DNA of 64,000 bases. Source: Eledone cirrhosa (Eukaryota). Positions 1 through 64,000 of the stretch are shown here, in pieces. The stretch spans positions 391,282,001 through 391,346,000 of the forward strand of contig OZ024740.1 in the NCBI GenBank assembly GCA_964016885.1. Reading direction: 5' to 3'. A program made the position numbers and the translations under genes. The notes below the pieces were generated by a model. That model did not search any database, was not told the origin of the DNA, and saw nothing but the letters and a program-made list of their open reading frames with translations. Within the stretch, counting starts at the first letter, position 1; every line of letters begins with the position of its first letter.

Positions 1-2
1 CG

Positions 3-401
3 TTCCAAAGACCCTCATGTATAGATAAGAAATGTATAACCTGTAAAATAAGCCCCCATATTAACTGTAAAACTAGAAATGTAGTGTATAGCATAAGATG
101 TACTGAAGGACAATGTAGAAACAAAAATATAGTGTACATAGGTGAGACAGCTCGTAGTATAGGGGAACGAATAAATGAACACTGGCGAGACCTCCAAGAT
201 AATAAAGAATCATCTATGCTCTACCAACATGCTAAGATAGAACACAGGGGTAGATTAGAGAGCATAGAAATAAAAATAGAATCCACGCACAGAAAAGACG
301 CAATGTTTAGGCAAATTACAGAGGCAGTAAGCATAAAAGAATTAAAACCAAAATTAAATAGAAAATATGAGTGGAACAGCAACATCACAACTTACAATTA
401 A
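3..401 (+). CDS. PLE C-terminus: Cys-rich linker + GIY-YIG endonuclease (runs off window start)
   Basis: Open frame FQRPSCIDKKCITCK..NCKTRNVVYSIRC..VYIGETARSIGERINEH..E..KPKLN; closely similar to the C-terminus of ORF 44995-46776. Confidence 0.88.
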   Translation, partial: FQRPSCIDKKCITCKISPHINCKTRNVVYSIRCTEGQCRNKNIVYIGETARSIGERINEHWRDLQDNKESSMLYQHAKIEHRGRLESIEIKIESTHRKDAMFRQITEAVSIKELKPKLNRKYEWNSNITTYN

Positions 402-678
402 GGACAAAATGAAAACACACACACACATAGAACAAACAACTTACAATTGAAAACACACACAAAATGAAAACACACACAGGACAAAATGAAAACACACACA
501 CACATAGAACAAACAACCAACCAACAATAAATAAATAAACAAATAGAAAAATGAACACAAACACACACAGACACCCGGATGTGGCACATGCGCAAACTGA
601 GCACACAACACACATACAGAAACAAAATGGCGTAGGATAGAAGAAAGAAAAGGCACAGAAACGAAGAAAGGAATCCCC

Positions 679-723
679 AGTCACTGAAGAAGTCACAGAG
701 TGTGTGACGAAAGGACTATGACT
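679..723 (+). ncRNA. Minimal type I hammerhead ribozyme in PLE pLTR
   Basis: agtca-CTGAAGA-a-gtcac..gtgac-GAAA-ggac-TA-tgact. Confidence 0.75.
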
Positions 724-883
724 ATATATATAAACAACTATCTGGTTGTGGAACCAACCAACCAACCAGAAATTTATAAGTTTGTAGATTTGTAAATTTA
801 TAAATTTATAAATATATAATAAATTGAAGTGAAAGCAACTGGTGCGTGTGTTTCTTATTGGCAACATGACCCTCCCAAAGTAT

Positions 884-952
<69 letters not shown>

Positions 953-956
953 TATA

Positions 957-1141
957 TAATAATAATAATAATATTATTTATATTGTGTAATTTATATTCC
1001 TGCTCTGTAAAGCATCTGATGTATTTACATTGAGCTATTTTTCTTACTGGTAATAAGGTAGTAATGAGTTACGGACCTTTCCTGTTTGTAGTTGTATATA
1101 GTGTATATATAACTATAAATAATATTATTATTATTATTATA

Positions 1142-1228
<87 letters not shown>

Positions 1229-1380
1229 ATAATAATATTATTTATAGTTATATATACACTATATACAACTACAAACAGGAAAGGTCAGTAACTCATTACT
1301 ACCTTATTACCAGTAAGAAAAATAGCTCAATGTAAATACATCAGATGCTTTACAGAGCAGGAATATAAATGACACAATAA
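957..1380. repeat. Inverted repeat (~160-bp arms, 980-1140 / 1225-1380) converging on a (TA)n tract; 3' ends of an HHR element
   Basis: ttcctgctctgtaaagcatctgatg.. is mirrored by ..catcagatgctttacagagcaggaa. Confidence 0.9.
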
Positions 1381-1406
1381 TCAAAACTATGTTCAAATCA
1401 TTTTAT

Positions 1407-1453
1407 TGCTGACAATCGTTTCTTCCAAACTTTCGTTTGGAATCATCGGAGCA
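1407..1453 (-). ncRNA. Hammerhead ribozyme with variant core CCGATGA
   Basis: rc: tgct-CCGATGA-ttccaaac gaaa gtttggaa-GAAA-cgattg-TC-agca. Confidence 0.75.
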
Positions 1454-1755
1454 CTAGCAAAGTTTGGACATATAATTAACTTCCTAGTCCACTGAACAAT
1501 CATATAGATACATGGATATTAATGTTGTCATCAACAGTTTCGTATTTACAGAGTGGAATGGATGTGACAGAGATTACAAGAGAATTGTATATTAAAGAGA
1601 CACAGAGTGGAATGCATGCGACAGAGTTTACAAGGGAATAGTATAATAATAAAGAGGCATTAAGGTAGAAAGTTACTCGTAAAACGAGGACACTAGCAGT
1701 ACATACAAGCGTGTAGAGTGCAAATGCGTTAGGCATATACAGGACAGCTAGGTAG

Positions 1756-1803
<48 letters not shown>

Positions 1804-1985
1804 TGTATATATATATATATATATATATATGTAAAAAGAAATAGGATTTCGCTTCAAGCATAGCTTTATACAATATGTATAAATATTTCGTATCTCCAAA
1901 GAAATACGGTTTTAGGAAGCCGTAGCTATGCAAACACCGGGGGGCTAACGCCCTCTGGCGATGTCCAACAGAAGCAAGGGAGACA

Positions 1986-2029
1986 ACCGTCTATGCATTT
2001 CAGGCTTAACTGGCCTTCATCAGGACGGT
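1986..2029 (-). ncRNA. Type I hammerhead ribozyme
   Basis: rc: accgtc-CTGATGA-aggc cagttaa gcct-GAAA-tgca-TA-gacggt. Confidence 0.9.
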
Positions 2030-2381
2030 CCCTCCCACCGCTTGCGACTGCTGGACTAGAAGACAGGCGAGAATATATACTTTTCTTGTCTGTGTAAATG
2101 AGGTGATTAATCTCATTTGCATATGAAGCTGCATAAGTTGGCTCAACTTATAATAAAAAGAAATAGGATTTCGCTTCAAGCATAGCTTTATACAATATGT
2201 ATAAATATTTTGTACCTCCAAAGAAATCCTATTTCTTTTTAATCCTATTTCTTTTTATTATAAGTTGAGCCAACTTATGCAGCTTCATATGCAAATGAGA
2301 TTAATCACCTCATTTACACAGACAAGAAAAATATATATTCTCGCCTGTCTCCTAGTCCAGCAGTCGCAAGCGGTGGGAGGG

Positions 2382-2425
2382 ACCGTCCTGACGAAGGCCA
2401 GTTAAGCCTGAAATGCATAGACGGT
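2382..2425 (+). ncRNA. Type I hammerhead ribozyme
   Basis: accgtc-CTGACGA-aggc cagttaa gcct-GAAA-tgca-TA-gacggt; palindromic stem III (atgcat). Confidence 0.9.
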
Positions 2426-3082
2426 TGTCTCCCTTGCTTCTGCTGGACATCACCAGAGGGCGTTAGCCTCCCCCCCCGGTGTTTGCATAGCTACGGCTTC
2501 CTAAAACCGTATTTCTTTGGAGATACGAAATATTTATATATATATATATATTTAAAAGGTAAACAGAAATAACACAATCGGTACAGTATATGGAAGGTAT
2601 ATATTAGGATATATATATGTACACACACAGACACACACACACATACACACACACATATACACACACACATATATATATATATATATATCAGTAATTGTAT
2701 AGTGTACGTTCGTCAATATGGGATTTCTTGGAATGTTCTTCTTTTGAGTATTTTATATCAGTTTTGCCACAAGTATTACTTGTGGCAAAATTGGATATTC
2801 ATAGCTGAAGTCCTCAAGGAAAGACTGACGTGATCCTATGTAACAACAATATTGCCATTTTTTGCTTGAGGTGGTAAGGATCATACACTGCCAGATATAA
2901 CAATCCATTTAATTTAAGTATAAGTTCATTTTATCCATTTAATTTAAGTATAAATTCATTTTATCCGCAAAATAATTCGCGCTCTCCATTAGTATATAGT
3001 ATATATTATTTCTTTTGGTTCTACGGGACCTGTTTACAAATTGACTTGTTTACACTTCGACTTATTCATGAAATTATGAAAT

Positions 3083-3150
<68 letters not shown>

Positions 3151-4134
3151 CACATATATTTATAAATATGTGTATGTGTGTGTGTGTGTGTGCACGTGTA
3201 CGTGCATGTGTGTGTGTATGTGTGGGGGCAACCTTTTGACAGACAAAACTCAGTCTTGTACTCTCAGTCGCTTCACGCCATGAAACCGGGATAAGCACCG
3301 GCCAAATGAACCTTCTGGCTTACGACAGACTTTAGACACACACACACATACACATATAAACTCACATACATACATTGGGGAAATGCATTTTTAGTGTACA
3401 TTTTTTAACGTCAATACTAAGGAGGGGAAGAAAAGGAGTAAGGTTGGTGTCCTTGACGTAGGATAGAAGAGCAACCTTAAAGGGGACATAAGCTGTTGTA
3501 AATAACTAGAGAATTGTTCGATTCGGTGGAATACACACACATATGCATACACACCCTACACACATATACATATATATGTGTGTATGCATATATATATATA
3601 TATATATATATGTTTATTTTAACATGTCTATTGAGCACTTTTATTCGATATGTGTATTTCCACATTTTCTCGAATAGTTTTCGCGGATGTAGAGGTTATC
3701 TCCCTTGCCGAATTCCATGTGCGTATTTAGCATGGGTTAAGCCAATTTATCCGTTCGGACGAAGCTCGTTGAAGAAGTAAATTTCCTGTCCGCTGAATTC
3801 TAGAAGTCTTATATATTTATATGTGACCTGATAGAGAACAGTTTAAGGATTTACAGAAACCCAAGAAGCTAGATTTAACATCTTCCTAGCGGGTCCGGGT
3901 ATGCATTTTACATTCATTTAATTTATTGATTTATTGATATTTTTTATCTGAGTGTCCCGAATCTTCCGTTATCGTAATTTTTCGATCGTGCGGTTGATTA
4001 TAGACTTGTTCTATGTGTGACGGTATTTTAACGATAGTTATAGCTCTGATTTATCTAAATCAGCGAGCACTCTGCCGCTCATATCGAATTTTGTTTATCG
4101 TGAACTCGTACGCCGATTTTTCGATACTCGATCA

Positions 4135-4249
<115 letters not shown>

Positions 4250-4260
4250 CTGTATGTGTA

Positions 4261-4656
4261 TGTGCGATGACTATTTTATTGTGTTCGTTAGGTAGGTTGA
4301 ACGATGTAGTCTCTTTAAGACAACCAGCCCAGGAGAAAGGGAAGAAACAGAACACACTCACTGTTTGGTTGGTTTTCGCATACAATGTAACGGGAGGAAA
4401 CAATAGCACCACTGACGATGTTGCAGATGTGCAACGAAAGAATTTTGATAAACTATATATATGTGTTTGTGTCTATATTGTATCTGTATTATTGTTGACC
4501 GTCGGTCAGTCAGTGGCAACATTGAGGACCGAATAAATTAGATTACCGATATAAAAGACACAGAAGCGAAAAGCGAAAACAAACCAAACAGTGAGTGTGT
4601 TATGTTATTAATTCTGGCAATATTACACACATATGACTCTCCCCAAGTATAACAAT
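4261..4656 (+). mobile_element. Solo PLE pLTR fragment with HHR-like motif (4408-4449)
   Basis: Similar to 47590-47852 (ccactgacgatgttgcagatgtgcaacgaaag..cccaagtataacaata) followed by (TA)n. Confidence 0.8.
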
Positions 4657-4758
4657 ATAAATATCTATATATATACATATATATATACATATATATATAC
4701 ATATATATACATATATATATATATATACATATATATATACATATATATATATATACAC

Positions 4759-4856
<98 letters not shown>

Positions 4857-4860
4857 ATAT

Positions 4861-5422
4861 AGTTTTAATATAGATGAGATACTACAGGACTAGAACTGTT
4901 TCATTCTTTAGAAATCATCAGGAATCTGGGTATCAAAAAATAAATATGGTATTTTTAGGTCTCTTCAGGTGGTAGGAGAGGGTAGGGAGTGGGATGGGTG
5001 TAGGTCATTGGTTGATAGAAAAGGGAATTCATTAAAAGCTAATTCTTCAAAGCTATAGTTTATATTTAGAGTAACAAATTTACTTAAAAATAAGGAGTGG
5101 CACCCCATTCTGAACTTGTTTATAGAATTCTTTCTGCCTTTGTTACTCTAAATATAAACTATAGCTTTGAAGAATTAGCTTTTAATGAATTCCCTTTTCT
5201 ATCAACCAATGACCTACACCCATCCCACTCCCTACCCTCTCCTACCACCTGAAGAGACCTATAAATACCATATTTATTTTTTGATACCCAGATTCCTGAT
5301 GATTTCTAAAGAATGAAACAGTTCTAGTCCTGTGGAATCTCATCTATATTAAAACTTTTATAATCTGCAATGTATTGAGTACCTTACTTACTGTGGTTAC
5401 CTCCGATTAAACCCGGAATAAC

Positions 5423-5423
<1 letters not shown>
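4861..5423. mobile_element. Fold-back HHR element (arms ~4861-5078 / 5139-5356, plus 3' tail)
   Basis: Near-perfect inverted arms; HHRs at 4877-4927(-) and 5290-5340(+): agattc-CTGATGA-tttc taaa gaat-GAAA-cag..ctg-TG/TA-gaatct. Confidence 0.85.
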
Positions 5424-5461
<38 letters not shown>

Positions 5462-6007
5462 CATATAGAATGATGCCTATCACGGAATATACATTATTTT
5501 ATTCAGTAATCTGAATTTTAATGGGTGAACATAAAGTATAATTAGAAATTGAAAAAGGCCGATGGATTGTTGTTAGAATCGTTAGGACGTCAGACAAATT
5601 GCTCTGCAGCATTTACTCATGGGTAATTAGGTTGTGAGTTCAACATTGTCTTTCATTTTTCTGGACTGGATAAAATAAAGTATCAGTCATGTACTCGTGT
5701 CGATATAATCAACTTTCCCCTTCACTAAAAATTGCTTGCCTTCTGCCTAAATAAGAAATCATTATTAGAAATTGAATTCAAATCCTGCCGATGTTAACTT
5801 TGTGGGGTCAATAAAATAAAGTACCAGTAATACACTGGGTTAATTGCTGGCCTTGTGCCAAAAGTAGAAACAATTATTAGAAATTGAAAAAAAAAGGTGA
5901 ATATGGAGCTTTAAAAGTTAATGTATTCATTTCTGACGACCTGTAAATCGGACGATTTGTGTGTGCGAGCAAGCGTACATGCGCACGTGTATGGAACAAG
6001 AACAAGT

Positions 6008-6192
6008 ATTGGCAGTATCGGTAGAGAGTCGGACGCCATGTTTGCAGTATAGAGTTACGGCCATTTATGGTCTAAGTTCAAATCCCGTCGAGGTTAACTT
6101 TGCCTTTCATCCTTACGTGGTCGATAAAATAAAGTACCAGTAATGCACTGGGATAATTGCTGGCCTTATGCCAAAAGTAGAAACAATTATAT
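6008..6192 (+). mobile_element. tRNA-derived SINE (dominant family in window); more diverged/partial copies at ~5560-5880
   Basis: A box tggcagtatcggt, B box gttcaaatccc, core gcctttcatccttacg.ggtcgataaaataaagtaccag, (ATT)n tail. Confidence 0.85.
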
Positions 6193-6509
6193 TTAGAAGA
6201 AATTGATTTTGTTTGAAATATAGTTTGTCAGAAAAGAAAAAAAATATACTTATGTAAAGGGAACTTACTTGAAATCGAAGATGGGAATGTAAGTAGAATG
6301 CTTGTTGCTCTTCGTTTCTCAAAAAAAGATATTTCTAGAAGCGTCAAAACCGCAGTCCGTAAATTAAATCATACCAATATCTAGAATATTCAGATAAGAG
6401 AAAAGGGCACTAATATAATAATAACAGACAAGTTTAACAGATCAAAGGTAAACAACATTTTAGCCATCATCTTAATATTATGAGATCTTCATTGCTTCTT
6501 TATATATAT

Positions 6510-6692
6510 AACGAAGTATTTGTGGTAAGGAACCAGATGGACCATAACGCACCAGAGTACTCAATACTTAGGGTAGTAGAGTGGGAAATAGGGAAAAGTA
6601 TGACCCCGACGGCAGAGCTCAAGCCGTTTCGACGGCTATTTCTGGACTAAAGCAGCGATTCTTTGCTTAAACTTTAATCTGTTATTTTAATA
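6510..6692. mobile_element. Chimeric fragment of two HHR element families
   Basis: 6510-6648 is rc of the 40630/41690 family; 6649-6692 matches the 6905/44391 family. Confidence 0.75.
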
Positions 6693-6710
6693 TATATATA
6701 TATATATATA

Positions 6711-6792
6711 CAGGGTGTCCACAAAAAATGTATACACACTTCAACACCATTCTAATAAATATTGCCTGTACAAGTAATTTTTGGAGGCCCTG
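6711..6792. mobile_element. Tc1/mariner-type MITE
   Basis: TA-cagggtgtcc..ccctg-TA; related copies at 16517-16616 and 18621-18696. Confidence 0.75.
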
Positions 6793-6819
6793 TACGTATA
6801 TATATATATATATATATAT

Positions 6820-7035
6820 TTATTAAAATAACAGATTAAAGTTTAAGCAAAGAATCGCTGCTTTCACCCTTAACGGGATCTTCTGAAGATCCCGTTAAGG
6901 GTAAAAGCAGCGATTCTTTGCTTAAACTTTAATCTGTTATTTTAGTAAATATTAGCTCTAGGGTTCTTATATATTTGATATATATTTATCCTTATCGAGC
7001 CCTCTTTGGATTTTAGTCTTCACATTTATTATTAT

Positions 7036-7038
<3 letters not shown>
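6820..7038. mobile_element. Fold-back HHR element (CAGAAGA-core family)
   Basis: Palindrome centred on gggatcttctgaagatccc plus 3' tail; relatives at 40805-41030 and 44068-44433. Confidence 0.8.
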
Positions 7039-7125
<87 letters not shown>

Positions 7126-7289
7126 TATATTTGATATATCTCATATGAAATGATACACCCAATTTTCCATACAATACAATTAGTTAGCACCCCGGACGTT
7201 TAATTAGGAATATACTCAAGTATTTCCTAATGTTTGTTGAGTGAGTTGGGATTTGACCGGAGTATCGCTATTAGCTTTCTCCGATTATG

Positions 7290-7378
<89 letters not shown>

Positions 7379-7381
<3 letters not shown>

Positions 7382-8620
7382 TACTTAGGTTAATAGGAGT
7401 TAGGTATTGTATACCCGTGTCCCATTAAGGTATTGGCAGCATAATAATTAGCTCTATGCTTTGGAGCAGAGCCGTATATATGATAAAGAACACAAGAGCG
7501 TCTACAACATCAAAAGATTTTTATTGGCTTACAATGTTTATTCCTTACGTAACCGTACGATTCTTCAGAGCTATAAAAGGGGTTTGATTGGTGTTATGGA
7601 CTCTACCTACCAAACATTCAAGAACAAAGAGTTTAGAGAGTAAAGAGCAAAAGCAGGAGACGATAAGTCTAATTTTGGTGCGGGAGGTTGGGGTGTGGGT
7701 GCTTGTTTACTAGCTGTGGTCACATTCATTCCCGGGAGTCGAGTGGTTAGTGGAGCCATAGATGGGGTGGCGTCGATAGTAGGGTGCAGAGGGTGTGCGG
7801 AGGCTACACACACACAAAGGGCATACAATATATATATAACGGAGGAGAAAGTACATGAGGTAATTAGAAATGGAATAAGAGTAATAATAATAATCTATAG
7901 TTAATAATGTATAATAAGGCATGGGGAAGATTACACTATAATAAGGTATAATAGTAAGAATAAGGTAAAATATAAAGGTGGATAAAAGTGAAAATAAGAA
8001 TAAAGATAAAAAAAAAATATATATAAAAAATATAAAAAATATATAGAGAATATATATATTCTCTATATATTTTTTATATATATATTTTTTTAATCTTTAT
8101 TCTTATTTTCACTCTTATCCTCCTTTATATTTTACCTTATTCTTACATTTATACCTTATTATAGTGTAATCTTCCCCATGCCTTATTATACATTATTAAT
8201 TATAGATTATTATTATTACTCTTTTTCCATTTCTAATTACCTCATGTACTTTCTCCTCCGTTATATATATATTGTATGCCCTTTGTGTGTGTGTAGCCTC
8301 CGCACACCCTCTGCACCCTACTATCGACGCCACCCCATCTATGGCTCCACTAACCACTCGACTCCCGGGAATGAATATGACCACAGCTAGTAAACAAGGA
8401 CCCACACACCACCCTCCCGCACCAAAATTAGACTTATCGTCCCCTGCTTTTGCTCTTTACTCTCTAAACTCTTTGTTCTTGAATGTTTGGTTGGTAGAGT
8501 CCATAACACCAATCAAACCCCTTTTATAACTCTGAAGAATCGTACGGTTACGTAAGGAAGAAACATTGTAAGCCAATAAAAATCTTTTGATGTTGTAGAC
8601 GCTCTTGTGTTCTTTATCAT
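7379..8620. repeat. ~1.1-kb palindrome (arms ~7481-8050 / 8050-8620) with degenerate HHRs
   Basis: Mirror-image ORFs in the track (7607-7922 vs 8178-8529); ctgaaga-at-cgta cggt tacg..gaaa-cattg-ta-agc at 8532-8573. Confidence 0.9.
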
Positions 8621-10208
8621 ATATATATATATATACATAGTATTAAGGATACTATTTATGGTTATGTATATAGTAAAACCTTTTATAGTTATATATATTT
8701 TAAACCCTAAATAGTGAAAGACAGTAATTTATTACTATCTCTAGCAACAAAGATCAGGAGAACACCTTACACCTCATCTCCACACCCATTAATCCACTTT
8801 AACGCAAATAGTGACATCTTCCTAGTACCTTTTACCCTAGAGATATCCCCACGTACTTCTACTTTTGGTATATTGGCCTTCAATTACTTAGACTACATTA
8901 CACCAATATATAATTAATGTAAACTTTAAGCACGGAATTGGTTGTGCTAACATTGTCCTGTGTATGGAGTGCCATCATTGGATAAATGGAAGATTAAGTA
9001 ATTAATTTATTAACATAAAAGAGCTATATAATCTATATGCTGAGTGCAATGAATTATGTACAGGTGATGTATGAGTTATAAATACATGTATGACTTGATG
9101 GTCAGATCAGTGTCTTTGTAAGTGAGAATTGATCTCTGGACTACCCTAGTGATATTTAGCTTTGCCATGCAATCAGACATGCAATGACCCAGAGCTTACC
9201 AGGAGTCATATATAGAAGTGATTCTAATAAGACCCTGCCAGGTTCTGCGGGTGGACTACACTTACAAAGATCATTGATTTGGAGATCTGACTCTTCATGT
9301 AGAATATTCGGTTGTGGCACTCTATGATAGAAGGTAATCCTCCTAATATGAACACCTTTAGTACTTCTTGATAGACTACACTGTAATTTATAGATAAGAT
9401 ACTTAAATTTAGAAATTGATTATAACCTTATATGATAGGGACTCTTTTGAGACACCATTAATGTACTTTAAGATAATAAATTTAGCTATAGAAATCAGCT
9501 AGTTACCTCCCCTTACGCATTAACTCCCCTTAATCACACACACACTTCCGGAATATAATACGATGTCATCTCTCACAACAAAAACAACCTGCTCTATAGA
9601 ATCGAATAGAGAACGACAAGCTGTGATTTTCTAACATGGTTCACCAGGCACCCAATGTTGAATCATCGTGGATTATGTGATGGACATGTAGTCTATAAAT
9701 TGCGTTTCCTGGATTGTGAGAGTGGTGTGTGCGAGGACAGTGGTGCTGTTTTGATTCTCATTTGTAATATTTTTGATATTTTGGTGTTTCTCTACACACG
9801 GGCTTCTATATCGTACAGGTGTGTGTGAAAAATGCTTTACCAGTACAGCCCCCGTGATGCTCTTGATTGCCTGCTTTGACTGCTTGTTTTACATGTAACA
9901 ATCTGCCGCACTATAATCTTGTATAAATAGGACACGCGTGCATGCCTCACGTGCGACTGTTGCATACACTGGCTACTCCAAACGTTCCTCTTGCTTTATC
10001 TTCGAAAACTGCCAATGTTTTATTTTAATTTTAATTTTAATTTTAACTTTAATTTTGTCCTTTAATATGACTGTAATCTTTGTATGTAAATTGCCATGCT
10101 ATATTATTATAATGGATGTCAACCCACTGTGGGTCAATATATACATATGTTTCTATATGTCTCTTGTGTTAAAAAGGAGGTCAAGTATGTAAAAAAATCA
10201 CTGAATAA

Positions 10209-10257
10209 TTGCTCCGAAGACTCCAAACCTCGGTTTGGAAGAAACAATTGTAAGCAA
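10209..10257 (+). ncRNA. Hammerhead ribozyme with variant core CCGAAGA
   Basis: ttgct-CCGAAGA-c-tccaaacc tc ggtttgga-a-GAAA-caattg-TA-agcaa. Confidence 0.78.
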
Positions 10258-10291
10258 ATAAATGATTTTAAACAGAACTTTGATTCATGTA

Positions 10292-10352
<61 letters not shown>

Positions 10353-10357
<5 letters not shown>

Positions 10358-13268
10358 AATTCTGTGACGCTAATAACCTAACTATCTGTAACGCAAACTT
10401 CAAAAAACGAGAAAACCACTGGATCACCTATAGATCAGGGGAACACGCCAGCCAAGTAGATTATATCCTTACTAGAAGACGTGACAAAGTGTCTGTTGTA
10501 AACACTGAATCCCTCCTCGTGAAGAATGCACCTCCCAACATAGCCTAGTAGTTAGTGACTTCATAGTCAGGAATAGACATACTCGACGACAGATGAGGCC
10601 TATCTTTAGGAGAAGAATATGGAAGTTGAAGGACCCCATAGCCAGTGACAAATCTAAAAGCTTATTACATGATGCCTTTGACAATAAGGAAGAACAATTA
10701 GAGACGTGCAATATAGAGGAACAGTAGGAATTCATGAAAGTGAACCTGCTGAAAGCAATGGATGAAATCTGTGGCTGGAGCAGACCTATTGGCAGGAGGA
10801 GAGTAACTTGGTGGTGGAACAGTAAGGTGGAGGAGACAATCAAGACCAAAAAGCAGGCTTGGAAAGTATGGCAGGATGGGGGAAGTATAGAACACTATCA
10901 ACTGGTCAGGAGAGAAGCTAGGAGATAAGTGTACCTTTCAAAAAGGGAAGCAGAGGATGGAAAGTTCAAGCATGTTCTACAACGTGAGGACCAAAAACGT
11001 GAGGTGTTCAGGATTGCTAGACAATGTGTCAAGGAAAACCGTGATATTGTCGGAGGAGAACTGTGTACTTGTCCTTACTAATACTGATAAGAATATAGCT
11101 TGGAAGTGTCACTACGAGAGACTATTAAATGAAGAGAATAAATGGGACAAAGATAGTCTGCCCCAAATCGATCCAACAGAAGGATCAGCGGTGCAAGTTA
11201 AAGGTAGTATAATAAGTAAGGCAATCAAAGATATGAAGACAGGCAAGGCAGCTGGGCCTTCGGAGATAGTTGCTGAGATGTTGAAGGCATCTGGAATGGT
11301 GGGACATACTATGGTTACCCGTATAGTTAACCAAGTAATACAGAATGGGGTCATACCAAAAGACACGCGTAGCAGCATCATCATTAACTGCTACAAGGGT
11401 AAACGGGATGCTCTAGATAGGGGAAACTATAGAGGCATTAAGTTAGTTGACCAGGTCATGAAGGTTACAGAAAGAGTTATAGCGCAACTAATTAGAGAGC
11501 GAATTGATCTAGATGAAATACAGTTTGGGTTTGTGTCAGGTAAAAGTACCACAGACGCTCTTTTCCTTGTACTACAACTACAGGAGAAGTACCTAGCTAA
11601 AAGTAAACCCCTCTACTTAGCTTTTGTAGACCTGGAGAAAACCTTGACAGAGTCCCCCGCTCCATTATCTGGTGGGCTCTTAGAATACTAGGTGTAGATG
11701 AATGGCTTGTGAGAGTTATACAAGCCATGTATAATGAAACAGTCAGTAAGGTTAGAATTAGCAATGAATATTGTGAAGAATTTAGTGTAAAAGTTGGTAT
11801 TCACCAAGGCTCTGTCCTTATCCCCCTCCTATTTATTATTGCCCTTAAGGCTATAACAAAGGAGTTTAAGACCGGCTTCCCATAGGAACTACTATACGCA
11901 GATGATCTAACGCTCATAGCTGAATCTATGGCTGAACTAGAGAAGAAATTCCAAACATGGAAGAATGGCCTAGAATCAAAAGTTAACTTGTCTAAGACTA
12001 AAGTTCTAGTTTATAGAAAGGAAAATAAGGCACAGGTGCCCTCAGGGAAATGGCTATGCTCAGTGTGTAGAAAAGGAGTAGGTAGAAATTCGATTTTATG
12101 TCCCAAATGCAAACTATGGGTACATAAAAGATGTAGTGGGATCACAGGTAAACTATCTAAGAACGTAGATTTTATATGTGGCCGATGCTCAGGTGCAATA
12201 AGTAGCAAGTGCCCACAAGATACTAGCTCCTTCTACTGCCCAGATGGTTCTATAGAAATAGTGGACACTTTCCGTTACCTGGCTGACAAAATCAGCAGTG
12301 GTGGAGGGTGCTCTGAAAGTACAGTAGCCAGAGTCAGAACGGGATGGAAAGCGTTTAGAGAGCTTATACCGCTGTTGGCTACATAAGGTTTTTCTCTAAA
12401 AATGAAAGGCAGATTGTATGATGCCTGTTTACGAACAGCAATACTACATGGCAGTGAGACATGGGCATTGCGTGCAGAGGACCTGCGTAGACTGGAAAGA
12501 AACGAAGCATGCATGCTCCATTGGATGTGTAATAGTAATATACGTGAACGGCAAAGCATAAATGAACTAAGTGAGAAATTAGGAATAAGAGATGCTGTTT
12601 ACTTGAGAGAAGACTACGTTGGTATGGTCCCGTCATGCGCATGAAAGACAACAGCTGTATAAAAAAGTGCAGGGCGATCAAAATTGATGGTAGTAACGGA
12701 GTAGGTAGACCCAGAAAAACCTGGGACGATTTGATAAATTCCGACTTTACACACTTGCACCTCTCTAAGACAATGTCACTGGACCGAGATCTTTGGCACT
12801 ACGCAGTAATACAGAAGACCCGCTTTGCCCATGTACAAAGCGAAACCTACAGTCAGTAGGTATCTCTTAACAAAATATGCACCCCAACCCACTACCCCTA
12901 CTCCACCCTCCCACTCCCACCAACACCACTCTTTCTCTGTAATGTTGGTACCACAACATCCAGTCCAAATAAATAAGATAATGAGATCGAGATCGTGTAG
13001 GTGTCACCCCCCCCCCCCCAAAAAAAAACCACAGTCCACGCTGTAATGTGGTCGTGTAGGTAACACGGTAAAAAGTTCCCAGTTCCACACTGTAAATATG
13101 GTTGGTGTTAGGAAGGGCATTCAGCCGTAGAAAACCTGCCAGATAGTTCTATATGAGCGAGACACGGTCACCCGACCAACCTTGCTTCAAATGGAACAAC
13201 TCCCGTCTAATCCGTGCTAGCGTGGAAGATGGACGTTAAACGAAGATGATGATGATCATGATCATGAT
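10353..13268 (+). mobile_element. Decayed RTE-clade LINE (APE end, RT, internal Cys finger, (GAT)n tail)
   Basis: ITYRSGEHASQVDYIL; KGKRDALDRGNYRGIKL; QFGFVSGKSTTDA; LAFVDLEK; ELLYADDL; frameshifts and stops; 3' ..tggacgttaaacgaagatgatgatgat. Confidence 0.92.
10957..11691 (+). pseudogene. RTE reverse transcriptase fragment
   Basis: 244-aa ORF with non-LTR RT N-terminal motifs; continues in other frames. Confidence 0.88.
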
Positions 13269-13365
13269 ATATATGTATGTAAAAGGTAAACAGAAATAAC
13301 AACACAATAGGTACAGTATATGGAAGGGATATATTAGGTTAACGCTTGATATAGCAGGAAGAGGG

Positions 13366-13401
13366 TCTTAACGTTTCGGACGCTAGTCCTTCATCAGAAG
13401 A
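13366..13401 (-). ncRNA. Minimal hammerhead ribozyme in a PLE-like 3' fragment (13281-13440; related fragment 2555-2610)
   Basis: rc: tctt-CTGATGA-a-ggac tagc gtcc-GAAA-cg-TT-aaga. Confidence 0.7.
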
Positions 13402-13517
13402 AAGAATGAGAAATAAAACAGATTGAGGCGACGGGCGGGATGGAATTGGAAAAATTGTCTTTATATATATATAAACAACATATTTTAAGCTTCAAATGTC
13501 AATATACTATGTCAGTG

Positions 13518-13557
<40 letters not shown>

Positions 13558-13957
13558 TGTGTGTGTGTGTGTGCGCGTGTGTGTGTGTGTGTGTGTGTGT
13601 GTGCCCATTTGTGAGTGTGTGCGTGTGTGTTGTGTGAGCACCTGTGCGAAGTAAAAGTTAATGAATTCTTTGCGGGTTGCGATTATGAGAATTCAAAGTG
13701 TTCAAACATTGAATTATAGATTAAACAACTGAATATTCCACAGACACGTATAAACATAACGAAATATTCTGCTAGAATCAGTGGGAAATAGTCTGTGACT
13801 ACGCTGGTCCTTTGAATAACATGTACGGTCCATTTCACAGTTTCCGTTAGATTTTGTCATTCAGCAGTTTTCGTCTATCCAATTTTAAAGTTACAAGACA
13901 CACACAGACAGACAGAAACACACACACACAGTCAGACAGAAACACACAGTCAGATAG

Positions 13958-13994
<37 letters not shown>

Positions 13995-14174
13995 GACAAA
14001 CACACACACACAGTCAGACAGAATCACACAGACACACACAGACAGGCAGAAACACACAGGCAGACACAGATACACACACACAAAGGATATAAATAGGGGT
14101 GGGTATATCATTCGTTCGTTCCCAAGAGCGTAAAAGCTCTATGTATTAATTACTTATGAAAAATACAGAGCATG

Positions 14175-15840
14175 ATAATTTAATTTAGGTGAAAAACCAA
14201 AGATGATATTTCAAATTATTTTATTAACTTCTACGTTCGTTTCAATTTTAACGAAATAAAATCGGAAAATATAAAATTATTTGCAAATTAAATAATCAAT
14301 CAATCAAATCAATAAACAATTGCAATCACATATCAGAAAATCTCTTCAGAAACCAATATTAGATTTGGGGAATGTGTGTCCCCAAAATACCAGTCTTTAA
14401 AAAAACATATGCGAGACAGGTCCATAATTCAAGAATAAGCCAAGAAAACATCAGTGTTAAGCATCATGCAAGTTGATTAAAGCAACAAAAAATCTAATCT
14501 CTAAACCATAAGTCCTCATGCTGTATTTTAGTTTATGTGTACAAACACAAATGTATTTTTGTTTACAAAATACCATCATTTCATAGTCCATTCATTTAAA
14601 TATATAATGTTATTTTCACAATATTGCTTAACAGCGGTATTAGAACAAACCACTGTTTAAGACGGTGTAGCGTTAAGAATGGTAGTATACGAAAAGACGT
14701 AGGAATCTTGAATATGAGTTGTTCAATTACAATGTAGGCCAAAAATATGTTTACACACTATAAACTGGGTAATATAAGGGTTACTATAACTTATCTACTA
14801 ATTTAAGAGCAAAAAACAAAAAACAAAAAACTACATATAGTTACAGAGAACTTAAGTAGATTTAATTTTAATACCTGGGCTCGATTGTCTGTTATAAAAG
14901 AAGTATGTTGCTTATTAAGAATATGGGAAGGTGGGAGTGATATTGTGTAGTTCATGACGTAATTATAAATTTGCATCAAACTGTTTATCACGTAGGGTCA
15001 CAGCTATAATAGTAAAAAGAATAGACATTCAAACTATTTCTGATTTCCTATTCAATAAATCTAGATTAGACTTACTTATTAAGAGGCACTCAGATAAACA
15101 CAAATTACATTTTAGGCTACCTTGCTCGTAAGATTTTGTGGCTTTCAAACGAGACCAAAAGAGGGAGTAAGAGATATTTGAATTTTTTAAATCTCATAGG
15201 TAACTGGCGAGCGAGGTTAGATTTTTCAGTTTTACATTTCTAAAAGATTGGAGGTGAGAATAATACCGTGATTTAAAACTATTTGACGTTGCACCAAAGT
15301 AAGCTTTAATACCATTAGGTGCAGAAACTGCACTGACATGCTATGTTAGGTATGAGGTAAATCTAAGACTTTTAGGAGTGTAAGTACATCTTTCAAGATC
15401 AAGATGTTTTACAGTCTTATTTCCTTGATTGTTTATGTCACTAAGATTTCTATATGTAGTTTTTTAATAGTTTTTATTAAATTTTTTATAGATAAAGGAT
15501 TTATAAATATTTTTAGTTTTGTCCGCCAGAACCAGTGTATTTTTTGTTTCTTTTCTAATTTATGGACCTGTCTCGCATATTTGTTTTTTTTTTAAAGACT
15601 ATGTTTCATATCTATTATTTATTTCATATCTATTATTATTCCCCAAATCTAATATTGGTTTCCTATAGAGATTTTGTGATATGTGATTGAAATTGTTTAT
15701 TAATTTGATTGGTTAATTATTTAATTTGCAAATCATTATTTAAGCTTTGTGATTGTATTACGTTAAAATTGAAACAGACGTAGAAATTAATAAAATGACT
15801 TGAGGTGTTTGCTTTAGTTTTTTACACCTAAATTAAATTG
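14175..15840. mobile_element. ~1.7-kb element bounded by diverged ~270-bp inverted repeats
   Basis: gaaaccaatattagatttggggaat..atatgcgagacaggtccataa mirrored at 15560-15662. Confidence 0.6.
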
Positions 15841-15868
15841 AATTATATATATATATATATATATTTTT

Positions 15869-16277
15869 AGTATATGCTGGTTGTTTACCGACACCTCAGT
15901 ATGCAGATTGGAGCACTCGACGAAGTACGCAGGTTGGTTTGTTTACTCCGTAGGAATGTAAAATAATTAAGTCAAATATGTAAAATTTGGCTTCGTTTAT
16001 TACAAATTATAGATATACTGCTATATATATTTCGGTGACAGCCATCATTGGCTGTGACCTCTTCAGGCAGTCCGAATTGGTGTGGGAAAGACAGGTACAC
16101 ATGTTGTTGAAATGTGTTTTACTCCGTCAATCCATCGATATGTCCTGCTCCTGGTAGTGTTGTTATTTCTATTTCTCTGAGGAACTGGAATCATATGATG
16201 GCTGTCACCGAAATATATATAGCAGTATATCTATAATTTGTAATAAACGAAGCCAAATTTTACATATTTGACTTAAT

Positions 16278-16284
<7 letters not shown>
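15869..16284. mobile_element. Fold-back HHR element; HHR 16017-16071(-)
   Basis: rc: actgc-CTGAAGA-ggtcacagcca atga tggctgtcacc-GAAA-tatata-TA-gcagt; inverted arm 16196-16284. Confidence 0.85.
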
Positions 16285-16342
<58 letters not shown>

Positions 16343-16516
16343 ATTACCGTAGGTAGGGTAAAGGAAAGGAGAGTGCTCTACGTCTGCTACAGAGCTATTT
16401 AATTATGTAATAAACAACATAAGACGATTATGTGTGTTCATGTGTATATAACTGAGGGAACGTGTTTGTATGTATATATATATCTATATAAATACACACA
16501 CATATATATATATATA

Positions 16517-16613
16517 TAGGGTGTTCCCCAAAATGTATACACACTTCAACAGCATTCTAATAAATATTGCCTGTACAGGTAATCAAAGTGTGTATACATT
16601 TTTGGGGGATACG

Positions 16614-16616
<3 letters not shown>
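16517..16616. mobile_element. Tc1/mariner-type MITE
   Basis: ~30-bp TIRs agggtgttccccaaaatgtatacacactt / aagtgtgtatacatttttgggggatacgctg in a TA context. Confidence 0.8.
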
Positions 16617-16691
<75 letters not shown>

Positions 16692-16768
16692 TGTGTATAT
16701 ATATATATCAAGAACGTGAACCTAATAAACCTTTGTCTGCCTCTCTGTTTTGTTCCCGTCTAAATTTG

Positions 16769-16836
<68 letters not shown>

Positions 16837-16856
16837 TCATTATCTATAAAAGGCAG

Positions 16857-16891
<35 letters not shown>

Positions 16892-17108
16892 GTGTGTGTG
16901 TGTGCATGTTCCATGTTTATACATTTGCACAATTTCAAACCGATTCGACTCAAAGTCTATAAGAATGTTGTAAATGGTCTAACTTAGATCAACGACTATT
17001 TATTTCATTCACACTCACCCACAATTACGGAAATAATCGATAAAACTAAGTACATGACGCTTTACCCCTCTAATACAATCAGATTTTCTCTCTCTACTCC
17101 CCTTAAAC

Positions 17109-17147
<39 letters not shown>

Positions 17148-17256
17148 GAGGGAGAGAGAGAGAGAGAACTTTTGTTTTTGAGTGTGGAACGGTCAAACAT
17201 TTATTTACTTCAATGACAAAGAGAACTTATTACATTTCATACGAAACAGCAATTAT

Positions 17257-17728
17257 TCAAAAGCAACAGATAAATTTATTCAACAAAAAAAAAAAAAAAA
17301 TAGCGATAAATCTTTTTTAAAACATCTATCAACGAACGTGGAAGAAAGAAGTATCAGTTCATTTACTACACAATAATATCTATGAGGTCACTAAACCTGC
17401 TAGAAACAGCAGCTAACTCTCCCCCATATCACACCACTCCCTACTGTCTTAAATTTAGAAAACATATCCTCTATGAGGTCACTAAACCTGCTAGAAACAG
17501 CAGCTAACTTTCCCCCATATTCAAAAGCAACAGATAAATTTATTCAACAGCAAAAAAAAATAGCGTTAAATCTTTTTTAAAACATCTATCAACGAACGTG
17601 GAAGAAAGAAGTATCAGTTCATTTACTATACACAATAATATCCTCTATGTGGTCACTAAACCTGCTAGAAACAGCAGCTAACTCTCCCCCATACCACACC
17701 ACTCCCTACTGTCTTAAATTTAGAAAAC
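17257..17728 (+). repeat. Local tandem duplication (~264 bp) containing three copies of gtcactaaacctgctagaaacagcagc
   Basis: tcaaaagcaacagataaattt at 17257 and 17522; related dispersed copy near 49020(-). Confidence 0.8.
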
Positions 17729-17809
17729 AGCTCCTGCTTCGGCAGTCCAGGTCTGCAATTCATTCACCCAGTGCCTGGCAGACAAAAAAGTGCTGCCATA
17801 AAATGGGTG

Positions 17810-17866
17810 GTGCAACCTAACTTTGGTAACTTACTGACCCCGAGCAACGCCGGGCTTTAATGCTAG
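17810..17866 (+). mobile_element. Helitron 3' end
   Basis: Hairpin cccgagcaacgccggg followed by ..tgCTAG|t; related end at 55018-55046. Confidence 0.6.
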
Positions 17867-18504
17867 TATATATATATATATATATATAGTTTATATATAT
17901 ATATATATATAGTTTATATATATATATATATAGTTTATATATATATATATATACAAACACGATCACGTTCCCTCAGTTATACACACATGAACACACATGC
18001 ACATAATATTTGCAGAAGGAATCATAATCTGTATTCTCGTATGATATATTTATATATATTATTACTATTCAGTATATTTCGCCTTTTATATATAAAGAAT
18101 ACGACGGGAGATCATTTGAATATTTCCAGTTCTATTAATATATCGAAACGTAATCCGGTAAACTTCGTTGAATTACAATAATGAATTATTCATACTATTC
18201 AGTATTCTAATTCCCCATGAAGCCGTTGTGTATTAATTCTAGAATAATCGTTTGTTTCATTCGCAATAGCATCTTTTATTTACTTGTAACTTCTTTGAAA
18301 TTCTTCTTTCTGAATTAATCTTTTCTGAATGGATCTACAAATTGCTGCATTAGAGAATAAACTTCCTGGTTTCCATTTATTGTTCTGTATTCATTCCTCG
18401 TTTTCTAAATATTTCCTTGCAAGGACGGTTTTTCTTTCTTTTTAATGGAAATGCAATTTCCACATATATGCATAAAAATAGGAAAACACACCGAAATACA
18501 CACC

Positions 18505-18615
<111 letters not shown>

Positions 18616-18620
18616 TTACG

Positions 18621-18696
18621 GAGGAGTGTCCCCCAAAAATGTATACACACTTCATACATTCTAATAAAAGTGTGTATATTTTTTGGAGACACCCTG
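18621..18696. mobile_element. Tc1/mariner-type MITE
   Basis: Same TIR family as 6711 and 16517. Confidence 0.75.
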
Positions 18697-21268
18697 TATA
18701 TATATATCCACGTGCATGTGTGTTTGCTAGTGTGTATATATATACATGTATGTCCTCATAGTAGAGATTTATATTTTCTTTATAAAGGTTAAGTTGCATT
18801 GGAAGTTCTCCTGTGTACTCACACACAAATCCGGCAAGACTAAATTTACAGAGGGTGGAGTGTATATCGGGGAAAAAATACAGTAGGGGGGGGGGGAGAA
18901 GGGGGAATGCGGTGGTCGGGTTTGAAAAGGAGGTGGAATTTCTGAGATGTCTGGGAGATATACTTCAAGTGGGAGACAAGGGAAGAGAAAAAGACAGGTG
19001 AAAAAAAATAAAAACAGAGAAAAGGAAGAAAATAGAAAAAAGAAAGGAAAGCAAAATGTATGAAACAGAAAAAGAAGAGAAAAGAAAAGAGAGGAAAATT
19101 AAGGGAAGCATATAAAAAAACGGGTGGCATGTACATAGAAATTAAAGAGATAATAGTTGGGTTTTACGGCTGATCATGGAAAATAAAAAAATTAAATTAT
19201 AATATAAATGAAAATATAAAATAAAATAACAATATAAAAGAAATATCAAAATAAAACATGAAAGTTATCAGAACGCTATAATGGAAGTAAACAAGCCGGG
19301 CTTACAGGATTTTAGGAATTGTAAAAGAATACAATTAATAAAGAATATTTTCTAGTGAACTGTATGCTCTTTTAGGGCTTAAAAGTAGAATGGAAAAATG
19401 AAAATATCATACTTGTCAAGGAAAAGGTAGTTTTCGAGTGACGGTAGCAGGGAAATGAGATTGTTAATGAATAGAACTGAATTCAATTATGCGAATTTGT
19501 GTTGATAATCTAACTTCGTCAATTGAAAATCTATTGTTAGTTTATTCTACAACCCATGAAAAGTTTTGATTACATTACGCATTCTGTATTGTCTGAGCTA
19601 TACAGTTAATTCCCCTTAGCTAACAATATACCTAGCTGGATACTGAGGCAAAACTATTTATGAAATCTATTCATAAGATTTCAAGAAATAACAGTGATTT
19701 CGTTCTAGACCGCTCAGTGTCCTAACGAAATTAACCATCAACCTTGTGAACACATGTAGTTCATAAAAGTATTAAAATTTCCCTATATCTGAAGACTTGA
19801 GGCTATAAAGGAAATCGATATACTTAGGAAGAATGTGTCGTTGAATATAGGTAGGCTTTCCAGGCCTGTATTTGATTTGAAGTTGTATTCTAAAATAATT
19901 ATTTGGCAAGCCCTTTTCAGTCGATAAATGGTGGTAAAGCAACGGTTATAGCTGTATTTGAAACAAAGATGCCTGTGATAAAAAAAAATAATAAGCTATT
20001 ATCAATTCCTACGAAGACGACTACAAATGATTCGAATATCTGTCATTCCAGGTAGAGGAAATCAATGGTAGGTTAATGAATGTAATTCATTAGTAAGATA
20101 TAAAAAAATAGATAAAGTAGAAAGACGGACATGTTGAATGTAGTGTGAGAGGATTGTAGAGAGAGATTGAAAACGCATTACTGTGAGTGTATGGAAGAGG
20201 AGAGAAATAGAGTTTGTGAGTAAGCGTGTGAGGTAGATAGAGAAAGAAAAAGAGAGATTGCAAGAGCTATCGAACATGTAATCCTATATAAACGTATCTA
20301 TTCACCGGTAAACAATTCGAAACCAGCAACAGACAACCAAGGAAACGCTGTTCTTGTTTGTTTAAAATTAGATCGGAACAAGAGACACCAAACAACGTCT
20401 ATCAGACGATAGATGAATCTAAAGAAGAGCTGCTTACGATATCCAGGAAGATTTGTCTCACCGGAGGGGGTATGTTTTACATACAACACTCACTTATCTT
20501 CAATGTATAGAGGCATAAAGTATTCAATGAAACAACAACTACAATAAACATTGAATCTTATAGAAATCGATTGAGTTGTATTCAAAAGAGATATGTTTCT
20601 ATTCCAAGAAAAGGATAATCAATCGCTCTTTTGTTGTGCGGGTTAAATCTGGTTATGACATAAAAGGAAATTTCATCCTGGCCGGTGAGAGGTTACATAT
20701 AATTACAGAAATCACTAGCATCTATTACACTGAATTACGTTTGTGTGTGCGTGCGTATATATATATGTATGTGCGCGCGCGCGTATGTGTGTGTGTGTGA
20801 GTGTGTGAGTGTGTGATTGTGTATGTGTGAGCGTATGTAAGTATTCATATCTGCTTGAAAGCGGACAGATTTAAGATTTTATATCTATAAATATATATAA
20901 CTTGACATATATATATAACTTGTTCTTAAGCGTGAGTTTTCCCTTGCTCTGCAGACTTATGGCCAAAGCGCTCCAAACATGAACTTCCCGTTAAAATATC
21001 AAGCATTGCGAATCTAAGTAAACATTATCCAGTGTAACAGTTATTTTAAAGTCGTATAGTAAACTTTGATCGATATTTGGTTGCTATTTCTAACGTTGTT
21101 TACTTGATTGCTGTTTTTGCCTTTGCACGCAACATGTATTGACGTGTCAGTAGATTTGTTTAAATGTGAAATACATTAATCTAATATTATATTTCATATA
21201 TTTCAAGTTTTATCACTCTCTAAGTGCAAATGAATAAAGACATTTTTGCAATATATTCTTCTACAGTA

Positions 21269-21603
21269 GAGGGGTTCTGAAACGTTTTGGGCCACCGCCC
21301 ACGTCACGGCCAGGTAATACCCTCAGCGTCCCCAACCCTATTTCCAGAGAGACCTGCCTACACGCAAATTGTAAATAATATATAATAAATAAAATCCTTA
21401 ATTTATATATAATAAATAATATAATATATACTATGTATAAATATATATATTATATATATATTTTATTTTACTATATTTATATATATGTATCATTTGATAT
21501 TTAATATACTATTATATCATCTCTACCGCCCAGCGCCCCCTGGACCTTCTCATCGCTCCACGGGTGGGTGGGTGGGGGATAGCGCTTACTTTGAGAACCT
21601 CTG
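21269..21603. mobile_element. hAT-like MITE
   Basis: Termini gaggggttctgaaac / tttgagaacctctg; no clear 8-bp TSD. Confidence 0.5.
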
Positions 21604-21639
21604 TAAATGGATAATTTTCTCCTTTCCTATAATAATGGT

Positions 21640-21846
21640 TTCTTATATAGGCACAAGGCCAGCAACTTTGGAGGAGGAGAAAGTTGGTTGATTAAATCGA
21701 CCCCAGTGCGTGACTGGTTCTTTATTTTATCGACCCCCTAAGGATGAAAGGCAAAGTTAACCTTGGCGGGATTTGAACTCAGACCGTAAAGGGCCGTAAC
21801 TCTATGCTGCAAAGCATGGCGTCAGACCCTCTACCGATACTGCCGT
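21640..21846 (-). mobile_element. tRNA-derived SINE
   Basis: rc of the dominant SINE family. Confidence 0.85.
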
Positions 21847-22932
21847 TGATTATTAATCGATTGTGTACTATGCCATATTTCTGTTGTAAATTCAATAAAA
21901 TCGAAGTATACTATTATCATTATCATGTTTTCAATGGTTTCATGAAGGACTCTATTGCTCTGATATGTACATTTCTGTGTTCCTGAAGTGTGTGCAGCAA
22001 TGGATGTTGTGGATATGGAATTGCGTTTTCATGCTACATCAGATTTAATTTTCTTTTTGGATGTGTTTAACTAATTCTGGTATTATTTCAGTACTTTGTT
22101 GAGTAGAGATTGTATTTCGTATGCACTCTGTGGGATGTGTGCTATATTATTGGGTTCTAATAAAATAAATGCATCATGGCTCATTGCTAAATGACTTAAC
22201 TTTACCATCATGAGGTTCCTGGCACCGTTCCACTGCATGGAATCATAAAAACGGATCTTTTAACACAGCCGTGAGCCGACAGTATTCTTGAGCGTGAAAT
22301 TGTGTAGATGGACATTGACTGAAAGCCTGTCAAATAGACTGTGTTTATAATTGAAAAGAGAGCCTAATCACACAATGAGTCACGTTAAATCTTCCTCAAA
22401 ATTATAGTAAGTGTACATATGTCTGTGGAATACTTAGTCGCTTACAGTTTGATTTAAATAGTAAACCGTTCGGTTGACCGAACAATTGGATCACACGTAG
22501 ACGAAACCGATGGAGGTTCATCATCTCTAAAGTGTTGAATAGGGTTTATAGGTGTTAGATTGTTATGTAGGAGTATGTCTTGTGTTAATTTATGGGGAGG
22601 ATGACTGTGTAGCATGTGCTATATTGTTGGGAGGTGATTCTGTAGTGTTATTTTATTAGATATTGATTGTATAGGTTAAGTGTTGTGAGTGTCATGCCGA
22701 GTGTGCATTATTCATTTTATGCGAGTTGTTTGCTATTAAATTGGAAAACATATTTGACCTTGTGCCTAAGTTCGAAATCAGAATCCTATATATATATATT
22801 ACACCCCTCCCCACACATCACATAATATATGTATATAAATATATACATATATATAAAAAACAATGTGAGTAATATTAAATATTATCCAATTACAAGTATG
22901 AGAGTAGCCCAATATATATATATATATTTATT

Positions 22933-23185
22933 TATTGTTATACTTTGGGAGGGTCATGTTGCCAATAAGAAACACACGCACCAGTTGCTTTCACTCCAAT
23001 TTATTATAAATAAAAATAAAATAAAAAAAAAAATTAAAAAAAAAAAAATTCATAATAAATTGGAGTGAAAGTAACTGGTGCGTGTGTTTCTTATTGGCAA
23101 CATGACCCTCCCAAAGTATAACAATATCGGTTTCAACACACGTTTTCAGATAAATAATGTTACTAAACAAATTCAGAAACGAAAT
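22933..23185. mobile_element. Fold-back pair of PLE termini
   Basis: attgttatactttgggagggtcatg.. / ..catgaccctcccaaagtataacaata, nearly identical to 820-888; right arm has an extra tail. Confidence 0.85.
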
Positions 23186-23194
23186 ATATATATA

Positions 23195-23449
23195 TAGTTA
23201 TGCAATAAACAACATAAGATAATTATTTCATTTACCAGTGGTTTCTTGAAGGCAGATATTTATATCTGTCTTCAGTCGTCAGAATGATTTTTATTCATTC
23301 TGACGACTGAAAACAGATATAAATATCTGCCTTCAAGAAACCACTAATAAATGAAATAATTATCTTATGTTGTTTATTACATAACTAATAAGCTATGTAG
23401 TCTACATAGGTCACTCTTTTTTCCTGTACCTTTCCGACGGAAATACTTC

Positions 23450-23455
<6 letters not shown>
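23195..23455. mobile_element. Fold-back element with two HHRs (23227-23287 -, 23294-23355 +)
   Basis: ttcatt-CTGACGA-ctgaa..cagata taaa tatctg..ttcaa-GAAA-cc act gg-TA-aatgaa (stem III intact in the minus copy). Confidence 0.85.
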
Positions 23456-23516
<61 letters not shown>

Positions 23517-23995
23517 TATATATATATACACCAACATTAGCACCAGTCACGTACTGGAGGCAGTATAATTGACTACGGCCTTCCCTATATTTGGAGCAGT
23601 GCTCCACACCTTATCATTTGTTGTTTACAATGTTCTCACTCTCGCCTTCTCTTTGTCTATTTTTTTTTGTTTCTTTCTTCATATAATTCTCTATCTTACT
23701 ATAGTTTCGTCTTTTACACTAAGGTTGTGATACCATTAAGATGAGATAATAAAACTGTGTGATGTCCTCGTCTTTCTAAAGGTTATTAATGAACAGAATT
23801 GAATGACAAGTTTGGGTATCGCAACAAGCATATAGACCCTATTCCCCTAAAGGTAATTTTACAATGCTTGGTATTTGTCGTCTAATATATAATCGTTTTC
23901 TAATTAGGGACAGGATTATGTTTTGATACAAATAAACTATTTACCTTATATATTCACCATTATTATATTACAAGTATCGCCATTATTATATTACA

Positions 23996-24186
23996 AGGGC
24001 GGTGGATTGTCAGTATCAGTAGAGGATCGGACGCCATGCTTTCCAGCATAGTTATGTCCCTTTACGATCTGAGTTTAAATCCCGCCGAGGTTGACTTTGC
24101 CTTTCATCCTTACGGGGTCGATAAAATAAAGTACCAGTAATGTACTGGGTAATTGCTGGCCTTGTGCCTAAAGTAGAAACAATTAT
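23996..24186 (+). mobile_element. Full-length tRNA-derived SINE with TSD
   Basis: A/B boxes, core, flanked by attatattacaag. Confidence 0.88.
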
Positions 24187-24849
24187 ATTACAAGTATCTA
24201 TTTAATGAAACTTTGAACGATCATTCAACAGTTAGGGATAGGAGAGAATATAGAGAGATTAATCTAAATACTGTTAGTTGTTTTGTCCAACCTCTATATT
24301 GTTTTTTGCCTCTAATCCGTTTTCCTGGACCTTTACGGTTTCAGCTTTTCCAATCATTATTAATAATTGTTTTAATAATTTCTATAATTACTTGACTTAC
24401 TTGAATACAAGCAGGGAAAGAAAACAAAAAGGAAAACAGAAAGGAAAACAAAAACGAAAAGTGTAATTGATAAAGCCAAAGAAATTTAATATTATCAACG
24501 AAAACGTGTTTAATAAATGCTATAAACGGAAAAAACAAAATCATTTCGAAAGAAAATGTGTAAAGAGAATATTTCAAGTATAAATCGTTTAAAAAATATA
24601 TAGCCTTTCAGAATTGTTGTTTTCTTTGGCTTTTTCTTTTCTTTTACTTCTTCATAAACAGACATGATTCAGATGATTGGTAGAAAATGAAAATTAATGA
24701 TATTGGCTCGAACCGTAATAGATGCCTGGGAAATCGAATGAATCAGTCAAGTGCTAAACTTACTTCCCAATAGAAAGAAATATATGCTCGTAGTTTGGCG
24801 AGAACAAATAAATTCATCTAGAAAATCAATTTAAAGCGAATAAATACCG

Positions 24850-24919
24850 AAAAAGAAAAAGAAAAAGAAAAAGAAAAAGAAAAAGAAAAAGAAAAAGAAA
24901 AAGAAAAAGAAAAAGAAAA
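24850..24919 (+). repeat. (GAAAAA)n microsatellite
   Basis: Direct reading. Confidence 0.95.
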
Positions 24920-26784
24920 TCAATCAATCATCACTATTTGGAAAATTTATAGATTTTAAAAATATTTTCCAAAATCTTTTAAGACAGAAAAATGTTAGAA
25001 AATGAACATAGGGTGTATAAAATAAATAAATAAACTAATAGCAATGATTAATGATTACAAGCTTGCTTACTCAGTTCGAAAATAATTTAATCATTTTGTT
25101 ATTCAATTATCGAAAAGTTGCTCTCAGCTAGAAACTAAATAAACAAACAAAAATACAAGGAAATGTAAGAAAACTAGAAATATATTTTCCATACAAGAAA
25201 AACGAAGCATACTAAAGCAAATTTACATATTTCTTATTTTCTTGACTTTAGAAACGAACTGTAGAACAACTTTTGTTGTGTTATACGTAAATAAATGTTT
25301 AATATACAGACTGGTGTTTTTTCAAAACGTATTTTCAATACGTGGGCGCAGCATGGCTGAATGGTTAAATATTTTACTTTGTAAAAATTAGGTCCTGGGT
25401 TTCACCCTACAGAATGCCATCTTGAGCAAGTGTCATTTACTATAGCTTCGTGAGTGAAAATGTCTTGTAAGTGAAAAAGGTTAGATGGAAACTGTTTGGA
25501 CAACCGTTGGATGACTGTACCTGTAATATATAGAGCCAGTCTTCTCATAGAGTGTAATGCTGAAGCTCTATGAGAAAGTACTACGTTGTAGGTACACGTG
25601 TCAATGAAATACTCAGCCACTTGTAAGTTAATTTCATTATCAGGCTGTTACGTTGATCAAACAACTGAAACACTCATCGTCTAAACTGTAAGAGGTCCAT
25701 TTCATGTTCAATACATTTATATCACTGAGGATTAAGGCATTGAAAAAAAAAAAAAACTGCCTTGCAGTATTTAGCTATGTCCCCTACGATTTAAGATCAA
25801 ATGACACCAAGAAAAATTTGGCGTTTAATCGATAGAATATATATTAGTCAATGCTGCAAATAGTAGTAAAGATGCTTTCAGCAAGCCATAAGCGCAGCGC
25901 AATCTGATATCTATTTTCACGCGCATCCATTTTAGACAGCTCATTGCTCCTGGAAACGATAAGAACAAGCTATCTTCATATCACCTTTCTTATGTTAAAG
26001 TATGATATTTGTTCAAAGAACAATGTATATTTAAACTTGATGCGTAACAGAATTTATATATGATTTTTTAAACTTCAAACCAAGTTAGTACTCTGGTTTG
26101 TAACCATTTGCGAAGCTTAAGTGTAGGAATTTTATAATTACGACGTGCTGCTAATAAGTTGGAAATGACTTCAGCAAATGCTTAAGTCATATATATATAT
26201 GTATGTATATATATATATATATATATGTTGGGTCACTCTTGAGTGCTACTGGTAACATGTAACCCAGTACAACCTATCACATGGTTGGGTCGTCGGTGAC
26301 TAAACCAGCAACCCCATCAAGTTTACTTGGTGAGAAGGGTCATTTTGGACACCCTGCAGGACAAAAAACAAAACCTGACAAAGGGCGGAAGAACTCATAA
26401 GAGTTAACGGCCATCCAAAAGTGTGTAAATATGTATATACGCATGTATATATGTATATATAAATGGGTGCATGTGTATGTATATGCGCGGCGACATAGAA
26501 ATAGTCGGGCTGGACACCCGTTCGCGCGGTTAAACCACTGGGAGTGAAGGAACCCTAGCCTTTGTCAGAGTATTCTTCTAGGAGAAGGCAACTCAGGAAA
26601 CTGGGATAACTCCGATATAAAACCTGCGGCTCACTAGTTACCGATGATGTCGATCTTTTCTTCTTTTCAGGTTATAGCTACTGTCGCTCAGAGAGTGGGA
26701 TTGGCTCAGTGCACAGTCTTTCCTCTCTTTAAACAATATATTCACGCACAGGCATTGCACGATAGAATTAATTAATAATTATTA

Positions 26785-26972
26785 ATAATTGTTTCTACTT
26801 TAGGCACAAGGCCAGCAATTACCCAGTTCATTACTGGTACTTTATTTTATCGACCCCGTAAGGATGAAAAGCAAAGTCAACCTCGGTGGGATTTGAACTC
26901 AGATCGTAAAGGGACGGAACTATGCTGGAAACCATGGCGTCCGACCCTCTACCGATACTGCCAATCCACCGC
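26785..26972 (-). mobile_element. Full-length tRNA-derived SINE
   Basis: rc of the dominant family. Confidence 0.88.
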
Positions 26973-27220
26973 CAATAATTATTAATAATGGTGTATCGTG
27001 CAATGACCATACTCGATAACGAGGGGGCAGCCATCATATATATATATATATATATAGAATTTGGATATAATGCTCTGAAATAGCGATATATATGTGAAGA
27101 CAAACATAGAATATTCGAAAATATTCTGTATGTTTATAATAAACATTTCGAAGACCCAATCGCTATAGAATAGAATACGTCACGTATTACAATTTGAGAT
27201 TCTCGATAAAAGCAAGGGAA

Positions 27221-27263
27221 GTAACCTACGCGTTTCATTCTTATTAGAAATCATCAGGATTAC
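27221..27263 (-). ncRNA. Type I hammerhead ribozyme (unit 1)
   Basis: rc: gtaatc-CTGATGA-tttct aata agaat-GAAA-cgcg-TA-ggttac. Confidence 0.88.
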
Positions 27264-27532
27264 ATATCCAGTGCTTTTATCGAGAATGACACAGCTAGAG
27301 ACTTATAGAATACTTAGCTGTGTACAGGAACTGGTTTGAAAGAGCGGTTGCCGGTCCGGCAGAAATTAGAATTTGGATATAATGCTCTGAAATAGCGATA
27401 TATATGTGAAGACAAACATAGAATATTCGAAAATATTCTGTATGTTTATAATAAACATTTCGAAGACCCAATCGCTATAGAATAGAATACGTCACGTATT
27501 ACAATTTGAGATTCTCGATAAAAGCAAGGGAA

Positions 27533-27575
27533 GTAACCTACGCGTTTCATTCTTATTAGAAATCATCAGGATTAC
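27533..27575 (-). ncRNA. Type I hammerhead ribozyme (unit 2)
   Basis: Identical to unit 1, offset by 312 nt. Confidence 0.88.
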
Positions 27576-28049
27576 ATATCCAGTGCTTTTATCGAGAATG
27601 ACACAGCTAGAGACTTATAGAATACTTAGCTGTGTACAGGAACTGGTTTGAAAGAGCGGTTGCCGGTCCGGCAGAAATTAGAATTTGGATATAATGCTCT
27701 GAAATAGCGATATATATGTGAAGACAAACATAGAATATTCGAAAATATTCTGTATGTTTATAATAAACATTTCGAAGACCCAATACTAAATATATTTTCA
27801 CAGTAAAGGCTCTACTTCACATAATCATTTCACATAATATCAAATCTATGAGATTTTGGTATTATTTATTTTGAGAACAATAACTTAACGTCGGTATGAG
27901 TGGCTAATTACGGGTGGTTTTAACAGAAATAGAGGAAAGAATTCTGGTCGGATACGGCAAGTTTAAATGTTAAAGCCTTATGCTTCTTTTACTAAATTCA
28001 CGAAAATGTCCCCAAAGAACTGAGCAACCCTGTAGCGGGTGGGGAGGTG

Positions 28050-28378
28050 CATGTGTGCATGTTTATACACGTACACACACACGCATGCACACACATACAC
28101 ACATGCATGCACACACATACACACACGCGCACACATACACGTACACACACATACACACACGCATGCACACATACACACACGCATGCACACACATACACAC
28201 ACGCACGCACACACACGTACACGCACATACACACACGCACACACACACACACACATATATACACACACGCATGCACACACATACACACACGCGCACACAC
28301 GTACACACACACATACACACACGCATGCACACATACACACACGCTTGCACACACACATACACACATACACACACACAA
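28050..28378. repeat. Complex (CA)-rich minisatellite
   Basis: Repeats of acacacacgcatgcacacacat. Confidence 0.9.
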
Positions 28379-28691
28379 TATATTTTCCTTTTTCCGTCTG
28401 TTTATTATAGAATACTTAGATTGAGTGATTAAAGACAAAAACGTCTTAAGAGAAGTATAACACAATACGGTTTTTGAATATTTAAGTGGCAAACCTTCCA
28501 TCAACGTTGTTGATTAATGGTCATTAGTTTGGTTCTAAATTTAGAAATACATAAACATAAGTCTCCGTTATTTCGGTTTGATAAGAATAAAGATTAAAGA
28601 TGAAAATCATTAGTTGGTGAAATTGTCCGGAATGACCGCATTTATGTTGGTAAAGATTCCACTTGTATCTGGAAGTCAATTTTGAGATTGC

Positions 28692-28733
<42 letters not shown>

Positions 28734-29135
28734 TCTCTTTCTCTCTCTCGCCTCCGCCTCTCCTTTTATGAATATATATATATATATTTAATACAATAAC
28801 AGAGATAGCTTAAAGCTAAACTCTGACTGGTAACCATCACACTCAACAAACATTAGGTTATATGTTAGTATAAACCCAATTTAAGTGTTTGGGGTGCTAA
28901 CTATATGTATTATGTGGAAAGCCAGTTGTATTATTTTATGAGATATAATTAAAGTTAAAATATATCTCTCTTTCCAAACAATTGTTTCATTATAAGTTTT
29001 CTACAAATTAGGAGAATGTTTCCAGTTTATGTAGAAGCCTAACATATATTCATGTAAGAATATATTTAGGTGGGCGCTTATAAATCATCAGTGGAAGCCC
29101 ATTAAACTTTATATATATATTCATAAAAGGAGAGG

Positions 29136-29276
<141 letters not shown>

Positions 29277-29281
29277 GTATG

Positions 29282-29333
<52 letters not shown>

Positions 29334-29634
29334 AACATATATTTACGGCAAGTATAAGGACTGTGTGTATATGTGTGCTGCTTGCCATCAAACGCGTATA
29401 TACACACATACTCGCACATATATGTGCGTATGAATGTGTGTATATGTGTGCATATGTGGATATATATGTATATATGTGTGCTTATGTGGATATATATGTA
29501 TATATGTATATGTACATACAAGTGTATGCTCATGTGTGTCTATATGTATATATGTCACTGTGTGTCTGTGTTTATGTCTGTGCCTGCGCATATATATATA
29601 TGTATATATATATATGCGCGTACACACACACATA

Positions 29635-29676
<42 letters not shown>

Positions 29677-29758
29677 AATAATGGAGCTGCGGCGTTGCAA
29701 ATGGGATACATATGAAATGCCGAGGACGGTTGGAGGGTCACTGATGAAGGACTCACTT

Positions 29759-29834
<76 letters not shown>

Positions 29835-30019
29835 GCGCATGCACATGTGTAAGCCTGTACATATATATAAACATATGTATGAGTGTGTGTGTGTGCATGA
29901 ATGTGTATATATATTGTTTATATATATATATGTGTGCGTGTGCGTGTGCGTGTGCGTGTGTGCGTGTGTATGTGTTTATACGTGTTTGTATGTGTATGTA
30001 TGTGCAGAACTTCTTCACT

Positions 30020-30575
30020 GGTGGTAGTACTACTGGGTTTATGTCGAACATCAGCTGTCACGTGTACGACAGATCCGACTATCAACTGAATCCATTCTAA
30101 AGATCGCCCCGCTGTCTTCCTTTAGAGGGGAAGGACAGGCAGTTTTTATCTTCCTGGTGGCCGTGGAGAAAGAGATCGTGTGGCGGATGCGCTTGAAAGG
30201 TTTGAAGACAAGTACTTTTCTCTTCGATGAAGTCTTGATTGAATTTTTAAGGTTTCACTTGAAGAGGAAAATCTGCGTGGAGGGGGGGAGTACTGCCTTC
30301 CAACGAGTTTGTTGAAAGGTAGGTGAGAGTGGCGAGCATGGTCCGTGTGAATGGGCCTTGAGCATACGCCTCTAGATTGGAGAACAACTGGGAGAGGGTA
30401 CTTTACCCTAGCAGACAGAGTAACCGCAGCTTTTTGTGGGCTTTCTCCGCGAATGGTCTTCAGAGTCTCCCCATTCTCGGGGAATTTCTTTTGTTTGTTT
30501 TTTAAATGTTTATTTTCTTGTCTCTGTTATAAATTTTATTTTTCACACACATACACACACACAAAATAAAAATAA
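30020..30575 (+). mobile_element. Probable L1/Tx1-like LINE 3' fragment
   Basis: Frame AVFIFLVAVEKEIVWRMRLKGLKTSTFL..FHLKRKI followed by an A-rich end. Confidence 0.45.
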
Positions 30576-30629
30576 CACACACACACACAGAGTACCGTCT
30601 TGTGCCATCTTTAATGTGTTCTTAATGTG

Positions 30630-31560
30630 AGCCCTGTGTGGCTAAAAAAGAAGTCATTTTTATTATTGTTTTTTTTTTTACCCATGGAATGATATATCAC
30701 AAACAATATGGCCTCCACACAGCTGAAGAACTGAGAGTGGCTACATGATACCCCAAAAGGGAGAAACCAGGTTGTTGCAGCCAATGGTGCCCTCACGGTG
30801 GAAACAATTTGAGTCACTCAGGCAACTGCGGGACCACTGTTGTGTATAGTGACTCTGAAAGACATGTCTTAGTCTGCACGAATAACTAATCCCACTAACT
30901 TTGCTAACAATATGGAAGTAGCTCAGGCAATAAGAATCCTACTGATGCTACTCTCTTACATTTAGATTTTGATACCACATATAAATGGGCCGAAGAGATA
31001 AATATGCCGGTTAATGCCAGAAAATGTCAAGCCCTCCGCTATCAGATTGTTATGAACAATGATGCGTCATTTCCTTCCCATGTCACCAAGATGGTGACAA
31101 TGTGCAGACGAGTGGCCTGATGGATACTGAGTTCAGTGAGTATAAGAGACGGAGAAATCCTGTTGATCCTGTGGAGGAGATTTGTCCTTATCCACCAAGT
31201 CTATTGATCATTCTATGGTCACTTCACAGTGTCAAATTAACTGCGAAACTTGAAGCAATCCAATGATGCTACACCATAAAGATTGCCTCATTAAAAGAGA
31301 TGAGTAACTGGGAACGACTGAAAGAGTTAAGTCTCTACCTTCTTGAGTGAAAACTGGAAAGATACGCAATAATATATAAATGGAAGAACCTCGAAGATCT
31401 AGCACCAAACTCTGGTATTGAAAACATGACTGCACTGCGTAGAGCCAAAGGTACCACCTTCCATATTTAGAGTAAGGACCAGAAAATGCAATAGCTTGAG
31501 GTTTAAACTGCTCACAGCTTTTTGATATGCTGCCAAGAAACATAAGATATTTATTCGCGT
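30630..31560 (+). mobile_element. Highly decayed CR1/L2-like RT fragment
   Basis: Degenerate GTTVV, FANN (FADD-like), LDFD..YKWAEEINMPVNARKCQALRY. Confidence 0.6.
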
Positions 31561-32380
31561 CTTTTTCGAATGTTAAACAACCACTTACGAATGTTACATT
31601 TTAAAAATGTGTAGTAAAAAAAAACTGTCTATGTAGTTATATGTATATGTGTTTATGTAACTTTGATGAATGATAGATTTGACGGTTTATATAAGCAACA
31701 TAACGACTGTGCATTAACACTATCTTTCGGTAATTTAACGGGGAAAAAGTCGTATTCTCCATCTGTTTACGACACGGTTATAGAATAAGTGTGATACATT
31801 TCAGAAATGTGATTGATAAGGAGAATAATTCTTCAGAATATATAGATTACTTTCCACATATGTTCTTGTTGATTTACGATATACTTTCGATTTTCTCCAA
31901 TATATATTAATTAACCAGTAGAACACTCCATATTTCCTAGATCATCACAGCATTTATATAATGGAAAAGTTATCTAAGAACTTACCTTATTCACAGTTTC
32001 AGTGTTATCTATCAGAGACTTTATTTACATACGTTCTGTTGCTTCCCATTCTCCAAACCAAACTCTGCATTTGATTAACTTTATTCATCATCCGTCGTTT
32101 GTTATCTCTTTCACAATCTCTGGAGATTTAAACTTTTATTGAAGATATTTACAGCGCAATAATCAACATACCAATCACTACTTCATAAAGCAAACAAGAT
32201 TTACTATTCAAACTGTATTTACAAAAAATGTTTTCGTTTCGTAAACTATAAAAGCAATGCGAATGCATACATTGCAAAAAGTCGTATATATAAATACGGC
32301 ATTCAAGCCTAATACATTCAAGCCTAATATAGCATACACATGTTAACAAATTTATCTAAATGTATATTTATGTGCATACA

Positions 32381-32428
<48 letters not shown>

Positions 32429-32488
32429 GGAAAAATTTGAACAGGAACAAAACAGAGAGGCAGTACAACGAATGTTATATATATATAT

Positions 32489-32885
32489 AGGGAGTGTAAC
32501 TTGGAGATACTGTTGGTTTACCCGGGTGAGCACTCGATGTTTAGGTTCACTTCAGTGTCGAGGTGTAGAGCTAGACAGAGTGTATTATAGTGAAATAAAA
32601 TAACAAGGACGATTGGTTACTCCTTCATTATGTTTATTGGTGACGCGCGTTTCGCCACTGATCAGCTCAAAGTTCGATCTGTAACAAACTTCACTGACCA
32701 CCATAGGAACATCTGACATTATCATACGGTATGTATATTCATTTTTACACTACCATTACAAGGGGTATGACGAGCCGCGGATTACAGAGTCGGGTCAGAT
32801 CGATACAGATCGAGTGGCGAAACGCGCCTCACCAATAAACGTAATGAAGGAGTAACCAAACGTCCTTGTTATTTTATTTCACTAT
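32489..32885. mobile_element. Fold-back element with degenerate HHRs
   Basis: Arms ~32586-32660 / 32813-32885; ggt-aTGACGA-gccgc..gtggc-GAAA-cgcgcc-TC-acc at 32764-32834. Confidence 0.7.
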
Positions 32886-33301
32886 ATATATATATATATA
32901 TATATACCGTCCCACCCTTGCAAGCAGGGATAAGCGGACGTAAAATGATGATGATGATGATGATGATGATATATATATATATGTATATATATATATGAGT
33001 CCCGGGTTCAATCGGGGTTAACCACAGTTAGTAAGATACTCAATACATTAGTAGAGTGTAAAAATCCTATATATCCATATTAAAAATTTGCTACTCATAA
33101 GATAATGATTATACAGAGACTTACGAATATGTGACTCCCGTAAATACAGAGAAAATGGTGGTTTTATGAGTGTGAAATGGAATTAAGTGAAAAATACGCT
33201 CAATACCTTCAGCGTTTACATGAGTCGCTACAAAGACGTGTTTCAACTCCGTGTTTCAGGCAGCTAGAATTTAAAAAATCTTTGTTATATACCTATTGAT
33301 T

Positions 33302-33395
<94 letters not shown>

Positions 33396-33687
33396 GCACA
33401 CGCGCGCACGCGCGCATACGCACACACACACACACATGCGCACACACACACATATATTTATATATAATTATATTAATTCGAGTATGTGTTGGTTAATCAC
33501 GGATGATGAATAAAGTTAATGAAATGCAGAGTTTGGTTTGGGGAATGGGAAGCAACAGAACGTATGTAAATAAAGTCTCTGGTAGATAACGCTGAAACTG
33601 TGAATAAGGTAAGTTCTTAGATATTACTTTTCCATTATATAAATGCTGTGATGATCAGGGAAATATGGAGTGTTCTACTGGTTAATC

Positions 33688-34087
33688 ATTTCAGTATGCA
33701 GGGTAGAGCACTCGACGAAGGGCGCACGTGGGTCTGTTTACTCCGGAGTATATTCATAAACATTAACTATATGTCAACAGGTTAAAATTAACTTCGTTTA
33801 TTCATAGTCGCTGTTATATATACTTCGGTGATAACCGTTATTCAACAGCTATGACCTCATCAGACAGCTAGAATTTGAACAGAATAAACAAAAAACAAAA
33901 AAAAAAACAAAACAAAAAAAACTATAAAGATGAAATAAAACTTTATTTCATCTTTTTGTTTTTTTTTGTTTTTATCCTGTTCAAATTCTAGCTGTCTGAT
34001 GAGGTCATAGCTGTTGCATAACGGTTATCACCGAAATATATATAACAGCGACTATGAATAAACGGAGTTAATTTTAACCTGTTGACT
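33688..34087. mobile_element. Fold-back element with HHRs 33810-33868(-, GAAA>GAAG) and 33991-34049(+)
   Basis: gctgt-CTGATGA-ggtcatagctgtt gcat aacggttatcacc-GAAA-tatata-TA-acagc. Confidence 0.87.
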
Positions 34088-34098
34088 TATACTTCATG

Positions 34099-34243
<145 letters not shown>

Positions 34244-34260
34244 GCACACACACACACACA

Positions 34261-34301
<41 letters not shown>

Positions 34302-34308
34302 GCACGCA

Positions 34309-34361
<53 letters not shown>

Positions 34362-34731
34362 TCCGAATGAGAGAGAAAGAATGAGTGGAACAATCCCAGT
34401 ATGTGAATTCTACTTCAACTTATACAATTGACCTCGAACGTAAAGGTGACCACGGCAGGATTTGAAAAATGGCGGAACGAATATCGCAAAGCCTTCTATC
34501 CGACGTTCTAACGCCGCTTGCATATCCATCAATTTATATACGAACGTATACGTCCCTATGAATTTAGTGTCATATATGAGTATAAATAAAATGTATTTAA
34601 ACATATACAGGCACACTGACGTTGTATTCATATAAAATATACTCGAATACATGGGCATATATAAATTTACACAACTTTATGATCTTGATTTTATATATTC
34701 TAATAAAACCAATAAAACACAAACACACACA

Positions 34732-34777
<46 letters not shown>

Positions 34778-35548
34778 CACGCATATATATATATATATTT
34801 TATATACATCGTAATATAGGATATTAAAATGATTGTTTGACATTCTCGTTATGTTAGACGTGAAAACCGACGACAGCAACCGGATATTAGTGATTCGTCC
34901 GAGAGATTATTGACCTTGCGGGTGGATAGCTTCTTGGTTATATATTACTAAACTTCATTGATGTATTCATTTATTCGTTCATATAAACGTTGTTGGTTCG
35001 ATCGAAGTTTAAGTGTAATCATGCATAAGGTTTACGTTGTTTGAACAATGACGTGACGGGACATTGGTTATCTATACCTAAATACAACATTGGCATATGT
35101 CTACAGAGATTGATATCAAGCAGATTTATCAAGTAGATTTAAGCTAGTTGTATAGTCAGAAAGTGATAAAAAGTATATAAAAAATAGCAGGAATGAAAAA
35201 AAAAATATAACCACCTCATCACCCTCACCACCACCACCACCACCACCACCACCACGACGACATCCCCCCAAAAGAATGAAGTAAATAAAGTGAGGTATAA
35301 TGTATTGAAGATTATGATAATAATTCCACATGAGAAAACAACGGCTGAAGAAAGAATTGATTTTATCAATAGTGTTACCGTAATACATTTTCAAAGCGAT
35401 AGACTGAGAGGAGAAATGTCAGAGAAATAATAGAAAAGGGGGAACAGAAAAAGACGGGGAACAAAGAGAGATTTTCACAAATATACTCAGAAAAATACTA
35501 GAATATCATATATACGCAGATTCTACAATTTACATATGAATGTGTGTG

Positions 35549-35614
<66 letters not shown>

Positions 35615-35641
35615 CTTCCTAATAATCGTCTCTTTCTCCGT

Positions 35642-35698
<57 letters not shown>

Positions 35699-35804
35699 TA
35701 TATGCATATACATATATATATATATAATATATATATATGTATATGCATATATATATATACATATATATATGTATATTATATATATAATATATAATTTATT
35801 TCAC

Positions 35805-35876
<72 letters not shown>

Positions 35877-36341
35877 CTTTGTCTGTGTCTGTGTTTATAA
35901 ATATATATATAATTTCAATAATTTAGAAATGCTTGGATTACTAATGCGTGGCAGTTTATGGAATCTTCGCTTTTATATTCTATGTTGACTATTGAATGGT
36001 GGAAAGTATTTACAAACGTTGTATTATTAGCGTTAATGTTTATTGTTAATGTTCAACCATTTGCATTAAGCCACTTCCGACGCAGTTTCCTCAATACGTG
36101 AGCTAAAAGCAACCGCCATATTGATATTTTAATAAAATTATTTTTTTTCACATTATTTATAAAATTTTATGACATGTTATTCCATATACATGAATGTTAA
36201 ATTTATTCAGAGAAGAGGGTATTTATGAAACTGAATAGCCAGAAGTTGTGAAGTTTTTTGTTAATATATTTATATCGTAATAGGTGCTGTGCTATTTATT
36301 CCTCATTTAATATCGGTGTATTATTATTAACAGTAGTAGTG

Positions 36342-37003
36342 AGGGCGGTGGATTGGCAGTATCGGTAAAGGATCGGGCGCTCTGCTTTGCAGCATAGAGT
36401 TACGGCCCTTTATGATCTGAGTTCAAATCGCACCGAGGTTAACTTTGCCTTTCATCCTTACGGGGTTGATAAAATAAAGTACCAGTAATGCACTGCGGTT
36501 GATTTAATCAAGTCTTCCCTCTCCCCAAATTGCAGGCCTTGTGCATTAGGCGGTGGATTGTCAGTATCCATTAAGGGCGGTGGATTGTCAGTATCAGTAG
36601 AGGGTCGGACGCCATGCTTTCCAGCATAGTTACGTCTCTTTACGATCTGAGTTCAAATCCTGCCGAGGTTGACTTTGCCTTTCATCCTTACGGGGTCGAT
36701 AAAATAAAGTACCAGTAATGCGCTGGGTAATTGCTGGCCTTGTGCCTAAAGTAGAAACAATTATTATTATTAGCAGTAGTAGTGAGGGCGGTGGATTGGA
36801 AGTATCGGTAGAGCGTCGGACACCATGCTTGTTGAATTGAGTTAGGGCCCTTTACGCTCTGAGTTCAAATCCCGCCGAGGTTAGCTTTGCTTTTCATCCT
36901 TACGGGGTCGATAAAATAAAGCACTAGTAATGCACTGGGTCGATTTAATCGACTTTTCCCTCCCCCACATTGCTGGCCTTGTGCTTATATTAGAAACAAT
37001 TAT
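36342..37003 (+). mobile_element. Cluster of three head-to-tail tRNA-derived SINEs
   Basis: Starts agggcggtggattg at ~36342, 36574, 36785; extra head fragment at 36548. Confidence 0.9.
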
Positions 37004-37515
37004 TACTAGTAGTAATAGTAGTAGAAGTCGCAGAAGCAGCAGCAGTAGTAGTTGTTGCTGTTGTTGCTTAGCCCATGCCAGCTCTGATCAACTAGATCTA
37101 TGATCAATATATTCTAATGATGTCTATCCCACCTTTCGTTTTCTGGCATTGCGTATCGAGGACTGTATTATATAACTTGTTCACCCTTTTTCATATGATA
37201 GGGTGTCTTTGAGAGAAAATTGGGTGCTATTTCCAATATTGGTCCGATCGTGTAGACACTATTAAGTTAAAGACACGCCAGAATTCATACCTATATAATC
37301 TTTTCTAAACATTATAGAGTTTCTAGGAATATGTAATACACAGGAAAAATCGAACCACACAATGATTGCTTTTGAGATATTACTATAAGAAAAACTATAT
37401 CAGGTAAAATGTTTAAAATTTAGGGAGAAAATTATATGTATATCTATAAATCTCTCTCTATGTTTGTATACACACACACACACGCGCGCGCACGCCCCCC
37501 ATCCCACGCGCACAC

Positions 37516-37602
<87 letters not shown>

Positions 37603-37925
37603 GACGTAGTGTAATACAATTTAATTTATATTAGAGGTGAAAAGATTTTCGCAGAGCAAGTGAGTGAACAAATAATGAAGAAATATGAAATCTAAGGAAA
37701 ACGTATATAACATATTCAGAAAATCTTATAATTATTTTTTAAGTTGATGTATTTGTGATTGAAGATTTGATTGGCCTATAACAACCAGTAGAGTAATTAT
37801 AAAACAGAAATAAAACAAGGAATGTGTTCTTAGAACATATATAAGGTGCGGTTACCAGGATTCAGTATTTGATGACATAGTTAGAAAACAGCTCAGATAA
37901 CCTGAATACACAAACACACACACAA

Positions 37926-38037
<112 letters not shown>

Positions 38038-38188
38038 ACACACGCATATATAAAGTAGTTTAGATGAGTTGATAACACAACTTTATGTTGTTTAATAGAT
38101 TCTGAAGAAATCAACACAGCAGAAAAATGAAACGTTTATCAATCAATTAAATAATTTAATGTAATTTAATCCTGGTTAATTATATTCA

Positions 38189-39188
38189 CTAGCAGAAAAA
38201 CCACCCTTCGGGTGGTTTTCTGCTAGCACGTGTAGTGTGTATATTGATATTATACGCAAGTATATATGCATGTAGATATGATACGTCAAATAAAATCGTA
38301 ATTGACAATATATAATACATAGAAATTGAACGAAGACTGCGTTACAATGTCTTATTTAATCAGTAACGTAATCCATGATACATTAAAAAAAGACGATATT
38401 ATATATCTGCTAGTATGTGTAGTGTGTATATTGATATTATACGCAAGTATATATGCATGTAGATATGATACGTCAAATAAAATCGTAATTGACAATATAT
38501 AATACATAGAAATTGAACGAAGACTGCGTTACAATGTCTTATTTAATCAGTAACGTAATCCATGATACATTAAAAAAAGACGATATTATATATCTGCTAG
38601 TATGTGTAGTGTGTATATTGATATTATACGCAAGTATATATACATGTAGATATGATACGTCAAATAAAATCGTAATTGACAATATATAATACATAGAAAT
38701 TGAACGAAGACTGTGTTACACTGTCTTATTTAATCAGTAACGTAATCCATGATACATTTAAAAAGACGATATTATATATAAACTGCATTAGGAGAAAATT
38801 AGTGACAGAAAATTAATATGTTTATTTAAGCGATGGCCAACCGGAAGTGTTGACATTTCAGAAATTTTAAAGAAGTGAATCTTTAAATAAACAAAATATA
38901 TTTAATCAACAGCCACGAAATTTAGTAGATAAATTATGTAATATTCATTTATTATTTATTCAAAGTTCACTTTGAATAAATAATAAATGAATATTACATA
39001 ATTTATCACTTTGCCTTTCATCCTTACGGGGTCGATAAGATAAAGTACCAGTAATACACTGGGATAATTGCTGGCCTTGTGCCAAAAAAGTAGAAACAAT
39101 TATTTATTCAAAGTAATCCAACTTATTTTACTAATGGGATAAAAAATTATAAACCGTACGCAGTCCCGCGCTCCTTACTTTATTATAG
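38189..39188 (-). mobile_element. Non-autonomous Helitron-like element with internal 187-bp tandem repeat (x3)
   Basis: rc 3' end accaccc gaa gggtggt ttttctgCTAG|t; ctgctag at 38220, 38407, 38594; other boundary uncertain. Confidence 0.55.
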
Positions 39189-39299
39189 TTTAAATATAGT
39201 GATAATAAAACTGACATAACAGAAATGCGTATTACAGAAAATTACGTAATAAAGAGAATTATAGAAATCTATCCTTCGTATGCATTATATATATAAAAG

Positions 39300-39516
39300 G
39301 AACGATCGACTTTCGTCAAATCGGACCGGGGGAACAATGTTTCCGTTGGTCTTTCCAATTGCTAATACTATCTATCGGTCGCAACTCCAGATAGAAGGAG
39401 CAACGTGAAATAAAGTGTCTTGCTCAAGGACATAACACATCACCTGGTCCAGGAATCGAACTCACAACCTTACGATTGCGAATCCAATACTCTAACCACT
39501 CAGCCACATGCCTTCA
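39300..39516 (-). mobile_element. Second tRNA-derived SINE family (CORE-like)
   Basis: rc head tggctgagtggttagag..gagttcgattcc, then gtccttgagcaagacactttatttcac; second copy 62606-62828. Confidence 0.8.
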
Positions 39517-39577
39517 CAATATATATATATATGTATATATATATATACATATATATATATACATATATATATATATG

Positions 39578-39876
39578 CAGTTGTGTCCCAGTATTCGCGG
39601 AGGTTATGTTCATAGAGCATCCGGGAAAAGTGAAAAACCGCGAATATTGGATTTGGTCCATAAAAATGCCTATAAACATAACGTAAAATATAGGCCAGCA
39701 AATACGGTATATTGTTATTAATAATTTAACGTTATTGCCACGAAAAAAGCCATGAAAAAATCGCGGAAGATATTTACGATTTCGCGAATATGCGGTGGTT
39801 TCCACGAACAATTATTAGTGAGGTTCTGAGGAAAATTCCACAAATAACCGGAACCGCAAATGCCGAGAGAACACTG
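39578..39876. mobile_element. pogo/Tigger-like MITE
   Basis: TIRs cagttgtgtcccagtattcgcgg / ccgcaaatgccgagagaacactg in a TA context. Confidence 0.65.
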
Positions 39877-39894
39877 TATATTTATATATATATT

Positions 39895-39992
<98 letters not shown>

Positions 39993-40016
39993 CATGTGTA
40001 TGTGTGTTTGTGTGAA

Positions 40017-40628
40017 ATGAAAAGGCATGTTGTGATTGTGGCTTTGACGGCTAAGCATGGTGATTTAGAAATTTCTCGTCTTTTGAAAGTTGCAAGATTC
40101 GGTGTGAGTTAGAGAAAGAAGATGGAAGCATATTACCTGTATCAAAAGGTAAAAAAACATATCAAACGCTTTGATTCTATCAGGACACTTAATTTATTCA
40201 GGAAGTTAAGCAAAACATTGATGACAATCCAGGAAAATCAATGAGATCAATTGCAAAAAAATGTTGGTGTGTCAGAAAAAACAATTAGAAATGTTGTGCA
40301 TGAAGACATCAGCTACAAATCTTACGTGATGAGGAGAGGACAATTCATGTCAGAAAAAACAAAAGAAAATCGTTTAATCACATCCAAAAGACTTTCGAAC
40401 AAACTTAAAAATCCTTCAGAAGATGATGTGAGTTGGTTTTTCTCAGATGAGAAAAACTTTGACCAGGACCAGAAAACTAACAGAAGAAACGACAGGTGGC
40501 TATGCGCAGACCCTTCAGAGGTACCAAGAGTAATGCATACAACATTTCCTGCAAGTCTCATGGTTTTGGGTGTTGTTAGCAAAGAAGAACATGTGATACT
40601 CCTCACTTTTTTTCACAAGGCCTTAGGG
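40017..40628 (+). pseudogene. Tc1/mariner (maT/DD37D-like) transposase fragment
   Basis: KSMRSIAK..VSEKTIRNVVHED; WFFSDEKNFDQDQKTNRRNDRW; PASLMVLGVVS; frameshifted and truncated. Confidence 0.85.
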
Positions 40629-40764
40629 TGTCCAGAAATAGCCGTCGAAACGGCTTGAGCTCTGCGTCGGCGTCATACTTTTTCGTATTTCCCACTCTAC
40701 TACCCTAAGTATTGAGTACTCTGGTGCGTTATGGTCCATCTGGTCCCTTACCACAATTCTTTTG

Positions 40765-40766
<2 letters not shown>
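40629..40766 (+). mobile_element. 3' fragment of HHR element (half-ribozyme + tail)
   Basis: gccgtc-GAAA-cggc.., tail gtattgagtactc; matches 6510-6648(-) and 41676-41812. Confidence 0.75.
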
Positions 40767-40804
<38 letters not shown>

Positions 40805-40811
<7 letters not shown>

Positions 40812-41030
40812 TAACAGATTAAAGTTTAAGCAAAGAATCGATGTTTTCCCCCTTAACGGGATCTTCTGAAACTATTAAGGGTGAAATTAAGGGTGAAAGC
40901 AGCGATTCTTTGGTTAAACTTTAATCTGTTATTTTAATAAATATTTGCTCTAGAGTTCTTATATATTTGATATATATTTATCCTTATCGAGCCCTCTTTG
41001 GATTTTAGTCTTCACATTTATTATTATTAC
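40805..41030. mobile_element. Fold-back HHR element (CAGAAGA family)
   Basis: Same family as 6820-7038; HHR 40823-40873(-). Confidence 0.8.
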
Positions 41031-41618
41031 TATATATATATATATATATATATATATCTCAGAAGAAAATTTTCTATTCTTCTTTGAGCTAATACTATTA
41101 TTATTATTACAGTGAACTGCGGAATACTCTTAATTCCGATCTTTATACTTAACGAGCTCCAAATTGTTGAGCTAATAAATTCGAATGGTTGGGCTGCCCT
41201 CTCTAGCATTTTCCCCAATCCATGAGAGCCGTTATTTGATGCAAATAACACGTAATTTCGCCCTACTCTGGGCAGCGTGTATATTAGCTTTCTCTCTATC
41301 CATGAGGTTAGATGTGTCGTAGATAGTGTCCACATTTGCTGACTGAGGATCGTGTGAACTGTTATACTGCACATATCAGTGGTGAAACGAACGAGATTCG
41401 TATCAGCAAACTTATAGTTATAAAGTTGGTAATTTAAAACTCTAATCCAGAGATTTGATTCTGACTTAGTTTTTTTCTATCTAATTGCTAAACCTGTAGA
41501 TATTGTTCTCTATACAGTAACGGTAAAACTCAATTGTAATAATTCTTTACACACATCTCACTGTGTAACACACTTCTCTTTGTGTAAGATATAATTATAT
41601 ATATATAGATATATATAT

Positions 41619-41809
41619 AGGAAAATGTATGACTCGCACCGGCAGAGCTCAAGCCGTTTCGACGACTATTTCTGGACAGAAATAGCCGTCGAAACGGCTT
41701 GAGCTCTGCCGTCGGGGTCATACATTTCCCTATTACCCACTCTACTACCCTAAGTATTGAGTACTCTGGTGTGTTATGGCCCATCTGGTTCCTTACCACA
41801 ACTCCTTCG

Positions 41810-41812
<3 letters not shown>
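41619..41812. mobile_element. Fold-back half-ribozyme element
   Basis: Palindrome around tatttct ggac agaaata; GAAA-cggc..gccg-TC-ggggtc. Confidence 0.78.
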
Positions 41813-41860
<48 letters not shown>

Positions 41861-41943
41861 CATATATACACATATACATGTATATATATATATACATATA
41901 TACATGTATATATATGCATACACACACACACACACAGACATAT

Positions 41944-42001
<58 letters not shown>

Positions 42002-42016
42002 TTAATATATATATAT

Positions 42017-42447
42017 AGTTTTAATATAGATGAGATTCTACAGGACTAGAACTGTTTCATGCTTTAAAAATCATCAGGAATCTGCCTTTCCAAAATAAAT
42101 GTTGTGGTATTTATATCTCTTCAGGTCGTAGGAGAGGGTGGGGAGTGGGATGTGTGGAGGTCATTGGTTGAAAGAAAAGGGAATTCATTAAAAGCTAATT
42201 CTTTAAGGCTATAATTTATATTTAGAGTGACAAAGGCAGAAAGAATTCTATAAACAAGTTCAGATTGGGGTGCCACTCCTTATTTTTAAGTTTCTCTTAA
42301 GCTAACAATGCCTGTATTTCGGGTGTCTATAAAATGGTTGGGGTCGGTCATGGTTGATTGATTTAAAGAAAAGGGAAATTCTTTAAAAGCTAATTCTTTA
42401 AAGCTCTACTTAGAGTGACAAAGGCCAAGAGAATTCTATAAACCAGT
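42017..42447 (-). mobile_element. HHR element of the 4861 family; HHR 42033-42083
   Basis: rc: agattc-CTGATGA..GAAA-cag..ctg-TA-gaatct. Confidence 0.8.
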
Positions 42448-42746
42448 TAAAAATATTGAAAATTTTTCCTTTTTACTATTTGTTTATATATATATATACA
42501 CACACATACGCACACACATACATATATAGGTCGGAATATATGCGTATATCCTTCGTCTATATATTTCAATGAAAGATATAAACATCGTGAAGTAAACCGA
42601 ACATTCCCTGCTCGCAAACGAAGTGTCATTTTATATTTGTTCTACACCGAGTCGAGATAGTGATTGGTTTCTTGCATAAGTTGTCAAAAATGCAATGAAC
42701 AAGTGAATGGCCCACCAAAAATCCGAAACTAAGTTGGTGATTAAAA

Positions 42747-42853
<107 letters not shown>

Positions 42854-44032
42854 GAAAAAAGTTTGTCCTTCATCAGTGATCTTCCAACCATCATATATAT
42901 ATATATTTATATATACATAAAAATATACTTGGGGTCGATTAAATCGATTGCACCCTTGTTCTAAAGTGTATGGTCTTGTACCAAAAATCGATATTTCACA
43001 TAGTCATAAAACATCAATTTGATATAGCGCCTCTAAGTCGGAAGTTGAAAATTCGATGACTGTCTAAGTATCATTAATAACATAGGTGACGAGGAATGAA
43101 AATTTAAATTAAATTATAATGTAAACCTGTTTTGAATTCTACAGACCATACCACAAGGGTGAAAATACATTAAAATAAATGCATGTGATCGAAAATAATT
43201 ATGGATATTTTAATGTATTGTCGTCGGTTGTTTTTGTTGTTGCTGTTGCTTTTGTTGTTTTATAGCCTACACATAAAAAGACATTTGCATGCGTGTGTGT
43301 ATCAGAAGAGAATGCCAGGGGAATTGCAAATCAATATATATAGAACTATGTTTGGTTTCACTCTAGAAATATAATCGCTAGCATTGAACGTAGCGCAACA
43401 ACTGAAAGGATTATATATTGTACCTACTTGTATTGGCGTTCACTCAAGATGAGTTGAGCCGGCTCAAGCCAGAAAATCATGAGCATTGTTAGCAGAAGCC
43501 AAACATAGATTTGTACAGATAAGGCCAACTTCAGTTTAAACAACTACTTCCCTATCTCTATTATCTTTAATCCATTTTCTTATGCATTCAACACTTTCTT
43601 CCCAGCCTCTTCAAAATATTCAGTCATATTCGTTCAGTTTCATACAGAGAAGTGTGCTTAATTTATCTCTCTTTTGTTTTTAATATTTATTGAATAATCA
43701 GACAAAATATTAATAAGGTCAACGAAACCGATAAACCGATGACCTTTTAATTCCATGTGGTTGCTAAAGGCAAGGTTGTAATTATTGTTTACTTTAATCA
43801 TCTACCAATTATCTATAGCTTTTTATTTGCAGAACTAATTAGTATTCTGCCGTAATGCCTACATTGCATAATCACTCATACACATACATACGCTCTCACA
43901 GACACACTCACACACACACACACACATATATATACACACGTATACAGACACGCACACAAACACACATACATACAGACACGCACACACATATGTATATATA
44001 TATGGGTTTATAGACACTCGATACATATGTTT

Positions 44033-44067
<35 letters not shown>

Positions 44068-44070
<3 letters not shown>

Positions 44071-44426
44071 ATAATAATAAATTTGAAGACTATAACCCAA
44101 AGAGGGCTCGATAAGGATAAATATACATCAGATATATAAGAACCGTAGAGCAAATATTTATTAAAATAACTATTTATTATTAAGTTACATCCCTTTACAG
44201 TTCAAATCCCGCCGAGGTTAACTTTGCCTTCCATCCTTACAGGGTCGATAAAATAAAGTACCAGTAATGTACTGGGTAATTGCTGGCCTTGTGCCTAAAG
44301 TAGAAACAATTATTATTATTAAAATTATTAAAATTATTATTATTAAAATTTCATTGACTTTGTTAGTTTCAGAAGATCCCGTTAAGGGTGAAAGCAGCGA
44401 TTCTTTGCTTAAACTTTAATCTGTTA

Positions 44427-44433
<7 letters not shown>
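44068..44433. mobile_element. CAGAAGA-family fold-back element interrupted by a SINE fragment (~44190-44345); HHR 44365-44415(+)
   Basis: agttt-CAGAAGA-t-ccc gttaa ggg-t-GAAA-gca..tgc-TT-aaact. Confidence 0.75.
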
Positions 44434-44498
<65 letters not shown>

Positions 44499-44994
44499 TA
44501 AATATATATATATTGTTATACTTGGGGAGGGTCATATTTGCGTAATATTGCCAGAATTAATAACAGAACACACTCACTGTTTGGTTAGTTTTCGCTTCTC
44601 GCTGTCTTTTATATCTGCGATCTAACTTACTCGGTCCTCAATGTTGCCATTGACTGACCGGCGGTCAAAAATAATACAGATACAATATAGACACAAACAC
44701 ATATATATAGTTTATCATAAATCTTTCGTTGCACATCTGCAACATCGTCAGTGGTGTTATATTTTCCTCCTGTTGTGTTGTATGTCTACGCCATTTTTAT
44801 TCAGTCTGTCTATATATTTATTTATTTATTTGCTTGTTTGTTTATTTTATTTCGTCTTCTTTGCGCATGCGTTTGCGTGTGTGTATAGTGTTATGTTTGC
44901 TGTGTGATGGGTGACTAGTGTGTGTTTATGTGCTTGTTGTTATTGTGCTTGTGTATGTATTTATTTATTTATTTATCTTATTTTATTTACTTAT

Positions 44995-46776
44995 TTATAC
45001 TTCTCTTAGGTCAGTGTTGTTTGTTTGGGTGTTGTTGTTATTCCATTCATTCTTTCTGTTTAGCTTTGGTCTTCTAATTTCTATTTCACTGGCCTCTCTG
45101 ATTTGCCTATCTGCTGGGTCATTTCTATGTTTAGATATTATTCTAATTTCTATGTTGTCTATGTTACCGTCATGTTGTTGTCTAGCATGTTCGTATAGTA
45201 CTGACCCGTTTTTTCGTCCTTTTAGTTCCCCCCAGTGTTGGTCTATCCTTTCACCTATGCTACGAGCTGTCTCACCTATGTATGTTGTTGTCATGTTTCT
45301 GCAAGTACCCTCTGTACATTTTATGCTATAGACTACATTTCTAGTTTTACAGTTTATCCGGGGATTCACCTTACATATGATACATTTCCTATTGGTACAG
45401 TGGGTTTTCTTAAAAGGGTAGGTTTTGCTGATCAGGGATTTTATGGTGGTTCCTGGCTTTTCTACCACCTTTATTTTTAAGTGGGTCTTTCTCAGGGCCT
45501 TTCTACGCTGGTTAGCTAATTTCCCTCCAGGGGTGGCGTCCACAAACATGACACTCTGGTATCTCTGGTTGTCGTACCATGAGGTGGCTTTCCCTATCTT
45601 ATGTCTAGCCCTATCTAAGCTATTCCATGATTTGCTCCTGTATAATGGGCAAATTCCTTTCATGTCCAGTTCTATGAGGGTCTTATACTTTTCGTATACT
45701 CTGACTCTGTCTCTTTGGTTGTAGCTAGAGAACTGCATGCGGTTGATGAAGTGTTGGATGTGTCTTTCTATTTCTGTTGGGTCGCACATGTGGGACACAT
45801 TCTTCATCATTCGTACCAAATCTGTGATCAGAATATTAAACTTAGCACTACTGGACATTGCTGAGTTTTTGAGTATCAGGTATTTGGAGGCCATGGGTTT
45901 AGCATAGTGTGAGTGGAGAATTTGGGCTCTCTCGTCTATAGTGTTAATCCAGAGTTCTGTGTCTAATACAGGTAGTCTATTGTTAGGGTGTTTGGAAGGG
46001 AAGTCGATAGTTACAGTTATACTCTGGTGTATGGAATTAGCTATCTGCTGGATGCTTTCCATCGTGCTACGTTCAAAATCAAACTTGTTAGTGCTCTCTA
46101 GTGGGGGTGTTCTTATAACTATATTGATATCGTCTACATAACGAGAGTACATGATGAGGTCTATGGAGCTTTCATTAAGGAGATCTTTAAGTCTCCTTTC
46201 CCACCATACCATGAAAAGGTTGGCAACATCACCAGCTATGCTGACGCCGATGGCTGCTCCCTCATTTTGGGTGTAGATTTTCTCGTTGAACTTAAATAAG
46301 TGGTCCTTTAGGGTAGTTTTGATACTAGCCCCTATTGCATGTGCGACCATTTTTCTTACCTGATCATTGTTTTTGGGGGTCCGTATAGCTTTGGTCCACC
46401 CAATCCACCTTCCCATGGGAGTCTTTTTTGCCATTGAGGTTATGGTGGGGGGTCTACCTGTTATAGGTCTACTAGGGCAGAAACATCTAAGGTCATGGCT
46501 GTCTAGGTAGTCAGTGTCGTAGGTAAGTCTAAGTAGGAGGCCCAGTTCGTCTGTGTCGACGTCGCAGAACTCCACCTCACTCTCAATGATCATCTCCACA
46601 CATATTTTCACAGCAAAATCAATGTTAATGGATGGGTACAGTGACACCACATCCATGCTGCCTATTATGCAGTTGGATAGGCTCCTGTTTTTGTTGCACT
46701 CACTGATTCTGCTGAGGAGGTCCTCTGTACTGTCACATACATCTGGGGACATCTTGATTATGGGGCGTATAACCAT
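44995..46776 (-). CDS. PLE reverse transcriptase + Cys linker + GIY-YIG endonuclease (frame open upstream to the ~46840 inversion junction)
   Basis: GSMDVVSLYPSI; YTQNEGAAIGVSIAGDVANLFM; YSRYVDDI; HCTNRKCIIC; NVVYSIKC..YIGETARSIGERIDQH. Confidence 0.93.
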   Translation of the reverse strand: MVIRPIIKMSPDVCDSTEDLLSRISECNKNRSLSNCIIGSMDVVSLYPSINIDFAVKICVEMIIESEVEFCDVDTDELGLLLRLTYDTDYLDSHDLRCFCPSRPITGRPPTITSMAKKTPMGRWIGWTKAIRTPKNNDQVRKMVAHAIGASIKTTLKDHLFKFNEKIYTQNEGAAIGVSIAGDVANLFMVWWERRLKDLLNESSIDLIMYSRYVDDINIVIRTPPLESTNKFDFERSTMESIQQIANSIHQSITVTIDFPSKHPNNRLPVLDTELWINTIDERAQILHSHYAKPMASKYLILKNSAMSSSAKFNILITDLVRMMKNVSHMCDPTEIERHIQHFINRMQFSSYNQRDRVRVYEKYKTLIELDMKGICPLYRSKSWNSLDRARHKIGKATSWYDNQRYQSVMFVDATPGGKLANQRRKALRKTHLKIKVVEKPGTTIKSLISKTYPFKKTHCTNRKCIICKVNPRINCKTRNVVYSIKCTEGTCRNMTTTYIGETARSIGERIDQHWGELKGRKNGSVLYEHARQQHDGNIDNIEIRIISKHRNDPADRQIREASEIEIRRPKLNRKNEWNNNNTQTNNTDLREV

Positions 46777-46837
46777 TGAGAGGAAGTAGGAGATCCTGTT
46801 GTTGCTAGCTATATTAGCTCCGCATACGGGTCTTGTT

Positions 46838-47369
46838 GGGAAATTAGCTAATCAGTGTAGAAAGGCCCTGAGAAAGACCCACTTAAAAATAAAGGTGGTA
46901 GAAAAGCCAGGAACCACCATAAAATCCCTGATCAGCAAAACCTACCCTTTTAAGAAAACCCACTGTACCAATAGGAAATGTATCATATGTAAGGTGAATC
47001 CCCGGATAAACTGTAAAACTAGAAATGTAGTCTATAGCATAAAATGTACAGAGGGTACTTGCAGAAACATGACAACAACATACATAGGTGAGACAGCTCG
47101 TAGCATAGGTGAAAGGATAGACCAACACTGGGGGGGAACTAAAAGGACGAAAAAACGGGTCAGTACTATACGAACATGCTAGACAACAACATGACGGTAA
47201 CATAGACAACATAGAAATTAGAATAATATCTAAACATAGAAATGACCCAGCAGATAGGCAAATCAGAGAGGCCAGTGAAATAGAAATTAGAAGACCAAAG
47301 CTAAACAGAAAGAATGAATGGAATAACAACAACACCCAAACAAACAACACTGACCTAAGAGAAGTATAA
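46838..47369 (+). pseudogene. Inverted duplicate of PLE GIY-YIG region, frameshifted
   Basis: Nearly identical peptide to the minus-strand ORF until an extra G in the G-run at ~47130. Confidence 0.88.
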
Positions 47370-47846
47370 ATAAGTAAATAAAATAAGATAAATAAATAAA
47401 TAAATACATACACAAGCACAATAACAACAAGCACATAAACACACACTAGTCACCCGTCACACAGCAAACATAACACTATACACACACGCAAACGCATGCG
47501 CAAAGAAGACGAAATAAAATAAACAAACAAGCAAATAAATAAATAAATATATAGACAGACTGAATAAAAATGGCGTAGACATACAACACAACAGGAGGAA
47601 AATATAACACCACTGACGATGTTGCAGATGTGCAACGAAAGATTTATGATAAACTATATATATGTGTTTGTGTCTATATTGTATCTGTATTATTTTTGAC
47701 CGTCAATCAGTCAATGGCAACATTGAGGACCGAGTAAGTTAGATCGCAGATATAAAAGACAGCGAGAAGCGAAAACCAACCAAACAGTGAGTGTGTTCTG
47801 TTATTAATTCTGGCAATATTACGCAAATATGACCCTCCCCAAGTAT

Positions 47847-47935
<89 letters not shown>

Positions 47936-47940
<5 letters not shown>

Positions 47941-48138
47941 GGAGCTTCTACAGGACTAGTACTGTTTCATTCAGATGAAATCTTCAGGAAGCCCCTTCAG
48001 GAGCTTCCTGAAGATTTCATCTGAATGAAACAGTACTAGTCCTGTAGAAGCTCCTTCTATAAAATAAAAAATTTTACTCTGCCATGTATTGAGTACCTTA
48101 CTTACTGTGGTTATCCCCGACTCAACCCGGGACCTACG
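47936..48138. mobile_element. ~200-bp fold-back element with two back-to-back HHRs (47941-47995 -, 48000-48054 +)
   Basis: ggagcttc-CTGAAGA-t-ttca tc tgaa-t-GAAA-cag..ctg-TA-gaagctcc. Confidence 0.9.
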
Positions 48139-48277
48139 TATATATATATATATATATATACATATAAAGGATGATTAGAATGCTGTTGAAGTGTGGGACA
48201 CACTGTATATACTTACAGTAAGCATGTTGAACTTCGGATTTTCTTTATTCCACCTCCCTCCTCTATCTATCTATCTA

Positions 48278-48384
<107 letters not shown>

Positions 48385-48553
48385 GGAAAAGAATGAAACG
48401 AAATTTCATTTCTCACTCTTAGTACGGCTGATACTTAAATGTAAGTGTGTATGTATACGTACATACATATATGTATACCCATACGTACATATATATATGT
48501 GTGCATGTATGTATATATATACATACTACTGTACGTCTGTATACATACATACT

Positions 48554-48604
<51 letters not shown>

Positions 48605-49333
48605 GCAAACATATGCACCATAGGCATTAATCAAACATACATTTATACAAACACGAATGATTGCAGCTATATGTGATTAATTCATAATTTATACATTGCT
48701 GGGGTTAGTTGTGGTGTCTCCATCAAATATTTAAAGAACATTCCGTTGTTATGTTGTTGTTATTTTTGTTGTTGGTAGTGAGGGTTGAGGGGTTGGCTGG
48801 TTGGTGGATGATCAATGGTGGTGGTGGTGGTGGTGGTGGTGGGGGGGATTGTTGCTGTTGTTTATGTTTTTGTTGTTTGTGGCAATGGCATTGTTGTTAT
48901 TTAGAGTTACTTCAAACACGAGTGACAAAATATATATTAAAAGACACTTTAGAGACACAGCTCTCTTAGTTTAGAGGTATGCAAGTATATAATGTATCCT
49001 TGCGTTATTTAAAGGTTTATGCTGTGATTTGAAGAATGGATAGCTGCTATTTCTAGAAAGGTCGGACGACCACGTAGAGGCTCACCTTTTAGCTCCCTAT
49101 AGGTACGATTCTTATCTGTGAATGTTACTATCTCTGTGCACCTTAGTTACTGACCGTATCCTGTCTTGTAGCGAAAAATGTTGTCCATATACATGTTCAT
49201 TATAGCAGATCTACATCTTCATTTTATATGGGTAAGGCAGGAAATGAGGGACATTAGCTATTAATCTGAGAGCTAAATGCAACAGATGTGCACACTAAGC
49301 ACTCTGCATATCATTATTTACAAGAAAATAATG

Positions 49334-49549
49334 AGGGCGGTGGATTGGCAGTATCGGTAGAGGGTCGGACGCCACGCTTTTCAGCATAGAGTTACAACCC
49401 TTTATGATCTGAGTTCAAATCCCGCCGAGGTTAACTTTGCCTTTCATCCTTACGGAGTCGATAAAATAAAGTACCAGTCACGCACTGGGGTCGATTTAAT
49501 CGACTGTCCCCTCCCCCAAATTACTGGCCTTGTGCCTATAGTAGAAATT
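49334..49549 (+). mobile_element. Full-length tRNA-derived SINE
   Basis: A/B boxes, core; flanked by attatttacaagaaaa. Confidence 0.88.
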
Positions 49550-50744
49550 ATTTACAAGAAAAAGATGGGTTCAGAAGAAACCAAAATTGGAGATTTGGCG
49601 TCTAGTGTGAATAAAGAATGAACATCACTAAAAGCATCCAAGGACTAAGTGGTTAAGATGAATCAAGCAAATAAGTATCCGTACCTGACGTAGTTGTAAG
49701 CGTTTGGCTTAAACTATCAGTATCCGGTTTAGCGAAAACGTTTCTTAAACTTTTGTATTCAAACTTCTTTATATTCTTGATTCTTTTCATTCTTTCCTTT
49801 TCGTCCCAGCCTTATTCTATGTTTTGCTCGTTGTCTCTCACACATCTTATTGTGTTACATTTATTTGTATCTATATATACCTAGATAAGATCGGCCAACT
49901 GACAGAATTGTTAGGACATCAGTTCTAATGCTTTAACTGTATTCATTCCGAGTTTCTGCGCACTGATTTAAAAATCCCACTGAAGTCATCTTTCACTTTC
50001 ATTCTTCCGAGGTTGATAAAATGAAGTGCCAGTCCCGTATGGGGTTGATTCTTTTCTTAAATTCCTTTTCCACATGTTTAAAATGCCCACGAAGGAGTCC
50101 CTACCTTGTAAGTCGTTAAATATTTTTAATGTTTAATGTTAAATTTCCGAATCACGAACATTTCCAAGTTTATTTCAAACCATATATATAGAACATAAGT
50201 GGACATGTAATTCATAAGGTCTTTAGTCGCATCAGAAAACAGTAATGCAATTCAAGTGTATGTCACACAGCTCTAGGTGTCCGTATGTGTTTGTGTGTGT
50301 AAGGGTGTAGATCTGTATGCGTATTTGTATGTGCGTGAGGGTGTATAAATGTTCAAATGTGTGCATACTCTTTAGAACGTATGTAATTCTGTTTTATTAT
50401 ATGTTCGATTTAAAATAATTACAAAATAATTATAAGTACACTAACAAGATCTGACGTCAAAATTGTCTTGGAATGCTTCTATTTTACATTCACCACAAAT
50501 AGCTATAATATAATGTCGATCATTTTATTTCAACAAAAACCAATACGTCATTTATATTAAGCGCAAACTAAAGTATTGACAATTGTTATAGCTTCGAATC
50601 CAGTCAGATCTTTTTTTATCGTATTTGATTGTTTCATATTATTTTTACACTATAATTAAGATTATTGGCTAGACAAACATCCGTCAATCTATCTCTCTTT
50701 TTATATATATGGAAGCATTGTACTGTTGCATTGTCTGGGAGTTT

Positions 50745-51370
50745 CGCTATCACAAAACTACACTGAACAATCTCCACTCTGTCTCAACATCCTCAGTTTG
50801 CTCAGGGAGTTCTCTGAATTTGGATGCAATAGTATTTGCATACCTGGCCCTGATTTCCTTATCCACCAATGCTTCCCACTTCATCTTGTAGGTCACCCTG
50901 GACCTGGCAATTTTGTAGACTTCTTTGGTTTTAGGTAGCCTCAAGTTGCAGATAACTAGATGGTGATCATTTGACAGCTCAGCCCTTCTCTTAACACGGA
51001 CATTCAGCACAGAATCAAAGACATCAGAGACAATAACAAAATCAATTATTAATCTCTGTCCCTGATACCTCTTACATCATGTATATTTATAGATGTCTCT
51101 GTGCTGAAAGAAGGCGTTCATAATAGAGAGTCCATTGCTAGAACAGAAGTCTAGTAAGGTCTCTCCATTCGTATTTAGGCCATTCCTTCCAATCACTCCT
51201 TTCCATTTAAGGCCGTCAGTGCCAACATGCGCATTGAAATTTCCCATCAGGATATATGACTCTGTCTTGACTACATCTTACGCTGCAGTGACTTCATCAA
51301 GAAAGGACCTGTATTCGGACTCCTTGTCTGGTGTATAAACCTGCACCACCCACAGAGACCTATCTTTAAA
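50745..51370 (-). pseudogene. LINE (RTE-like) AP endonuclease fragment
   Basis: LMGNFNAHVG..VIGRNG..NGETLLDFC..IDFVIVS..SNDHHLV. Confidence 0.85.
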
Positions 51371-51699
51371 CATAATATACAAAAAGGATGGGGGTGGGGG
51401 TGGGGTGGGACAGACACGTGATTGACAAAATATATGCAAAAGAACATCAAAATATGTGGGGAAAATGAAAATATTTACGCCGGAGAAAGAAAGGTTCTGA
51501 CATTTCGGCTTAAGCCTTTTATAGAACTAGAGTAAGAGAGTACAAGTATAAGGAAGAAATATAAAAAAAGATGTTGGCACGATACTAAGTGGGAGAACAG
51601 ATGTAATTGAAATGGCTACATTTTGTTGAATAGGAGTGCGAACGTTAGAGCCGGAAATGGATAAACATGGCTCGGTAGACACCTTCTGAATAATGGTCG

Positions 51700-52446
51700 G
51701 AAGAGGATTAGGGACCCATCGAACATTGACCTGAGAGAGACTTGTGCACCGTCTTGACCAGCACCATCTGGCATGTTTTCGCTCGGCTTTTCAACCTGAC
51801 GGTGGTGCCTGGCTTAACGCTGTACCATCACTTGCGATTGGCACTCAGCTGGATAGCGACTGCGCATCAGTATTTTCCTGCGGCTCGTCCTCCGGATCTA
51901 AGAGCCTCACAAATGCCATAACAGTTCCACTGGATTCTTTCGGTGTCCACCCACTGTTATGTCGCTACAGTGCTGATTGTCTCCCACGCCGTGCTGCTCT
52001 CAACAAAATCATAAAGCATGGCCTGGAGCGTACAGGCTTCCCTTCCCAGCTCAAGCCAGATAGGCTGGACCAAGGGGACGTCACAAGACCAGACGAGATG
52101 ACAATCTTCCCGTGGGCTCCTCATCTGGGATACTACATGTTGTGACCCCTTCTCTAGTGGCAACCTGGTGCGTTCGGTTACAAGTCCAGGCTTCGCTGCC
52201 CGCCAGGCCGAAGAGAGCAAACTGTCAAAGTATCGGCCGCTCTCTGATTGTTTTGTGGTTGTAGCAGTGGAGATTTCCGGTGTGCTTGTCACCCGGACCA
52301 TATCCCTTCTCACTGCTATCGGAGCTGAGTTGGCCGCTCACAGGTGCGAGCCCCGCGAGGTGGAGTGGCTGTTCCAGCGCGTCTCCCTTGCCGCCCACCA
52401 GGCAATGTCTTCTCCATCCTATCGGCCGGGACCACGAGGCGGATGA
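51700..52446 (+). pseudogene. CRE-like non-LTR element C-terminus (restriction-like endonuclease)
   Basis: GAWLNAVPS..G; HPLLC..PRRAALN; RPDEMTIFPW..LIWDTTC; AEESKLSKY..VAVEISG. Confidence 0.8.
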
Positions 52447-52574
52447 CATATTAGGGTAGGAGTAGGGTGGTATACTTCAGACGAAAAGGTTAATAATGCT
52501 CTCTCTCTCCCGTCCTCTCTCTCTCACACACACACAAACTCTCTCTCTCTCGTACACAACTGGTAACAACTATC

Positions 52575-52719
52575 AAGTCCAAATCCCACCGAGTTTAGCT
52601 TTGCCTTTCATCCTTACGGGGTCGATAAAATAAAGTACCAGTAATGCCCTGGGGTTGATTTAATCGACTTTCCCCTCCACCCAACTTGCTGGCCTTGTGC
52701 CTAAAGTAGAAACAATTAT
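52575..52719 (+). mobile_element. 5'-truncated tRNA-derived SINE
   Basis: Core and tail of the dominant family. Confidence 0.8.
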
Positions 52720-52791
52720 TTGTCAGCAAACATTTGAAGAACTTAGGCAAAGGGATGAAAATGCCTAAACGAGAAAAAGACAAATAATAGC

Positions 52792-52894
<103 letters not shown>

Positions 52895-53546
52895 ATGGCG
52901 AAATCTAATTCGTGGGGAGAGTGAGGAAGAATGGAAGCAAGTTATGGAAAAGTACAAGGGCAGCCAGTTTAGTCGCCGACCACTCGCCCATGAAGCAGGT
53001 TATACTAGGTTACATGGTACCAGTAGCAGCCTGACCTGACATAAATTTACTTACGAGAATTCTGTTTCTATTTTGTATAAAGGTTAGTCTTTGAAGAGCA
53101 GTCTTAGATCTGAAGATAAATCCTATATTAACCAGTTTAATGGACACATTGATATTACTTAACTTACATAATCCATATAGCAGTAACTGGTTTGAAACAC
53201 GTCAAAGTATAGTATTCCTTTTCCTCGTTTAAATGCTTTATGCAGAGATGTTTCACTTTCTCGTTGTTTTTCACGTTAATGGTAAGTTAAACACATAAAT
53301 AGTATACTATATGATGTAAATAGACCATGTAGGTATGAATATATATGAAATTGTACACGTGAATAGGCCCGTATTGGTGGTACGTATATTTGTATCGTGT
53401 ATGAGAGAGAGGGTAAGAAATAAAACAAGTGTGAGAATGAGAGCATTCGTCGGAAGCTGGTCGACGACAATCCCTGTCACTAAAGGCTGTCTGTCACTAA
53501 AGATAACCAGCAGTCGAAAAGAGCATTTGCTTTTAAAAGGTCCGGT

Positions 53547-53563
53547 ATGTGTCTATGTGTGTG

Positions 53564-53641
<78 letters not shown>

Positions 53642-53648
53642 CGTGCGT

Positions 53649-53695
<47 letters not shown>

Positions 53696-53724
53696 TGTGT
53701 GTGTCTGTGTGTGTGTCTGTGTGT

Positions 53725-53767
<43 letters not shown>

Positions 53768-53838
53768 TGTGTGTGTCTGTGTGTGTGTCTGTGTGTGTGT
53801 GTGTGTCTGTGTGTGTGTGTGTGCGCGCGTGCGTGCGT

Positions 53839-53879
<41 letters not shown>

Positions 53880-53896
53880 TGTGTGTGTCTGTGTGT

Positions 53897-53928
<32 letters not shown>

Positions 53929-53934
53929 CTGTGT

Positions 53935-53966
<32 letters not shown>
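53547..53966. repeat. Long (GT)n/(GTCT) compound microsatellite
   Basis: Direct reading. Confidence 0.95.
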
Positions 53967-53970
<4 letters not shown>

Positions 53971-54081
53971 TTATAAATGTTTATGTATACTTAACATGGA
54001 TATAGTTAGAAACCCATGTACACAGACCCTCATATTCAAACACACGTGCACACACGGACATACTCACACACACGCACACAC

Positions 54082-54162
<81 letters not shown>

Positions 54163-54483
54163 AAATTACAGGTGAAGAGTTAGGCTGTGTGGTTACTGAA
54201 AACGATGGGGTTGAAGGTAAACAGGAAGTAAACAAGAGAAGAAAAGTATCCCTTCATCAGCTGTTTACTATATATCATAGATGTTTCGGCGCTTAAAACA
54301 GAACATCGATCCTTATCGCGCCCATAGCCTTTTATCCATCAAAAGACCACGAGGGAAAGAAGTGATAGTGAAGAGAGAGGGAGAAGAAAAAGAAGAAAAG
54401 AGTTAAAAACGAAGTAAACATACCGATATAAGTTGGGACACAGGGCAATGGCACATGTATGTAAAGTATTGTATGTGTGCGTA

Positions 54484-54583
<100 letters not shown>

Positions 54584-54765
54584 TATACATATAAGAGATA
54601 TTTATTTAATAATGTCTCATATAAAATAATACAACCAGCTATCCACGCAATACTGATTAGTTAGCACTCAAACACTAAATTGGGATAATACTTAGGTATA
54701 TCCTAATGTTTGTTGAGTGAGATGGAGTTGGTCGGAGTATCGCTTAAGGCTTTCTCTGTTTATGT

Positions 54766-54872
<107 letters not shown>

Positions 54873-54879
54873 ATATATA

Positions 54880-55046
54880 CGATTTTTTCCACCTCCCACA
54901 TATTCCATACGATTTCACTCAACATTTCGCCATTTGCTACACCTTACGACCGATTTTCAAGAAACTCGCAGTCGCTAAGATCAACACCTTTTCATCAAAG
55001 CAGATATTATTTTACCTACCCAGGCAACGCTGGGTACTGCTGCTAG
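54880..55046 (+). mobile_element. Helitron 3' fragment
   Basis: Hairpin acccaggcaacgctgggt then ..tgCTAG|t. Confidence 0.6.
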
Positions 55047-55071
55047 TATATATATATATGTATATGTGTGC

Positions 55072-55160
<89 letters not shown>

Positions 55161-55329
55161 TTGTTATATTTGGGGCTGGTCATGTTGCCAAATTTGTCAA
55201 TTGAAACACACGCATCATATAATTTTCATTTTATCTTTTTCTTATGTATGTATATTCTTTTGGCTTTATAATTTTATAAATTTTTATCAGTATAGAGAGA
55301 GTCGGTTTCTAACATAGACACATAACTTT

Positions 55330-56850
55330 CTCATTGGCATATAAACAACATCAACTAGGTAGATATGTAGGCATGTCTGCATGCGTGTGTGTGCAGGTAT
55401 GGATGTTATTGCATGTGCATGTTTCGAGGTATATCTGTACATGCGCATACGCTTTGTATCTGTATATGTGTATATGAAGTTATTACATGCAAAATTGTTT
55501 AGAATGTTTTACATATTTTTACTGTTCCATTAATGGATTGTACCTGTAATTTCCTAACTAGTTGTGTTCTTTCTGTTCCTGTGAAGCCCAGCTTCTCAAG
55601 ATTTGTACTGAAGCAGTTACTAACATATCCCAGTGCCCCAATAATCACAGGTATAAATCTGAAGGTGTAATCAGGGTGGAGTATCAGTAGATTTCTCATT
55701 AGTTCTGCATAAATATTCTCCTTTTCGCTAATCTTCGATATCATATTGGCATCTGCTGGGCAGCTAACTTCCACTGCTGTACGTGCTTTCTTTTCCCTGT
55801 CCCATATCATAATATCTGGTCTGTTATACTTGCATTTATTGGGGATTTTGACTGGACTATTCCACCAGTACTCTTTCATATTATGTATATGTATGTCTTC
55901 CACATGGCTGTAACTTTTAATATGTTTATTGTCGGAGCTATCTTTTCTACGGATTGCATTGTACAGTGTTTTGGCCACTACATCATGCCTCATAGGTAGA
56001 TGGTACCGCGATGACATCTTTGGACAGCTGCTTATGGCATGGGTGATAGCTTCGATGTTAATTCTGCAGAGTCTTCATTTGTTGTCACATCCAGGTGTTT
56101 TTCCTGCATTTATATCTATTTTGTGAATCAGGTATTTCGTATTGATTTCCTGTTCTTGGATTGCAAAAGCGTATCCTTCAAAGTGAGAGCCAATATAGCG
56201 GTTGTTGGTCCAAGATAGACTACTTTCTTTGTCTATATTACTCTCACTCTGGAGCTTTCTGGCAACATATCCATGCATATATTTTTTTGTTGATAAGCAT
56301 ACAGCTTTTCATTCATGGGTTCACTGTGGCATTGCTGGGCAATTTTCCTGGGCGTGGCTTTTCGATTATCATGCAGGGAATACCTCTCGAGAAGTTCCTT
56401 TTCAACTCTCATGATCTTATCTGTCTCATGCAGACAGACTTGCTCAATAGACGGGCTCCTACACTTTGAGGTTCATAGATGTTGTCGGAGGGATATGATG
56501 CGACATTCAAATACTGTCTGGACTGATGTTAGGCCTCTGCGATCTATGTCACTGATGATGTGGAAGTTTCCGGTACAGTTTAGGATTTTCGGGTTTTAAC
56601 ATCAATTGCTCGGATTTCGTCTATCGTCCAATCGAGTATTTCAAACGTTGGTGCTGGGACAGCACACCACACACATTGTAAGTCACTGATTTATTGTGCA
56701 CAGAGAGTTCCGATGACCATGTTTTTCTTAATCGGGTGTGATATTCCCTGGTTACGCGTTCCTTGTTACAGGTACCATAATAGGATATATTCTCATCTAT
56801 CCCCAGGTATCTGTAACATTCCTCATCAGATATTGGTGAAACAGTCAGGT
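55330..56850 (-). pseudogene. R4/Dong-like non-LTR element 3' half (RT end, CCHC, RLE endonuclease), decayed
   Basis: YRYLGIDE; MHG..EGYAFAIQEQEINTK; RLC..E.ITHAISSC..RHDVVA; NRPDIMIWD..VEVSCP..K.SEK..Y; IPVIIGALG. Confidence 0.85.
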
Positions 56851-57357
56851 ATGTAACACAAAGAGAGAAAAATAGAGACAAGTCAATGAATCCTGTGGGC
56901 TTAAGTCCGACAAATCAAATTGCCGAGGAGAAATAGACACGTCCGAGCCGCGACAAGATTGAGAGAGGAAAGAAATTCAAGCAGGTCAGACGGGAGGAAG
57001 TGAGAGAGGGGGGGGGGGGAGAAGCAGAGAGAGAGTGAGTGAAAGTGGGAGGACGGGCCAGCCGAGAGTGAGTGACCAGCAACGGGAGTTGAGGAAGGCA
57101 AGAGGTGAAGGAGAGAGAAAAGGTGATAGCAGTGAAGTGACAGAAAAAATACGAACCACAGCGAAGGGAAAAAATATGTGAATGAAGAATGGCGTGTTGC
57201 GTTGTTGCGAACATGAACATATGAATAAAAATAGACAAGGGGTAATGTCCTCATCAGTAGTCTGCTGAATGTATGTATGTATGTATGTATGTATGTATGT
57301 ATGTATGTATGTATGTATGTATGTATGTATGTATGTATCAATATCTATATCTATATC

Positions 57358-57437
<80 letters not shown>

Positions 57438-59089
57438 TTACACAAGGTTTTCAGCAAACAATAAGAAAATGCGATTCGTGATGTAGGCAAACTAAAATAT
57501 CTCATCACAGTTAACTGAGTATTTACTGATCACCTTTAATAAATCTTTATTTTTCTTATAAGTTATTTTCTATTTCACGTATCTGTTTTATTTTTCTGTT
57601 TCTATTTCCAGTAATCGTTAAGTTTTCTATTAAATTACATTTCACTTCTTATTTTACCAAAACTAATATCTTTAATTTCTACTTTCCATGTGCCTTTCTG
57701 TTGCTTACATTTAAATTATATGTCTGTTATAAGGTTTAGATATTTTCAGTTCCAACATCATTATTTTAAAGAGCATTCTCAACTATTTTTGAAAAAAGCA
57801 AAAAAACAACAACTTTAACAAGCGAAATAGCAAGGACAAATTTTACACTAATTATAACAATAACAAAAAGTAATAAAACCATTTTACAAATAAGTAAATG
57901 TATTGCTGAATAGAGAAAGCATTTAAGATCTCTCATAATGATGCCATCTTACTAAACACAAATATGATTAACATTCATAGAAAGTTAGTGCATAGCAATC
58001 ATTTAAGGTTATTGCATAACTTTTTGCAATAACGTATTTATTTAATTATTTATTGCTGTTCATTGGATTACTAGCATCTATTTTGTTAACATCTAATTGC
58101 TTTAGACTAACTTAAATCCAATGAAAGATTGCATTTAAATTTTATGGCACTAAAACGAAGCATAAATAAACAACGAATTTGTTATTATCTTCTTAACTAA
58201 CCTTTTTCTGTTCTTCAAACTGTTGATGAACGCTATTTTATCTTTATGCTTACATATAAAAAGTAATTGCAATATCTTATATATTTAGTAAACCACACAC
58301 TCTTATACATACGCACATACATATATTCCTGTGTCCAAGTGTTTACCTTTCTCTCTGTGTGTTGAGTATTGACACATTGCTAGTGAGAGTGAGTTATAGT
58401 GTATTTATCAGTTAACTCTTCTAGTGGATGACCTCTTATCTGTGGTTTTCTCTCTTATAGTTTTCACACAAGAGGTAACATACCAAGTGCACAAATGATA
58501 ACCAGACGACGTAATAAATTGTTTACAATGGGCTTATTTCTATCTATGTATTTCACCCATGCAATTGTATTAAGAATATATAGTAGTTAAAAAAGCATTA
58601 GTTAATGTACTGAAGGCTATTAAGTTGTGTACTCAAGAGCCCACTAAATTTGACCATGTAACTCAAAAAAGATTAAGTATTTATGTTTGACTTATTGGCA
58701 CAAAAACAATCCTTATTAAAAGCCAGGTTTTAAAATGCTACTTCAAATTTGTAAGTTGTGAAGGTTATAAGTTTATGAATTTATCATATAATAACGGTTT
58801 TTAATTTGGGCATCGAGACGCTGCCGAACTGTTTGGCTCTTGTTATGTGTTCAATATTTTGCCTGATGTACTTTACATGTGATTGGGAGACCAGCCCCTC
58901 TTTTCGGGATTCCACCGAAACGTATCTATATTTGAGTGTCCTTCTTTCTGTTGCTGCCATTACTTCAGCCGGAACGGTTAGGTTTGCCTAGGGTTTCTCT
59001 CTTTTAATTAGTTTAGGTGCCAGGGCCAAACGTGTTTCTTTGTCAGAGATGTGTACATTAAAAGATCTTATGATTTTGCAGCTTTGGCT

Positions 59090-59300
59090 GCAAATGTGCA
59101 GTTGTTGTTCACGGTGTCTTTGTTGTTGTTGCTGGTGGTGGTGTCATTGATTTTGTTGCTGTTGTTGTTGCCGTTGTTACTGTTGTTGTTGTTGCAGTTG
59201 TCGCTCTCGCTTGTTTTGTTGTTCTTGATGTTGCTGATACTGTTGTTGTTCTTGATGTTGCTGATGCTTTTGTTGTTGTTCTTGTTGTTGCTGGCGACGG
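59090..59300. repeat. (TTG)n-rich low-complexity tract
   Basis: Direct reading. Confidence 0.9.
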
Positions 59301-59344
59301 TAGTTTCACTCGTCTCAACGTTTGAGCCGCTGTCATGTGACAGC

Positions 59345-59835
59345 TGGCTTAACGCTCTACCGATACTGCCAATCCATCATAATAATAATAACTGTTTCTA
59401 CTTTTAGCACAAGGCCAGCAATTATCCCAGTGTATTACTGGTACTTTATTTTATTGACCCCGTAAGGATGAAAGGCAAAGTTAACCTCGGCGGGATTTGA
59501 ACTCAGAACATAAAGGGCCGCAACTCTATGCTTCAAAGCATGGCGTCCGACCCTGCTTTACAATAATGTATGAACTTCTGGTCTCACCCTACCCTGATAT
59601 AATTAGCTGTTTCATATACATATATTTTCTCATATATCCACCAATAGCTAAAACATAGACTTTTGGCACAAGGCCAGCAATTTACCAGTGCATTACTGGT
59701 ACTTTATTTTATCGACCCCGTAAGGATGAAAGGAAAAGTTAACCTCGGCGGATTTGAACTCAGAATGGCAAGGGCCGTAACTCTATGCGTCAAAGCATGG
59801 CGTCCGACCCTCTACCGATACTACCAATCCACCGC
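59345..59835 (-). mobile_element. Two tRNA-derived SINE copies (59385-59555, 59662-59835) plus a head fragment
   Basis: rc of the dominant family. Confidence 0.85.
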
Positions 59836-60959
59836 ATAATAAATCGCAAACACATAATCAGACCCACGTGATGATAGATAGAAAGATAGATAGATAGATT
59901 GATAGACGGATAAAATGACAAAATAAAAGTGTATCAGAGGAAGACATTTGGGATGTATAGACAGCAAGGGACTAAATAAGAAACATGTAAATGCAGAAGC
60001 ATTTGGCAGCGTTCAAAGATATACTAACAGTAGAGATTAAAATGCTGAAAAAGAGATGACGGCATCACTGAAAAATTAATGTTGACATAGAAATGTAGTG
60101 GTAAGGGAAGGGAGATAATGACAATTGAGATGAAAGCATAAAAACAAATAAGCAAGAAAAGTAGTTGTATGATTACAGCAAGAGATTGTGTAATCGTATG
60201 TATGTATGTGTGTAAATATATGTGTTGTGGAAGTATATGAGTGGAAGAAAAAGTGAAATTAAGAGAGAGAGAGAGAGTGAAAAAGAGAGAATGAGAGAGA
60301 GAGAGAGGGAGAGAGAGAGAGCGAGAGAGAGAAATACTAGTATACAAAAACTAAAAAATAAAAGAGAAAATACATCAGAAAGCAAACCTTAATGCAGATT
60401 TCTCTGAGACTGAAGACGCTAAGTAAAGAGACGACAGCTGTCAAAGCTCAGCGATACAGAAGAACGTATTAAAGTCCATTCACAAAATATATATAGACAT
60501 ATATGGATTTTTACCAGCTGGAAGTGAGACAGAACAGTGGAAGCGACTTCACAAATATATCATTAATCTATCAGCAGGCTAAATTTCTTCTTAAATGACT
60601 ATATCATCATTCGAAAGAAAGAACAGTTTATTAGTTTTGTAGAACTTATAGAACAAATGCAGTCTGTGAGTAAAGTTTGCTAGTCTTTCGAAACTGAGAA
60701 TATAAACATTCATTGCAAGGTATGTGGTCCAGTGGATTGAGTGGTGGGCTCAGAATAGCTATGTCATGTGTACAATTCTTTTATGGCTCAACATTTGACT
60801 TATTCCTTTTTCAAGAACACCTACTACATGACTTGAACCTGTACAAAAAATAATTCACAGAATTCTCTTTTTTTTTTATTTCCGATACATGCTATCATGG
60901 AGCATCAAGGCGCCTCCCGGTGATTAGATCAGAACTAATCTCTAAATTACACAAAATAC

Positions 60960-61310
60960 AAAAGGAGTGTAACTCCATAGATATTGTGTTTATGTACATC
61001 AGGAACCTAGACTTTTACGTAATAAATATTTATATCCCCCCACACCCACAAAGCACAGGGACAATAAAAAAATGAAGACTTCCTAGATACATCAAATCCA
61101 CAAAGCAAAACGCTAATTTCAGGGAATTTCAATGCACACCATCCATTCTGGAATACTAATATCAGGAAAACAGCATAACAGAAGGAGACTATCTCTTAGA
61201 GGTTATGAATAAACACAACTTTATTCTACATACAATACCAGACTCCCCTACCTACAAACATTTTAACAACAGAACCTCAAAAAGAGACCATTTTCTCTCC
61301 CAGCCTCTCC
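60960..61310 (+). pseudogene. Decayed AP endonuclease fragment (I/jockey-like LINE)
   Basis: INIYIPP..ISGNFNAHHPFWN..PTY. Confidence 0.6.
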
Positions 61311-61719
61311 GTTCATAGAGAACTTAAAGGGATCCCACTATCTTCTATTCTTTATTGGTATATAAGCTATTTCTTATTATTCTTTTACCTACTTCATTTT
61401 ATTTGTATGCTATAATGTATCTCTCACCCACTCTTCTTAGTCTGTTATCCCTACTTCTACTCCTCCGTCATTAATTTATGAATCTTCGTATTTTTATTTC
61501 TTTCTCGATTGGAAGATCCCACTCGCAAGTTCCAAACTCATTATATATATCGCAAAAAAGAAAAGAAAAGAAAAGAAGTTCATTGTTTCTGAGAAAGAGG
61601 GTGAGATAGATCAGAGATTTTGAGACTAGAAATAGATAGCGACATAACCACTACCTGTAGTCGATATATCGATCTACCACGATCTGAAATGATCGTAAAA
61701 CAATGAACTAATTCTGCAA

Positions 61720-61812
<93 letters not shown>

Positions 61813-61945
61813 AATATATAACTGTAGCTTGTGTAGAATCTTCGAGGAAATCTTACGCAATGAGAACCTACTACAAAAAGCATAGCACTCACCGCCTAAT
61901 CTTGCTGAAACTATCTCTTCAGGCCTAACCATAAACAGGTGAAAA

Positions 61946-61988
<43 letters not shown>

Positions 61989-62487
61989 TTGGAAATTTAG
62001 TAAAATCGAATCTTTGGCGGTTTGCAAGCAAATTCGGCCTACTTATATGAAATGATGAGTTAGCAAAGCACTCGATAAGGTAGGTCCTTAGAGTAATAAC
62101 ATACGTTTAAATAGCTTGACAAATCGAACATTGTGGTAGACAAAATCTAACACACAATAATATACCAAAGTAACGATAGAACTAACAGGTTGAGAAAAAT
62201 ACACCTGGACAAATCAAACGATTATACGTTTAAAGTGTTTCTTTGAATCCGAAATCAAATATAAGACTTATCTGACTGGCAAGCTCGTGATATTAATGAT
62301 CGAACAGAGGATTCAGTTCTTCAACAGGTTTTCGTTTTACCCAGGACGGGGTGATAGGCTAAATGTTGCCGCTAGATGCAGCGTATCGTATCTATAGCTG
62401 TCACGTGTTAATTCCAGCAATATATATATATATATATCTATATATATTGGTTTTATATGTATGAAAGACCAATGGAAGATTGAAAAA

Positions 62488-62550
62488 TTAGAAAGACCAA
62501 TAGAAACTTTGTTTCCTCGGTCCGGTTTGACGAAAGTCGGCCGACTGTCG

Positions 62551-62609
<59 letters not shown>

Positions 62610-62828
62610 CAGTCGATCGATTTTCGTCAAATCGAACCGAGGAAACAATGTTTCCATTGGTCTTTCTAATTGCTCATACTATCTGTCGGTCGCAACTCCA
62701 GGTAGAAGAAGCAACTTGAAATAAAGTGTCTTGCCCAAGGACATAACGCATCGCCCAGCCCGGGAATCGAACTCACAACCTCACGATTGCGAATCTAATC
62801 TCAAATCACTCAGCCACGCGCCTTCACA
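62488..62828 (-). mobile_element. CORE-like SINE (62606-62828) with an inverted copy of its tail (62488-62551) across a (TA)n tract
   Basis: tttgacgaaagtcggccgactgtcga (TA)n tcgacagtcgatcgattttcgtcaaa. Confidence 0.8.
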
Positions 62829-62912
<84 letters not shown>

Positions 62913-63680
62913 ACGCATGAGTGTGTTATTGGAACCCGAAACTTCGAGTAATATTACACTGCTGTCGATATGAAGTAAATTATATGCCGAAAGTTCACAA
63001 GATTCAACGTCCAATGTTTACACTAAGGTTTATACGCCATCCCACTCTCTTTCGCTTCTCTCTCTCTCAGCATATAATTATATTTATCATATTATTCATA
63101 CAAGTAGTATGCATAGCGCTACATTGGGTTTAAAGGTCTAGGTATGGTCTCATCAGCAGACTGCACACTGTGGTGTAGTGTGCATGAAGGAGCAAAGTGA
63201 GTTTCGATTTTGTGATTGCAAGGACAGTCATGGCTCATTGAAGGTTTTCGCACTTGCCTTATTGAGATAGCAAGATTCTATTTGCATATAACACATTATA
63301 TGCAAAGCGCTCTCATAAAAGTTAAGGTACATAATTCATAGTGCATGTTTAATGCTTTGTGGATTTTTACTTTCGTATTTAGCCATTACAATTGATTCCA
63401 TTTAATGTTTGTATTTGATGGAGTCTCTAAAGCATAAATATCCTTTTCGACAAACAATAATCACTACAGAAATATAACATAAAAATGAAATAATGTTTAT
63501 TACATAAAACAAATACTCTCGGCTATTGAATAAATAAATAGTTTCTCACAAAACGTATATGGCAGAAAATAATAACCATTAATGTTAATCATAAATTAGC
63601 ATTCGTATCATATCATAACACAAAAATGCAATAGATCAGGAGAAACGCTGTCGGTCTAAACGCCATACATTACTTAATTT

Positions 63681-63737
<57 letters not shown>

Positions 63738-63967
63738 TATATATGTTTAAAAGAGTCGAAGTCAGTGTTGCAGCATATGTACAAACTTTATTTGCATATT
63801 ACAATTGTTTCGATATCAATCAGCCCAGGGTACAATAAGATGACGGGGGCCCAACTTTTTTCGACATCTCATCAGATATGCGAGCTTATATTTGCAAAGA
63901 TACATCTAAACCGTAACAGCATCAAGTGCTTCGAACGTCGTGCCGCTTGTTACTGTTGTTACACATT

Positions 63968-64000
<33 letters not shown>

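Follow-up and report, generated by a model that had tools for sequence, protein, structure and literature searches.

Metazoan non-LTR retrozymes are tandem units of a few hundred nucleotides with a GC content below 45%, thousands of copies and no open reading frame (ORF), with Penelope-like elements (PLEs) proposed as their driver (Cervera and de la Pena 2020, PMC7229834). Vertebrate retrozymes are described as non-autonomous PLE derivatives, on the evidence of co-occurrence and terminal-repeat homology (bioRxiv 10.64898/2026.07.22.740005). Which enzyme spreads animal retrozymes, and how, is called open both in the latter work and in the discussion of PMC7229834. The ribozyme that characterizes such units, the canonical metazoan hammerhead, has a short palindromic helix III that needs a second copy (PMC4209133). 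Statements on cited papers refer here and below to the passages concerned, not to each source as a whole.

PLE insertions carry an inverted, 5′-truncated partner copy and a 30–40-bp tail, often at one end only; how PLEs form their tandem and inverted structures and the tail is called open, while the (TA)n bias of Neptune elements has been linked to a CX2-5CxxC linker (Craig et al., PMC8557442). With the purified PLE protein PAc, a predicted dimer, both strands were nicked and extended, and copying started at two neighbouring internal sites, which delimit the tail (Frangieh et al., PMC11167929). The main substrate of PAc was uncleaved RNA, and ribozyme mutants were still inserted (PMC11167929).

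Within the window, the whole 64-kb stretch of DNA analysed here, we found a non-coding hammerhead tandem element that was likely produced when a Neptune-type PLE protein copied a retrozyme RNA circle into (TA)n, with both cut strands priming. Earlier publications already cover retrozymes, the circles they form and the PLE hypothesis (PMC7229834; bioRxiv 10.64898/2026.07.22.740005). The element is of real retrozyme type, and its new feature is the insertion anatomy. The first-pass annotation had described a head-to-tail 312-nt array of about 2.3 identical copies abutting (TA)n, and this description was borne out: the array at 27055–27784 has an exact period of 312 nt (730 nt, 2.34 units, 0 mismatches) and adjoins (AT)n at its left, where its first 2 nt are common to array and microsatellite. 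The features of the locus are as follows.

27036..27056, unstranded: (AT)n target beside the outer end, putatively providing the primer strand for reverse transcription; (TA)n is common at A and B ends
27055..27784, minus strand: single-arm retrozyme insertion of 2.34 identical 312-nt units; the ribozyme RNA is the minus strand
27055..27060, minus strand: start site B, the tail-bearing end and the end used at this locus; B ends fall at unit positions 310–9 (mode 3)
27059..27094, minus strand: 36-nt tail between sites A and B, with a 14-nt motif including a 3-bp hairpin that is common to all sister families
27086..27095, minus strand: start site A, an AU-repeat tract, not the end of this copy; A ends fall at unit positions 30–46 (mode 39)
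27102..27135, minus strand: tetraloop hairpin directly 5′ of site A on the RNA; sister families show compensatory changes in it
27199..27287, minus strand: downstream one of two type I hammerheads, its stem I extended by 16 bp; the predicted cut lies between 27227 and 27226
27227..27538, minus strand: predicted 312-nt monomer from double cleavage and putative circle, from sequence geometry
27289..27323, minus strand: hairpin from the first-pass annotation; sister families keep its loop motif unchanged, though not its stem sequence
27511..27599, minus strand: upstream one of two type I hammerheads; the predicted cut lies between 27539 and 27538
27783..27795, unstranded: truncated end (5′ on the RNA) at the flank, joined via about 2 nt of shared AT

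The unit resembles metazoan non-LTR retrozymes (PMC7229834) in its tandem arrangement, its GC content of 35%, its canonical-size type I hammerhead, its thousands of copies and its lack of LTRs and of an ORF, and its 312 nt fall within their low-GC, 150–450 bp range. As had been annotated, no ORF of note is present (the longest ATG-started one on the repeated unit has 34 aa), and the unit lacks the reverse transcriptase (RT) plus GIY-YIG ORF of an autonomous PLE. At the far end of the window copy, about 30 nt are absent from the start of the neighbouring repeat when compared with nine other copies of that flank repeat, and no target-site duplication was seen in the same comparison. The window copy consists of one B arm only. 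Because it has two intact hammerhead motifs and the antisense arm is absent, it could serve as a source locus.

The minus strand carries a type I hammerhead in each full unit, as annotated, with CUGAUGA at 27257 and 27569. In each core, stem I has 6 bp and stem II 4 bp, alongside GAAA, a palindromic ACGCGU stem III and a GUA triplet, and both hammerheads lie inside the annotated 16-bp helix that extends stem I. The hammerhead had been called canonical, which holds for these elements and fails at the pair closing stem II, which is U.U instead of G10.1-C11.1; apart from that pair, the form is that of the canonical metazoan hammerhead (PMC4209133). Across 312 cores in the genome, of which 296 are intact, the closing pair is U.U in 278 and A-U in 34, and neither matches the G10.1-C11.1 consensus. 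A U.U pair closing stem II may slow hammerhead cleavage. An Rfam search returned HH9 only, at a sub-threshold score (19.9 bits, E 0.1).

Folding the monomer as a circle, a check suggested at first pass, gave z = −4.7 against 100 dinucleotide shuffles, and the further hairpins annotated there are both present in the sequence. The predicted lowest-energy fold of one unit differs from the active fold; a dimer duplex between two hammerheads is feasible by predicted structure. The invertebrate ribozymes of PMC7229834 mostly cleave as monomers, whereas the window ribozyme, judged by its structure, would need a dimer. RNA circles were shown for the retrozymes in that paper, whereas the circle of the window family is putative.

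We searched the 3.0-Gb genome with an exact query (a 34-nt core) and with a looser core. There were 513 exact and 14,243 looser matches, the latter including a few unrelated cores (1 in the first 100), and none for the reversed-pattern controls. The matches are dispersed, so that the single locus that the first-pass annotation had named as a possible refutation is not what we see. Unit lengths of 310, 311 and 312 nt occur. Units within one locus differ at only 144 of 82,594 sites, which makes this a young family. Two sister families, both older, have units of about 315 and 321 nt, and the 14-nt tail motif has 26,029 exact matches genome-wide.

The RNA structure covaries across these sister families. 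In 16 units, 20 of 38 named pairs were changed on both sides, compared to 2–4 in slid controls, on the basis of three lineages only and with a structure drawn from the same sequences. The two-sided changes cover the catalytic C3-G8 pair (to U3-A8), stem II and the long helix; in the tetraloop hairpin (helix 7), 2 of 7 pairs are changed on both sides, and each family has its own sequence for the palindromic stem III. Dispersal and covariation together support the retrozyme reading of the first-pass annotation. The unit is present in three organisms, with close copies in two besides this genome. Contig set X4 (organism B) holds one 342-nt unit contig (311 + 31) that could equally be a closed loop or a tandem array and was therefore given no weight; the flanking short repeat is uncovered in that set, though covered in three others.

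We mapped the ends of 76 loci: 39 from the best-scoring list, 19 in positional order and 18 more that completed C1, where all 30 exact-core loci were mapped as an unbiased census. L075 (an unrelated core) and L156 (a PLE extension) were excluded as family loci, and the class of L067 was taken from earlier end mapping. Two inverted arms were found in 55 of the 76 loci, and both outer ends are 3′ ends of the ribozyme strand. Each mapped locus has at least one end at site A or site B, which lie about 36 nt apart, with B located 3′ of A on the RNA. Once L146 had been dropped as a duplicate of L147, the 54 independent two-arm loci comprised 52 with one A and one B end (A+B), 2 irregular on one side and none with A+A or B+B. 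Single-arm loci (n = 21) end at A in 13 cases and at B in 8, and the C1 census gave 22 A+B, 1 irregular and 7 single-arm loci. At least four TA repeats lie within 24 nt of 119 of the 128 A or B ends; one A+B insertion (L057) sits in (AAT)n instead.

Arms exceed one unit in 83 of 106 cases, with the longest at about 10 units, and cross the predicted cleavage site in 97 of 106 (both counts include the duplicate L146). The inner ends are scattered round the unit, with 2 of 108 within about 5 nt of the cleavage site compared to 4.2 expected. Permuted start points had been predicted at first pass; arrays instead start at one or other of two fixed sites, and variation is limited to the inner ends. 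Excluding 11 of the 54 junctions, which have inserted or mismatched bases, the inner joins overlap by at least 1 nt in 39 of 43 cases, and the mean overlap of 2.9 nt (0.75 nt at random) was reached by 0 of 100,000 resamples.

These ends bear on whether the repeats arose at the DNA level, as a satellite or fold-back element, or as an assembly artefact, with the ribozyme motif as a passenger. Tandem repeats can be misassembled and arrays do expand locally, as in a 28-unit sister array on C14. A fold-back or artefact would be expected to have mirror ends, yet 52 of 54 loci have two unlike ends, and the flanking sequences are not the same either. Moreover, the polarity of the arms tracks the ribozyme strand, both outer ends being RNA 3′ ends, the RNA structure covaries, and the unit is found in three organisms. 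This origin is largely refuted, and we give it very little credence. The C14 array itself (G000:C14:23499005-23508129) belongs to the 321-nt sister family, has about 28 units in tandem, is less uniform than the young arrays and is a retrozyme becoming a satellite.

In L1 twin priming, both target strands prime on one RNA, which yields an inverted part and a microhomology join, and the second start site is variable. The family resembles this process in that both target strands would prime one RNA and inverted parts are joined via microhomology. It differs in having two fixed, internal starts and in that either arm can span several template lengths. A LINE-type enzyme producing the inversions by twin priming on the same RNA would account for the inverted part and its microhomology join, and LINE-like RT fragments are present in the window; against it, a poly(A) tail is absent, the window locus has no target-site duplication, the starts are fixed at internal sites 36 nt apart, which matches a PLE tail rather than the variable second start of L1, and the genome's PLEs have the same target and end pattern. 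We consider such an enzyme highly improbable.

The anatomy matches that of PLE insertions in three respects: a 36-nt tail at one end, arising from two start sites (A+B in 52 of 54 loci), an inverted 5′-truncated partner copy (55 of 76 loci) and a (TA)n target, as for Neptune and Naiad (119 of 128 ends). An inverted 5′-truncated partner arm, a 30–40-bp tail often at one end, (TA)n and two internal starts are shared with Neptune PLEs and PAc (PMC8557442, PMC11167929), as is a hammerhead upstream of the start sites. Its distance from them is 132–134 nt in three retrozyme families and 117–171 nt in three PLE families of this genome. The tail, the inversions and the (TA)n targets thus support the PLE driver that the first-pass annotation had suggested, and mobilization of the hammerhead repeat by PLEs is in our view very probable.

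There are also differences. Unlike PLEs, the window element encodes no protein, and its arms are made of many identical units. Site A is an AU-repeat tract whose sequence would allow pairing with a (TA)n primer, whereas initiation by PAc involves no homology (PMC11167929). In the main text of PMC7229834 the word 'inverted' and fixed start sites do not appear, whereas two-arm inverted insertions dominate the window family. Likewise, in the main text of bioRxiv 10.64898/2026.07.22.740005, inverted arms go unmentioned for retrozymes, the word 'tail' is absent and insertion ends are unanalysed, whereas the PLE link here comes from insertion anatomy.

Candidate enzymes are encoded in the same genome, which contains many elements with an RT, a C-terminal GIY-YIG and a CX4CX2C linker, with open frames that include 938 and 1096 aa; from the linker, they appear to be of Neptune type. 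Intact ORFs of this type lie at L119 and L121. The elements end in (TA)n, and the two ends are unlike in four two-arm insertions (L121, L124, L129 and L131). The terminal repeats of the genome's PLEs carry similar hammerheads, with a U.U closing pair of stem II in two. Those of L119, L129, L137 and L138 have U3-A8 in place of C3-G8, as does the 321-nt retrozyme family. Named homologues of the PLEs come from bivalves or bivalve-symbiont assemblies, which fits a mollusc, and no host gene was recognised in the 64-kb window.

BLAST of the unit against 50 of the 150 scored GIY-YIG loci (30 of the 50 covered over only 3.3 kb) gave no homologous PLE terminal repeat, the only hits being other small hammerhead elements inserted nearby. 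The 20 tail-motif loci inspected were all retrozyme-family pieces, and none was continuous with a PLE ORF. We leave the partner PLE unnamed because these 50 and 20 loci, a sample far from exhaustive, yielded no homologous terminal repeat. A search with the terminal region of one PLE family returned internal copies only. In the window itself, a PLE of another type at 44432–47932 has a 618-aa open frame, in which RT and GIY-YIG-like motifs were recognised by eye, and two inverted arms in (TA)n that bear the same end; the A+B pattern is consequently no rule for all PLEs. A fragment related to this PLE lies at 3–398.

Several steps would lead from an array to a new insertion. The array would be transcribed, two hammerheads would pair through their palindromic stems III and free a 312-nt monomer, and a host ligase could close the monomer into a circle. 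A PLE RT-endonuclease, probably a dimer, would then bind near the tail and nick both (TA)n strands. The genomic footprint shows copying from one target end at site A and from the other at site B, which lies 36 nt 3′ of A. The arms of up to about 10 units that run past the cleavage junction would represent laps round the circle, and the variable, microhomology-rich joins between head-to-head arms could form when the two cDNA ends anneal, each priming the other. After loss of one arm, the remaining arm would be joined directly to the flank, as in the window. More specifically, an asymmetric protein dimer might work on one 312-nt circle, starting at A from one strand and at B from the other, with strand-displacement laps by both subunits and a microhomology join of the cDNAs; we give this arrangement an even chance.

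An RNA circle is probably the template. The first-pass annotation took the non-integer copy number as a sign of a circle, which is not evidence by itself. We instead compared variants among units, leaving out 5 of the 76 loci. At 6 loci, variants seen at one locus only (that is, absent from the rest of a 71-locus sample, out of probably a few thousand loci) are fixed in all covering units of both arms, for instance in 11/11 and 10/10 units at L073. Only two variants occupy unit subsets across arms, and they are out of phase. Variants carried by some units of one arm are often two units apart; this partial sharing within arms, together with the L146/L147 pair, indicates that arrays also change length after insertion.

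Two other templates were considered. Cleaved linear monomers as the sole template were rejected, since arms cross the cleavage site without pile-up or scars; a dimeric circle is not supported, as the two-unit periodicity is confined to single arms.

The main rival template is an uncleaved linear multimer. It would be transcribed from an array already in place; PLE two-site priming on it would need no circle, and local duplication would keep arrays long. PAc prefers uncleaved RNA and still inserts ribozyme mutants (PMC11167929), and the two-unit sharing within arms and the L146/L147 pair point to expansion after insertion. In addition, GUG replaces the GUA cleavage triplet in both arms of L068 (3/3) and L045 (5/6), so the template at these loci may not have been cleaved. 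Possible sources of such copies are an uncut template and a circle altered by A-to-I editing or by mutation; no A-to-I bias among fixed variants was apparent by eye. Conversely, at 6 loci every unit of both arms carries the locus-specific variants, the two cross-arm subset variants do not match in position, intact cores number 296 of 312, and the ribozyme shows covariation between families. Linear donors alone would also be expected to shorten arrays each generation. We regard the linear multimer as unlikely and retain the RNA circle as the template.

Searching the literature other than subscription papers, paper supplements, Repbase and Dfam, we found no report of a strict one-tail-per-insertion pairing or of multi-unit arms on both sides; in the literature other than subscription papers, Repbase and Dfam, we found no cephalopod retrozyme family. 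This young family, with thousands of near-identical copies, brings retrozyme spread and PLE structure formation together in one footprint, and its 312-nt template with mapped start sites is ready for an existing in vitro assay. If the asymmetric-dimer arrangement is true, these insertions would record the PLE reaction on a genome scale, which would explain the PLE tail and inverted copies, identify the class of enzyme that spreads animal retrozymes and supply a minimal natural substrate.

Other elements in the window were also recorded. At 1830–2560, a different hammerhead element with a unit of about 323 nt has two inverted arms in (AT)n, and its ends are about 48 nt apart, which is the A+B pattern in another family. 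Three 187-nt tandem units with 98% identity lie at 38219–38779, behind a GC-rich hairpin and CTAG; they have no hammerhead core, and the arrangement resembles a Helitron-type end. Small inverted elements with a hammerhead occur at 47934–48061 and at L121, L124, L127, L129 and L151. Their stem II nearly equals that of the retrozyme, and cleavage would fall about 21 nt from one end, with the second end longer. Many more short inverted-arm elements are present, including those at 981–1379, 4764–5467 and 7475–8625.
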